Positions 1 to 56,540 of a stretch of DNA of 56,540 bases are shown here, piece after piece. How positions within the stretch are numbered: the stretch's first letter is position 1; every line of letters starts with the position of its first letter. Made by a program: the position numbers and the translations under genes. A model generated the notes under the pieces. It made no database searches. It was not told the DNA's origin and saw nothing but the letters and a program-made list of their open reading frames with translations. The stretch is from Candidatus Zixiibacteriota bacterium (GTDB taxonomy: Bacteria > Zixibacteria > MSB-5A5 > GN15 > FEB-12): NCBI GenBank assembly GCA_041742355.1, contig JBGSIV010000215.1:1-56540 (forward strand), given 5' to 3'.

Positions 1-140
1 TCCGCTCAGGATGACGTTTTGGATACGCTGAGGGTGACGTGCTGGAGTCAATCAATCGGTGTAGGTTCTGATGTCAGGCTCCAAGGAGCCTGACCTACTC
101 GGAGAGAGATTGCTTCGGCGTTTGCGTCTCGGAATGGCGG
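1..140. repeat. Cluster of REP-like palindromes
   Basis: Hairpin TGTCAGGCTCC-AA-GGAGCCTGAC-CTAC (72-98) recurs identically at 22446-22472, and in both places is followed by GAGAGATTGCTTCG. Fragments ending ...CGCTCAGGATGAC and ...CGCTGAGGGTGAC lie at 1-38. Confidence 0.7.
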
Positions 141-182
141 CGTCTCGGCGTTAGTTTGGGTCAAGGCCATGAGCCTGAGGGC

Positions 183-256
183 TGTTTAGTGTCAGGACAT
201 GGTATACATCTTGTGTCATGACATGGTATACATCTTGTGTCAGGACATGGTATACA
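183..256. repeat. Three tandem 24-bp units GTGTCA(G/T)GACATGGTATACATCTT; probable orphan IS481-like transposon end
   Basis: Units at 189-212, 213-236 and 237-256 (last one truncated), preceded by TGT at 183. TGT followed by iterated ...GACAT...ACA motifs resembles IS481-family ends. No transposase nearby. Confidence 0.55.
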
Positions 257-387
257 GAGAGAGGCTGTGCGGCTGAAGGCAGATTTCAAACTTTCGGGAA
301 CACGCGACAGGGTGTATAATGGAAAGTCCAGGGAAGGGTTACGACTGATGACTTTCGATTGGAGTGGATGAGGCCGGTATGAGGGAT

Positions 388-1215
388 ATGAAAAGAACGA
401 CAGGACACGTTTTCACGAAGTCCTCTTTCGCAGTGATCTGTCTCGTGGCCCTTATGGTCAGCGGGTGCGGGGGATCGAAAGCGGTGAAGACCGACGGTCA
501 GTATGCCGCGGGACTTGCGGCCGACGGTGTCTCGTCGGATTGGAATTCTCTGTCGGCGCGGTATATCCAGGACGAGGAGGCGGTGGTCGGTGTCGCCAAC
601 GACGACCAGTACCTGTACGTGATGCTGCGCTTCCGGGACCCGGTGTATGCGTCGGCCATACAAATGGCGGGGCTCACGCTCTGGCTCGATCCGACCGGCG
701 GGAGAGACAAGCGGTATATGCTGAAATACCGTGGCGGGCCGCAGCCGGATGAAGGGTCGCTGCCTGAGCACGTGCGTGCCGAGCGCCGTCGGTATTTGAC
801 CGCGGCGGCCATGGGGGACTCGCTCGCGGCGGAGCGGTTGTCGATCATGATCCGCGATGAGATCGAAGAGATGCCGATTTCGGTCGGCGGCGACGAAGGA
901 CCGCTGGTCGCCTCGGGGATGGATCAGGGGTTCTATGTCTACGAATTTCGGCTGCCGCTCGGTGTGCCGAGGGTGCGATACTACGCGGTCGATGTTGCGG
1001 CCGGGGCACAGGTGGGAGTGGGTCTGCAGTGGGGAAATCAGTCGCGGCCGGATGTCCTTTCGGAGATTTCACGCAACCGGGTGCTCGGCGAGGACATGAT
1101 GCAGCCGCCGGACAATGCCCGTCCGGGCGGACGACCCGACGAGATGGGGGAGCCGATGGCGCGGATGAAGGAGCATGAGATCCGCCTGACGGCGACGATT
1201 GCGGCGAAAGAGTAG
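388..1215 (+). CDS. Hypothetical lipoprotein
   Basis: Signal peptide ending in lipobox LMVSG-C; GAGGGA before ATG 388; host-like codon usage. Confidence 0.75.
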   Translation: MKRTTGHVFTKSSFAVICLVALMVSGCGGSKAVKTDGQYAAGLAADGVSSDWNSLSARYIQDEEAVVGVANDDQYLYVMLRFRDPVYASAIQMAGLTLWLDPTGGRDKRYMLKYRGGPQPDEGSLPEHVRAERRRYLTAAAMGDSLAAERLSIMIRDEIEEMPISVGGDEGPLVASGMDQGFYVYEFRLPLGVPRVRYYAVDVAAGAQVGVGLQWGNQSRPDVLSEISRNRVLGEDMMQPPDNARPGGRPDEMGEPMARMKEHEIRLTATIAAKE

Positions 1216-1600
1216 GCCGCACGACCGCGCATCGCATCGGGTAGACGCCAGGCCCCGCAGGCGGTGCTTCGAGTGCTATCGGTCGTTCGGCTGCATGGCA
1301 TTTCTCAGAGTCAGTCCTCTTCTCACCACTACCGGTGGGCCACACAATTTCACAGGCAGAGCCGGAGACATTGTGGGCGCGGGCAGGCGCGCCCGGCCGA
1401 GGCGCAAGGCGCCGGCCTTATCATGGACGGCCGCCGTATTTTTTTGCCGTCGGGCCAATTCAGGCTGGCGTAAGAGATCAAATTAGTCGATATTTGTGTC
1501 TTCACAACTTTTTGGCGCAACCGGATTACACATCGGGCAGTACACCACCGTAACAAATGTCTGAAAGACAAGGGAGCGAGTGTTGCTGGAACGCAGGTAT

Positions 1601-4414
1601 ATGCATTCATCGGCCGGACCGGGTCTGTTCCCGGGCGGGGCGCTGGTGGCGAATTACCGGATAATCCGCAAGGTTGGATCGGGGGGAATGGGGGAGGTGT
1701 ACCTGGCCGACGATCTCCGGCTCAAGCGGCCGGTGGCGCTCAAATTTCTCAACCGGGAGTTCAGCCGTGACGATCGGCAGCGCCGGCGATTCCTGAGCGA
1801 GGCGGCTTTGGCCGGCCGGCTTGACCATCCGAACATTGTCGTCGTGTACGACGCGGGGGAGGACGGGGAGCGCCTCTACTACGCGATGCAGTATGTGGAT
1901 GGCCGCACGCTGCGGGAGATAATCGACACCGAGGTGATTGACTACGAACGGGCGGTCAGCTATGCCGTACAGATCTGCTCGGGGCTGGCCAAGGCGCACG
2001 AAGCGAACATCATCCACCGGGATCTGAAGCCCGGGAATATCCTGCTCAATTCCGACGGGCTGTTGAAGATTCTCGATTTCGGACTGGCCCGTCTTGAGGT
2101 GGACCCGGCCGGGACACTTTCGACGGGAATCGTTGGGACGCCAAATTATATGTCGCCGGAGCAGGCTGAAGGAATGCCGGTGGATCACCGGACGGACCAG
2201 TTTTCATTCGGCACGATTTTTTTCGAGTTGCTGACCGGGGTGAACCCGTTCGCGCGGGGGCATATCCCGGCGACGGTGCACGCGATAATTCACGATCCGG
2301 CGCCCCCGCTCGCGGCCTATCGCCCCGATATCCCGCCCGACTGCCAGCAGATTGTCGACCGGGTACTGGCCAAACGTCCGGAACACCGGTATGCGTCGGC
2401 GGTGACGCTGCTGCAGGATCTGTCGCTGCTGTTGACAAAGAGGTCGCCGGTCCGTCGGGATGCCGCCCGGAGCGCGGTACGTACGGATCTGCAGGGTTTG
2501 GCGGTGCTGCTCTTGAAGAACCTCGGCGACAGCACCGATGATCACCTGAGCTACGGCATCACGGAGGATCTCATTGTCGATTTGAGCCGGGTCGGGGCAC
2601 AGCAGGTTGTGCCGTTGCGGCGGGTGATGAAATTTGCCGAGGGGACGATCGATCCCCGGGATATCGCGACACAGCTCGGGGTGGGGCTGGTGCTGGACGG
2701 GTCCATTCAGCGGCTGGAGGGCCGGATCCGGGTAGCGCTGCACTTGTACGATGCGGCGCAGGACAAGTCGGTGTGGGCCGAGCGCTGGGAGGAGAGCTGC
2801 GACAACCTGCCGCAGGTGAAGCGGGAGCTGGTGGAGGCGGTGGCGCGGCAGCTGGGGGTAACGAGCGACGTGCGGCAACAGGCCGGGATCAACGAGCTCG
2901 CGGCCCGTGACTCGGAGGCCTATGAAATGTACCTCCGGGGGAACTACCTGTTCGAGAAGAAGAAGTCGCGCGAGGATGTGGAAGCGGCAATGGGGCTGTT
3001 CGAGAAGGCGCTCGAGCGGGAGCCGTCGCTCCTGGCGGCCCGGGCCGGAATCGCGCGGGTGTTGACGTTTCGGACGGAGTACGATCGGGCGGCAACCGTG
3101 CTCCAGGAGGCGCTGGCCGACAGTAAACGCCGGTCGCAGCGCGATGATCAGGCGCGGCTGTACTCGCTCCTGGGAAAAGTGGAGAGCCTTCGGGGAAACT
3201 ACGTCGAGGCGCGCGACTGCCACTGGCGGGCTATCGACATCTGCCGCGACATCGATTCTCCGACCGATGAAATCGCGGCCCGGTCAGGTTTGCTGTCGAC
3301 GATCCGCATGCATGGTCTGTTCGAAGGGGCGGATGACCAGTTCGACCGGATCATGCAGCTGTGCCAGCGAGCCGGGCGGCGGGAGTTGTCGCTCGATGCC
3401 TTGTCGATGATGGGGTGGATCAACCTCGACCGCGGGCGGGAGCGCCAGGCACGGGAAATGTTCGGAGCGGGGCTGACGATCGCTCGGGAGATCGGGGACA
3501 CGACGCGCGAGGCGGTCATGCTCAACTCGATCGCGGCGTCGTATATCGGCAAGACGGGAGAGGCGAATTCGCGTACGGAGTTGGAGTACTACGAGCGGGC
3601 GCGGTCGTTGTGGCAGAAGATGGGGGACAAGCGGGCGCAGGCGGGGGCCTCGCACAATATCGGCCTCGTGCACCTGAAATCGGGGCGGTTTTCGGAGGCA
3701 TTGCGGCATTTCGAGTCCTCGGCGGAAGCGATGAAGGCGCAGGGGGAACGGGCGTACTACGCGCTGTTTGTGGCGAACATCGCAGAGGGGCTCGCGGCCG
3801 TCGGCGAGTACGCGAAAGCGGCGGAGCGGGCGATCGAAGCGCGCGACCTTGCGCAGGAAATCAATCACCCGGCGTACGTGGCCCAGGCGGAGACCAGCCT
3901 CGCCAATGCCTATGCGCTGATGGGCCAGACCGAGCCGGCGATCGAGATCCTCGACCGCATTGCGACGCTTTCCGAGGAGAAGGGGTTTGCCTGGCAACTG
4001 GTGAAGGCGTGCATGCACCGGGGCGAACTGGAGTTCGAGCGGGGGGACTTCAATTTGGCCGAGGAAATGTTCGCGCGGGGGTTGCGGAGCGCCGAAGGGA
4101 GCGGCTACGCCCTGTTCACGATCCGGATTGAATGCTACCAGGCGGCGCTGAGTGTGGCGCGGGGGCACTACCACGACGGCATCGTGGCGCTGTCACTGAT
4201 GGCCGATCGCACCGACAGCCCGCCGATGGACATCACCCGCCGGCGGCTGCTGGGGTTCTCGATGGCGCGATTCAGCCGGAGCGAGGAAGATCGCAACGGG
4301 GGCATTGAGGTGCTCCGGGCCGCGCTGCGCGACGCGGAGCGCATGGGTTACCGTCAGGAGTGCGATCTGATCGATCGCGCGCTAGAGCATCTCGAGCAAA
4401 CATCGTCGGAATAA
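1601..4414 (+). CDS. Hanks-type Ser/Thr protein kinase with TolB-N-like domain and TPR repeats
   Basis: Motifs GSGGMG, VALK, HRDLKPGN, DFG, YMSPE; then AVLLLKNL...GITEDLIVDLS and a long helical TPR-like C-terminus. Confidence 0.93.
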   Translation: MHSSAGPGLFPGGALVANYRIIRKVGSGGMGEVYLADDLRLKRPVALKFLNREFSRDDRQRRRFLSEAALAGRLDHPNIVVVYDAGEDGERLYYAMQYVDGRTLREIIDTEVIDYERAVSYAVQICSGLAKAHEANIIHRDLKPGNILLNSDGLLKILDFGLARLEVDPAGTLSTGIVGTPNYMSPEQAEGMPVDHRTDQFSFGTIFFELLTGVNPFARGHIPATVHAIIHDPAPPLAAYRPDIPPDCQQIVDRVLAKRPEHRYASAVTLLQDLSLLLTKRSPVRRDAARSAVRTDLQGLAVLLLKNLGDSTDDHLSYGITEDLIVDLSRVGAQQVVPLRRVMKFAEGTIDPRDIATQLGVGLVLDGSIQRLEGRIRVALHLYDAAQDKSVWAERWEESCDNLPQVKRELVEAVARQLGVTSDVRQQAGINELAARDSEAYEMYLRGNYLFEKKKSREDVEAAMGLFEKALEREPSLLAARAGIARVLTFRTEYDRAATVLQEALADSKRRSQRDDQARLYSLLGKVESLRGNYVEARDCHWRAIDICRDIDSPTDEIAARSGLLSTIRMHGLFEGADDQFDRIMQLCQRAGRRELSLDALSMMGWINLDRGRERQAREMFGAGLTIAREIGDTTREAVMLNSIAASYIGKTGEANSRTELEYYERARSLWQKMGDKRAQAGASHNIGLVHLKSGRFSEALRHFESSAEAMKAQGERAYYALFVANIAEGLAAVGEYAKAAERAIEARDLAQEINHPAYVAQAETSLANAYALMGQTEPAIEILDRIATLSEEKGFAWQLVKACMHRGELEFERGDFNLAEEMFARGLRSAEGSGYALFTIRIECYQAALSVARGHYHDGIVALSLMADRTDSPPMDITRRRLLGFSMARFSRSEEDRNGGIEVLRAALRDAERMGYRQECDLIDRALEHLEQTSSE

Positions 4415-4434
4415 CTCTGGATCTATATCCCCCC

Positions 4435-4469
4435 AAAAAGGAACTGACGGCGACGTAATCGCCGTCAGT
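4435..4469 (-). terminator. Intrinsic terminator
   Basis: 11-bp stem ACTGACGGCGA/TCGCCGTCAGT with 5-nt loop, followed by TCCTTTTT on the minus strand only. Confidence 0.8.
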
Positions 4470-4550
4470 CTGCGTCACCTCAGATCGGTCGACCTGGGTC
4501 AGGGGGACTACGCTGTCCCTCTGTCTCTTCCCCCTGTTCTTGTGATGTCT
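4435..4550 (-). ncRNA. Putative sigma54-dependent small RNA (about 115 nt)
   Basis: Lies between a -24/-12 motif and a minus-strand intrinsic terminator. Contains hairpins CAGGGGGA/UCCCCCUG (4500-4536) and CAGGUC/GAUCUG (4481-4496). No credible ORF. Confidence 0.55.
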
Positions 4551-4561
4551 ACTAATCGGAT

Positions 4562-4712
4562 ATCAACTGGCGTGCCGGCGAGTGCGGCACTCAATAAATC
4601 GTTGAAAGATGTTGCGGGCAATGAGGATGCGTCGTGGTTGCGGTTCTTCGACGGGTTGCGCAGCGCGGATATGACCTCAGGGCGGTAGCGCGGCGGGGGT
4701 CAGAATGACCTC
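4562..4712 (-). promoter_or_regulatory. Sigma54 promoter with IHF-like site and upstream activator sequences
   Basis: Minus strand CCGGCACGCCAGTTGAT (GG at 4576-4575, 10-nt spacer, GA instead of GC at -12). IHF-like TTTCAACGATTTA at 4607-4595. Palindrome GGTCA-N3-TGACC at 4698-4710 and a second ATGACCTC at 4671-4678. Confidence 0.62.
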
Positions 4713-4727
4713 GCGGTCTCTCGGCGC

Positions 4728-6113
4728 TTAGTCGCGATAGGCGGTCGGATCGATCTGGTGCCCCTGCATCTTGCGGCGAAGGTTGGCGCGATCCATGCCA
4801 AGTCGTCGGGCGGCTTCGGCGATATTGTACTCGGCCACGGCCAGGGTTTCGATGATCAGGCGGCGCTCGAATTCATGAACCCGCTCGGCGAGGGATGCGG
4901 TCTGTTCGGCGGCATCGGATGGCTCGCAGCGCAGGGCGGCGCGGATCTGTTCGTGGGTAATCACATCGGATTCGGCCAGGGCAAGAACAGCCTCGAGGGT
5001 ATGCTGCAACTGGCGAACGTTGCCGGGCCAGTCGTGGGCGAGGAGGAGGGACAGGGCCTCGGGTTCGAGCACTTTGGGAGGGCAGCCGCGTTCGACCGTG
5101 AAGCGGTCGATGAAGCGCCGGACAAGCAGGGGAATGTCGTCGCGGCGATTCCGCAACGGGGGCATGGTGATCGTAACCCCGCAGAGGCGGTAGTAGAGAT
5201 CTTCGCGGAACTTGCCTTCGTCGCGTAGTTTTTCGAGGTCGCGGTGCGTGGCGCAGAGAACGCGGACCTCGGTTCGGGCAGTACTGCTGGATCCGACCGG
5301 CTGGAACTCGCCGGTTTCGAGAATGCGCAGGAGTTTGGCTTGAGTGGTGATGTCGAGGTCGCCGACTTCATCGAGAAAGACCGTGCCGCCGGAGGCATAG
5401 CTGAAGAGGCCCTCGCGATCGGTGACGGCGCCGGTGAACGCGCCTCTGACATGGCCGAAGAGCTCGGACTCGACGAGATCCGGCGCCTTGTGGTTGCAGT
5501 TGAGGATGCCGAACGTACGCTCCCGGCGAACGGAGCCGAAGTGGAGCGCGCGGGCGACAAGCTCCTTGCCGGTGCCGGTCTCGCCGAGAATCATAACCCG
5601 GCTGTCGGACCGGAGGAGTTTGCGGATGGTGAGGTAGATGTCGAGCATCGGTTCGGAGCGGCCGATGAGCCCGAAATTGGCTTCGGCGAAGTCAGCCAGG
5701 GCTTTGCGATCAGTGCGGAAACGATAGGCCTCGACCGCATTGCGCACCGAGCGCGTCAGGCGAGAGATGGCGTCCCCCTTCTGGATGTAGTCGAAAGGTT
5801 TCTCGGTTTCGTCGAGTTTATCTTCGTCGTAGTCGCCCGGGTATCCGGTGTGGAAGATCACAGGGAGATCGGGCAGCCGCTCGCGGATCCGCCTCGCCGC
5901 GGTGATGCCGTCGATATCGGCCATCTTGATATCCATGACCACCGTCGCAATGTCGGGGTGCTGCCGGGCGAGGTCGACCGCCTCAGCGCCGCAGGTGGCC
6001 ACGATGACGTCGTAGTCGTCGCTGAGCAGTTCGGCCAGCGCGTCGAGGACGAAGCGGTCGTCGTCGACGACGAGAATCTTGTCCTTTGCGCCAGAGAGAG
6101 CAGGGGTAGGCAT
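4728..6113 (-). CDS. NtrC-family sigma54-dependent response regulator (REC-AAA+-Fis HTH)
   Basis: ILVVDDD, MDIKM, Walker A GETGTGKE, ESELFGHVRGAFTGA, FLDEV, WPGNVRQL, C-terminal HTH. Has its own ATG at 6113. Confidence 0.93.
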   Translation of the reverse strand: MPTPALSGAKDKILVVDDDRFVLDALAELLSDDYDVIVATCGAEAVDLARQHPDIATVVMDIKMADIDGITAARRIRERLPDLPVIFHTGYPGDYDEDKLDETEKPFDYIQKGDAISRLTRSVRNAVEAYRFRTDRKALADFAEANFGLIGRSEPMLDIYLTIRKLLRSDSRVMILGETGTGKELVARALHFGSVRRERTFGILNCNHKAPDLVESELFGHVRGAFTGAVTDREGLFSYASGGTVFLDEVGDLDITTQAKLLRILETGEFQPVGSSSTARTEVRVLCATHRDLEKLRDEGKFREDLYYRLCGVTITMPPLRNRRDDIPLLVRRFIDRFTVERGCPPKVLEPEALSLLLAHDWPGNVRQLQHTLEAVLALAESDVITHEQIRAALRCEPSDAAEQTASLAERVHEFERRLIIETLAVAEYNIAEAARRLGMDRANLRRKMQGHQIDPTAYRD

Positions 6114-6120
6114 AGGTAAG

Positions 6121-8354
6121 TCAGTCTCCGGTTCCGGGGTTGGCGCTTCGCAGTGACAGGAGGAAGCAGCAGCCGCGGGGGCGGCTTCCTCGATCGTCAC
6201 GGTTCCATTGTACATATCGACCAGACGCCGGACGGTGGCCAGTCCGAGGCCGGTGCCGGTGTCGGGCTTGGTCGTGTAGAAAGCATCGAAGACGCGGCCG
6301 CGATGCTCGGGGGGAATGCCGGGGCCGTTGTCGGCGAGCTTGAGCAGGACTGCGCCGTCGGCAATCGACCAACGGATGTCTATGGCCGCATCGGGCCGGC
6401 CGGCGAGAGCGTCAAGGCTGTTGCGCAAGAGGTTGGTCAGGATCAGCCCAAGGTGGATGCGTCCGAAGACGACGGCGGTATCTGCGGGGCCGTCGGTGGT
6501 GACGTTGATGCCACGTTCACAGAAAGGAATGGAGAGATCCTTGACGGCGGAGGCGAGCGTTTCCGCGAGATTACAGACTTCGGGGTTGTACTCGGACTCG
6601 AGTTTGGTGTACCGCGAGATGAGGGTGGTCAGATCGATAGCGCGGGTGACGGCGCGGTTGAGGTCGTGCACGCGGGCGGGGATTTCGGCAGCGGCGACGG
6701 TCTGCGCGGGGTCCGCTTTGCCGAGGCGATTGAGAGCAAAGCGGGCGGGGAAGAGGGCGTTGCGGATTTCATGCGCGAACGCGCCGGCGATATCCTTGGC
6801 CTGTTTGTATTTCTCCTGTTCGACGATGACGGCCTGGGCCTGTTTCAGCGCTTCGTGCGCTTCAGCCAGCTCGGTGTTCTTGGCCTTCAGGCGTTGTCCG
6901 AAGACGAGGCTCAGGAGCAATCCCACGCCGAGCGCAAACATCCCGGCCAGGACATAGAACTGATGGCGCCGGTAGAAGATCGAGAGGTAGTCCCAGAAGG
7001 CGCGGGGGGAGAGTTGGACGATCCACTGCGCGCCATTTTCGCCAATGACGGCAAGGGCGGTTACTTCCCCCGCCGGACCTCTCGCCATGACCGCGACGGC
7101 CTGGGCGTCGGGGAGGAGGGCGAGGCGGTTCAGTCGGGCGTCGTAGAGAGCGGCACCATCGTCGTTGTCGATGGCGAAGGCGTCGTTCTTCCCGTCAAAG
7201 TGCGGGACCACGGTTACGTCTCCTGACATCACCGCTTTGAACCGGGCGACCGGTTTGAGATCCTGGGTCAGCACGAGTACGCCGTTGTCACGGAGATTGG
7301 CGTACAGCTCGTTTCGGCCGTCGGCATTATAGTCCCCCAACCACATGCCGTCGCCATTCGTTGCGGAGTCCATGTGCGCCAGGGCCGTCGTGTTGCCCCA
7401 GCCGTCGACGCGCTCGATAATCGTTCCTTTCCATTCCCCCGGCACTGTGTCTGGCGAGGAGTGGTACATCACGAAATACGAGTTCAGGGAATCGCCGGGA
7501 AGCACGCTCACGTAATGGGGGTAGTCGGTAATCTGACGGGCGGCGGCAATCCTGCCGGTGCGGTCGACGCGGATGAAGTATCCGTGAGCATCGGAAAAGA
7601 GGGTGTCGGTCGCCCCGTGGCCGGTTGCCCCGGAGCCGAAGATCACACCTGGGTTGAGGGAGTCGCGGCAATCGAATATATCCACGAAGCAGGGGGAGGC
7701 AATTTGCACCTGCCATTCGATGGAAAACGGATCGGGGTGGACGCAGAAGAGCATCCGCGGGGCGAGATCGCGCAAAGGATTCAAGTAGAAGAAGATCTCG
7801 GCGTGGCCGTCGAAGTCATAGTCCGAGGTCAATACGTGGTGGAAGAGGCCTTTCCAGCGACCGTCGCGCGTGCGATCGGTGCCGGTAGCGGCAAAAAGGG
7901 TGTCGACGGGGCCCCTGGGGAAGTGGGCTTTCATCAGCCACGCGGTATCGAGCCCGAACCCGGCCAGGTACACCATGAGCGAATCCCCCTGAGGCAGACC
8001 GGAGGCGCCCGAGAGGTGCAGGTCGATCGGCCGCTCGTAAATGATTGTGCCGGTGTTCGGGTACCCTGTCCAGCACAGATGGGCGGGGAGGTCTTCGGAC
8101 TCCGGGTAGTTGTAGGCTTTGAGCAGTGATCCCTTGGGCTGATCCGGTCTAATCTCCCGAACCACATGCAGGGACTTGTCGACTACGCCGGTGGGATTGT
8201 TCACGGGAGCAAAGATGGACTGAACGGTGGTGCTGTAGGGCAGGTAGGCGGTGTCGGCATCGCTGTCGAGAGCGACGGTCGGCACGTCGGCGTTAACAGA
8301 CGCACAGAGAAGAAGGCAGAGACAAACGGCGATGGGTGCGGAGATGACTGACAA
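6121..8354 (-). CDS. Membrane sensor histidine kinase with large extracytoplasmic domain; apparent 1-nt frameshift near the 3' end (6177-6181)
   Basis: Signal peptide, FG-GAP-like motifs, TM helix, H-box FAHEIRNAL, N-box NLLRNSLDA, DNGPGI, FYTTK, GTGLGL. The canonical end PRGCCFLLSL...* lies in another frame ending at 6121. Promoter TTGACT-17-TATCTT overlaps the TTG at 8411, favouring a start at 8354. Confidence 0.85.
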
Positions 8355-8484
8355 GCGAGGCTTCCCTTCGGCTTCACCGAGTACACTGCGTCCGGTTTCC
8401 CTAATGGACAAAGATACACAGGATCCCGCCTTCAGTCAAGATCGAGATCCGGCCGCACGACCGGCGCACGAAACGGATGAATCG

Positions 8485-10512
8485 TCAGCGGGTACCGGAG
8501 ACCTCTTGCCTGATCTCTTCGGGGAGCGCAAGCAGTTCGGCGGTCTGGAGAAAGTAGTGCAGGCGGGTCCGGTGATGATCGAGGAGGGTGGGGGCGGTGG
8601 CGGTGATATCGCCGTCAGGTTGATAGAGGCGATCGGTGGCCATCAGGACGGTACGCTGGTCGAGAAGCTCCATGAGGTAGGCATCGGGATTGAGGTAGCC
8701 GATGGCCTGAGAGTGGTGGAAGATGGCGAATCCGGAGTCGTCGGCAGGGACTTTCAGGATGTCGCGCCCCCAGCTCTCGTGAATGTAGTCGCCGCCGAGA
8801 AGGCCCATCAGGGTGGGGAGCAGGTCGCATTGGCCGGCGTAGGTGGTGATGATCCGGCCGGAATCGCCGAGGAGCCGGGGGGCATAGATAAGCAGGGGGA
8901 TGTGCGTGTTGGCCGGGTCGAGCGGGTAGCGCGCGATATCCCAGAGGGCGTGGTCGCCGGTGAAGACGAAAATGGTGCTGTCGAAAACGGGGAGGGAGTC
9001 GAACTGCGCCATGAAGCGGCCCAGTGCCCAATCGGCGTAAACCTGCGCATTGTAGACTCTGGATGTGCGGTCGTCGCTGAAAAACCGGCGGACGGATGAA
9101 TCAGGCAGATCGAACGGAGTGTGGTTGGACAGGGTGAGGATGCTCAGTTGGAAGGGGCGGGGGAGGCTGTCGGTGAGACCGACGGCTTCACGAAACAGGA
9201 GGTGGTCGGGGATGCCCCACTTGGAGAACGACTCGGCGCCGGGAAAGTCTTCTTCGCCGAGGATGAGGCGGTAATTTTTGGTCTGGAGGAATCCGGCCAT
9301 GTTGTCGAACACGAGGTCGCCGCCGTAAATGAAGGCGCTGAAGTAGCCTCGGCCGTGGAGCAGTTCGCTCAGAGTGATGAAGGGGTGGTCGGCGCCATAG
9401 CGTTTGAGAATGGCGCGGCCGGGCATGGAGGGAAACGAGCAGATCGTGCCGGCGATGCCGTAGGCAGTGCGGGTGCCGGTCGCATAGAAGTTGCGGAAGA
9501 GGAGGCCGAGGCGGGCGAGCGAGTCGAAGTGCGGGGTGAGGCCGAGGTCGGATCCGACACAGCCGGTGAACCGGCCCGAGAAGCTCTCCATGAGGACCAG
9601 GACGATGTTGGGTTGGAATCCCCACGAAGCGGACGGCTGGCGGGCGAGGCGTTTGAGGGAGCTGTCGGGTTCGAGCCAGGTCTCGTGCGGCAGGCCGATC
9701 ATAGCCCGGGTGGTATCGAGGGCAACGCCGAAGTCGACAAAAGGCCAGCGCTCTTCGGGGGGACGGTAAATCAGGCGGGGGTCGTGGTCGCGTTCGGTGA
9801 GGGTCCGGCCGAGGGTGTAGGTGCCATTGAGGGCGAGCTGATTGACGAAGTGGTCGCGGTTGAAGTAGGCGACCCCCCAATCGATGGGGGCAAGATCGAG
9901 CCGCCCCCGCATGCCCAGGACGCACCCGGCTACGAGCAGGAGAGTGTAGATCCCGGTGTTGAGCCAGCTCCGGCGAAGGGGGATCGCGCGCAGTCGGCGG
10001 CGCAGGAGAATCAGGCAGAGGAGAAAGCCCGTCATAACGGCGGCCCACAGGGCGATATAGGTCCAGAAATTCGGGTCGAAGAGGACGAGGTTCCAGGCCG
10101 TGCGACCTTCGGACAGGTAGTCCAGCACGTTGAAGTTGAGGTGGCTGTCGTACTCGTCGAAAAAGCGGATGTCGGCGAGCAGCAGGAGGAGGATGACGCC
10201 GAACACGAACGTGAGATAGCCGAGCACGAACGGGCCGGGGGAACGCATGCGGCGGTCGAGCCAGGGGAGGATCAAGGCGAGAGGGGCAAGAGTCGCGGCG
10301 ATCACAATGGTATCGAAACGGGCGCCGATGTAGAAGGCGGTGAGGAGATCGGGCAGAGGAATGTCGGCGACGCGAGCGCGGAAGTGCAGGAGGAACAGCA
10401 GGCGGGCGACGGCAAAAAGCCCCAGGCCGGTCAGCCATGCGCCAAACAGGAAAAGGACCGGGCGCGGCGGGAACAGGTGGGCGAAGCCGGAGGTGGGGTG
10501 GTCGTCGTGCAT
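8485..10512 (-). CDS. LTA synthase / MdoB-like phosphoglycerol transferase (sulfatase superfamily)
   Basis: N-terminal TM helices; PNIVLVLMESFS, catalytic Thr in GTRTAYG, TLSNHTPF, FTGDH, DLLPT. Confidence 0.88.
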   Translation of the reverse strand: MHDDHPTSGFAHLFPPRPVLFLFGAWLTGLGLFAVARLLFLLHFRARVADIPLPDLLTAFYIGARFDTIVIAATLAPLALILPWLDRRMRSPGPFVLGYLTFVFGVILLLLLADIRFFDEYDSHLNFNVLDYLSEGRTAWNLVLFDPNFWTYIALWAAVMTGFLLCLILLRRRLRAIPLRRSWLNTGIYTLLLVAGCVLGMRGRLDLAPIDWGVAYFNRDHFVNQLALNGTYTLGRTLTERDHDPRLIYRPPEERWPFVDFGVALDTTRAMIGLPHETWLEPDSSLKRLARQPSASWGFQPNIVLVLMESFSGRFTGCVGSDLGLTPHFDSLARLGLLFRNFYATGTRTAYGIAGTICSFPSMPGRAILKRYGADHPFITLSELLHGRGYFSAFIYGGDLVFDNMAGFLQTKNYRLILGEEDFPGAESFSKWGIPDHLLFREAVGLTDSLPRPFQLSILTLSNHTPFDLPDSSVRRFFSDDRTSRVYNAQVYADWALGRFMAQFDSLPVFDSTIFVFTGDHALWDIARYPLDPANTHIPLLIYAPRLLGDSGRIITTYAGQCDLLPTLMGLLGGDYIHESWGRDILKVPADDSGFAIFHHSQAIGYLNPDAYLMELLDQRTVLMATDRLYQPDGDITATAPTLLDHHRTRLHYFLQTAELLALPEEIRQEVSGTR

Positions 10513-10576
10513 GGGGGCAATAAAGGGGCTGGGGACGGGATGTCAAGCGGGCCGCCCGGGGCCGGGCGGCCGGGAG

Positions 10577-10897
10577 TTAATCGTCTTCGACCACGACGGC
10601 GGTGCCGTAGGCGAGGATTTCGGCGGCGCCGGCCATCATTTCAGCGGTGGCAAAACGCATGGCGACAATGGCATTCGCGCCTCGGGCGCGGGCATCCTCG
10701 ATCATGCGGTCGACCGCCTGTTCGCGGGACTCGGCGATGAGCTTGGTGTAGTTGGTGACCTCGCCGCCGACGAGATTGCGCAGGAAGGCGGCGATGTCGT
10801 GCCCGAGGTGGCGGGCGCGAATGGTGTTGCCGCGCACGAGGCCGACGGTTTTGACGATGCGCTTGTGCGCGATGTTTTCTGACGATGTGACTATCAC
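10577..10897 (-). CDS. YbjQ family (UPF0145) protein
   Basis: GLVRGNTIRA...LVGGEV..YT.L..ESRE.A..RM...GANAIVAMRF...AYGTAV. Confidence 0.9.
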   Translation of the reverse strand: MIVTSSENIAHKRIVKTVGLVRGNTIRARHLGHDIAAFLRNLVGGEVTNYTKLIAESREQAVDRMIEDARARGANAIVAMRFATAEMMAGAAEILAYGTAVVVEDD

Positions 10898-11334
10898 CTA
10901 AGGACCCTCCGATAGCGGTCAAGCTTGAAGGCAAAGTAGCGCTCGCGGCCGAACGACACAAGGAGTATCACGAGACCGGCGGCGGCGGCGGTAAAGCCGA
11001 TTTTGGCCCAGAGGGGGATGTCCGGGTTGAGGTAGAGGCCGCGGAAGGCCTGGAAGAGGCCGAAGCCGATGAGGATGATGGCGCCCAGCGAAAGCAGAAT
11101 CCACCCGGCGCCCCGTTCGAGCTTGCGGTACAGCGACTCCCAGTAGCGCTCCCAAACCTGTTCGGGGAGATCGGCGTATTGGGCCATCCCGGTCACCTCT
11201 TTGAGTTTTTGGAATTCCTCCAGCTCGGCCCGAAGTTCGGGATCTTCGGCGAGGGCTTTGTCGACGGCGGCACGCTCCTCCGGGGTGAGTTCCCCGTCGA
11301 CATACCCGGCCAGCAGCTCTCGGATGTTATGCAT
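10894..11334 (-). CDS. Membrane-anchored anti-sigma factor (degenerate zf-HC2)
   Basis: LLAGYVDGEL...ALAEDPELRAEL N-terminus, two TM helices, overlaps the ECF sigma stop codon. Confidence 0.8.
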   Translation of the reverse strand: MHNIRELLAGYVDGELTPEERAAVDKALAEDPELRAELEEFQKLKEVTGMAQYADLPEQVWERYWESLYRKLERGAGWILLSLGAIILIGFGLFQAFRGLYLNPDIPLWAKIGFTAAAAGLVILLVSFGRERYFAFKLDRYRRVLR

Positions 11335-11875
11335 GGCAGTGCCTCATTTCATTGGCAAGTTTCTTCCGGGCGTAGTACAGCCGTGACATGACGGTGCCAC
11401 GCGGGATCTGCAGCAGTTCCGCGATTTCGTCGTACGACATACCGCGGAAGTGCTGGAGCGCGAGAATCTCCCGGTCCTTGTAGGGGAGCCGCAGGAGGGC
11501 CTGTCGCAGCTCGGCGATGAGGGTCTTGCGAGTGTACTCCTCCTCGGGCGTATCCTCGGAGGCCAGCAGGTACGAGACATCGTCGATGTCGACCGAACGG
11601 TAGTCCCGGATCACCCGCCGGCGGAGCCAGGAACGGGCGAGGTTGGAAACGATCGCGTAGAACCAGGGGAGAAACGGGCGTTCGAGGTCGAACCGATCGA
11701 GGTGGCGATAGGCGCGGATGAAGGCCTCCTGGGAGATATCGTAGGCATCATCCTTGTTGCCGACGAGACCCAGGGCCCAGAGGTACGCCTGCTTCTTGTG
11801 CCGCTCGACCAGTTTGCCGAAGGCGTTCTTGTCTCCGGCGACGAAATCTGCGATCAATGCTGTATCGGTACACAT
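11327..11875 (-). CDS. ECF RNA polymerase sigma factor
   Basis: DAYDISQEAFIRAY (region 2); MSYDEIAELLQIPRGTVMSRLYYARKKL (region 4.2). Confidence 0.93.
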   Translation of the reverse strand: MCTDTALIADFVAGDKNAFGKLVERHKKQAYLWALGLVGNKDDAYDISQEAFIRAYRHLDRFDLERPFLPWFYAIVSNLARSWLRRRVIRDYRSVDIDDVSYLLASEDTPEEEYTRKTLIAELRQALLRLPYKDREILALQHFRGMSYDEIAELLQIPRGTVMSRLYYARKKLANEMRHCHA

Positions 11876-12070
11876 GGTGTTGCTGTCCTTCTGACAGCAG
11901 GTACGTTTGAGCCGGAAGGAATATTCGATTCGGGCGACGGATTATGCAAAATAAAACCGGCCGGCGGATTCCCAAGGCATTTCCGTGAGGGGCAACCGGT
12001 TGCGGGCTGTTCCGTAACGGGAAACGGGGCGCCCGGCACCCCGTGACCATGACACACGCTGTGGCTCTCG

Positions 12071-12586
12071 TTAGTTCTGGTTAGTATCCTCCATGATCTC
12101 AACCAGCTTCAAGTCGAAAATCAGAGTCTTCCCGGCCAGTTCGTGGTTGCCGTCAACCGTGACATTGCCGACCGAGTCGACACCGATGATTTTGATCGGG
12201 ACAGTCTGGCCGTCGGGTGTCTGCATGCTCAGGACCATGCCCACCTGCGGCGAGATGTTTGAGGGGAAGCTGTCAGCGGGGTACGTGTGGGTGAAGTCAT
12301 CCCGGTAGGGACCGTAGGCTTCCTCCGGGGCAAGGGTAATCGATTTGGTCTGACCGACTTCCATGCCAACGAGGGCGTTTTCGAAGCCGGGGATGACCTG
12401 GTGATCGCCGATGACGAGTTCGATGCCGGAGCCGGTGGCGGAGCTGTCAAACACGGTGCCGTCCTGGAGCTTGCCGACGTATTCGACTTTTACGCGGTTG
12501 CCGATCTCGGCCTTTTTCGAGCCGGAACATCCGGCTACAATGGCGAGGCCGACTGACAGCATCACCACAGCGTGGGCTACTTTCAC
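12071..12586 (-). CDS. FKBP-type peptidyl-prolyl isomerase (SlyD/SlpA-like) with lipoprotein signal
   Basis: Lipobox IVAG-C; YVGKLQDGTVFDSS, VIPGFE, PEEAYG, DGNHELAGKTLIFD. Confidence 0.9.
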   Translation of the reverse strand: MKVAHAVVMLSVGLAIVAGCSGSKKAEIGNRVKVEYVGKLQDGTVFDSSATGSGIELVIGDHQVIPGFENALVGMEVGQTKSITLAPEEAYGPYRDDFTHTYPADSFPSNISPQVGMVLSMQTPDGQTVPIKIIGVDSVGNVTVDGNHELAGKTLIFDLKLVEIMEDTNQN

Positions 12587-12705
12587 ACTATCCTCCTGAC
12601 GAACGATTCGAATTCCCGGTCCGGCCCGCTGGGCCGGAAAACAATTGCCGCAACTTAGCCTATAGAGAGCAAACGGGCAAGGGGTTTTCCGGCTCGATCG
12701 AAGGC

Positions 12706-12736
12706 AAAAAAAGGGGCCGGGAGGGTTCCCGGCCCC
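12706..12736 (-). terminator. Intrinsic terminator after mscL
   Basis: Stem GGGGCCGGGA/TCCCGGCCCC followed by T7 on the minus strand. Confidence 0.8.
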
Positions 12737-12748
12737 GGATTTATCGGG

Positions 12749-13213
12749 CTACTTCTCAACGGTTAATTGCGATGTGCACTGAGAGCAGCGGGTGGCTGCT
12801 TTCGGAACGGTGGAGAGGCAATAGGGGCAGTCCCGGGTGGTCGGTTTGGCGGCCGGTACCTCTTTCGTGGACTTGAGCCGGTTGATGTTCTTGACGAGCA
12901 TGAAGACGGCGAAAGCCACGATGAGGAAGCTGATGATGGCGTTGATGAACAGGCCGTAGTTGAGCGTTACGGCGCCGGCGGCTTTGGCGATAGCCGGAGT
13001 GGCGTAGGGCCCGACCGTGGCGCCTTCCTTGAGCGTGACAAACAGACTGGAAAAGTCAACATTACCAAGCAGCAGTCCGATCGGTGGCATGATGACATCG
13101 TCGACCAGCGACTTGACAATGGAGCCGAACGCGGCGCCGATAATGATACCGACGGCCATGTCGACGACATTGCCGCGCATTGCAAATTCTTTGAATTCCT
13201 TCATAACGGCCAT
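12749..13213 (-). CDS. mscL: Large-conductance mechanosensitive channel with C-terminal CxxC-CxxC extension
   Basis: [46 protein letters not shown]. Confidence 0.95.
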
Positions 13214-13519
13214 AGTTGAAGAACCTCCTTCTGGAAGTGTTGATTCCCGATGCGACAATATGGATGGGCCGGGTCATCCGGCGCAAGCGGAATTTTGCTG
13301 GCCCGTGCTGCGCACAATGATCGCAGCCGACGGGACCGCGAGGCTGGGGCCGGGAACAAACAACCCCCGGCAGATGTAATGCTCAGTAACCAGGTAGCCC
13401 CGGTCGATGGCGCTCCGCAAAGTCCGGACCGCCGTAAGACCGAACGTGATGTCCCGGATCACCGTTAACGAGAACATCAGAAGAACCAATACATTCCTTC
13501 CACAATCAGGAGCGAGCCA

Positions 13520-14095
13520 ATGTCAGTGGTCGACAAAGCGATCGAAACGCAGCTGAAGAACATCCAGACGCGCACGGGGAAGAGCCTTGACGAACTCGCG
13601 GGGATAATCCGCGCCAGCGGTCTGACGAAGCACGGGGAGATCCGCGACATGCTGAAGCGGGAACTCGGTATGGGGCATGGCGACGCCAACACGCTGGTGC
13701 ATATTGTGCTGAAGAGCGACGGGAGTTCGGCGGCAAAGGCGGTCGAAGCATCGGCAGACGACGTGGTGGCGGAGATCTACTCGGGCGCCAAGGCGGCGCT
13801 CCGTCCGATCCATGAGGCGCTCATGGCCGAGATCAACACATTCGGCGAGTTCGAAGTCGCCCCGAAGAAAGGGTACGTCAGCCTTCGGCGGAAGAAGCAG
13901 TTCGCGATGATCGGCCCGGCGACCAACACGCGGGTCGAGGTGGGAATCAATGCCAAGGATCTGAGCGCAACCGAGCGGCTGGCGGCGATGCCGGCCGGAG
14001 GGATGTGTAACTTCAAGGTGAAGCTGACCGACGCGAGCCAGGTGGATGCGGAGGTGATTGCGTGGATCAAACACGCGTATACCTGCGCGGGATAG
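13520..14095 (+). CDS. DUF4287/DUF5655-like protein
   Basis: NIQTRTGKSLDE...LKHGEI...LGMGHGDAN; APKKGYVSLRRKKQFA; AGGAG RBS. Confidence 0.75.
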   Translation: MSVVDKAIETQLKNIQTRTGKSLDELAGIIRASGLTKHGEIRDMLKRELGMGHGDANTLVHIVLKSDGSSAAKAVEASADDVVAEIYSGAKAALRPIHEALMAEINTFGEFEVAPKKGYVSLRRKKQFAMIGPATNTRVEVGINAKDLSATERLAAMPAGGMCNFKVKLTDASQVDAEVIAWIKHAYTCAG

Positions 14096-14121
14096 TCCCC
14101 ACGCACCCGAAGCACGACAGG

Positions 14122-14154
14122 AGCACGATCCGTCAGGATCGTGCTTTCTTTTTT
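14122..14154 (+). terminator. Intrinsic terminator overlapping the recN stop codon
   Basis: AGCACGATCC-GTCA-GGATCGTGCT followed by TTCTTTTTT. Confidence 0.7.
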
Positions 14155-15800
14155 GGGCGGGGGGAGGCGAGCACCGGCTGCTCCGGATCGGGGAGGGCGA
14201 CCATCCGATCGATTTCTGCTTTGATGCCGTCGGTATCAAGACGGCGGACCCGGATGACCGTGCGCTGACCCTTCTGCACGGATTTCTCGGCGACAAAGTG
14301 CTGGTCGGCAAGGCGGGCAATCTGGTGCAGGTGGGTGATGACGAGAACCTGGCAGGAGGCCGAGAGCTTCTTGAGCTTTTTGGCGACCTCGTTGGCGGTC
14401 CGTCCGCCGATACCGACATCGACTTCGTCGAACACCAGCAGAGCGTGGCCGAGACGGCCGTGGCGGTGCTCGGCGGATTTGAGCGCGAGCAGCACGCGGG
14501 AGATTTCGCCGCCGGAGGCGGTCTTCACGAGTGATCTGGCCGGTTCGCCCGGGTTGGCCGAGAAGAGGAAGCGGATCTGTTCGAGGCCGGTCTCCATCGG
14601 CTGGACCGCCCGGTCACCGAGGATGATGCCGGACTCGTCGTCGGTGTACACGAAGTCGCACACGAAGTCGGCGTGTTCGATGGCGAGTTCGCGCAGTTCC
14701 TCGATCACAAGCTTGCGCAGGATACCGGCGGCTTTTCGTCGGGCCTCGGTCAGGCTCAGGGCATGCGCGGCATAAGCCTTGAGTTTCTGATCAGTCTGTT
14801 TCTCAAGCGAGGCGATCAGGGAGTCGATGTCGGGGCGATCTTTGAGCTGCTCGATGATCTTCCCAAGCGTGGTGAGGATCGCTTCTTCCGAGCCACCGTA
14901 CTTCTTCTTCAGGTTGTAGAGCTCGTCAAGGCGGAGGTTGATCTCCTCGAGGCGGTTGGGATCGTCCTCGATCGAGGCGCCGTACTGCTCGATACTCCGG
15001 CGGAGATCCTCGAGCTGGAAGTCGATGTCGGCGAGCGACTGCACGTGTTTGTCGAGGGAGTCGTCGACAGCAGCCATGCGGTCGAGCTCCTTGCGGACGA
15101 CTGCTATCATGTCGAGGATGCTGGATTCCTCGCCGCCGATGGCCTCGGTGATGGTCGTGGCGGAGGTCATGAGGGCGCGGGCGGAGTCGAGGATACGGCG
15201 CTCCCGCTCGATTTCTTCATCCTCGCCGACGCGGATCTGGGCTTTCTCAATCTCGGCCTTCTGGAAGAGGAGCAGTTCGCGTTCGTTGATGAGCTGGTCG
15301 CGGCGGCGGCGGACGCGACGGAGTTCATCGGCAGTGTCGCGCCAGTCCCGGAAGAGGCGGCCGACGGCCTCTCGGTCGGCGTCGAGGCCGGCGAAACGAT
15401 CAAGAAAATAGAGGTGGTTGGTCTCGTCCATGAGCATTTGACCGGCGTGCTGGCCGAGGATCTGCGCGAGAGGTTCGGTCAGTTCACGCAGGTGGGTAAC
15501 GGTGGCGGGGGCGTTGTCGATGGTCAGTTTGGAGGTGCCGGAGGACTCGGAGATCTCACGGTAGATGGACAGCTCGGACTTGGCTTTCTGATTGGCAAAC
15601 ACCGCGCCGATAGCGGCGGTCGAGGACCCGTGACGGATGAACTCCCGTTCGGCGCGACCGCCGAGAGCGAGGTAGAGGGCGGTGACGATGACCGATTTGC
15701 CGGCGCCGGTCTCGCCGGTGAGGGCGATCAGGCCGGGGCCGAATTCGAGTTCCGCGTCATCGATGAGGGCGACGTTCTTTATCGACAGTGAGCGCAGCAT
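14133..15800 (-). CDS. recN: DNA repair protein RecN
   Basis: LTGETGAGKS, ASGGEISR, LVFDEVDVGIGG, ITHLHQIA. Confidence 0.95.
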   Translation of the reverse strand: MLRSLSIKNVALIDDAELEFGPGLIALTGETGAGKSVIVTALYLALGGRAEREFIRHGSSTAAIGAVFANQKAKSELSIYREISESSGTSKLTIDNAPATVTHLRELTEPLAQILGQHAGQMLMDETNHLYFLDRFAGLDADREAVGRLFRDWRDTADELRRVRRRRDQLINERELLLFQKAEIEKAQIRVGEDEEIERERRILDSARALMTSATTITEAIGGEESSILDMIAVVRKELDRMAAVDDSLDKHVQSLADIDFQLEDLRRSIEQYGASIEDDPNRLEEINLRLDELYNLKKKYGGSEEAILTTLGKIIEQLKDRPDIDSLIASLEKQTDQKLKAYAAHALSLTEARRKAAGILRKLVIEELRELAIEHADFVCDFVYTDDESGIILGDRAVQPMETGLEQIRFLFSANPGEPARSLVKTASGGEISRVLLALKSAEHRHGRLGHALLVFDEVDVGIGGRTANEVAKKLKKLSASCQVLVITHLHQIARLADQHFVAEKSVQKGQRTVIRVRRLDTDGIKAEIDRMVALPDPEQPVLASPRPKKKARS

Positions 15801-15827
15801 GGGCATTTGGCCTATCAAGATAGGAGC

Positions 15828-17570
15828 CTATTCGTAGATTCCGAAGCGCTTCATTTCTTCAATGATCCGGTCGGCTTCCTTATGGTCGCCTGCGGCCTCT
15901 GCTTCCTCCAGCAACTTCTTCAGTTCGGTCTCGCGAAGGACTTTGCGCTTCTTGTCGATGAACTGAATCAGGGACTTTCTTGCCTCCTCGTCGATGTTAG
16001 CCGCACCGCGTTCCATGGCGCTGATAGAAGCAACCAATGACGTAAAGGTTTCATCAAGTGCGTTGTCGGCCAGGCCGCGAGGGTCGATTTTGCCGGTCGA
16101 GCGATATTGCTGGGTCATCGCTGCATACAGGCGAGAAAGTTGGGGTGAGCCAAAGTCCTCAGGCGCAACTCGCTCGATAATAGTGTCGATGAAGCCGGGG
16201 TTATACATCATCACGGACAGCAGGTCAATGGCATAGGGGTCATGTTTTCGTGATCGCGTGCCCTGCGGAGTTTCCGTCGCGACGGTAGAAGCATCCTTGG
16301 GCGCGGCCTGAATGAGCAGTTCGGGGTTGAGGCCGAGGACCGTGGCCGCTTCGTCGTAGAACAGGCTGCGGCGGGTGGGATCGGCGATGCGGGCGCCCAA
16401 CGCGCCGAACTCCTTGACGAGCTTCTCCCGGCCGATTATCCCGGCGTGACGAACATCGACATCCTGCACGCGGAAAGGAATATAGCCCATAGCGTCGTGC
16501 CGGAGCTCCTCGATCTTGTCGCGGCCATATTTGCGGGCGACCGAATCGGGGTCCTCACCGGGCGGGGCGACGACGACGCGGACCTCAAGGCCGCCATCGT
16601 AGAGGACATCGACCGATCGCAGCGCGGCGGTCCGGCCCGCCGAGTCGGCATCGAAGAAGAGGAAGACCTCTTCGGCGAAACGGGCGAGGAGCCGGGCCTG
16701 CTGGGCGCTGAACGCTGTGCCGGACGAGGCAACGACATTGCGCACACCGGCCTGCCAGAGGGAGATGACGTCGAAATACCCTTCGACGACATAAACCGCG
16801 TTTTCGGCGCGGATGTGGTCTTTGGCGAAATTGAGGTTGTACAACACGTTGCTCTTGGAGTACAGCGGCGTTTCAGGGGAGTTCATGTACTTGACCTGCT
16901 CCCCCTTCTTGAGCGTGCGTCCGCCGAAAGCGATCGGTTTCTGGCTGAGGTTGAAGATTGGGATCATCAGGCGTTGCCGGAAACGGTCAAAGTGCTTCTT
17001 CGTGCGGTCGGAGTAAAGGGCAAGGCCGCATTCGACCAGATCCTCCGGGGTGAGGCCCTTGGGGCGGGCGTAGCGGATGAGGCCGTCCCACTCCTCGCCG
17101 GCGAGGCCGATCTGGTAGAACCGGATCGTGTCGCGGTCGATCGCGCGGCGTTTGACCAGGTAGTCCTCGAGCGACGTACGGTAGCGCGGGTTGTACAGCA
17201 GTTTCTGGAAGTACTCGAGCGCGACCGTGTTGGCGTAGGCGATTTTCTCGCTCAACTCCTTGTGCCGGTCGGGTTCGCGATCCTCGCGAATCTGGATATT
17301 GGCTTTCTGCGCGAGGTACTGCACAGCTTCGATGAACGACATTCCTTCGTGCTCCTGAAGAAACGAGAAGGCCGTGCCGCCGCGCTGGCAGCCGAAGCAG
17401 TAGTACATCTGTTTGTCGGGGGAGACGGAAAACGAGGGGGTCTTCTCGCCGTGGAACGGACAGACCGCGACATAGCGCCGCCCCCGGCGCTTGAGGCGGA
17501 CATACTGCCCGATCAGCTCGACGATATCGGTGGCCTGACGGACCTGTTCGATGGTGTCAGGTGGAATCAT
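15828..17570 (-). CDS. dnaG: DNA primase
   Basis: CPFHGEKTPSF zinc finger, KYMNSPET, TOPRIM motifs VVEGYFD and FDAD. Confidence 0.97.
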   Translation of the reverse strand: MIPPDTIEQVRQATDIVELIGQYVRLKRRGRRYVAVCPFHGEKTPSFSVSPDKQMYYCFGCQRGGTAFSFLQEHEGMSFIEAVQYLAQKANIQIREDREPDRHKELSEKIAYANTVALEYFQKLLYNPRYRTSLEDYLVKRRAIDRDTIRFYQIGLAGEEWDGLIRYARPKGLTPEDLVECGLALYSDRTKKHFDRFRQRLMIPIFNLSQKPIAFGGRTLKKGEQVKYMNSPETPLYSKSNVLYNLNFAKDHIRAENAVYVVEGYFDVISLWQAGVRNVVASSGTAFSAQQARLLARFAEEVFLFFDADSAGRTAALRSVDVLYDGGLEVRVVVAPPGEDPDSVARKYGRDKIEELRHDAMGYIPFRVQDVDVRHAGIIGREKLVKEFGALGARIADPTRRSLFYDEAATVLGLNPELLIQAAPKDASTVATETPQGTRSRKHDPYAIDLLSVMMYNPGFIDTIIERVAPEDFGSPQLSRLYAAMTQQYRSTGKIDPRGLADNALDETFTSLVASISAMERGAANIDEEARKSLIQFIDKKRKVLRETELKKLLEEAEAAGDHKEADRIIEEMKRFGIYE

Positions 17571-17573
17571 CCC

Positions 17574-19937
17574 TTATTCCCTGAGTTTGACAATCGTGAC
17601 GCCCGCGCCGCCTTCGTTCCAGTTGCCGAGCCGCACGTTAGCAACTTCCGGGTGTCCTCGGAGGTACTCGGTGATCCGCTTGCGCAGGGCGCCGGTTCCC
17701 TTGCCGTGGACGACGTACACCTGGTGGAGGCCGGCGAGCACCGCGCGGTCGAGGTAGCGTTCCAGCTCCTCAATCGCTTCATCCCCGGTCATACCGCGCA
17801 GGTGGATCTCGGGCGATTCGGCCGAGCGGGCGTGGACCTGACCGCTTTTCGGCTTGGCCTTGACCGCGTCGCCGGAGCCGTCGTCTACCTTCCGCAACGT
17901 GCGGAGGTCGACGGTCATGAAGACATTGCGGACTTTCACTCGGGCGCGTTCCTCTCCGATGAGCTCCTCGATCTCGCCCGTTTGGCCGAGTGAGAGGATC
18001 TCGACCCGGTCCCCCTTTGCGAAACGGTCCGGTACGGCGGCGGGAATGTCGGCGGCTTTGCGCCGATCGGCGACTTCCTTGGCTCGTTCGCGCAAAGACC
18101 GGTGTATCTCCTTGACCTTTTCCGGTTCGGCCTGGGTGCGGCGGATATCGGCAACCAACTGCTCGATTTCCCGGCGCGTGGATTCGACGAAATTCTCGGT
18201 GTCGGCCAGGGCCTGGCGACGGGTTTCCTCGACATCCCGCGTGAGCTGTTCAACCTGCTTTTTATACGTTTCCTCGAGTTGTTTGGTCTCCGCGAGGCGG
18301 TCGGTCAGCTCGGCTCTATCTTTTCGCACGACAGCGAGTTCGGTCTCAAGGGAGGAGATCAGCGCGGAAAGTGATTTCTCGCCCGTGCCGACCAGGCGGG
18401 AGGCGTGGTCCGTGATCTTTGACGGCAGGCCGAGACGGCTGGCGATCTCGATGGCATACGATGAACCGGGCATGCCGACCTGGAGGCGAAAGGTGGGGGC
18501 GAGCGTGTTGCGGTCGAATTCGAGCGACGCGTTTTCCATTTCGGCGTGGTCCATCGGGAGCGTTTTGAGCTGCGAATAGTGGGTTGTTACGATCATCCGA
18601 GCGCCTTTGTCAATCGCATACAGGATGATCGCCTCGGCCAGCGCCGAACCCTCTTTGGGGTCTGTGCCCGCGCCGATCTCGTCGAAGAGGAGGAGGGCTT
18701 TGGGCGAAGCCTTGGCGATACCGGCGACAATGTTGCGGACATGCGACGAAAAGGTCGACAGCGACAGCTCAATCGACTGCTCATCGCCGATATCGGCGCA
18801 GACGTCCTCGAAAATGCCGACCGAGGACTTCTCGCCGGCGGCGATCAGCAGGCCCGACTGAGCCATGAGGACAGCGAGGCCGATCGTCTTCAGGCAGATT
18901 GTCTTGCCGCCGGTGTTGGGGCCGGTGACGAGGATCGCCTGGCGGTCGGCGTCGAGGCTCAGGGTATTAGGCACGACCGCTTCGGGTTTGCCGAACTTGA
19001 CGACGAGCAGCGGATGGCGCGCGTCGATGAGGTTAAACGATGCCTCGGGTCCGAGCGACGGTTTGTTGCTGCCGGTCTGGCGGGCGAACTTGGCGCAGGC
19101 GTAGAGGCAGTCGAGGCGGCCGATGAGGCGCGTATTCTCCATCAGGGCCTCGCCCCGGCGGGCGATCTCGGCGGTGATGGCGCGGAGAATCCGGTCGATC
19201 TCGAGGCGTTCTTCCTGCTGAAGCAGATTCAGGCGGTTGTTCAGCTCAACCGTTTCCTGCGGCTCGACATAGAGCGTGGCGCCGGTCTGGGAGCGGTCGT
19301 GGAGGATGCCCATGTTGGAGCGGAAGCCGCTCGAGGGAACGGTGATCACGTAGCGGCCGTTGCGCATCGTGACAACATCGTCCTGCATCCCGGCCTGGTG
19401 CGGTCGGTCGGCCTGGATCGCGCCGAGGCGGGCAATGATGCGGCGTTTGCTGTCGGCGAATTCGAGACGGACCTGTTTCAGCTTGGGGGAAGCGTTGTCC
19501 TTGATCTCGCCCTTCTCATCGATCGCACGGCGAATTTCCGTCCGGAGCTCCGGGAAGGCGCGGACCTGGTCGAGGTAGGCGCCGATCAGAGGGAATTTGG
19601 CGCGCTCATCCTTGTCGTAGTCATGCAGGTCAATCGAGATCTCGACCAGTTCAAGCACCTTGAGCATCTGTTCGGGTTCGAGGAAGACGCCGGAAACCAT
19701 GGCGCGTTTGAGTTCATCGCGGCAGTTCTCGAGTCGGGAGAGCGGGAACGCCATGCCGAAGGTCACGATGTCCTTCATCTGGGCGATTTCGCTGCCGCGT
19801 TTCTCGATTTCGGCCGGGTCGTACAGGGGGCAGATACGGTTGACCTCGTCCGCGCCGTAGGGCGTGAGGCATTTCCCGGCGATCTGTGCGATAACCTTGG
19901 GGTATTCGAGTATGTCGAGCGTATGCTGGTCTATCAT
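17574..19937 (-). CDS. mutS2: Endonuclease MutS2
   Basis: TGPNTGGKT, DIGDEQSIELSLSTFSSH, DEIGAGTDP, C-terminal Smr domain (VVHGKGTG). Confidence 0.95.
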   Translation of the reverse strand: MIDQHTLDILEYPKVIAQIAGKCLTPYGADEVNRICPLYDPAEIEKRGSEIAQMKDIVTFGMAFPLSRLENCRDELKRAMVSGVFLEPEQMLKVLELVEISIDLHDYDKDERAKFPLIGAYLDQVRAFPELRTEIRRAIDEKGEIKDNASPKLKQVRLEFADSKRRIIARLGAIQADRPHQAGMQDDVVTMRNGRYVITVPSSGFRSNMGILHDRSQTGATLYVEPQETVELNNRLNLLQQEERLEIDRILRAITAEIARRGEALMENTRLIGRLDCLYACAKFARQTGSNKPSLGPEASFNLIDARHPLLVVKFGKPEAVVPNTLSLDADRQAILVTGPNTGGKTICLKTIGLAVLMAQSGLLIAAGEKSSVGIFEDVCADIGDEQSIELSLSTFSSHVRNIVAGIAKASPKALLLFDEIGAGTDPKEGSALAEAIILYAIDKGARMIVTTHYSQLKTLPMDHAEMENASLEFDRNTLAPTFRLQVGMPGSSYAIEIASRLGLPSKITDHASRLVGTGEKSLSALISSLETELAVVRKDRAELTDRLAETKQLEETYKKQVEQLTRDVEETRRQALADTENFVESTRREIEQLVADIRRTQAEPEKVKEIHRSLRERAKEVADRRKAADIPAAVPDRFAKGDRVEILSLGQTGEIEELIGEERARVKVRNVFMTVDLRTLRKVDDGSGDAVKAKPKSGQVHARSAESPEIHLRGMTGDEAIEELERYLDRAVLAGLHQVYVVHGKGTGALRKRITEYLRGHPEVANVRLGNWNEGGAGVTIVKLRE

Positions 19938-19971
19938 AGTCTGGCCAATTCGTGTCGGCGGTTATACACAT

Positions 19972-19996
19972 AAAAAAGCCGACCGGAGGTCGGCTT
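19972..19996 (-). terminator. Intrinsic terminator after the CvpA-family gene
   Basis: Hairpin AAGCCGACC/GGTCGGCTT followed by a T run on the minus strand. Confidence 0.7.
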
Positions 19997-20030
19997 AATA
20001 TAGCGGTCAGGACTGGAAAGGAAAGCCAAA

Positions 20031-20666
20031 TCAGGATCCGGCGGCATCGCTGCCAACCGTGAAGAAACGGCGAATGTTGCTGAGGGCCTCGTACACAGCC
20101 ATGCGGTCCTCATCATCGGTGTCTTGGTTGGCCGACTGGGCCTGTAGCAGGGTGTTTTCGATCTTGCCCACGAAATCGTCGCTGGCCGGGTGAACCGGCG
20201 AGGTGCCGTTGAAGACAAGCGGAATGGTTTTGGCGATAGTCGGGCCAAAGAAGGACTGCTCAAACGACGTGTAGAACCCGGCCGGCAGGGGGAGCAGGAA
20301 GACCAGGAAGACGGCGAATCCGACCAGGAGCCATCCGCGCAGGAAACCGACCAGAGCGCCGCCGATCTGATCCTGTTTGCCGATCGCTTTGAGGTTGGCC
20401 ACTTTGTAGAAAAGGATCCCGGCCAACTTGAAGGTGGCATAGGAAATGGCTATAAGGACTGTAAAAGCGATAAAAGCCGACACGAGCGGCGATCCGCCGA
20501 CTTTTTCATAGATCCAGACCGCGAAGCTGTCGATGTAGACGACCGAGAGGACGATGGCGCAGAAGAACATGATGAACGCCATGATCTCGCGGACCAGACC
20601 CTTTTTCGAGCCGACGATGACTGCTGTGAGAAGCAGCGCGATGAGAACGATATCAACCCAGTTCAT
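20031..20666 (-). CDS. CvpA family membrane protein
   Basis: MNWVDIV...GSKKGLVREI; DQIGGALVGFLRG; usual position next to mutS2. Confidence 0.88.
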   Translation of the reverse strand: MNWVDIVLIALLLTAVIVGSKKGLVREIMAFIMFFCAIVLSVVYIDSFAVWIYEKVGGSPLVSAFIAFTVLIAISYATFKLAGILFYKVANLKAIGKQDQIGGALVGFLRGWLLVGFAVFLVFLLPLPAGFYTSFEQSFFGPTIAKTIPLVFNGTSPVHPASDDFVGKIENTLLQAQSANQDTDDEDRMAVYEALSNIRRFFTVGSDAAGS

Positions 20667-20731
20667 CCGATACGACTCCTGTCATGGATCGGGTGGAGTG
20701 CTTACTGGGAAAACGGTAGGGGATTTTTAAA

Positions 20732-21178
20732 TCACTTGGCAAGCAATTTTGCGGCGATCTGGTTGACCAGCTTGCCGTCGGCCTGCCCGCGGAGTTTGGG
20801 CATGGCCGCTTTCATGACTTTGCCGAGATCGGCGGCGGACTGGGCGCCGGTTTCCGCGATAGTCTCGGAAATGACGGCGGTGATTTGGTCTTCGGACAAC
20901 TGCTGGGGGAGATAAGCGTTGATAATCGCCAGTTCGGACTGCTCTTTGTCGGAAAGGTCGGTGCGCCCGGCGGCGCTGAACTGATCGATTGATTCGCGGC
21001 GCTTCTTGGCCGCGGTGGAAAGGACGGCGAGGATGTCCTCGTCGGACAGATCACCGCCTTTGTCGATACGTTTGTACTTCAGGTCCGACTTCAGACCCCG
21101 AAGGACGGTGGCCTTGAAGCGGTCGCCGGCCTTCAGGGCCGAAGTCAGATCCTTATCTATCGTATCAAGGAGACTCAT
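20732..21178 (-). CDS. GatB/YqeY domain protein
   Basis: KKRRESIDQF..AGRTDL, YLPQQLSE, DLGKVM, GQADGK. Confidence 0.93.
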   Translation of the reverse strand: MSLLDTIDKDLTSALKAGDRFKATVLRGLKSDLKYKRIDKGGDLSDEDILAVLSTAAKKRRESIDQFSAAGRTDLSDKEQSELAIINAYLPQQLSEDQITAVISETIAETGAQSAADLGKVMKAAMPKLRGQADGKLVNQIAAKLLAK

Positions 21179-21181
21179 CGA

Positions 21182-21379
21182 TTAATACCTCGACAGTCTT
21201 CTCATCCGTCTCTGCTTGCGACGCGCAGCGGCCAACTTGCGTTTCTTGGCCTCCGACGGTTTCTCATAGTGCTGATGCTTCTTGATATCGCTCAGCACTC
21301 CGGTCTTCTCACAGAATTTGTTGAACCGGCGGAGAGCTCTTTCAAAGGATTCATCATCACGAACTTTTACTCCCGGCAA
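21182..21379 (-). CDS. rpsU: 30S ribosomal protein S21
   Basis: ESFERALRRF...HYEKPSEAKKRK; AAGGAGG before a TTG start at 21379. Confidence 0.96.
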   Translation of the reverse strand: MPGVKVRDDESFERALRRFNKFCEKTGVLSDIKKHQHYEKPSEAKKRKLAAARRKQRRMRRLSRY

Positions 21380-21582
21380 TAGACACACCTCCTTTACGCC
21401 AGGTTGAACGTTGCGCCAAAATCTCTTTCGGCAGGGATGCCCTGCGGTCGGGCATACTTCCACTGTATCGGTAAAATATACGGCGGCTTCGGTTTGTCAA
21501 CGAGAATCGTGTTTTAAAGACCTTTTGACTCGGGGTTGGGGGGAAGGGGAAACCTTTACGGGGTGCCGATACTTTAACAGGT

Positions 21583-22398
21583 ATGCCATTTACGGTCGCA
21601 CATGCGGCAGCGGCGCTGCCAATCAGGAAGCTGTTCCCCCGGCTGTTTTCGCTGACGGGGCTGATGGCCGGGGCGGTCGCCCCGGATCTCCTTTATTTCC
21701 TTACGCTTACGACGATGCACCGGGGGGAATCACACTCCTGGTCGGGGCTGGGGCTGTTCTGCCTCCCGGCCGGGCTGGCCTTCGCTTTCGCGTTCCACTG
21801 GCTGGTGAAAGGGCCGCTTGTGGGCCATTTACCGTCGCCGTGGGACCGGCGGTTTTCGGGGCTGGCGGCCAGCCGGTTTCGGCCGGATTCGGCAGGAGAA
21901 TGGGGGAAGCTGGTTTTGTCGGTAATAGTCGGGGTGTTGACACACTTCCTCTGGGACTCGTTCACCCACAGCCATGGGCAACTTGCGGGCATACTGCCGT
22001 ATCTGCAGGAGAAGGTCTGGTTGTTCGGGCAGTGGGTGCCGGTGACGAATTTCATCAGGATTGGAAGCAACGTGGTCGCGTTCGCGGCGTTGTGGTGGGC
22101 GTTCCGGGGAGAGACGTTCCTGCCGCGGCCGGTGACCGGCGGGCCATATCGGACATCTCGTGAGAAGTGGCGGTTCTGGATCGGGTTGGGAGCGTTCGCG
22201 ACCCTGTTCGCGGTCGTGAGTGCGCTGGTCCAGGTGAGCCTTTTCCCGGAGCGGGTGGAGAACTGGGTGGTGGCATTCGGGTTGTCGGGTTGGGCCGGGT
22301 TCTTTTGGGGCGTGGCGGGGTATGGGGTGTGGAGGAGGGTGAAGGGGGATCGCCGGGAGGCTGCCGAGGAATTGCGGGGGGAGCGGGTGGAGGCGTAA
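21583..22398 (+). CDS. DUF4184 family membrane protein
   Basis: MPFTVAHAAAALP, GAVAPDLLYF, THFLWDSFTH. Confidence 0.85.
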   Translation: MPFTVAHAAAALPIRKLFPRLFSLTGLMAGAVAPDLLYFLTLTTMHRGESHSWSGLGLFCLPAGLAFAFAFHWLVKGPLVGHLPSPWDRRFSGLAASRFRPDSAGEWGKLVLSVIVGVLTHFLWDSFTHSHGQLAGILPYLQEKVWLFGQWVPVTNFIRIGSNVVAFAALWWAFRGETFLPRPVTGGPYRTSREKWRFWIGLGAFATLFAVVSALVQVSLFPERVENWVVAFGLSGWAGFFWGVAGYGVWRRVKGDRREAAEELRGERVEA

Positions 22399-22445
22399 GG
22401 GGGGATCAATTCACGGGATGATGGTCATAGTCGAGCTTTGATCAT

Positions 22446-22560
22446 TGTCAGGCTCCAAGGAGCCTGACCTACAAGAAGAGAGATTGCTTCGCTGCGCTCG
22501 CAATGACTAGTCTCAGTCTGTTGCCAGGAGTGGCACGACCGCTGAAGGGTCGTGCCCTAC
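22446..22560. repeat. Cluster of three REP-like palindromes
   Basis: Copy of the 72-98 hairpin; GAGATTGCTTCGCTGCGCTCGCAATGAC; GGCACGACC-N7-GGTCGTGCC-CTAC. Confidence 0.75.
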
Positions 22561-22572
22561 AGCTCTCGATAC

Positions 22573-22902
22573 TCACTCCATAAACGTCAGCTTCTCCACC
22601 CCTCTATTCGACATGAAGTGGAAATGCAGGTGGGGGACCTCCTGGCCGTAACCGTTGTTGATCTGGACGCGGAAATGGTCCTCAAGGCCGAGTTTTTCGG
22701 CCACGAATTTGACTTTGGCGTTCAGCATGGCAAGGGTCTCCGGAGGGGTTTCGTAGAAATTCGCCGTGACCGTTTTGGGAATAATCAGCAGGTGGACGCG
22801 GTCTTTGGGGCGGTGGTCGGCGATGACGATGCAGTCGTCGTCTTCATGGAATATCTTCGACGGCAATTCGCGGTTGATAATGCGGGTAAAGACTGAAGGC
22901 AT
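22573..22902 (-). CDS. HIT family (histidine triad) protein
   Basis: VFTRIINRELP, HLLIIPK, GQEVPHLHFHF. Confidence 0.93.
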   Translation of the reverse strand: MPSVFTRIINRELPSKIFHEDDDCIVIADHRPKDRVHLLIIPKTVTANFYETPPETLAMLNAKVKFVAEKLGLEDHFRVQINNGYGQEVPHLHFHFMSNRGVEKLTFME

Positions 22903-23242
22903 GATACAATCCATATGTTTCAGGTTACCGTTGACCGGGTTCATCCAGTCATTCGACACAAACAACGATACGCAGGCAGCCGGGGGTTGTCAGGCCCAAA
23001 GTCGAGGCCGGCTGACGGTTTGAGCCGGACACCGTCAAAGGAACACGGCCGGAGGCTACAACGCTCCTTGGGGCGGTGTCTAACAGCAGGTCCGGCAGGG
23101 GGTTCGAAGGGGGCGCGGGGGATGCGAAAAGGGATACGACCCCACTTGCGGAGTTCGTTTGTATCATATATGTTATGGCAGTCCAGGGAAACTGGAGCAA
23201 TTAGCATATAATGACGCCTTAGCATATTCAAGGAGGATGGTT

Positions 23243-23992
23243 ATGTCCGGTCATTCAAAATGGGCAACCATCAAACGTAAAAAAGGTAAGTTAGACGCCG
23301 AGCGCGGCAAGGTTTTCACCCGTCACATCAAGGAAATAGTCACCGCAGCCCGTGAAGGGGGCGGTGACCCGAACGGGAACCCGCGACTGCGTACGGCGAT
23401 ACAGGCGGCCAAGGGCAGCAATATGCCGGCCGACAACATCAAGCGGGCGATTCTCAAAGGGACGGGGCAGCTCCCGGGAGTCGTGTTCGAATCGATCATC
23501 TACGAAGGCTATGGGCCGGCGGGAGTCGCGGTCTACCTTGAGGTGATGACGGACAATCGGAATCGGACGGTGGGAGAGATCCGGCACGCGCTGATGAAGT
23601 ACGGCGGGAATCTCGGGGAAAACGGCTGTGTGAGCTGGATGTTCCACAAGAAGGGCGTGATCGAGGTCGAGAAGGCTGTGGCCGATGAGGATGCCCTGAT
23701 GGAACTGGCGCTGGAGGCGGGCGCGGAGGATGTCAAGACCGAAGGAGATGTGTTCGAGGTCGTGACGCCGCCGGAGGCGGTTGAGATGGTGCGCGAGGCG
23801 CTCGAGAAGAAGGGGATCGCGATGGCCTCGGTGGAGGTGACGATGATTCCCGAGACGACGGTCAAGCTCGAGAAGGAGAACGAGGCATCGTCGATGCTGA
23901 AGCTTTACGAAATTCTCGAGGAGCATGACGATATCCAGAAGGTGTACTCGAACTTCGATATCGACGAGAAGATGATGGAGAAGCTGGCGTAG
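23243..23992 (+). CDS. yebC: YebC/PmpR family protein
   Basis: [46 protein letters not shown]. Confidence 0.96.
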
Positions 23993-24069
23993 CGAGCGAT
24001 CTCTGTCGCGATGAATATGGAAGCCCCGCCGGGTGAGAGATCCGGCGGGGCTTTTGATTTGCGGGGGAT
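23948..24069 (+). repeat. Direct repeat copy 1 (yebC 3' end plus terminator), attL-like
   Basis: 47 bp (23948-23994) and 55 bp (24015-24069) are identical to 25762-25808 and 25825-25879. Confidence 0.9.
24021..24055 (+). terminator. yebC intrinsic terminator (duplicated at 25831-25865)
   Basis: AAGCCCCGCCGG...CCGGCGGGGCTTTT. Confidence 0.85.
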
Positions 24070-24453
24070 CCCGTCCGGAGGCCCCCGCACTGGCTTCGTT
24101 TGGCGGTTTATTGCGGGGAGTGAAGTTACTTCCTCTTGATGCGGCCGGGGGCCGGCCGCTGGTCACCCTGAAGCAATTTCCTTACGCTACACTATTTCCT
24201 CTACTAATCGGGATCTTGGTGGATTCTCTATCAATGCGCTGGAGAAATTGCGGGGGGAGAAAAGGGAGTTGGGGGTAGGTTTGTGCTTGACAAATGTGGG
24301 CTGAACCGTCTATTGAGGACAAGGAGCGGGAATGGAATAGCCAACAGCGAAAGGCACCGAGGAGTGAACGGTGAGGGTGGCAGACGGATTCGGGGATCCC
24401 CCAGCAAGCTGTGGGCTACCTATTAAAACATTTCATTCAATTGAATTGAGGAG

Positions 24454-25710
24454 ATGACCATGAGCAAGAAAATCGATATCGACCCCAACGATATCTATAT
24501 CAGCACTATGACAATGGTTCAATACGCCGAACACTTCTCGGAAGAAGAATGTAAGATCATTGAAAGCACATACAGATCAATGTCCAACATCGAAGATCCA
24601 GGCGTTTCTCTGGCGTATTTTAACAAATTCCTCTATGAGGAACATTTTGAGCTTCTTACATGTCCGAATTGTGGTGAAACCTGCTATTTCAAATGGCGGT
24701 TTCTGGGTTATCACAAGCACTCGGACTGCGGGCACAGTTGGATGGAAACACCATGGAGAAGCCTATGGGAGAAAATCAAACGCTTGTTGGGTCCATTGAA
24801 AGGTGAAGTCAAGTTCTTTACCGCCCTGTCACTATTAGCTCTACCTCTGCAATTAATTGTCTATCTCATCAGCAGCAGATCCAAAGCTCAAGACGAGAAT
24901 CGTGAGAATGAACCGCAACCGGTACAACCAGGGAAAGTAGTAGAACAAATAGTCGAACTCGGTGCCGGCGTCTCACTAACACTTGTGAAAATCCCCTCTG
25001 GTAGTTTCGTGATGGGCGGAGAAGACCAAAACTCGAACCCTGACGAAGAACTTCCCGCACACCGTGTCTCCTTCGATCGAGGGTTCTGGCTGGGCAAATG
25101 TCAAGTGACTCAAGCACAATACAGAGCCGTTACGGGATCGTCCCCTTCGAAACATGTGGGCGACGATCACCCTGTCGAGAACTTGAGTTGGGAGGAGGCC
25201 CAGGCCTTTTTTGATGCCCTGAACAAGCTCGCAGGCACAACCGATGGAGCGTTCCGACTTCCCACTGAGGCCGAATGGGAGTACGCATGCAGAGCTGGAA
25301 ATACGGGATATTGCTGCTTTGGGAACAACGTAGCAGTACTCAGTGATTATGCTTGGTATGATAAAGACCGTCCGAACGGTGACCTCAGCGGTCTCAAATA
25401 CAGTCTCGATAAGAAACCACATAGATACCTTAGCACGCATCCGGTCGGCCAAAAAAAGGCCAACGCTTGGGGTCTTCACGACATGCATGGCAATGTGAGT
25501 GAGTGGTGTGCTGACGAGTGGCACGACAATTACGAGGGGGCACCGTCTGACGGAAGAGCATGGGAGAACGGTGATGGTGATCGCATAGTTCGTGGTGGGC
25601 ATTTCAGGACTTCTGCTGTTGGCTGCCGGAGTGCATGCCGCGATGGTCGGGAACCGAATGGACGGTTTGAGTTTGTTGGGCTAAGGGTTGCCCGTACGGC
25701 AAGTGACTAA
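24454..25710 (+). CDS. Formylglycine-generating-enzyme (FGE/SUMF1) domain protein with N-terminal Cys/His cluster and TM segment
   Basis: IPSGSFVMG, RLPTEAEWEYACRAG, NAWGLHDMHGNVSEWC, VRGG, VGLRVAR; CPNC...HSDC near the N-terminus; visibly AT-richer than its flanks. Confidence 0.9.
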   Translation: MTMSKKIDIDPNDIYISTMTMVQYAEHFSEEECKIIESTYRSMSNIEDPGVSLAYFNKFLYEEHFELLTCPNCGETCYFKWRFLGYHKHSDCGHSWMETPWRSLWEKIKRLLGPLKGEVKFFTALSLLALPLQLIVYLISSRSKAQDENRENEPQPVQPGKVVEQIVELGAGVSLTLVKIPSGSFVMGGEDQNSNPDEELPAHRVSFDRGFWLGKCQVTQAQYRAVTGSSPSKHVGDDHPVENLSWEEAQAFFDALNKLAGTTDGAFRLPTEAEWEYACRAGNTGYCCFGNNVAVLSDYAWYDKDRPNGDLSGLKYSLDKKPHRYLSTHPVGQKKANAWGLHDMHGNVSEWCADEWHDNYEGAPSDGRAWENGDGDRIVRGGHFRTSAVGCRSACRDGREPNGRFEFVGLRVARTASD

Positions 25711-25743
25711 ACGGGAGCCATAGTCTCGTGCAAAGGGATACTC

Positions 25744-25879
25744 GATGTTCAGAATGTCTATTCGAACTTCGATATCGACGAGAAGATGATGGAGAAGCTG
25801 GCGTAGCGGTCTCTGTCAGGTCAGATATGGAAGCCCCGCCGGGTGAGAGATCCGGCGGGGCTTTTGATTTGCGGGGGAT
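25744..25879 (+). repeat. Direct repeat copy 2 (displaced yebC 3' end plus terminator), attR-like
   Basis: Encodes [20 protein letters not shown] versus [20 protein letters not shown] in yebC. Confidence 0.9.
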
Positions 25880-25964
25880 TGCCGGAATGGGGAACTTTGC
25901 TTTTGACATTCGCGTGCCCGGTTCGTTGTTTGAGGAGACCCTTGACGGTTTGGAGAACCATCGT

Positions 25965-26588
25965 ATGAGACGAAAGATGCGGATGCGTACGGCGCCCCCT
26001 CGAATGATTTGGCTGGTGCTGGCGGCGTCACTGGTTGCGTCGTGGAGTTGGGGGGGAAGCGGGCTGCAGAGGGGGATGTCGGAGTCGGAGCGATCCGGCG
26101 CCTGTGAGGTAGACGGCGGGAAAGTGCTACTTGAGTGCTCCTGGGTTGTGCCAACAGCTTCGGCCGATCCATGTCTTGGCTCGAGTGACTCTCCGACCAG
26201 AGCGGGGCGCGATACGTCTGCGATCGGCCTGCTCTTGACGCGCAGGGATACGACTTCCACGGTCGAAGGATTTCCCTCGTGGTACGGCGTCGAGAGCTTG
26301 TGCGCCTTAGTTGGGACTGATACGATGCGACTGGAGGTCTGCTTCGACACGGCTTTCGTCATTAGTCCGTCGGATTCGATTTGCGAGCACGAAACACGCG
26401 AAGCCCGCTGGTCCTTGCTCTATGGGCCGATGATCTCTCTCCAAATGGCACCCGAGTCAGTGGTGGTATCGCTCGATTTTGTCACGCGCGATCCAGAGAA
26501 TGGTCTCGAGTCATTCCGGGAGCATCGCGTGTTCACATTGAAGTGGGCTGATCGAGCGTACCTGGTGAATTATCCCGAACCGCGGTAA
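25965..26588 (+). CDS. Hypothetical exported protein
   Basis: Basic then hydrophobic N-terminus (MRTAPPRMIWLVLAASLVAS); open for 207 codons; start uncertain. Confidence 0.55.
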   Translation: MRRKMRMRTAPPRMIWLVLAASLVASWSWGGSGLQRGMSESERSGACEVDGGKVLLECSWVVPTASADPCLGSSDSPTRAGRDTSAIGLLLTRRDTTSTVEGFPSWYGVESLCALVGTDTMRLEVCFDTAFVISPSDSICEHETREARWSLLYGPMISLQMAPESVVVSLDFVTRDPENGLESFREHRVFTLKWADRAYLVNYPEPR

Positions 26589-26730
26589 GGGAGTGTGCCT
26601 TCGATGCGATTGTCGAATCGGATAGTCGTCACTTGCGGAGGAAGGGGACGGGAAGAGGATTGAGGATCAGGGGAACGGAGAAACTCGTTTGCCTGTGGCA
26701 CGAAGAAGGTAAACTCACTATCTTCCCCCC

Positions 26731-27522
26731 ATGAACCACATTCGATTCGATCATGTCAAAGGGATCCTCTGCGATATCGACGGAGTGATCTGGGACGGGC
26801 AGGAAACGCGCATACCGGAACCGGGCGCACACGAAGCAATCCGGTATATCAAAGAGGTCAGGAAACTGCCGATCCGGTTTGTCACCAACACGACGACGCG
26901 GAGTCTGGCCACGCTCTACAAAGGGATCCGCGAGGGGGAGTTCCCCATCGAGTTGGAAGAGATTGTCTCGCCGCCGAAACTGGCGGCGGAGTTCCTCCGG
27001 AAGAAGGGCAAACCGAGTGTCTTCCTCGTTATGCGGGAGGACACGGAGACGGAATTCGCGGAGTTTCCCAAAGACAACGAGCGGCCGGACTATATCGTGA
27101 TCGGCAACAACCGGGACAGTTGGGATTACGCGCTGATGGATCGCCTCTTCCACATGCTCATGCACGGATCGGAGATGCTCGCGCTGCACAAGCAGCGGTT
27201 CTGGCTGTCGGGCGGGGAGATCCGCATCGATATCGGGGCGTTCGTGACAGCGCTCGAATTCGCCTCGGGGAAACGGGCGGTCGCAATCGGGAAACCGGAG
27301 CCGCTCTTTTTCCAGACAGCGCTAGAGGAGATCGGGGTGAAGCCGGAAGAAGCGCTGATGATCGGCGATGATATCGAAACGGATATCGGCGGGGCGCACA
27401 AGGCGGGGTTGATGGGGGTGCTGGTGAAGACGGGGAAGTACCGGGAGGAATACGCGCGGCAGTCGAAAGTGACGCCGGATGCGGTCATTGCGTCACTGGG
27501 GGAACTTCCGGAATATCTGTAG
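26731..27522 (+). CDS. HAD-IIA hydrolase (LHPP/TIGR01458-like)
   Basis: DIDGV, FVTNTTT, GKPEPLFF, MIGDDIETDIGGA, LVKTGKY. Confidence 0.9.
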   Translation: MNHIRFDHVKGILCDIDGVIWDGQETRIPEPGAHEAIRYIKEVRKLPIRFVTNTTTRSLATLYKGIREGEFPIELEEIVSPPKLAAEFLRKKGKPSVFLVMREDTETEFAEFPKDNERPDYIVIGNNRDSWDYALMDRLFHMLMHGSEMLALHKQRFWLSGGEIRIDIGAFVTALEFASGKRAVAIGKPEPLFFQTALEEIGVKPEEALMIGDDIETDIGGAHKAGLMGVLVKTGKYREEYARQSKVTPDAVIASLGELPEYL

Positions 27523-28810
27523 CGGGAGGTGCGGCGGGAGCGGCGGTCGGGACGGCCGGGGATTCGTAGGCGAGGAAGGCGCGGAAGGGGGCGTTGAATG
27601 CGACCGCGAGCGACAGCAGGGTCGATGCGCCGCCGCACAGGAGAATGATCAGGGGGATATTCTGATTCAGCAGGTCGGCCACGACACCCGAGAGGCCCAT
27701 GGCAATCGGGGTGAGGCCGCCCGCGAGTGTCCCCAGCAGCCCAAAAACGCGGCCGCGAATCTCCGAGGGCGTGGTGGCCTGCATGATTGTCCCAATGCTG
27801 ATATTCACGAAGCCGTTCACGATTCCCATCAGCGTGAAAACAACCAGGGCGACAACGCGTGAGGTGACCAGGCCAAGCAGACCGAACAGGATGGACATGG
27901 TGACGATGGCGGCGATGACGAGCGCGGAACGGACGGGGCCGCGCAGCCGGAGAGTCCCGGCAAACAGGTAACCGACCATCGAGCCGATCCCAAGCGCGGC
28001 CATCATGTAGCCGAACCAGTCCGGAGTGGCGTGCAGGAAGTCCTCGACGAAGAACGGCAGGAGCACGATAATCGGGACGAGGAGAAAGTTCAGAAAGGCC
28101 GCGACGAGGAAGAGGTTGCGCAGGCCGATGTTGCGCCAGACATAGTGGAAGCCCTCGGTGGTGCCGGTCTTGAAGCGGTCGAGTATCGCCCGGTAGCCTT
28201 TGGCCTTCTCGGGAATAACCTGGGGGATCGTGATCAACGTTTCGCTGGCGGCGGAAAATAGGTACGTGAGGCCGTCGATGAGGAACAGCACGGGCGCCCC
28301 AAGCAGGCGGAAAGCGACGCCGCCGAGCCCCTGACCGATGAAGCCGGAGATCTGGTCGGAGAAGCGACTCATCGAGTTCGCGCCGGCGAGGCGATCGGGG
28401 GGCACCAGGTCGGGAATCGAGGCCGAGATGGCGGGGCGGAAAAAGGCCCCGACCGTGGTCATGAAGACAGAAGCTATGAACAGCCAGGCAACACCGAGAT
28501 CGATCCGGTCGGGAAAGAAGAACAGGACAGCCGCCAGCGAGATAGAGGCGAGGCCGCAGAGAATATCCGACCAGACGATGATCCACTTGCGGGAGTGGGA
28601 GTCGGCAAAGGTCCCGGCAAAGGGGCCGAGGAGCACCGACGGAATGGTGGAGGCCATCATGAGCGTACCCATGAGGGTGGCGGAGTCGGTGGCGTGTTTG
28701 ATCCAGAACATCATGGCCACGGTAAAGGCCTGACTGCCAAGTTGCGAAACCAACTGGCCCTGCCAGAGGAGTACGAAGTTGCGGTTGAGCAGGCGGGTTG
28801 GGGTGGTCAT
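27485..28810 (-). CDS. MFS transporter (DHA3/macrolide-efflux-like)
   Basis: NRNFVLLWQGQLVSQLGS, GTFADSHSRK, about 12 TM segments, RGRVFG. Confidence 0.9.
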   Translation of the reverse strand: MTTPTRLLNRNFVLLWQGQLVSQLGSQAFTVAMMFWIKHATDSATLMGTLMMASTIPSVLLGPFAGTFADSHSRKWIIVWSDILCGLASISLAAVLFFFPDRIDLGVAWLFIASVFMTTVGAFFRPAISASIPDLVPPDRLAGANSMSRFSDQISGFIGQGLGGVAFRLLGAPVLFLIDGLTYLFSAASETLITIPQVIPEKAKGYRAILDRFKTGTTEGFHYVWRNIGLRNLFLVAAFLNFLLVPIIVLLPFFVEDFLHATPDWFGYMMAALGIGSMVGYLFAGTLRLRGPVRSALVIAAIVTMSILFGLLGLVTSRVVALVVFTLMGIVNGFVNISIGTIMQATTPSEIRGRVFGLLGTLAGGLTPIAMGLSGVVADLLNQNIPLIILLCGGASTLLSLAVAFNAPFRAFLAYESPAVPTAAPAAPPATDIPEVPPVTQ

Positions 28811-28963
28811 GATGGGTTATTCGAGGGTGAAGCTGAGATTGTTTCGGGAGGGTCGCAAATCTCCAGTCGGGACGGTTTGAGTATCACATTACAATAGGAA
28901 TGTGAAGCCGGGAGCGCCAGATTTAAGTTGAAATAGTGGGCGGAAGGCATTTTATACCACAGT

Positions 28964-29455
28964 ATGCGAGTACTGGGTATAGATCCCGGGTTGATTGTCA
29001 CCGGCTACGGTGTAATCGAAGCGACGCGGGATGTCTGCCGGGTGCTCGAGGCCGGGGTGGTGCGGACCAACATAAAGGCGAGTATGGCGTTGCGACTGCG
29101 CGAGTTAGCGGTCGAAGTTGAAGCGATAATTAAGCAGTTTGAACCCGAGATTCTGGCGGTCGAGGAGTTGTATTCGCACTACGGACATCCGAAAACCGCG
29201 ATCATCATGGGGCACGCCCGCGGGATCGTGTTTCTGAAAGCGGCCGAGGCAGGATTGACGGTTATACCGTATGCTTCGACCCGGATCAAGAAGTCACTCA
29301 CCGGCAATGGCCGGGCGAGTAAACGTCAGATGCAGCGGATGATTACCTCGGCGCTGGCGCTGGGAAAGGTGCCGGAGCCGCCGGACGCCGCGGATGCGCT
29401 GGCGGTGGCGTTGTGCCACTGCCGGGCGATGGCCCACAACGAGGCAGGCAAATGA
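28964..29455 (+). CDS. ruvC: Holliday junction resolvase
   Basis: LGIDPG, AVEE, GHARG, TGNGRASK, DAADALAVA. Confidence 0.96.
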   Translation: MRVLGIDPGLIVTGYGVIEATRDVCRVLEAGVVRTNIKASMALRLRELAVEVEAIIKQFEPEILAVEELYSHYGHPKTAIIMGHARGIVFLKAAEAGLTVIPYASTRIKKSLTGNGRASKRQMQRMITSALALGKVPEPPDAADALAVALCHCRAMAHNEAGK

Positions 29456-30105
29456 TCAGTCGGATTTCAGGACGGCTCAGCGAGATACATGACGACACCG
29501 CGCTGATCGAGAACAACGGGCTGCACTACGAGGTCATGGTGCCGTCGGCCCTGGCCGAGCGGCTTCGGCAGGAGGGGAAGATCGACCAGCAGATCAGCCT
29601 CGAAACGGTATACTCTATCGAAGCGGGGGATCGGAAGTCGGCCCACTATCCGCGGCTGGTCGGGTTCATCAGCCCGATTGATCGCGAATTTTTCTCGGTC
29701 CTGACCCATGTGTCGGGGCTGGGTGTAAAAAAAGCGTTGAAGTCCCTGACAATTCCGATCCGGGAGATCGCTGTCGCGATCGAGGAAAAAGATACCGCGC
29801 GGCTGAACCGGCTGCCGGGGATCGGGGCACGGCTGGCGAGCAAGATTATCGCCGAACTTCACGGCAAGGTGGCCAAGTTCGCCCTGATGAAAGAAGGGGA
29901 GCCGCTGTCGACACCTCCCGTTGAAGAGCCGGAACCGCTGGCGGACGAGGCGCGGGAAATCCTGGTCCAGCTCGGTTACAACCGCGGCGAGGCGGAGCGG
30001 ATGATCGAGGCGGCGATGAAAACGCAGCCGAAGGTGGATCGGGTCGAGGATTTGATCACGATCCTGTTTAAGAATGAACAGCGAAAGAAGGCGACGGATA
30101 AATGA
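29452..30105 (+). CDS. ruvA: Holliday junction branch migration protein RuvA
   Basis: MISRISG, VSGLGVK and LPGIG helix-hairpin-helix motifs, LVQLGY; sits between ruvC and ruvB. Confidence 0.92.
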   Translation: MISRISGRLSEIHDDTALIENNGLHYEVMVPSALAERLRQEGKIDQQISLETVYSIEAGDRKSAHYPRLVGFISPIDREFFSVLTHVSGLGVKKALKSLTIPIREIAVAIEEKDTARLNRLPGIGARLASKIIAELHGKVAKFALMKEGEPLSTPPVEEPEPLADEAREILVQLGYNRGEAERMIEAAMKTQPKVDRVEDLITILFKNEQRKKATDK

Positions 30106-31130
30106 CGCGGGAGCGGATCGTATCGGGCGAGCAGATTCTGCCGGATGAAGACAAGGCGTTCGTTACGCTGCGTCCGAACAAGCTTTCGGAATATATCGGG
30201 CAGAATAAGTTACGCGGCAAACTACAAGTGACGCTTGATGCCGCGCGGGGGCGGTCGGAGGCGGTCGAGCACATGCTGTTCTACGGCCCGCCGGGACTGG
30301 GCAAGACCACGCTCGCGCACATTATCGCCAACGAGATGGGAACGAAGTTGGTGGCGACCGCGGGGCCGGCGCTCCAGCGCGCGGGGGACTTGATGGGGAT
30401 TCTCACCAATCTCGAGGAAGGGGATATCCTCTTTATCGACGAGATCCACCGTCTGGCGCCGGTGATCGAGGAGTTCATCTACCCGGCGATGGAGGATTTC
30501 AAAGTTGATTTCGTGGTCGACAAGGGGGCGTTCGCCAAAGTGATCAATGTCCCCCTCAAGCCGTTTACCCTGATCGGGGCGACCACCCGGGCGGGCTTCT
30601 TGTCGGCCCCGCTGCGGGATCGGTTCGGCCTGTACTACCACCTGGATTTCTACCCGCCGGAGGAGTTGGCCGAGATCGTCCTGCGATCGGCCAAACTGCT
30701 CAACACGGCGATCCTCAACGAGGCGGCCGAGACCATTTCGCGCCGGGCGCGGGGGACGCCGCGAATCGCGAACAGGCTGCTTCGGCGCGTGCGGGATTTT
30801 GCCGAGGTGAAGAACAAAGGGGAGATTACGAGCGAGATCGCCGAGATGGCGCTCGATGCCGAGGGGATCGACAGCCTCGGGCTGGACAGCCTCGACCGGA
30901 ACATGCTGAAGGTGATAATCGAGTACTATAAGGGGGGGCCGGTCGGGATCGAGGCGCTGGGGGCGACGCTCAATGAAGAGGTCAATACCCTCGTGGATAT
31001 GGTGGAGCCGTATTTGCTGAAGATCGGGTTTGTGAAGCGGACTCGTCGGGGACGGATGGCCTCGGAGGCGGCGGCGAAACACCTGGGGTTGCACATTCCG
31101 CAGGATGGGGGGCAGCAAAGGTTGTTGTAG
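30102..31130 (+). CDS. ruvB: Holliday junction helicase RuvB
   Basis: GPPGLGKTT, FIDEIHRL, GATTRAG, RGTPRIANRLLRRVRD, EPYL. Confidence 0.98.
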   Translation: MTRERIVSGEQILPDEDKAFVTLRPNKLSEYIGQNKLRGKLQVTLDAARGRSEAVEHMLFYGPPGLGKTTLAHIIANEMGTKLVATAGPALQRAGDLMGILTNLEEGDILFIDEIHRLAPVIEEFIYPAMEDFKVDFVVDKGAFAKVINVPLKPFTLIGATTRAGFLSAPLRDRFGLYYHLDFYPPEELAEIVLRSAKLLNTAILNEAAETISRRARGTPRIANRLLRRVRDFAEVKNKGEITSEIAEMALDAEGIDSLGLDSLDRNMLKVIIEYYKGGPVGIEALGATLNEEVNTLVDMVEPYLLKIGFVKRTRRGRMASEAAAKHLGLHIPQDGGQQRLL

Positions 31131-31250
31131 GGGGGATTGCGGCACATGTGGACATGTGCCGCACACAAGGCGTGGACGGGTGTCGACCAAAGGCGCGGGT
31201 CGAACGAAGGCGCGGGTCGACCATAGGCGCGGGTCGACCACAGGGGCGGG
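31127..31250. repeat. Palindrome plus 17-bp tandem repeat
   Basis: Hairpin TGCGGCACATGT-GG-ACATGTGCCGCA; AGGCGCGGGTCGA(a/c)(c)(g/a)N repeated three times at 31191-31241. Confidence 0.75.
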
Positions 31251-31378
31251 GACGGGTTCCCCGACCCGAGTGCCAGTCGAAGTGAGCCGGGTTTGTATGA
31301 ACCCGGCGTTGTTGTTTTGGGATCCATCAAACACGGTTCAGCGTTGCGTCCGGGAGGATTTGACGCGTACATTCCCGT

Positions 31379-32044
31379 ATGACACAAGAACTATGGACTG
31401 CGGTTGACCGGTATGTCGAGGACCTGCTGGTCGGGGAGGATCCGGTACTGGTCGAGGCGCTCAAAGACAGCGACGCGGCCGGGTTGCCGTCGATCCAGGT
31501 CTCACCGGCACAGGGGAAATGGCTGTATATCCTGGCGTTTGCGATGAAGGCCCGAAAGATCCTCGAGATGGGAACCCTGGGCGGGTACAGCACTATCTGG
31601 CTGGGACGCGCCTTGCCGGAGGACGGGCACCTCATTTCGCTGGAGTACGAGCCGAGACACGCCGAGGTGGCGCGGAGAAACATCGCCCGGGCCGGACTGG
31701 AACGGAAAGTCGACGTGCGGGTCGGGGCGGCGCTGGACAGCCTGCCGGAGATCGAAAAAGAAGGAGCCGGGCCATTCGATCTGATCTTTATCGATGCGGA
31801 CAAAGAAAACTACCCCGGCTACTTTGAATGGGCGGTCAAGCTGGCGCGGCCGGGGAGTCTGGTAATCGCCGACAACGTGGTGCGCCACGGCGAGGTAGTC
31901 AAGCCGGAGAGCGAGGATCCACGGGTGCATGCGGTCCGTCGGATGATGGAGATGATGGCGTCCGATGGGCGGGTGAGCGCGACCGTGCTGCAGACAGTTG
32001 GGGTGAAGGGGTTCGATGGATTCGCGGTGGCGGTAATCGCGTAG
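31379..32044 (+). CDS. SAM-dependent O-methyltransferase (Methyltransf_3)
   Basis: ILEMGTLGGYSTIW, FDLIFIDADKENYP, IADNVV. Confidence 0.93.
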   Translation: MTQELWTAVDRYVEDLLVGEDPVLVEALKDSDAAGLPSIQVSPAQGKWLYILAFAMKARKILEMGTLGGYSTIWLGRALPEDGHLISLEYEPRHAEVARRNIARAGLERKVDVRVGAALDSLPEIEKEGAGPFDLIFIDADKENYPGYFEWAVKLARPGSLVIADNVVRHGEVVKPESEDPRVHAVRRMMEMMASDGRVSATVLQTVGVKGFDGFAVAVIA

Positions 32045-32237
32045 GGGGTATTGAAAGGGGGATGAGGGAGGGCCGGGGCGAGTAGGGGGAGGCCTTGCGT
32101 CGCCCCCGGGTTCACCGCGCGGACATGCAGAGTGTGCCCGAACCACAAGACCGGAGAGCAGAATTCTCAAAAGAACCGGTCCGTCGGTGCCGACAATGGA
32201 TGCGGACGACTAAACGAAAAAGGGGCTGGCTACCTAT

Positions 32238-32522
32238 ATGGAAGACGACATTCACCTGCTGTTCGAAGCAATGCTCGGGCAAATGTACCCGCCGGGGCAG
32301 GATCCTCGGTCGACCGTGGCCGTGCTGATGACCGAAACAATCCGGTTTCGCGACAAGCTGAAAACGGAGACTGGACAGGTGTTGACAGTAAACGACACGC
32401 GGATTGCTGTCGAGGCGCTGGAGCACTACCTCAGCGAAAAGAGGCTGCCGTCGGGGCTGACCGATGAACAGCGGGCGCTGGCGCAGATCTATGTGGATCG
32501 TCTGACGGTGTTCGGGGGGTAG
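32238..32522 (+). CDS. Small hypothetical protein (94 aa)
   Basis: Protein-like composition, host-like codon usage, fills an intergenic gap. Confidence 0.65.
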   Translation: MEDDIHLLFEAMLGQMYPPGQDPRSTVAVLMTETIRFRDKLKTETGQVLTVNDTRIAVEALEHYLSEKRLPSGLTDEQRALAQIYVDRLTVFGG

Positions 32523-32524
32523 GG

Positions 32525-33220
32525 CTACTGTGCGGAAGGTTCGCTGCTCATTTTGAAGGAGATGTACCTCTCGGAGTTCTCGGGAAGTGAGAGTGTGATT
32601 GTATCCGGGCGAGCTACGTCTTCCCATTTCAGCACGGCGGTGAGAGATGATCCGAGCCCCCGGCCAAGACGCATGGATTCCGCATTCAAGAAAAAGATGT
32701 CACTTTCATTCCACCAACTGTCCTGTGGAGCCTTCCACCGCCATCTCAGCAGCAGGACACCAGAGTGATCGAGCAACTCGAACAGCTCATACCCAACTTG
32801 ATCGTAGAAAGAAGCGTCGATCAACCGGAATTGTTGCCAATCGGCCTCGCCGTCGAGCACGAACTCATCTTCGGCGGACGTGGGGTTGATAATGAAGATG
32901 TGACTGTTTGGATTGGACTCCCCCCAATACGTATAGGCGACAAGCAAGTGGTTCCGCAACTCGAAAAGATCGGCACGGACAGACAGCGCGTGCAGTTGGA
33001 CAAGGGTACGCAGCTGGTCGAATTCACCGCACACATCGTGCTCAACGATGTCCAGGCGGCCGTTTCCGGAAGGCCCGTCCTGCAGGGAGCGGGCAGTATA
33101 GCACCGCCCGGCAAATGCAACGGAGGATCGCGTGTCCCAATGCATGTCGCACCCTGCGAGCAACCCTGCTGTAATGAGACCGAGCGATGCGATCAATATT
33201 CTGACGTTACGATTCTTCAT
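32525..33220 (-). CDS. Hypothetical lipoprotein
   Basis: Lipobox LLAG-C; TTGACA/TATTAT promoter-like elements upstream; AT-richer than neighbours. Confidence 0.7.
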   Translation of the reverse strand: MKNRNVRILIASLGLITAGLLAGCDMHWDTRSSVAFAGRCYTARSLQDGPSGNGRLDIVEHDVCGEFDQLRTLVQLHALSVRADLFELRNHLLVAYTYWGESNPNSHIFIINPTSAEDEFVLDGEADWQQFRLIDASFYDQVGYELFELLDHSGVLLLRWRWKAPQDSWWNESDIFFLNAESMRLGRGLGSSLTAVLKWEDVARPDTITLSLPENSERYISFKMSSEPSAQ

Positions 33221-33337
33221 AGATTCGAAGTGGCCGAACCAAGATCAACTGGGAGCTGCAATTATTGTGAATAATAGGTTGTTCAATCACGCCCGTGTCA
33301 AGATTTAAGCAAGTCGGGAGTACGGGCCAGCTGTCTC

Positions 33338-33365
33338 GAACTTCCGGTGGTAGTTCGGCCGTAAA
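33338..33365 (+). promoter_or_regulatory. ECF-type promoter candidate
   Basis: GAACTT-N16-CGTAAA ending 7 nt before the ATG at 33373. Confidence 0.45.
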
Positions 33366-33372
33366 CTAGATT

Positions 33373-33588
33373 ATGTTACCTCAAATTGGCAAAATGCTCG
33401 TGGGGTTGGGGGTGGTCATTGTAGTGATCGGGTTGGTGCTCTGGTTCTCGGACCGGATCCCTTGGCTGGGGAGGTTGCCGGGGGATATTCTGATCAAGCG
33501 GGAGAAGGTGACGATTTATTTCCCGATTGTGACAATGGTGGTGCTGTCGATACTGGTGACGATTATATTCAACTTGTTTCGGAAGTAG
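33373..33588 (+). CDS. DUF2905 family small membrane protein
   Basis: WLGRLPGDI...IYFPIVT; usual position between ruvB and queA. Confidence 0.9.
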   Translation: MLPQIGKMLVGLGVVIVVIGLVLWFSDRIPWLGRLPGDILIKREKVTIYFPIVTMVVLSILVTIIFNLFRK

Positions 33589-33805
33589 GTCGGGTTCCGG
33601 AGCGAGCGCCGAAGGCGCGACGCGGAGAAACCCGACAGGTTAAGGTTCAATAATGCCTCGTCGGGTTTCTCGGCGCGGGCGCCTCAGACCCGACGTACGC
33701 AGGGACAAACACAAGTCTGTCCGTGGCAGGAAGGCGGCCCACCATAAATGGTGGGCCACAAAGTCAAAGGCAAAAGGCATGGATTCCGGCTTTCGCCGGA
33801 ATGAC
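33585..33805. repeat. Cluster of four REP-like palindromes
   Basis: GTAG-GTCGGGTT...AACCCGAC; GTCGGGTT...GACCCGAC-GTAC; GGCCCACCAT-AA-ATGGTGGGCC (33736-33757); TGGATTCCGGCTTTCGCCGGAATGAC (33780-33805). Confidence 0.75.
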
Positions 33806-33823
33806 ATTTTCTATTATTCGGCT

Positions 33824-34861
33824 ATGGACATAAACCTCTTTGACTACACACTCCCCCCGGACCTGATTGCCCAGGAGCCGGCGCGCAAACGGGATGAATC
33901 AAGGCTCATGATTGTCGACCGCCAGAAGCCGGGGTATGTCATCCATCCGTTTCGACGGGTGATGGAGTACCTTGAGCCCGGGGATGCGATGGTGGTCAAC
34001 GACACCAAAGTGTTCAAGGCGCGGCTTTATGCCTATCGGAAGACGGGGGCGAAGATCGAGGTCTTCCTCGTTCGTCCGGCCGTCGGGGTCGAAGGGGAGG
34101 TCTGGGTGGCGCTGGTAAGCCCGACCAAGCGGTTGTCGGAAGGGGAGGATCTCCTATTCGACGAGGACCGCGTGACCCTCGCCGAGTACCAGGGGGAGGG
34201 ACGGTGGCTGGTGCAGTTTCAGTCACGGACAGCGCGGGATCGGATCGTCGCGCGGCACGGGCACGTCCCGCTGCCACACTATATCAAGCGCGATGACTTG
34301 CCCAACGACATCCGTCGCTACCAGACAGTCTTCGCCGGGTCGGACCGCTTGGGGGCGGTGGCGGCGCCGACAGCCGGATTCCACTTCACCCGCAGCCTGC
34401 TGGGATCGATTCGGGAGCGGGGGATAGAGGTGATCCGCGTGACGCTCCATGTCGGGCCGGGCACCTTCAAGCCGGTGAGCGCGGGGACAATCGAAGAACA
34501 CGTGGTGGACGCCGAATTCGCCGAGCTGTCAGTGTCGGCAGCGGCCGAAATCAACGCCGTACGAGCGAAAGGGGGGAGGATCGTGGCGGTCGGAACCACG
34601 AGTGTCCGGACGCTGGAATCGGCAGCGACCGAACGCGGCCGGGTCGAGCCGTTGTCGCGGATGGTGGATCTGTATATCAAGCCGGGGTACCAGTTCAAGG
34701 TGGTGGACCGAATGATCACGAATTTCCACCTGCCGAAATCATCCCTCCTGATTCTCGTGTCGGCGTTCGCGGGGAGGGAGCGGATTCTGGAGGCCTACCG
34801 GTATGCCGTGGAGCAGCGGATGCGGTTTTACAGTTACGGGGATGCGATGTTGATAGTGTAG
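33824..34861 (+). CDS. queA: S-adenosylmethionine:tRNA ribosyltransferase-isomerase
   Basis: FDYTLPPDLIAQEP, VPLPHYI, AVAAPTAGFHF, HVGPGTF, TNFHLPKS, FYSYGDAM. Confidence 0.97.
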   Translation: MDINLFDYTLPPDLIAQEPARKRDESRLMIVDRQKPGYVIHPFRRVMEYLEPGDAMVVNDTKVFKARLYAYRKTGAKIEVFLVRPAVGVEGEVWVALVSPTKRLSEGEDLLFDEDRVTLAEYQGEGRWLVQFQSRTARDRIVARHGHVPLPHYIKRDDLPNDIRRYQTVFAGSDRLGAVAAPTAGFHFTRSLLGSIRERGIEVIRVTLHVGPGTFKPVSAGTIEEHVVDAEFAELSVSAAAEINAVRAKGGRIVAVGTTSVRTLESAATERGRVEPLSRMVDLYIKPGYQFKVVDRMITNFHLPKSSLLILVSAFAGRERILEAYRYAVEQRMRFYSYGDAMLIV

Positions 34862-35099
34862 GGGACGTACGGGTGTCAAATCCCCCGCAGCAGAGGTGGC
34901 TGGGCGGGCGTCAGGGGTGTTCTTGAAGCTGGACGCGAGATTGAAGGTGGCAAAGGGGATTTGACCTACGGCAGCATATGACATCTGGGGAACCCACAGC
35001 AAGCTATGGGGTACTCAATCAAATGTGAAGTTCTTCCTGCCAGATAGGGGCAGATGACGGAGAAAGGAAAGACTGGATTCCGGCGTTCGCCGGAATGAC
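34858..35099. repeat. REP-like cluster
   Basis: Inverted pair GTCAAATCCCC (34875-34885) / GGGGATTTGAC-CTAC (34955-34969); TGGATTCCGGCGTTCGCCGGAATGAC (35074-35099), one mismatch from 33780-33805. Confidence 0.7.
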
Positions 35100-35210
35100 A
35101 TTCTCTTAGCACACTTTGAGTTTCCGGCCGGCGAAATGCTCCCAGCCCACCTCTCGTTGCCCCGGTAAAAACCTTGTTTCAGGCGCGTTTCCCGGCATAT
35201 ATTCGTGCCC

Positions 35211-35930
35211 ATGAACAGCAGACCCTCACATGTCGGTGCGGTCATAGTAGCCGGAGGAAGCTCCACCCGGCTGGGCGGCGATATTCCCAAGCAGTTCCGG
35301 GAGATCGCCGGACGGCCGCTTCTGTCATGGACTATCAGCCGGTTTCAGGCAGCCCAATCGATCGACTCGATCGTTGTGGTGGTGGCCGAGGAGTACCTGC
35401 TGTACACGAGCGAGAAAGTAGTCGATGCGTACGGGTTCCAGAAAGTCCGCAAGATCGTAATCGGCGGCGATGAGCGCCGTGAATCGGTCCGCCGGGGACT
35501 TGAGGCGCTGCCGTTTTCGACCACAATCGCAGCGATCCACGATGGCGCCCGCCCACTCGTGAGCCCGGTCGATATCGAGCGGGTGGTGGCGGCGGCCCAG
35601 AAAGACCGGGCGGCGATCCTGGCGGCGCCGGTGGCGGATACACTCAAGCGGGTGCGCGACGGATTCATCATCACGACAGTCGATCGGGCCCATCTGTACG
35701 CCGCGCAGACGCCGCAGGTGTTCCAGTTCGACCTGATTCTGGAAGCGCATCGGGCGGCGGCCGAAGGGTCGGAACTGTTTACCGACGACGCCTCGATGAT
35801 CGAAGCGCGCGGGTTCAAGGTGACCGTTGTCGAGCCGACCGGCCCGAATATGAAAGTGACCAGCAGGGAAGACCTGATCGTGGCAGAGGCATTGCTGGCG
35901 AGGGAAATTCCGAAGGAGCATCATGGATAA
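35211..35930 (+). CDS. ispD: 2-C-methyl-D-erythritol 4-phosphate cytidylyltransferase
   Basis: [34 protein letters not shown]. Confidence 0.95.
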
Positions 35931-36411
35931 GCTGCGAATCGGGCAGGGGTTTGATGTACACGCGTTTGCCGAGGGGCGCGATCTCGTGATCGGCGGGGTG
36001 GTGATTCCGCATGAAAAAGGCCTCCTGGGCCACTCCGACGCCGACGTCCTCCTCCATGCGATCATGGATGCCCTTTTGGGTGCGGCCGGACTGCCAGATA
36101 TCGGCCAGCAGTTCCCGCCGACGGACCCGGCCTATGAGCACGCCGATTCGGCGGTGCTCCTGTCGCGGGTGGGGCAGATGGTTCGGGCAGCGGGGTTCGG
36201 AAAGATACTGAATATCGACGCGATCATCATGGCAGAATGCCCGAAAATGAACCCCCACATCCCGGCGATGCGCAAAGCGATTGCCGACGTGCTGCATATC
36301 AAGGTGGAGCAGGTCAATATCAAGGCGACGACCACCGAGCGGCTCGGGTTTGTCGGACGGGAGGAGGGGATCGCGGCGAGCGCGGTGTGTCTGGTGGCGG
36401 GCAATGACTGA
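35923..36411 (+). CDS. ispF: 2-C-methyl-D-erythritol 2,4-cyclodiphosphate synthase
   Basis: [32 protein letters not shown]. Confidence 0.96.
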
Positions 36412-37033
36412 GGATCCGGAACAGATCGGCCGCTACCTCGATTACATCTTCGCCTACGGGCCGTTCTGGGTGTATGCCGCGCTTTTCGCGGCCTGCTTCG
36501 TCGAAAACGTCCTGCCGCCATTCCCGGGAGACAGCTTCATCGCCGCGGCCGGCGTGCTGGTCGCCGCCGATCGGTTGACGCTGATGAGCAGTTTCCTCAC
36601 CGTGGTCGCGGGTGGCATGAGTTCGGTCATGGTCATGTATGTTCTGGGCCGTCGATACGGCCGGGAGTTCTTCCTGCGGAAGGACTACCGCTACTTCTCG
36701 GCCGAGGATATCGGGCACTTCGAACGAAGCCTCAATCGGTGGGGCGGGCTCCTGATGGTTTCGTCGCGGTTTGTGGTCGGGTTTCGCAGCGCAATCGCGG
36801 TGGGGGCGGGGATCGCGCGGTATCCGTCGATCCGGATGGTATTGTATTCGACCGTGTCGTACGTGCTGTTTACCGCGGCGATCTTTTACCTGGCGATGGT
36901 GGTGGTCGACAATCTGGATCGGATCGCCGACTACTTCCGGACCTATAATATGATAGTCTGGCCGATCGTGGTGGTCGCGGTGGCGGCCCTGGTGGTGTGG
37001 AAAATACAGCGAGTGAGAGCGAGGATGCGATGA
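36404..37033 (+). CDS. DedA family membrane protein
   Basis: [24 protein letters not shown]. Confidence 0.9.
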
Positions 37034-38046
37034 AAGTGCTGCTGTTGGCCGGCGGGGACTCCTCGGAGCGGGAAGTCAGCCTGCATTCCGGGGAAGCGTT
37101 GTACAAGGCGGTGAAGAAGCTCGGGCACGAGGTGTACGTGATCGACCCGGCGACCGGGCAGTCGCTGCTCGACGGCCGCGGGAATTTCCTTCTGACCGAA
37201 GCGAACAAGACCGATTTCCGGTCGGTGGCGGTGGATGCGACCACGCTGCCGAAGGAGCTGGCCGCCCCGGAACTCCGGGATATCGATGTCGTCCTGCTCG
37301 GTCTCCACGGCGGCGCGGGGGAGAACGGGACGATCCAGTGCCTGCTCGACCTGGCCGGGCTGAAATACACCGGTTCGGGCATGCGGGCCTCGGCGGTGGC
37401 GATGGATAAGGCACTCACCAAACGGCTGGTGATGACGATCGGCATCCCTACGGCGGAGTTCCAGTTGATCCGGCTGCGGGAGCGAAGCCTCGAGGAGTCC
37501 TGCCTCGACCGCCTCCGCGCGCGCTTCACCCTCCCGCTGATTGTCAAACCGAACGACGGCGGGTCGACCGTGGGGTTGACCAAGCTGGAGTCATGGGATG
37601 GGCTGGCCGAGGCAATCCGAGTGGCCGGAGAAGAATCGCCGGAGGTGCTGCTGGAAAAGTTCATCCGGGGGCGGGAACTGACGGTGGCGGTGCTTGACGG
37701 CGAGGCGCTGCCGGTCGTGGAGATCCGTCCAAAGAAAGGACTGTACGACTACGAGGCCAAATACACGAAGGGGATGTCGGAGTATTTCGCCCCGGCGGAC
37801 ATACCTGATCCGATCCGCGACAAGCTGCAGGCGGACGCGGTGGCGGCCTACAACCTGATCGGGTGCGAGGGGCTGGTCCGCGTCGATTTCATACTGGAAG
37901 AGAACGGAGATTACTACTTCCTCGAGTTGAACACGTTGCCGGGAATGACCGAGCTGTCGCTCTCGCCCATGGCGGCGCGGGCGGTCGGAATCGAGTTCCC
38001 GGAACTGATCGATCGCATTATTACCTCAGCCGTGAAGAAGAAATGA
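37030..38046 (+). CDS. ddl: D-alanine--D-alanine ligase
   Basis: GGDSSEREVSL, LHGGAGENG, MDK, YDYEAKY, LELNTLPGMT. Confidence 0.95.
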   Translation: MKVLLLAGGDSSEREVSLHSGEALYKAVKKLGHEVYVIDPATGQSLLDGRGNFLLTEANKTDFRSVAVDATTLPKELAAPELRDIDVVLLGLHGGAGENGTIQCLLDLAGLKYTGSGMRASAVAMDKALTKRLVMTIGIPTAEFQLIRLRERSLEESCLDRLRARFTLPLIVKPNDGGSTVGLTKLESWDGLAEAIRVAGEESPEVLLEKFIRGRELTVAVLDGEALPVVEIRPKKGLYDYEAKYTKGMSEYFAPADIPDPIRDKLQADAVAAYNLIGCEGLVRVDFILEENGDYYFLELNTLPGMTELSLSPMAARAVGIEFPELIDRIITSAVKKK

Positions 38047-38050
38047 CATC

Positions 38051-38788
38051 GTGAATGAACTGAACCCGAAAGCAGTGATCTTTGACCTCGGCTCGACCCT
38101 GATCGAGTACGAGGCGGTATCGTGGGACGAGTTGTCGCGCCTGTGCGCGCTGGAGGCGCGCCAGTGGCTGGTCGACGAGGGGTACGTGGTGCCGGAGGAG
38201 GCCGAGTTCCACGAGAAGTTCGAACTCGCCAAAGCGCCGCTGCGCCAGAAGGCGTACGAGAGCCAGGTGGAGTGGTGCGTGCCACAGGCGGCCGAAGCGC
38301 TGTTCACCGAACTGAAGCTGGAGTACAGCGAAGAGCTGGGCGCGCGGTTCTTCGAAGAGTTCTATCGCCCGGTCGACCGCCTGCTGTATGTCTACGACGA
38401 CACGGTGGCGACGCTGGAGCGGATACGAAAGGCGTATCCGGCGGTGGGGCTGATTTCGAACACCGTGTTTCCCGAGGAGGTTCACCTGAAGGAGCTCAAA
38501 AGGTTCGGCCTCCTGCACTTCTTCGACTTCACCATCTTCAGTTCGACCTTCGGGTGGCGCAAACCACACCCGGACATCTTCGCCAAGGCCGCAAACCTCG
38601 CCGGGTTTGCCCCGGCGGAATGCGTCTATGTAGGCGACCGGTATATGGAGGATATCGAGGGTCCCCACAGCGTGGGAATGCCCGGAGTTCTTCGGATGAA
38701 GGCGGGTCGGGAGTATCCCTCGGAGATGCCGCTGGCAACACGGCGGATCACGACCCTCTCCGAGCTTGACCGGTTCCTCGACTTTTAG
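38051..38788 (+). CDS. HAD-IA family hydrolase
   Basis: FDLGSTL, ISNT, RKPHPDIF, YVGDRYMEDI. Confidence 0.88.
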   Translation: MNELNPKAVIFDLGSTLIEYEAVSWDELSRLCALEARQWLVDEGYVVPEEAEFHEKFELAKAPLRQKAYESQVEWCVPQAAEALFTELKLEYSEELGARFFEEFYRPVDRLLYVYDDTVATLERIRKAYPAVGLISNTVFPEEVHLKELKRFGLLHFFDFTIFSSTFGWRKPHPDIFAKAANLAGFAPAECVYVGDRYMEDIEGPHSVGMPGVLRMKAGREYPSEMPLATRRITTLSELDRFLDF

Positions 38789-38889
38789 GGGTTTACGAAC
38801 ACGGCGGGGGAACCTATATTGGCTGCTTGCGGCCGACAGCGGCCCCGGAGTGCAAACGAGAGTTCGACTTTCATAACAGCGAGGCACGT

Positions 38890-39966
38890 GTGGACAGAAC
38901 CGAACAGCTTCTCAAGGAAATCACCGAAGCGAACGGCGTATCGGGGTATGAAGACGAAGTCCGCCGATTAATGGCCCGGGAACTCAAGGGCCTGGCCGAC
39001 ACGGTGGAAACGGACAAGATGGGCTCGATCTTCGGCCGGAAGAAGGGGTCGTCCGAATCCCCCAAAGTGCTCGTGGTGGGGCATATGGATGAGGTCGGTT
39101 TCATGGTCAAGGAGATCTCGTCCGAGGGGTATATCCGGTTCCTGCCGCTCGGCGGCTGGTGGGGGCATGTGGCGCTGGGGCAACGAATGCGGATTATCAC
39201 GCGCAAGGGGCCGGTGCTCGGCGTGGTCGGATCGAAACCGCCGCACCTGCTCGAAGCGGAAGAGCGGAAGAAAGTGCTCGAGCTGAAAGATATGTTCATC
39301 GATGTCGGGGTGCAGGAGGGGTTCGACGCCCGCAAGGAGCTGGATATTCGCGTCGGTGATCCGATCATTCCCGACTCCCAGTTCACGATCATGGGCAACA
39401 AGAAGATGTACCTGTCGAAGGCGTTCGACAACCGGGTGGCGTGCGCGATCGCCCTGGATGTGCTGCGCGCGTTCAAGGGGACAGAGCACCCCAACACGAT
39501 TCTCGCCGGCGGCTCGACGCAGGAAGAGGTCGGGCTCCGAGGCGCGACCACCCTGGCGCATGTGACGGATCCGGATGTCGCAATGATTGTCGATGTCGGG
39601 ATCGGCCAGGATATCCCGCCCGACGGGTTCAAAAAGGCGGAGAAAATGGGGGGCGGCCCGGCCGTGCTCATTTTCGACGCGACCATGATCCCCAATATCA
39701 AGCTGCGGGATCTGGTGATCGATACGGCCGAAGAGAAGAAGATCCCGTACCACCTGTCGTACATGGAGCGCGGCGGAACCGACGGGGCGCGGATCCATGT
39801 CTCGCGGTCCGGCGTGCCTTCAATAGTGATCGGGCCGCCGATCCGGTACATTCACAGCCACAACGGTATTCTCAACCGCGACGACTACGACAACACGGTC
39901 AGGCTCGTTACCGAAGTCATCAGGAAGCTGGACACGAAGACGGTGGCCGGGCTGACGGAGGTCTGA
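38890..39966 (+). CDS. M42 family metallo-aminopeptidase
   Basis: GVSGYE, GHMDEVG, KAFDNR, QEEVGLRGA, GGTDG, RYIHS. Confidence 0.93.
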   Translation: MDRTEQLLKEITEANGVSGYEDEVRRLMARELKGLADTVETDKMGSIFGRKKGSSESPKVLVVGHMDEVGFMVKEISSEGYIRFLPLGGWWGHVALGQRMRIITRKGPVLGVVGSKPPHLLEAEERKKVLELKDMFIDVGVQEGFDARKELDIRVGDPIIPDSQFTIMGNKKMYLSKAFDNRVACAIALDVLRAFKGTEHPNTILAGGSTQEEVGLRGATTLAHVTDPDVAMIVDVGIGQDIPPDGFKKAEKMGGGPAVLIFDATMIPNIKLRDLVIDTAEEKKIPYHLSYMERGGTDGARIHVSRSGVPSIVIGPPIRYIHSHNGILNRDDYDNTVRLVTEVIRKLDTKTVAGLTEV

Positions 39967-39972
39967 GGCAGT

Positions 39973-41376
39973 ATGGCGCTACGATTTAGAAATACGCTGA
40001 CCCGCGAGAAGGAAGAATTCAAACCGATCGAGCCGGGAAAAGTCCGCATGTATACGTGCGGGCCGACGGTCTACGGGTTCGCGCATATCGGGAATTTCCG
40101 CACTTTCACCTTCGAGGATCTCCTGCGTCGGTACCTCAAGTACAAGGGGTACGAAGTGCTGCACGTGATGAACCTGACCGATGTCGACGACAAGACGATC
40201 CGCGACTCGCAGAAGGAAGGGGTCTCGCTGCGGGAATTCACGACGCGGTACAGCAAGGCCTTCTTTGAGGATCTCGACACGCTCGGGATCGAGCGGGCGG
40301 AGATCTATCCGGCTGCGACCGATCATATCCCCGAGATGGTCTCCATTATTCGCGTGCTCGCCGAACGCGGGCTGGCCTACGAGGTCAACGGCAACTGGTA
40401 CTACCGGATCGAGCAGTACCCGCAGTATGGCAAGCTGGCCCATATCGACCGGGACAACCTCAAGGCCGGCGCGCGAGTCGCCGCAGACGAATACGAAAAG
40501 GACTCGGTGTCGGATTTCGCGCTGTGGAAGGCCTGGGATGAAGCCGACGGCGACGTGTACTGGGAGACCGAACTGGGCAAGGGCCGTCCGGGGTGGCACA
40601 TCGAGTGCTCCGCCATGGCCATGAAGTACCTCGGCATGCATTTCGACATCCATACCGGCGGTGTGGACAACATTTTCCCGCACCACGAGAATGAAATCGC
40701 GCAATCTGAAGGTGCGACCGGGCATCCCTTTGTCAACTACTGGATGCACGCCGAGCACCTGATTGTCGAGGGGCGGAAGATGGCCAAGTCGTTCGGCAAT
40801 TTCTACCTGCTGCGCGATCTGGTTGCCAAGGGGTATACCGGGGCGCAGGTGCGCTACGTGCTCCTCGCGACCCACTACCGGCAGCAGTTAAACTTCACCT
40901 TTCAGGGTCTGGATGCGGCGAAGAACGCGCTTCAACGATACAACGAGTTTATATCCAATCTCGAGGAGTACGCCGGGAACGGAGACTCCCGGGGCGAGGC
41001 CGAGGGTATCACGCGGCGCATGTTCTCCGGGTTCGAAGAGGCGCTCGACGATGATCTGAACGCCTCGGGGGCGTTCGCGGCGGTGTTCGATTTCATCCGG
41101 GATATCAACCGACTCCGCTCGGAAAACCGGCTATCGAAAGCGGAACGGGATGAAGCACTGGCCGAGATCCGGCGGGTGGACACGGTGCTCAACCTGACGT
41201 TCGAGCGGGGTCGAGCCGAAGAAGCCCCGGCCGAGGTGCTCTCGCTGGTGGAACAGCGCACCCAGGCCCGCAAGAACAAGGATTTCAAGGCGTCCGACCG
41301 GATTCGCGATGAACTGACGGCGCTCGGTTGGGTGATCGAGGATACGCCGCAGGGGCCGAAAGTGAAGCGGAAGTAA
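39973..41376 (+). CDS. cysS: Cysteine--tRNA ligase
   Basis: CGPTVY, HIGN, DFALWK, GRPGWHIECS, FPHHENE, KMAKS. Confidence 0.97.
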   Translation: MALRFRNTLTREKEEFKPIEPGKVRMYTCGPTVYGFAHIGNFRTFTFEDLLRRYLKYKGYEVLHVMNLTDVDDKTIRDSQKEGVSLREFTTRYSKAFFEDLDTLGIERAEIYPAATDHIPEMVSIIRVLAERGLAYEVNGNWYYRIEQYPQYGKLAHIDRDNLKAGARVAADEYEKDSVSDFALWKAWDEADGDVYWETELGKGRPGWHIECSAMAMKYLGMHFDIHTGGVDNIFPHHENEIAQSEGATGHPFVNYWMHAEHLIVEGRKMAKSFGNFYLLRDLVAKGYTGAQVRYVLLATHYRQQLNFTFQGLDAAKNALQRYNEFISNLEEYAGNGDSRGEAEGITRRMFSGFEEALDDDLNASGAFAAVFDFIRDINRLRSENRLSKAERDEALAEIRRVDTVLNLTFERGRAEEAPAEVLSLVEQRTQARKNKDFKASDRIRDELTALGWVIEDTPQGPKVKRK

Positions 41377-41432
41377 CGGCAAAAATGCTTGACACTTTCG
41401 GCCGATCGGAGCGTAGTTAGAAGATAACGTAA

Positions 41433-41505
41433 GCCGGTGTAGCTCAGATGGTAGAGCAGCTGATTTGTAATCAGCAGGTCGTCCGTTCGATCCGGATCAC
41501 CGGCT
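41433..41505 (+). tRNA. tRNA-Thr (anticodon TGT), CCA not encoded
   Basis: Acceptor stem GCCGGTG/CACCGGC, D arm GCTC/GAGC, anticodon arm GCTGA-TTTGTAA-TCAGC, GTTCGA T loop; TTGACA at 41389. Confidence 0.96.
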
Positions 41506-41513
41506 TAAATTCT

Positions 41514-41541
41514 TAAGGGCAGGGGGTTTCGGCGCCGATAA
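41514..41541 (+). promoter_or_regulatory. Sigma28-like promoter candidate
   Basis: TAAG-N16-GCCGATAA upstream of the ABC operon. Confidence 0.4.
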
Positions 41542-41644
41542 CAAGGGAACCGCAGCGGGCCGAATCGGACATCGTCCGGTCTCGTCGGTCGAAACGACGG
41601 GAGATTCGCAACTCAGGTAATACAGAGGGTCAATCGGGACACCT

Positions 41645-42589
41645 ATGAACATAATCGACACGCAGGATCTCACCAAAGTTTACAGCGCCGGGTTGAAGAA
41701 GCGCGGGATCGTCGCGCTGGACAATGTCAGCCTGTCGATCCACGAGGGAGAGATATTTGGCCTGCTGGGGCCGAACGGGGCCGGCAAGACGACCTTTCTC
41801 AAAGTCGTGCTTGGAATCACGCAGCCCACCTCGGGGAATGCCATTGTCGGCGGGCACAAGCCCAGCGATCCGCAGTCGCGCCAGCGCCTGGGGTACCTGC
41901 CGGAGAACCACCGCTTCCCGAGCCACCTGACGGGGATGGGGCTGATGGTGGCGACCGGGCGGCTGTACGGAATGAACCTCTCGGAGATCAAATCCCGGGC
42001 GGATAACCTCCTCGCAATGGTCGGGATGAGCCGGTGGGCGGATACCAAACTCCGCAAGTACTCCAAGGGCATGCAACAGCGGATCGGCATTGCCCAGGCG
42101 ATGATCTCGGATCCTGACCTGCTGCTTTTGGACGAACCGACCGACGGCGTCGATCCAGTGGGCAAAGTCGAGATTCGCGACGTGCTCAACAAGATCCGCT
42201 CCGACGGCAAGTCAATCGTGCTCAACTCCCACCTCCTGTCCGAGGTGGAGTCGGTGGCCGACCGGGTGGCGATACTCAACCGGGGGCGGCTGATCAAGAC
42301 CAGCAGCGTGGTGGATCTGACAAGCCGCCGGAGCCAGTTCGAGATCGAGGCGGAACTCGGCAGCATGCCCGTGGAACTGCCGGATGAGATCGGCAAGATC
42401 ATCAAGATCTCCTCGCGGGGAATGATCGTCGAGATGGACAACGAGGAGAACGTCAACTACGTCATAGATATGTTGCGCCGGAAGAACGTGTCGATCCGGA
42501 TGATCCGCCCGATGCGGATCACCCTGGAACAGTCGTTTATCGAAACGATTACGACCCCCGAACCCCCGTCGACGGAGGCCGGCATATGA
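41645..42589 (+). CDS. ABC transporter ATP-binding protein
   Basis: GPNGAGKTT, YSKGMQQR, LLLDEP, NSH. Confidence 0.95.
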   Translation: MNIIDTQDLTKVYSAGLKKRGIVALDNVSLSIHEGEIFGLLGPNGAGKTTFLKVVLGITQPTSGNAIVGGHKPSDPQSRQRLGYLPENHRFPSHLTGMGLMVATGRLYGMNLSEIKSRADNLLAMVGMSRWADTKLRKYSKGMQQRIGIAQAMISDPDLLLLDEPTDGVDPVGKVEIRDVLNKIRSDGKSIVLNSHLLSEVESVADRVAILNRGRLIKTSSVVDLTSRRSQFEIEAELGSMPVELPDEIGKIIKISSRGMIVEMDNEENVNYVIDMLRRKNVSIRMIRPMRITLEQSFIETITTPEPPSTEAGI

Positions 42590-43374
42590 GAGGCCTTATA
42601 TACGATACCTGGGTGGAGATGGTCCAGCGCCGCCTGATCTGGATCTACGCGGCGGTGACCGTAATCGCGATCCTGCTCATCATGGCGTCGAAATCCATGT
42701 CGATCAAGATCGAGGTAAACGATGATCCGAACGATCCGGCGTCGGCCCTGGTAGAACAGGGAGCCGTCGGCTCGTTGGATGCATACTGCTCGTTCCTGGT
42801 CTTCCTGACGATCCTTGGGACGGCGGGGCTGATTCCCTCCATGTTGGAGCGGGGCCGGGCCGAGTATTACCTTTCCAAGCCGATTTCGCGGACCTCGCTG
42901 TTCCTGTACAAATTCGCCTCTATCTGGTCAGTCTACGGCGCCACGATCGTGGTCGGGGGACTGGTGACCTTTGCGATCTTCTTCATGGCCTGGAGGTACT
43001 TCGACGCCGGGCTGGTGTACATATTCGCCCTGAACCTGGTGAGCCTGTTCATCTGGTTGTCGGTGACGGCCTTCGCAGGGATACTCACGGGTTCGTATGC
43101 GGTGAGCATCATGGTGGCGTTTGCGATGTGGATCGCGCAGTCGCTGCTGCGGTACCACGACATGCTGGGGCAGGTGATCCAGAACAAGCTGGTGACCGGT
43201 GCGGTCAGCGGGTTGTACTATATCTTGCCGAAAACGAGCGAGCTGTCGGATATGACAACAAAAGTGGCGCTCGGTCAACCGGTCGAGAGCTGGCTGCCGT
43301 TGTGGTCGAGCCTGATCTTCGCGGCCGGGCTGCTGGCGGTGACGATTGCGCTGTTCAACCGCAAGGATTACTGA
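42586..43374 (+). CDS. ABC-2 type permease
   Basis: Six TM segments, YYLSKPISR, C-terminal FNRKDY; ATGA overlap with the ATPase gene. Confidence 0.88.
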   Translation: MRGLIYDTWVEMVQRRLIWIYAAVTVIAILLIMASKSMSIKIEVNDDPNDPASALVEQGAVGSLDAYCSFLVFLTILGTAGLIPSMLERGRAEYYLSKPISRTSLFLYKFASIWSVYGATIVVGGLVTFAIFFMAWRYFDAGLVYIFALNLVSLFIWLSVTAFAGILTGSYAVSIMVAFAMWIAQSLLRYHDMLGQVIQNKLVTGAVSGLYYILPKTSELSDMTTKVALGQPVESWLPLWSSLIFAAGLLAVTIALFNRKDY

Positions 43375-43449
43375 GGACTTCGGGGAACGATGGATCGCGC
43401 CGGGCGTTCTTGGCAGTAAACGGGCAGCCGCCCGACAGATAAGAAAGAC

Positions 43450-43956
43450 ATGGACCAAATAGACAATATCCTGGAGCCCTTTCGCATAGCACGACGCCTT
43501 GAGGAGGAGGGAAAAGCCTTCTTCGAGGAGTCGGCGCGGCGCGCGCAGAGCGACCTTGTCCGGCAGACCTTCACCTTCCTTGCCGGCGAAGAAGTCCACC
43601 ACATCGAGAAGATTGACCGGTTCTACCGGTCCCTGGAAATCTCCGGGGGAACGGAAGTGCCGGAGATCGAGGACTCGGATGCCGAGCAAAAGCTGGCGGC
43701 GTTCAACCGCCGCCTGGAACAGCTGAAGGACGTCGTGAGCCCGAGCCTGACCGATGTCGAGGCGTACGAGGTGGCGATCAAGTTCGAGAACGGGGCGGAG
43801 GAGTTCTACGAACAGAAGATGAACGAGGCCGATGATCCCCGGATCAAGCGGTTCTACCGGTGGCTGATCGACGAGGAGACGATGCACGCGCGATTGTTGC
43901 GCTCCTGCCTGAACTTCGCGAAAGACCCGGCCAGCTGGTTCAAAACGCACAAGTAG
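43450..43956 (+). CDS. Rubrerythrin-like ferritin family protein
   Basis: Duplicated E...EExH di-iron motifs (EEVHH, EETMH). Confidence 0.85.
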   Translation: MDQIDNILEPFRIARRLEEEGKAFFEESARRAQSDLVRQTFTFLAGEEVHHIEKIDRFYRSLEISGGTEVPEIEDSDAEQKLAAFNRRLEQLKDVVSPSLTDVEAYEVAIKFENGAEEFYEQKMNEADDPRIKRFYRWLIDEETMHARLLRSCLNFAKDPASWFKTHK

Positions 43957-43959
43957 CAG

Positions 43960-43984
43960 AAGGCCCGGTCTCGCCGGGCCTTTT
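43960..43984 (+). terminator. Terminator between convergent genes
   Basis: AAGGCCCGG-N5-CCGGGCCTTTT. Confidence 0.7.
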
Positions 43985-43991
43985 CTCTCTA

Positions 43992-44684
43992 TCAGTATGG
44001 CGCCCAGGTGACGGTAACTGCGTTGGGTTCTTCCGTCAGGGGCAGGTCAAATGCCATGCGCCCGCCGAGCGTGTCCTCCAGCATGATTATCACCGTGTCG
44101 CTGTAGAAATCATAAGTCGTGTCGATGACTTCGCCGAATTCATTGCGAATGGCTATCGGCGGCGGAGAACCCAGCAGGCAGGGAAAGAGCAGCGTGTCTT
44201 CAGTCACGTAACGACCCTCGGCGTTGGTAACCCCTATCATTGCCTCAGCAAACCCATAAGCATTTTCGACCACGAGCCAGGTGTCGGTGGTGTCGGCGTC
44301 TGTGGTTAGTTCGTATCGGTAGAAGCCCGGCCGGGGGAAGTCGACATCGATCATATGTGTGCCGCCTTCGACCACCTCATGATCGAAGGGCTGCGCGATC
44401 ATGTCGCCGTAGTAGTCGAAAAAGGTGAGCGTGATCTCGGTTTGCTGCGGGAGGTCGAACCTGATCGGCGTCGACGGAAGGGCCTCATGCGGCACCGGCC
44501 GGTCGCTCAAATAGGGGGAACGGTTGACCCGGCCGACCGCGATGCTTCCAAGGGGCTGGTCGGTCGAATCCACAACCGTGATGGCGAACAGGGGATCGGA
44601 ATCAGTCGGGCGAACCGGATCGTCACTGCAGGCGGCGATGAGCAGGATGATCGGCACGATCAGAAGTAATGCACGGGACACCAT
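43992..44684 (-). CDS. Lipoprotein with internal FlgD-Ig/T9SS-CTD-like segment (paralog 1)
   Basis: Lipobox IAA-C-SDD; PSTPIRFDLPQQTEITLTFFDYYG...PGFYRYEL. Confidence 0.75.
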   Translation of the reverse strand: MVSRALLLIVPIILLIAACSDDPVRPTDSDPLFAITVVDSTDQPLGSIAVGRVNRSPYLSDRPVPHEALPSTPIRFDLPQQTEITLTFFDYYGDMIAQPFDHEVVEGGTHMIDVDFPRPGFYRYELTTDADTTDTWLVVENAYGFAEAMIGVTNAEGRYVTEDTLLFPCLLGSPPPIAIRNEFGEVIDTTYDFYSDTVIIMLEDTLGGRMAFDLPLTEEPNAVTVTWAPY

Positions 44685-44779
44685 AAGATCCTCCCCAAGA
44701 TGTGGTGGTGTGTACCGGTAATGAAATCTCACTGCCGTCTTTGGCGCAAGCAGTTTCCCCGCCATGACTCCGAATCCGC

Positions 44780-45529
44780 CTATTCAGCCGGATTCCAGAC
44801 CAACTCATATACATTGGTGCCCCGCGACAGCCTCACGTGGTGGTAGGTCACGGTGTACAGGTCATCCGGGTGCGACAAGTGGATAACGAGGCTGTCGGAG
44901 TAGTAAGGGCGTATGGTGTCGCCCGCGAGGTTCGGATCGGGAACGTAGGGGGGAGGATTGCCCACCAGCGCCGGGAAAAGCAACGTGTCGGTGGTGCGGA
45001 ATCCGCCCGCTGAGTCAGTGACGCCGTGGACCGTGAAGATCGCGTTAAACTGCCAGTCAAAAACCACCACAATGTCCTGTGTGACACGCTCGGCCGCGCT
45101 GGTCGGCTTGTCGACCACCAGGTGGTAGTAGCCGCCCGGAAGGATGGTATCGGAGCCGATTGGGGTCCACGAAAGCCAGTCGGAGCCGGCCTCAACCGTG
45201 TCATCGAATATGGTGTCGATCAGGCGACGGTAGTAGTCCTCAACGGTCACGACCACCCGACCCGCAACCGGGTAATCGACCCGCCATATGTGCGGGAGGA
45301 ACTGGAGCGCCCACGGATGGATCAATGGTTCGTAGAGGGAGCGGTTGAACGTCCCCACTTTCAGGCCGAGCACCGGATTTCCGGCCGTGTCGACCACCGT
45401 TACGGCGAAAAGAGGATTAGTATCGGGGTCGTTTCCGCCGTCGACCGGGCTGGTCGGGTTGTCGTCGTCGCCGCACGATAGGGCCAGCGCGGCCAAAGTG
45501 CCCAGGGCCAGGATCAGCAGCCGTTTCAT
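44780..45529 (-). CDS. Lipoprotein (paralog 2)
   Basis: Lipobox ALS-C-GDDD; shares PLFA.TVVD, NRS.Y, GVT...G....DTLLFP.L.G.PPP and YSD with the neighbour; GGAGG RBS. Confidence 0.75.
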   Translation of the reverse strand: MKRLLILALGTLAALALSCGDDDNPTSPVDGGNDPDTNPLFAVTVVDTAGNPVLGLKVGTFNRSLYEPLIHPWALQFLPHIWRVDYPVAGRVVVTVEDYYRRLIDTIFDDTVEAGSDWLSWTPIGSDTILPGGYYHLVVDKPTSAAERVTQDIVVVFDWQFNAIFTVHGVTDSAGGFRTTDTLLFPALVGNPPPYVPDPNLAGDTIRPYYSDSLVIHLSHPDDLYTVTYHHVRLSRGTNVYELVWNPAE

Positions 45530-45696
45530 GTCGTACCTCCCGGAATCTCCATAGAACTCTCCGTCACTCAATGCTACGGACGATGCCGGGCCTTTGCCAG
45601 TCTAAAAAAATCTCGCCGTGCATCTTCTTTACACTGCGCCCCCAACCGCCTATATTCCCCGAAATCGACAGAGACCCATACGTGAAGGAGCAAGGC

Positions 45697-47067
45697 ATGA
45701 CCCCGCTACAGTATCTCAAGGACCACGAGAAGGAGCGCATGGAGCAGTTGTTCGCGTTCCTTCGGTTTCCCTCAGTATCGGCCAAATCGGAGCATAAACC
45801 GGACATGGCGGCCTGCGCAAAGTGGGTGACGGATCATCTCCGGGCGATGGGATTTCAGGCCCAGGTGCACGAAACGCCGGGTCACCCGATCGTATACGCC
45901 GAGATGATCACGGATAAGGCGCTGCCGACAGTGCTGTACTACGGGCACTACGATGTCCAGCCGGTCGAACCGCTGAACCTGTGGAAGAGCGAACCCTTCC
46001 AACCGGTGATTCGCGATGAGCAGATCTTCGCCCGCGGCGCCACCGATGACAAGGGGCAGGTCTTCGCCCATATGAAGGGGCTCGAAGCCATTCTCAAGAC
46101 CGACGGAAAGCTCCCGATCAACGTCAAGTTCGTGATCGAAGGGGAAGAGGAAATCTCCTCGACAAACCTCCCCAAATGGCTCAAGGCGAACAAAAAGATG
46201 CTGGCGGCGGATGTCGTGGTCGTCTCCGACAGCAGCCAGTTCAACAAGACCCTCCCGGCCGTGACCTACGGCCTGCGCGGGATCGCCGCGATGGAACTGT
46301 TCGTATACGGCCCCAACCGGGACCTGCACTCCGGGTCGTTCGGCGGAGCGGTGCCGAATCCGGCCACAATCCTGTGCCAGATGATCGCCCAGATGCACGA
46401 CAAGACCGGGAAGATCGCGGTGCCCGGATTCTACAAGGATGTCAAGCAGCCGTCGAAGTGGGAACGCGCGCAGTTTAAGAAGCTGCCGTTCGTGGAATCG
46501 GCCTACAAGAAGATGGTCGGCGTACCGGCGCTGCACGGCGAAAAGGGGTGGAATGCGTATGAGCGGACATGGGTGCGCCCGACGTTTGAAATCAACGGGA
46601 TCACCTCGGGCTACCAGGGCGAGGGTTCCAAGACCATCATCCCTTCATGGGCGTCCTGCAAGATCACCTGCCGCCTCGTGCCGGCGCAGGATCCGATCGA
46701 CATCATGAAGAAGATCGACGCATACATCAAGAAGATCGCGCCGAAGTCCGTGAAGACCGAACTGCGGAAATACGGCGGGGCGAAGGCTGTGGTGGTGCCG
46801 ACCGACGGGCCCTGGCTCGAGGCCGCCGGGCGGGCGCTCAAGGCCGGATTCGGCAAAGCCCCGGTGTTCATCCGCGAGGGCGGCTCGATACCGGTCGTCG
46901 GGGACTTCAAGGAGATCCTCGGTATCGACTCGCTGCTTCTCGGATTCGGTCAGAACGACGACAACACTCACTCGCCGAACGAGCGCTTCCGTGTGGTCGA
47001 TTTCGAACGCGGTTGCCGCACCGCGGCGATGCTGCCGTTTGAACTGGCGAAAACGAAGCGCGGCTGA
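45697..47067 (+). CDS. M20 family dipeptidase
   Basis: YGHYDVQP, ARGATDDKGQ, EGEEE, DLHSG, GGSIP, HSPNE. Confidence 0.93.
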   Translation: MTPLQYLKDHEKERMEQLFAFLRFPSVSAKSEHKPDMAACAKWVTDHLRAMGFQAQVHETPGHPIVYAEMITDKALPTVLYYGHYDVQPVEPLNLWKSEPFQPVIRDEQIFARGATDDKGQVFAHMKGLEAILKTDGKLPINVKFVIEGEEEISSTNLPKWLKANKKMLAADVVVVSDSSQFNKTLPAVTYGLRGIAAMELFVYGPNRDLHSGSFGGAVPNPATILCQMIAQMHDKTGKIAVPGFYKDVKQPSKWERAQFKKLPFVESAYKKMVGVPALHGEKGWNAYERTWVRPTFEINGITSGYQGEGSKTIIPSWASCKITCRLVPAQDPIDIMKKIDAYIKKIAPKSVKTELRKYGGAKAVVVPTDGPWLEAAGRALKAGFGKAPVFIREGGSIPVVGDFKEILGIDSLLLGFGQNDDNTHSPNERFRVVDFERGCRTAAMLPFELAKTKRG

Positions 47068-47069
47068 GC

Positions 47070-47849
47070 ATGGATCTGGGAATCAGGGGAAAACGCGCGC
47101 TGGTGACCGGGGCCTCATCGGGCCTCGGTCTGGCGTCGGCGACCGCACTGGCGGCGGAGGGAGTGCTGGTCACAATCAACAGTCGGAGCCGGGAGCGGCT
47201 GGTAGAGGCAGCGGCCAAGATCCGGAAGACGACCGGTGCGGATGCCGTGCTGGCGCCCGGTGATATTGCCAACGCCGATGAGGTGGCGAAGATCCTCGCG
47301 GCAGCCGGTGAGGTCGACATTCTCGTCTCGAACTGCGGCGGCCCCCCGCCGGGGCCATTCATGGCGCACTCCGAAGAAACCTGGCAGCAGGGGAACGACC
47401 TGGTGCTGCAGTCGGCGATCCGTCTCACCCGGGGTGTGATCGAAGGTATGAAGGCCCGTGGCTGGGGGCGGCTCATCTACATCACCTCCATCGCGGTGAA
47501 ACAACCGCTGGATGATCTGATTATCTCGAATACCTACCGCGCCGGATTGACCGGATTCGTCAAGACCATCTCGAACACGTACGCGCGATTCGGGATCACC
47601 GCCAACACGGTGTGCCCCGGGTATACCGCGACCGACCGTCTGTGGCAACTGGCCGAGAAGCGGGCGCAGGCGGGCGGTATCACACCGGAAGAAGCCATGG
47701 CGCAGATGGGCTCCGGGACGCCGGCGGGACGCGTGGGCAAGCCGGAAGAACTGGCGGCCCTCGTGGCCTTCCTGGCCGGCCAACCCGCAGCCTACATTTC
47801 CGGGTCATCGATCACGGTCGACGGCGGGTCGTACAAAGGGTTGCTCTGA
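47070..47849 (+). CDS. SDR family oxidoreductase
   Basis: TGASSGLG, NCGGPPPG, SNTYR (atypical catalytic motif), CPGYTAT. Confidence 0.92.
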   Translation: MDLGIRGKRALVTGASSGLGLASATALAAEGVLVTINSRSRERLVEAAAKIRKTTGADAVLAPGDIANADEVAKILAAAGEVDILVSNCGGPPPGPFMAHSEETWQQGNDLVLQSAIRLTRGVIEGMKARGWGRLIYITSIAVKQPLDDLIISNTYRAGLTGFVKTISNTYARFGITANTVCPGYTATDRLWQLAEKRAQAGGITPEEAMAQMGSGTPAGRVGKPEELAALVAFLAGQPAAYISGSSITVDGGSYKGLL

Positions 47850-48773
47850 TTGAAGCCTGAGGCTCAATCGCCACCGGTCGGGCCATCCGGAACGGCCGCG
47901 ACCGACCGCACTGACGGATTCGTCATGTTCGTCCTGATCGGCCAGCAGCTGCTCGGATCGCTGACGTTTCCCATCGCCAAGTACGGACTGGCGGAGGTCG
48001 AGCCGTTCACCTTCGCCTTCTTCCGCTTCGTGCTGTCGGCGCTTGTGCTGGTGGCGATTGTGCGGTTCCGGACGTGGCGCATCCCCATTGAGAAACCCGA
48101 CCGCTGGAAAATCGCCGGGCTGGGATGCCTGGTCGTGCTCGGCAACCAGGTGACCTACCTCTGGGGACAGAGCATGACCGCGGCCGGGCACGGGGCGCTT
48201 CTTTTTGCCGCCACCCCAATCTTCATCTTCCTCATGGCCCTCGTGCACCTCGGCGAAAAATTCAAATGGCGCCGGGCGATCGGCGTGGTGATCGGCATCG
48301 CGGGAGTGGCGATCGTGATGGGCGCGGGAGCGATTAAGATCGGGACAGAGTACCTCATCGGCGACGCCATCATCCTCTTCGCCGTGCTGGTGTGGGCCTA
48401 CTACACGGTGTGGGGGAAGCCGCTCGCGCGAAAGTACGGGGCCATGCGGGTCACGGCGTACTCGCTGGCATCGGGAACCCTGCTCTATTTCCCGTTCGGA
48501 TTGGTGCGGGCCATCCAGTTCGATTACGACGGCGTGAGCACCGGCGCCTGGCTGTCGGTCGCCTACGTGGCCATCGGGACATCGGTGTTCGGCTACATGC
48601 TCTGGTACTGGGTGCTGAAGTACTTCGAGGCCTCGCGCGTGGCTGTGTTCCAGAACGTGCAGCCGATCTTCGCGTCGATGGTGGCGTATGTCTTTCTCAA
48701 CGAGCCGTTGGGCTGGTCGTTCGTGATCGGCGGGGCGGTGGTGCTCGTGGGAGTGATCACCACCGAAGTGTGA
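47850..48773 (+). CDS. DMT/EamA family transporter
   Basis: About ten TM segments in two repeats; FFRF, HLGEK, LNEPL; start uncertain. Confidence 0.88.
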   Translation: MKPEAQSPPVGPSGTAATDRTDGFVMFVLIGQQLLGSLTFPIAKYGLAEVEPFTFAFFRFVLSALVLVAIVRFRTWRIPIEKPDRWKIAGLGCLVVLGNQVTYLWGQSMTAAGHGALLFAATPIFIFLMALVHLGEKFKWRRAIGVVIGIAGVAIVMGAGAIKIGTEYLIGDAIILFAVLVWAYYTVWGKPLARKYGAMRVTAYSLASGTLLYFPFGLVRAIQFDYDGVSTGAWLSVAYVAIGTSVFGYMLWYWVLKYFEASRVAVFQNVQPIFASMVAYVFLNEPLGWSFVIGGAVVLVGVITTEV

Positions 48774-48805
48774 GGGGGCCTCAACGCGGTCGGATTCGTC
48801 TCCGC

Positions 48806-50296
48806 TTACAGCTCATCCCGGGCGAGTGCCTCGCGGAAGCGTTCCTCCGCACCCGGAAGGCGCCGGGCAATGACGTAGTTGTACCCGGATGCCGCCGACG
48901 GCACGCTGTCGGGCGTGCACACCTCCACCACCTCATAGAGCTGCGGAAACGCCTTGCGGTAGGCGATGCTCTTTTCCCGCCAGAATCGGAGCGCCACGGA
49001 CCTGTCGGCTTCGAGCTGGCCGACGAACACGAAATAGTCGGGCAGGCGTGAAAGCTCGCGGAGTCCGTTAAAGCCGTGGTGGCCGATATCCTCGTTGGCG
49101 AGCCCGTAAATGTCATGATAGCGGTGTTGCGTGTAGTACGGGATTCGTCCGAGGTCGGAAATTGATATGGTGGCGGGGGAGGGGACTCTCGCAAGCCACT
49201 CGATGGCGTTCATCTGTGCGGAGACCACCGCATTGTTTTCGGGAATGAGGCGAATCAGGGCTGGAGCGGGGATCATCAGCGACGCAAGCATGATTACAAC
49301 GGCCGCGGGCCGCACATACCTCCCGGGGAGTTCACCGATCACATAGAGAGCCGCGGCGAGCATGAGCGGGAGGACCGGGATCATGTACCGGAAGAAGTGA
49401 TTCATGATAGGATCTACCGAAGCCGTAATGGCGGCCTGGGCGGCCACCAGCGCGACCGCCGGAGCGATATCGGGGACAGCAAACCGGCGGCGGACGACAG
49501 CCGCGAAAGCGAACAGAAGCCCGAGCGTAATGGGAGCGAAGCGAAGGAGCATCCCGGCCAGTTCGATATACCCGGCGGCAGCCGGAGCCTGGGCCTTGAC
49601 ATAGTAGGTGTTCGGGAGGGGGTAACCAAAAACCGCGAGCCGAAATCCAATGAGGGCCGCGCTGCCGAGGACAACGACCGCCAGGGCCGTGGCATGATAG
49701 GAGAGTTCGGCGCGCCCGGGTTGCCGGCGCGTGAGCCATCCGACCGCGACAAGCAGGGCGGCTATTACCGGTCCCTCCGGGCGGCTCAGGATGATGAGGG
49801 CGAGGACGGGATGGATCCACAAGCTCCGGCTGCGGTAGGCAACGAAAGCGGCGGCGATGAGAAACGAGTGGAGTCCGAGTTCAAGGCCGCTGAGACCCCA
49901 AAAAGCAGTGATGGGGGCGAGCAGGAAGAGGGGGCCGGCCAGCCAGGTGAGGTCGCTGCGATTGGCGGAGAAGTACCGATACCACATGAACCCGGCGGCG
50001 AGCATTCCCGCCAGGCCGATGCACTTGGCGGACAGGTAGGTCGGAAGGCCGATGAGGTGGAGGCCGGCCAGCAGGAGGATCCACAGGAAATTGGAATACC
50101 CCTCAACCGGTTTGTCCCCGATGTTGAAGGTCAGACCGTGGCCGTGGGCCAGATGCTCCGCATAGCGGAACGAAATGAATGCGTCGTCCATGGAGTAGCT
50201 CCAGAGGAGCACGGTCCAGGCGACGAAGCCCGCGAGGGCCAGAAGCGCGATGAGGTTGCGGCCAGAGTCGTTTGGCGGTAGTCCGGTGAGGAGCAA
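48806..50296 (-). CDS. Polytopic membrane protein, probable GT-C glycosyltransferase (AftB-like)
   Basis: MDDAFISFRYAEHL, VEGYSNFLW, SGLE, SRPEG, PLPNTYYVK, RYMIP. Confidence 0.72.
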   Translation of the reverse strand: MLLTGLPPNDSGRNLIALLALAGFVAWTVLLWSYSMDDAFISFRYAEHLAHGHGLTFNIGDKPVEGYSNFLWILLLAGLHLIGLPTYLSAKCIGLAGMLAAGFMWYRYFSANRSDLTWLAGPLFLLAPITAFWGLSGLELGLHSFLIAAAFVAYRSRSLWIHPVLALIILSRPEGPVIAALLVAVGWLTRRQPGRAELSYHATALAVVVLGSAALIGFRLAVFGYPLPNTYYVKAQAPAAAGYIELAGMLLRFAPITLGLLFAFAAVVRRRFAVPDIAPAVALVAAQAAITASVDPIMNHFFRYMIPVLPLMLAAALYVIGELPGRYVRPAAVVIMLASLMIPAPALIRLIPENNAVVSAQMNAIEWLARVPSPATISISDLGRIPYYTQHRYHDIYGLANEDIGHHGFNGLRELSRLPDYFVFVGQLEADRSVALRFWREKSIAYRKAFPQLYEVVEVCTPDSVPSAASGYNYVIARRLPGAEERFREALARDEL

Positions 50297-50332
50297 CGGC
50301 GGTGGCCTCCTGTTAGATTTTACGAGCCGATA

Positions 50333-50839
50333 TCAGCGACCTTCCCAGCTCATGAAGCTCTTGTAATCCTGCGATGCGGCGAACGAGTTCGGATCGGACA
50401 GGAACTGAATCATGTTATCGATGAGGTAGATGTGCGCCTTCTCCTCCTCGGCGATACGATTGAGCATGTCTTTCTTGGTCGGATCGGCTTCGGCGGCGGC
50501 GGCGTCGCGGTACATCTTCTCCGATTTGATCTCCACTTCGCGGGCGTCCTTCCAGAGGTCTCTCTTCGTGTCGCCGGCCAGCGTCTGCTTGCCGGATTCG
50601 ACCATCTGCCGGAAGATGCTCTTGAAAGCGGCGACCGTCGCTCCCGCCGGGGCGAGGTCGGCCGGGGAGGTGGAGTCGCCGTCACGGAGCTTCTTGAAAA
50701 CCTGGTAGTGGCGGTGTTCCTCTTCGGCGAGAGTCTCGAAGATCTGCTTGATCTGGGGATTGGTCGTGCCGGCCGCGCCGTTCTTGTAGAAAGCCCGGCC
50801 GTCGAGTTCCATCTGCATGGCGAAATCGAGTATACCCAT
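50333..50839 (-). CDS. Rubrerythrin-like ferritin family protein
   Basis: AMQMELDG..FY, EEHRH, EEKAH. Confidence 0.85.
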   Translation of the reverse strand: MGILDFAMQMELDGRAFYKNGAAGTTNPQIKQIFETLAEEEHRHYQVFKKLRDGDSTSPADLAPAGATVAAFKSIFRQMVESGKQTLAGDTKRDLWKDAREVEIKSEKMYRDAAAAEADPTKKDMLNRIAEEEKAHIYLIDNMIQFLSDPNSFAASQDYKSFMSWEGR

Positions 50840-50927
50840 GGTGTCACCTGTTTCTGTATTGTCGGGATCAGGCCCTGTGCGCCGTCGACGCAGGGGGCCG
50901 GCTGCCGGCCCCCTGGTACAAGATCGC

Positions 50928-52064
50928 TTATTCCAGGCTTCCGCGCAAGTTCTCTGCGGAAAAGGCGCGTTCCATTTTCTCGTCGGTAAACTTGCCGTCC
51001 TTGCGGATCAGCTTGCCGTCGAACCAGATCTCCCCGCCGCCGTAGTCGGGGCGCTGGATGCAGACGAGATCCCAGTGAATGGACGACTGGTTGCCGTTGT
51101 AGGCCTCGTCGTAACACTGCCCCGGCGTGAAGTGGAAGGAGCCGGCGATTTTCTCGTCGAACAGCGTGTCCTTCATCGGGTACAGGATAAAGGGATTGAC
51201 GCCGATCGCGAACTCGCCGATATAGCGCGCCCCCTCGTCGGTGTCGAGAATTTTATTGAGCTTGACCTGGTCTCCCTCGCAGCAGGCTTTGACAATCTTG
51301 CCGTTCTTGAATTCGAAGGAGATATTGTTGTAGATTGCCCCCTGGTAAAGCGACGGGGTGTTGTAGGTCAGGGTGCCGTTGACGGAGTCGCGCACGGGAG
51401 CGGTGTAAACTTCGCCGTCGGGGATATTGCGCAGGCCGTCGCACTTGATCGGCGAGATCCCCTTGATCGAGAACTGCAGATCGGTGCCGGGGCCCTTGAT
51501 GTGGACCTTGTCCGTGGCGGCCATCAACTTGAAGAGGTCGTCCTGGGCGCGGCTCATCTTCGCGTAGTCGGCGCAGCAGACCTCGTAGTAGAAGTCCTCG
51601 AACTTCTCCTGCGAAGTCTGGGCCAGCTGGGCCATGGCGTTGTTGGGGTAGCGCAGCACGACCCAGCGGGTGCGCTTGACGCGCTCTTCCAAATGGACCG
51701 GCTTGTAAAACAGCGTGTTGTGCTTGTCGATCTGTTCGGTCGGGATATCAGCAAGGTCGAACGGGTTGTCCGAGCCGCGCAGCCCGATATAGGCGTCGGC
51801 CTCTTTCATCAATTGGAGATGGAGGTCGGCCTGCCGCTTGAACTGGTCGTCGGCGGCGCCGCGCACAAACTGCCGGATAAGGGATTCATCGTTGTAGTAC
51901 CAGAAGGTCGTCGCACCCCTCTCGGTGGCGAGGCGGATGATCTGTTTGCCCAGTTCGAGCGTTTCCTTCCCCTTGACTTCCAAATACAGCACTTCGCCCT
52001 TCTGGATCCGGACCGAGTAGTCCAGCAGCTGGCGGGCGAGCAGCTCGTTTCTCTTGTCTTTCAT
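50928..52064 (-). CDS. M29 (AmpS-like) aminopeptidase
   Basis: NIPDGEVYTAP, GEFAIG, LFDEKIAGSFHFTPG, IHWDLV; true start near 52064. Confidence 0.92.
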   Translation of the reverse strand: MKDKRNELLARQLLDYSVRIQKGEVLYLEVKGKETLELGKQIIRLATERGATTFWYYNDESLIRQFVRGAADDQFKRQADLHLQLMKEADAYIGLRGSDNPFDLADIPTEQIDKHNTLFYKPVHLEERVKRTRWVVLRYPNNAMAQLAQTSQEKFEDFYYEVCCADYAKMSRAQDDLFKLMAATDKVHIKGPGTDLQFSIKGISPIKCDGLRNIPDGEVYTAPVRDSVNGTLTYNTPSLYQGAIYNNISFEFKNGKIVKACCEGDQVKLNKILDTDEGARYIGEFAIGVNPFILYPMKDTLFDEKIAGSFHFTPGQCYDEAYNGNQSSIHWDLVCIQRPDYGGGEIWFDGKLIRKDGKFTDEKMERAFSAENLRGSLE

Positions 52065-52184
52065 GAGCATTCCTTTCCATAGACACTGCGGTAGTGAACG
52101 GTGGGAAGATAGGGAATTTCCGGATCGGGTGCAACCGGCGGTTGTGGAGTTGAACAATTCAGTAGCGGGTTGGTTATAGAGGGC

Positions 52185-52955
52185 ATGGAAGCAAAGTCGC
52201 GCGTTCTGATCGGAACCTCGGGGTTCAGCTACAAGGACTGGCTGGGGAATTTCTATCCGCAATTCGTGCCGCAGGCGGACTTTCTGAAATTCTACTCCTC
52301 GAAATTCACCACCGTCGAGATCGACATGACATTCTACCGGATTCCGACTGAGGAAATGGTCGTCCGGTGGGCGCGGACAGTCCCCGACAATTTCGTCTTT
52401 GCGGCCAAATTCCCCCAGACCGTGACCCACGAGGGGACCACGGCCAGCCGGCTGGAGGACGCGCGGACATTCACCACCGTGATGCGGCATCTCGGCGCGA
52501 AACTGGGGCCGCTGCTGCTGCAATTCCCGTACTCCTTCAAGCCGGAGCAGGAGGATCTGCTGATGCGGCTGATAGGGGCGATGCCGCCGGATATGCGCAT
52601 TTCGGTGGAACTGCGCAACAAGGCCTGGCTGGACCGGGAGCATATATTTAACTGTATGCGGGATAAGAATATAGCCCTGTGCCTGACCGAGCACCCCTGG
52701 ATGCCGCGCCTGAAGCTGCAGACAGCCGATTTCGTCTACGTCCGCTTCCTCGGCGACCACCGGAAAATTGAAGAGAATTTCAGCTATGTCCGGGAGCCCA
52801 AGGAAGAGGAACTCAAGTGGTGGCGGGACCTGATTGCCGAAGTGGCGGCGTCGGGAAAAGACCTCTACGCCTATTTCAACAACCACTTCTCCGGGCACGC
52901 CCCCAGCACAGCCTTTCGCCTCCTGGAAATGCTCGAGGAGAAGCGCCAGGGATAA
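52185..52955 (+). CDS. DUF72 domain protein
   Basis: IGTSGFSY.DW...FYP, TVEID.TFY, LLQFPYSF, YFNNHFSG. Confidence 0.92.
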   Translation: MEAKSRVLIGTSGFSYKDWLGNFYPQFVPQADFLKFYSSKFTTVEIDMTFYRIPTEEMVVRWARTVPDNFVFAAKFPQTVTHEGTTASRLEDARTFTTVMRHLGAKLGPLLLQFPYSFKPEQEDLLMRLIGAMPPDMRISVELRNKAWLDREHIFNCMRDKNIALCLTEHPWMPRLKLQTADFVYVRFLGDHRKIEENFSYVREPKEEELKWWRDLIAEVAASGKDLYAYFNNHFSGHAPSTAFRLLEMLEEKRQG

Positions 52956-53025
52956 GAGGTTCGGGGGGGGACCCTCAGCCGGGGTTTGTGCAGTCCCGGG
53001 TCCATTTTCAGCCTAATCTGCCGGT

Positions 53026-53052
53026 TAAGCCCTCAAGTCAGCATACCGATAC
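53026..53052 (+). promoter_or_regulatory. Sigma28-like promoter candidate for cheW
   Basis: TAAG-N15-ACCGATAC versus the TAAA-N15-GCCGATAA consensus. Confidence 0.45.
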
Positions 53053-53190
53053 TCTCCCTAAGGGTGGCGTCTTCCCGAAAATGGGGTGGTGCGGCCGCCC
53101 GGAAAAGGGGACAGAGCGATCCCGGAGCCGAATTCGTTTCGGCATCAGAGGACCAAAATGTGATTCACTTATAAGGACGGAGAGACAAGG

Positions 53191-53682
53191 ATGCAGACAT
53201 CGAAAGAGAAGACGGAGGGCAAGTTCGCCGGTACGCAGGATGAACTGCTGCAACTGGTCTCGTTTCGAATCGGGTCCGAGGAATTTGGCGTGGACATCCT
53301 CAAGGTACAGGAGATCAACCGGATGGTTGAGATCACCCGGGTACCGCAGGCGCCCCATTACGTCGAAGGCGTGATCAACCTGCGCGGGAAGGTCATCCCG
53401 ATTGTGGACCTGCGCAAGCGGTTCAACCTCGACGTCAAGGAATACGACAAGAGCACCCGGATCGTGGTCGTCGATATCGGCGGCAACATCATGGGCATGG
53501 TCGTGGATTCGGTCTCGGAAGTGCTCCGCCTGCCGATCAGCACAATCGAGCCGCCCCCCGAACTTGCGGCCGGAGTCAACTCGGACTACATCAAGGGCGT
53601 GGCCAAGCTGGAAGACCGGCTGCTGATCTTCCTCGACCTGTCTAAGGTGATCGAATTCGAGGACGTTGCGGCGCTGGCCTGA
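53191..53682 (+). CDS. cheW: Chemotaxis coupling protein CheW
   Basis: QLVSFRIGSEEFGVDILKVQEI, GVINLRGKVIPIVDLR, GMVVDSV. Confidence 0.95.
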   Translation: MQTSKEKTEGKFAGTQDELLQLVSFRIGSEEFGVDILKVQEINRMVEITRVPQAPHYVEGVINLRGKVIPIVDLRKRFNLDVKEYDKSTRIVVVDIGGNIMGMVVDSVSEVLRLPISTIEPPPELAAGVNSDYIKGVAKLEDRLLIFLDLSKVIEFEDVAALA

Positions 53683-53702
53683 GCGGGATGCCCGATTGAA
53701 TT

Positions 53703-55067
53703 CTACCGGGGCCGGTCGATGACCGGCCCCTTTTCTTTTGCCGGTGCCGGAGCGTTTGGCCACAGCAGCGAACCGAACACTCGAACCGCGAGCCAGAGCA
53801 CGGGAAGGTAGATCAGCAGAGTCAACCACCAAGGGTAGTCGGGCGTCTGTCCGGCTTCGGCGGCCAGCAGCGGGTACCAGGTGAGCAGGATTGTGGCGGA
53901 AAAGGCAAGAAACGGAATATTGCGGCGGAGGACGATGAACGGCAGCAGCCAGACCAGGTGTTCGGGGTAGAGGGTCGGCGAGAGGAGGAGCGCGACAGCC
54001 ACCACGAAGAACATCCGCCGGCTGGCCTGCGGGACACGATTGCGCAGGGGAAGGGCAGCGGCCGCGACAGTGAGGGCAAGCAGAAGGCCGGTCGCGATCA
54101 GGGCGTAGCCTGGATCCCGCAGCAGGGCGGCCAGGGCGGAGTAGATCAGGCCGTTGGTCGGAAGCGAATCCGTCGGCGTGAACGCGGCGGTGAAGGCGTC
54201 AAGGCCGGCCCCGGGAACGAACGGGAGGTGGAGGAGGATATACACGGCGATGAAGCCCACCAGAAAGCGGAACCGCTCGCGACCCTCGAAATGAAACAGC
54301 ATGATCGGAGCGACTATCAGGGGGAACGGCGTGACCAGGGCGGCGAGCGCGAGCAGAATGCCGGACCGCGCGGCCATTCCGCGGCGAAGAGAGACCAGGC
54401 CGAAGATGAAAAACGGGGCGGCGAGTATGTCCAGGTGACTGCACAGCAGAAACGGCAGAATGACCGCCGGCGCGAAAGCGTAAATGAGCACCGACCAACT
54501 CTGGAAAGGGCGCTTCTGAATCTCCGGAGCGACCAGGACGATGATGGCGAGCAGCGTCAGCAATTCAAAGGTGAACGAGAGCATGCGGAAGCCATGAACG
54601 GAATCATGGTGGAGCACATACGCCGTGGCAAAGAGATACTGAGCCAGCGGCGGATGCGTAGCCGGAAGATGGGGGGCGGCAATTCCACCCCGACTCTGGC
54701 TTTCGCCCACCTCGGGGGTGCCGATGTCCGCAGGGGTCACCGTGTACGGGTTGTAGCCGTCGAAAACCATCTTCCCCTCCCACACGTAGCGGTGTGCCTC
54801 CGGGGACAGGGTCGAGGAATCCTCGGAGCCGACCAGAACGACCAGCCGGATGACCAAAGCAATCGCGCCGAGCCAGAAGAGAAGAGGCAGATCGCGGCCG
54901 AAGAGGGAGAAGGGCCGGACCGTACGCAGAATAGCGAACTGAATTGCCGTCAGGAGGATGGCCAGACCCACCAGCGTGCCGGCGCTATCCGGGCCAATCG
55001 GCAGGAAAAGAATCACGCCGTACAATGCCAGCGATAAGAGGGCAAGGAAAATGACGGCGTACTTCAT
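53703..55067 (-). CDS. GT87-like (GT-C) membrane glycosyltransferase
   Basis: LS..AHRYVWEG....GYNPY...P, T.PPLAQ, SHLD, many TM segments; some usual acidic/Lys residues look substituted. Confidence 0.7.
   Translation of the reverse strand: MKYAVIFLALLSLALYGVILFLPIGPDSAGTLVGLAILLTAIQFAILRTVRPFSLFGRDLPLLFWLGAIALVIRLVVLVGSEDSSTLSPEAHRYVWEGKMVFDGYNPYTVTPADIGTPEVGESQSRGGIAAPHLPATHPPLAQYLFATAYVLHHDSVHGFRMLSFTFELLTLLAIIVLVAPEIQKRPFQSWSVLIYAFAPAVILPFLLCSHLDILAAPFFIFGLVSLRRGMAARSGILLALAALVTPFPLIVAPIMLFHFEGRERFRFLVGFIAVYILLHLPFVPGAGLDAFTAAFTPTDSLPTNGLIYSALAALLRDPGYALIATGLLLALTVAAAALPLRNRVPQASRRMFFVVAVALLLSPTLYPEHLVWLLPFIVLRRNIPFLAFSATILLTWYPLLAAEAGQTPDYPWWLTLLIYLPVLWLAVRVFGSLLWPNAPAPAKEKGPVIDRPR
53708..53739 (+). 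terminator. cheW terminator overlapping the 3' end of the convergent gene
   Basis: GGGGCCGGTC-GAT-GACCGGCCCC-TTTTCTTTT. Confidence 0.75.
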
Positions 55068-55347
55068 CGGCGGGCGTTCTTCCGGTGGATCGGCCGCAGC
55101 GGCCGGCAGGTTCGATTCATATGGAAAGTCTCATTGTGAAATCGCCGGCCGCGACCGTCCCTGGTCGCACCCGCAATTGAAATCGGATCAATGTCGTCCA
55201 TTTCAGGGTTGGGCCGGTTTGCCTGAGTAACAGGCGAAAAAGGGCGGCGGTTCCGCGGCCGGGAAGAGCTTTTCCGACCCACCGCCGCGCAGACGGCCCG
55301 TTCGGCTCGTATAACGTGCATGCAGGCACCCGGCCCCGAGAGGCCGA

Positions 55348-55376
55348 TTGACATGCGGGGGGAGGCGATGTATGTT
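55348..55376 (+). promoter_or_regulatory. Sigma70 promoter candidate
   Basis: TTGACA-N17-TATGTT. Confidence 0.6.
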
Positions 55377-55457
55377 AGGATTCATTATGATAAAGAACCC
55401 CCATTCAGGTGAATCGATCGATCGGGCGGTCTTGTCGGTCCGGGGAGGTCGGCCGCG

Positions 55458-56540
55458 GTGACCGTACAGCGCTCGGTGATTCCGGCCCGGATCACCTTCC
55501 TCTACACGAACATAGGCCGGGGACATCCATTCTACCTCGACGGTATTATGGAAGCGCTGATTCGGTCTCAGGCGGTGAGCCTCGTGCGCCGGGAACTGGA
55601 TGTTCTCGACTTGTCACACGGACTATCCCGGGCGGGTTGGCGGGCCGTTCGGTGGCTCTACCGGCGGGGTTCTTCGGGAGGTCTGACCGGGCTGCTGTAC
55701 CGGCACCTGCGTTCGCGCACCGATTACAACCGGGACTCGCTGACGCTGCGCCTGATGGGCCGGGACATACGGGCCGCTTTCGCCGGAGACTCCGACCCGC
55801 TGATTGTCGCCCATCCGACGATGGTCGGCATCCTCCGGGGCAAACCGGAACTGATCTACCAGCACGGTGAATTGGTGACTCCGGAAGAGGCGGTGGTGCG
55901 GGGGGCGTCGACCGTGCTGGTGCCGACTCCGGAGGCGGCCGAGCCGTTCCGCCTCAACGGGGAGTACCGCCCGGAACAGGTGGTGGTGACAGGGCTGTGT
56001 ATCGAGCCGGCGCTCATCCGCCAGGCAGCCGATGCCTACGCAGCGCGCATGGCCCGGTACCGGTCAACCGGAGAGCCGATGATCGGCGCGTTCTTCTCCT
56101 CGGGCGCCGAACCCTCGGCCCACATCACCCGGCTGATTGCGGCTGCGCATTCAGTGGTGCTGGCCGGAGGACGGGTGATCCTGTTCGCGCAGAACCACCA
56201 TGACCTGGCCAGGCGGGCGGCCAAAGCGCTCACCGACCGGCGAATCAGTTTCGGGTCGATTGACTCCTCCGATGTCGTCCCCTCGGAACTGCCGGCCGTC
56301 CTCATTGTCCGCCACAACAACCGCCGCGAGGAGAACCTTCTGACTTCCCGGTTGTTCTCGGTTTTTGATTTCTTTGTCGCCCCTCCGCACGAGCGAAGCA
56401 ACTGGGCCCTCGGGCTGGGTCTGCCGATGTTCCTGATCGGCCCGGATATCGGCCCCTTCGCACCGTTGAACCGTCGCGTGCTCCTGAACTCGGGGGCCGC
56501 GCTGGCGATCGAGGCGCCGATGGACGCCCACCTGCTCGGC
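55458..56540 (+). CDS. Probable GT-B fold glycosyltransferase-like protein, truncated by the window end (absent from the ORF track)
   Basis: GGGGAGG then GTG 55458; open for 361 codons with no stop; FLYTNIGRGHPFY, IVAHP, VVVTGLCIEP, ALGLGLPMF resemble MGDG-synthase/UgtP-like motifs. Confidence 0.7.
   Translation, partial: MTVQRSVIPARITFLYTNIGRGHPFYLDGIMEALIRSQAVSLVRRELDVLDLSHGLSRAGWRAVRWLYRRGSSGGLTGLLYRHLRSRTDYNRDSLTLRLMGRDIRAAFAGDSDPLIVAHPTMVGILRGKPELIYQHGELVTPEEAVVRGASTVLVPTPEAAEPFRLNGEYRPEQVVVTGLCIEPALIRQAADAYAARMARYRSTGEPMIGAFFSSGAEPSAHITRLIAAAHSVVLAGGRVILFAQNHHDLARRAAKALTDRRISFGSIDSSDVVPSELPAVLIVRHNNRREENLLTSRLFSVFDFFVAPPHERSNWALGLGLPMFLIGPDIGPFAPLNRRVLLNSGAALAIEAPMDAHLLG

Follow-up and report, generated by a model that had tools for sequence, protein, structure and literature searches.

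Described systems resembling the studied locus

In the CbrA/CbrB-CrcZ and CsrB/RsmZ circuits, a two-component system controls an RNA carrying copies of a site that also occurs on mRNAs; CrcZ is sigma-54 dependent and encoded behind its activator. The sites mimicked by these RNAs lie in 5′ leaders and are bound by Hfq or by CsrA. In Myxococcus, the Pxr locus comprises a kinase, a sigma-54 response regulator, and a small RNA (sRNA) that is transcribed from a sigma-54 promoter and has three predicted stem-loops, in a host lacking Hfq (PMC5568312, PMC5684412). For Desulfovibrio vulgaris, the sigma-54 ncRNAs downstream of DVU0653 and DVU0679 are listed as target of a two-component enhancer-binding protein (PMC4641369). 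The FopS family of Bacteroides consists of multicopy sRNAs with a single-stranded 5′ part and a terminator, which act with the RRM partner RbpB and no Hfq, repress by pairing near start codons, and have their structure deposited in Rfam (PMC11697453).

The kinase-activator-ncRNA layout itself is thus already known from Pxr and Desulfovibrio, and we found it in the window, by which we mean the whole analyzed stretch of 56,540 nucleotides. As in PxrK/PxrR-Pxr, so far as the accessible text describes that locus, the window RNA lies behind a kinase and an NtrC-type regulator, has its own sigma-54 promoter, and occurs in a genome where Hfq was not found. The Pxr model RF01812 gave no match to the window RNA, its best score in the source genome being 15 bits at another position (gathering cut-off 80), and the probe used for Pxr in PMC5568312 points to a stretch rich in C, whereas the window RNA is G-rich. 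The D. vulgaris ncRNAs likewise lie immediately downstream of an enhancer-binding protein gene, a likeness drawn by description only. Literature searches on small RNA, RNA motifs, sigma54, and noncoding RNA in Zixibacteria/Zixiibacteriota, which covered the main text of mostly open-access articles, returned nothing relevant.

Kinase and activator genes

The sensor histidine kinase coding region (6121..8354, minus strand) was delineated by a Pfam HATPase_c match, alignment, and the predicted structure (pLDDT 83). Its product has a signal-peptide-like N-terminus behind a putative TTG start at 8354, a sensor domain predicted to be all-beta and beta-propeller-like, a single predicted membrane helix, and a HATPase domain (Pfam HATPase_c); the His of the HEIRN box is invariant in a 24-sequence alignment. 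Foldseek relates the structural model to kinases, BamB, and designed Cake propellers, and the sensor domain presumably reads an envelope cue. The adjacent NtrC-type activator of 461 aa (4728..6113, minus strand; Pfam and translation) contains a receiver, a sigma54 AAA+ domain with GAFTGA, and a Fis-type HTH according to Pfam. Activator matches at E<=1e-138 occur in 79 of 160 genomes of the order, and two other genomes of the same genus yielded only a 46-47% paralogue.

The initial annotation named an NtrC-type gene and a kinase and overlooked their fusion: in the window, both are read as a single 1227-aa ORF (8411-4728) through a one-base frame shift at a C5 run (6177..6181, minus strand), which leaves the usual kinase end with its stop (6123-6121) in the other frame. 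This fusion is private to the window, being absent from every other locus with a kinase match, and among 10 protein matches only the window's own protein has the fused form. An assembly slip is disfavored as its cause, as the assembled contig of run X1, possibly derived from the source sample itself, has 0 gaps; the contigs of three other runs leave the frameshift site uncovered.

Sigma-54 promoter and upstream sites

The palindrome, half-site, IHF-like site, -24/-12 motif, hairpins, and terminator reported in the initial annotation were all recovered where it had placed them. The -24/-12 promoter GGCACG-N4-TTGA (4563..4576, minus strand) has a predicted start near 4551. Enhancer site 1, GGTCA-TTC-TGACC (4698..4710), is palindromic and has the form GGT-N7-ACC; counted from the promoter GG, it lies at -134. 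The second enhancer site (4664..4676, minus strand; at -100), which overlaps the half-site GAGGTCAT (4678-4671), lies 34 nt downstream of site 1, compared with a spacing of 33-35 nt in relatives; its left half is intact and its right half degenerate, with a score of -1.8 bits against profiles built from relatives only. The IHF-like site TTTCAACGATTTA (4595..4607, minus strand; at -28) differs by one mismatch from the IHF consensus.

Promoter and palindrome recur downstream of homologous activators, as the initial annotation had proposed to examine. A -24/-12 site was found in 58 of 96 homologous activator loci, mostly 118-131 nt past the activator stop, and no such promoter at 34 of the 96. 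In relatives, GGT-N7-ACC sites cluster at -127 to -134 and at -93 to -101, often overlapping the activator stop codon; the motif at about -130 or -97 is present in 38 of the 58 promoter-bearing loci versus 0/34 control loci. The IHF core CAA-N4-TTR occurs at 21 of the 58 promoters (2.4 expected), mostly between -33 and -38. Single motifs are common in the source genome, where the exact promoter sequence occurs 25 times and palindromes of this kind number 26 (52 hits over both strands), whereas the combined enhancer-promoter layout of the window ranks first among the 778 promoter candidates of that genome under the relatives-only profiles. We predict that the adjacent activator binds GGT-N7-ACC, which would give this activator family of uncultured bacteria, likely members of Zixiibacteriota, a tandem binding site. 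Together, kinase and activator probably turn on the neighboring sigma-54 promoter via the two upstream sites. Conservation in relatives thus supports well the kinase-activator-sigma54-ncRNA cassette proposed initially.

The predicted non-coding RNA of the window

Fold and conserved position suggest a putative non-coding RNA of approximately 115 nt (4435..4551, minus strand). For a 123-nt stretch the folding energy is -50.2 kcal/mol (z -3.6), a value equaled by none of 200 shuffles. In hairpin 1 (4500..4536, minus strand) a G-tract pairs with its complement below a 21-nt purine loop exposing AGACAGAG (4526-4519) and GGGACAGC (4519-4512). Both AGACAGAG and GGGAYAGC were picked after inspection; among 39 dereplicated transcripts, one of them that of the window, they occur in 7 and 5, against 0.2 and 0.4 expected, respectively. 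Hairpin 2 (4477..4499, minus strand) is predicted from the fold, and the terminator (4435..4470, minus strand) consists of a 13-bp hairpin (4470-4442) and, behind it, CC and a U-run of five T. By eye, a start codon follows the G-tract in a few relatives and in most there is none, with no small ORF common to them. A DNA search of the source genome found no second copy.

The claim that this RNA belongs to no known family agrees with the Rfam scans, which found only a tRNA within the window, nothing in 12 activator loci, and, in 8 loci at E<=1, one chance match away from the RNA. The latter scan also gave no match to FopS, which is meaningful only if release 15 includes that family.

The suggestion that the RNA could serve as a CsrA- or Hfq-type sponge fared less well. 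CsrA is encoded in 152 of the 160 order genomes, including the source genome, and AGGGA is present in the window RNA, as would suit a sponge of the CsrB/RsmZ type. However, across 33 transcripts neither GGA (138 versus 166 expected) nor ANGGA (29 versus 37) is enriched, two transcripts have none at all, the motif that is enriched is GAGGGG instead, and the window RNA has just two GGA triplets, each of them base-paired in its lowest-energy structure, a point that the initial annotation had missed; we therefore regard a CsrA sponge as very improbable. Hfq was detected neither in the source genome (0/1) nor in 61 order genomes (0/61), in a search whose controls were positive in 5/14.

A module at the 3′ ends of RNAs in relatives

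Thirty-seven of the 58 promoters are predicted to drive an ORF-free RNA ending in a shared module (34 reach E<=0.002, of which 16 had served as training sequences), and 10 lead to RNAs that the model does not match; at four orphan promoters that share the enhancer, the module is all that follows. This module, which defines an RNA family absent from Rfam, comprises a GAGGGG tract, a first hairpin, and a second, terminator-type hairpin that covaries and has GUGCUC in its loop. Covarying stems in relatives were a mark the initial annotation had proposed to look for, and in a plain MAFFT alignment of 17 sequences the terminator hairpin covaries, with 93.6% of cells paired and double changes in 7 of 11 pairs, against 35-47% pairing in slid controls. 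G-U pairs are numerous, as expected of RNA, in an alignment fitted to the model, and among 77 model-selected copies the UGCU core of the loop is 92-95% conserved while the stems vary. The last hairpin is the most conserved part of the module, whereas the last stem-loop of Pxr is the most variable; the accessible text of PMC5568312 and PMC5684412 does not mention copies behind secreted-protein genes, nor does that of PMC4641369 describe a 3′-end module for the D. vulgaris ncRNAs.

Dispersed copies number 1-6 per genome. Half of the 40 top-scoring non-training copies (20/40) lie at most 240 nt behind secreted-protein genes with a FlgD/T9SS-like CTD (14) or a dockerin-like end (6). As a baseline, 342 genes of the source genome bear a terminator, and 12 of these are CTD genes. 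Of the 37 CTD genes in that genome, 7 are followed by a G-tract, and two or three UGCUC-loop modules were seen. A mobile or phage-borne repeat was rejected given the low copy number, the covarying stems, and the fit of the model to 0/21 viral and 2/10 metagenome pattern matches. The G-rich tract of the module pairs with the anti-SD; it is therefore similar to a ribosome-binding site itself and would be unable to mask one. STAB-SD is a ribosome-shield element of this kind; such a role was set aside, as RNase J was not found above the cut-off.

The window RNA has the same order of purine tract, hairpin, and terminator hairpin, with GAGGG present and GAGGGG absent; its terminator lacks the family's GUGCUC loop, including the UGCU core, and the model alignment places a 5-nt deletion at the loop motif. 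It scored 17 bits with model R1 and 21 bits with model R2, under which two ordinary terminators in the window scored 22 and 20 bits, and it was not retrieved by the genome-wide model search. Because its score equals that of ordinary terminators, its membership is based on position and the two motifs picked after inspection, and we place it as a diverged positional member of the family. This copy retains the purine motifs but is likely weakened or specialized, since the loop motif is lost, the second enhancer is weak, and the kinase is fused by a frameshift.

The promoter could alternatively have once driven a secreted-protein gene that has since been lost, leaving a tail and terminator that have no role in trans, at least here. 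Gene-bearing and remnant states do exist: at loci L010 and L018 the promoter is followed by a CTD gene and then the module, at L126 by a CTD remnant and the module, and in a same-genus genome (G002) a Kelch-like CTD gene occupies the position of the window RNA, its tail sharing GAGACAG and G-tracts (local alignment z 2.2). The degenerate features of the window copy and the finding of only a paralogue in the two other same-genus genomes point the same way. However, in 47 other loci from both main activator clades the ORF-free state retains its promoter together with the enhancer and the IHF site, signals which a lost gene would not preserve, and the orphan promoters drive the module alone; such a relic is thus unlikely. 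With weak deep support and an arbitrary root, the activator tree favors neither loss nor insertion of the gene as the direction of change. Whatever the mechanism, the gene-bearing, remnant, and RNA-only states under one promoter form a natural series for the origin of sRNAs from 3′ UTRs.

Possible roles of the module

Since the RNA of relatives ends in a module also found behind many secreted-protein genes, we tentatively propose that the free RNA may be a decoy for a protein that binds the module on secreted-protein mRNA ends. The anatomy of the locus, its conservation, the covarying stems, and the occurrence of the module at both positions are direct observations. In the proposed chain, an envelope cue would act through the sensor kinase and the activator bound at GGT-N7-ACC on the sigma-54 promoter to yield the approximately 115-nt RNA. 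A cellular RNA-binding protein or nuclease would recognize the module on mRNA ends, and a burst of free module RNA would titrate this binder, altering the stability or output of module-bearing mRNAs. These steps, including RNA synthesis and the binder, are proposed from sequence. RRM proteins are the leading candidate binders by their presence (four RRM genes in the source genome). The resemblance to FopS lies in multiple copies, a single-stranded 5′ part with a terminator, RRM genes, and no Hfq, whereas the copy number of 1-6, the control by sigma-54, and the presence of copies at the ends of mRNAs differ from what the accessible text describes for that family. The module also differs from CrcZ and CsrB/RsmZ in being a shared element at mRNA 3′ ends, with Hfq not found and GGA not enriched.

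More broadly, and more doubtfully, a subset of secreted-protein mRNAs might be tagged by a shared 3′-end RNA read by a dedicated protein, with sigma-54 two-component systems tuning the set through an ORF-free decoy copy; this would be a 3′-UTR regulon with its own sponge, its stages being full gene, eroded remnant, and free RNA. Known bacterial decoy RNAs copy mRNA leader sites, so that copying a 3′-end element of secreted-protein mRNAs, if true, would amount to regulon-wide 3′-end control without Hfq. Against a decoy, most CTD genes of the source genome lack the module, recombination could carry it along with the ends of CTD genes, and base pairing is how FopS works, the multicopy family that comes closest among those of a related phylum. 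The score of the window RNA, the 34 activator homologues that have no such promoter, and the 10 promoters whose RNAs the model does not match also count against it.

The module could instead be the regulator itself, transcribed from sigma-54 promoters or released by RNase E/G cleavage of secreted-protein mRNA 3′ ends, and pairing with target RNAs via the purine loop and the GUGCUC loop. This is possible but we consider it doubtful. The short single-stranded motifs, conserved while the frame around them varies, the 1-6 copies per genome, and the presence of RNase E/G are in line with it, as is the precedent of FopS, a multicopy sRNA family that works without Hfq in a related phylum (PMC11697453). 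However, the sequence of the stems is conserved as well, although pairing would not need this, and crude tests gave little sign of targets: the loop complement precedes an SD and ATG in 1 of 5 genomes (control 2; crude gene calls), target sites near starts are not enriched in the source genome, and a duplex scan gave no standout target. No conserved complementary site for the module motifs emerged from these crude target searches. In a single locus (L031), the leader carries complements of both motifs and looked like a partner.

Conserved Promoter Architecture Behind the Activator Genes

The sensor kinase gene (6121..8354, minus strand) and the gene for an NtrC-type activator with a receiver domain, a GAFTGA loop and an HTH (4728..6113, minus strand) are encoded together upstream of a predicted ncRNA (4435..4551, minus strand). 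The elements listed in the initial annotation, namely a palindrome, a half-site, an IHF-like site, a -24/-12 promoter (4563..4576, minus strand), hairpins and a terminator, were all found where it had placed them. Motifs of such kind, taken singly, are common in the window's own genome (G000); the window locus ranks first among 778 promoter candidates scored with profiles from relatives only. The consensus details of IHF and sigma-54 sites are general knowledge.

We examined 96 activator homologue loci, of which 58 carry a -24/-12 site, 34 have none and 4 are cut short. The anticipated conservation of promoter and palindrome behind orthologous activators is borne out: exact GGT-N7-ACC sites occur in 38 of the 58 promoter-bearing loci (both sites in 24) and in 0 of the 34 promoterless ones, and an IHF-like core accompanies 21 of the 58 promoters against 2.4 expected, all of these counts being descriptions rather than statistics since kin among the loci are not independent. 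The GGT-N7-ACC sites gather around two positions, about -130 and about -97, and the site at the first of these often overlaps the activator stop codon.

Predicted RNAs Behind the Promoter and Their 3' Module

The 58 promoters are followed by an ORF-free RNA matching the 3'-module model R1 at 37 loci (34 at E<=0.002, 16 of those being training sequences), by R1-unmatched RNAs at 10, by an ORF at 9 and by a gene remnant at one, the last locus being the window itself. Transcripts with a called end span 52 to 416 nt. A discrete sigma-54 RNA is very probably made at the position behind the activator in this family. In the shared module, a GAGGGG tract is followed by two hairpins: a variable one, and one of terminator type that has a GUGCUC loop and whose outer pairs are conserved. 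The covarying stems sought in relatives were recovered for the terminator hairpin (7 of 11 pairs in a plain alignment), and a larger model-fitted alignment agrees, but is biased toward the model.

Six of the nine ORFs encode secreted-type proteins with a FlgD/T9SS-like end domain (CTD), backed by Pfam in one of the six. At two loci (L010 and L018) the module directly follows the stop codon of a promoter-driven CTD-type ORF, and at another (L126) the final CTD codons before the module are all that is left of the gene; that the RNA would be a mere relic of such a 3' end, without a role in trans at least in the window's genome, seems improbable.

Two other loci (L132 and L134) carry minimal 52-nt versions downstream of the activator in which the two motifs have traded places, so that the 5' end has GUGCUC and the terminator hairpin contains GAGGGGG. 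About 270-400 nt past a second activator-like gene, which ends near 1320 (plus strand), contig C217 of the own genome has a sigma-54 site and then a short RNA that holds no ORF and shows GAGGG in its terminator loop.

Dispersed Copies of the Module and Candidate Functions

R1 matches 76 of 151 order genomes at E<=0.001, and the second module model, R2, matches 69 of 151 genomes phylum-wide (61 of 83 in the order, own genome excluded, and 8 of 67 outside it). Forty high-scoring copies outside the activator loci set, classed by eye, lie behind CTD genes (14), dockerin-like ends (6), other enhancer-binding-protein loci (7), orphan promoters with the same enhancer as the activator loci (4), additional activator orthologues (2), a likely outer-membrane protein gene (1) and other features (6); as a scale for the CTD share, CTD genes are 12 of 342 terminator-bearing genes in the own genome. 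Three of 16 additional copies are plain terminators, both same-genus copies among them.

In the own genome, elements with a G-tract, a hairpin and a UGCUC-loop terminator follow signal-peptide genes at C263:3609-3679 and near C283:5500 (both minus strand); these are its remaining module copies. CTD gene 3' ends on contigs C41, C272 and C131 have short hairpins showing CAGAGGGG directly after the stop codon. In genome G005, an 800-nt leader after a sigma-70-like promoter (L189:360-1190) precedes a secreted-protein gene; the leader contains a GAGGGGG itself, as well as sequences complementary to the two module motifs.

The element is carried by a class of mRNAs and would also be induced on its own as a free RNA, which is how a decoy works; we therefore tentatively propose that the module RNA may titrate a factor that binds mRNA 3' ends. 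A sibling base-pairing sRNA is a somewhat less likely reading; target searches in the own genome and relatives, made on crude gene calls, turned up no target. The CsrA/Hfq sponge suggested initially is not supported: Hfq was found in 0 of 61 order genomes searched, and titration of CsrA, although this protein is near universal in the order (152 of 160 genomes), is very improbable, GGA being unenriched in the RNAs.

The own genome has four RRM genes and also RNase E/G. Three of the four (on C294, C108 and C80) share a leader hairpin, GACGCGCA-N-G(T/A)GCGC, located some 70-90 nt ahead of the start, which may serve in autoregulation; on C108, GTGCTCAC also stands directly after the stop of the RRM gene.

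Comparison With Known Systems

For CrcZ and CsrB the details compared are general knowledge. By the tests run, the RNA belongs to none of the compared families. The other comparisons draw on PMC5568312, PMC5684412, PMC11928866, PMC4641369 and PMC11697453. The locus layout is like that of Pxr (PMC5568312; PMC5684412) and of two Desulfovibrio loci (PMC4641369), in line with the standard sigma-54 layout and kinase-activator-sRNA precedent invoked earlier, and the multicopy, Hfq-free character is like that of FopS (PMC11697453). The layout is already known; what is new is the link of a sigma-54 RNA to a 3'-end module of secreted-protein genes.

The Window Copy and Its Kinase-Activator Pair

The window RNA has no Rfam match, and its predicted transcript folds better than 200 of 200 shuffles (z -3.6). 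It is without the GUGCUC loop and scores 17 bits with R1 and 21 bits with R2, not higher than ordinary terminators. Two motifs, both picked after inspection, are common to it and a subgroup of the RNAs, AGACAGAG in 7 of 39 (0.2 expected) and GGGAYAGC in 5 of 39 (0.4 expected), window included in each count, and both are displayed in its hairpin 1 loop. Its best local match, the best of 58, is L158 (z 5.9), and one of the 16 additional copies, behind a dockerin-ended gene (L255), has both of these purine motifs upstream of the module. We file the window RNA as a diverged positional member of the family, not a proven one.

In the own genome the kinase and activator form a single 1227-aa frame through a shift at a C5 run (6181-6177), which puts the usual end of the kinase, together with its stop, out of frame. 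No fusion was found at any other kinase-matching locus among the 96, and the window's own protein is the sole fused one in 10 database hits. A contig from sequencing run X1, which may be the source sample, agrees base for base at the frameshift site. Given the weak second enhancer (4664..4676, minus strand) and the fused kinase, on top of the diverged RNA, the system may be decaying in the window's lineage.

The host probably belongs to Zixiibacteriota: the same gene pair occurs at the named locus L036 (54% identity), which nests among same-family loci in the activator tree. Two Ignavibacteria-labelled loci are 49-52% identical. In the predicted kinase model (pLDDT 83), an all-beta sensor domain is followed by a single long helix, after which comes the kinase core; the modelled sensor domain matches BamB and designed propellers, and we infer that it senses an envelope cue.

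Immediately upstream of the kinase lies a membrane sulfatase-family gene (8485-10512, minus strand), which we take to be LTA-synthase-like, and a Ser/Thr kinase gene with TPR repeats (1580-4414, plus strand) converges on the RNA terminator. Elsewhere in the window, a 142-bp duplicate, 90% identical, of the terminator-bearing 3' end of a presumably yebC-like gene, so named from its sequence (23929-24069 and 25743-25879, plus strand), flanks a small inserted stretch and looks like an integration scar.
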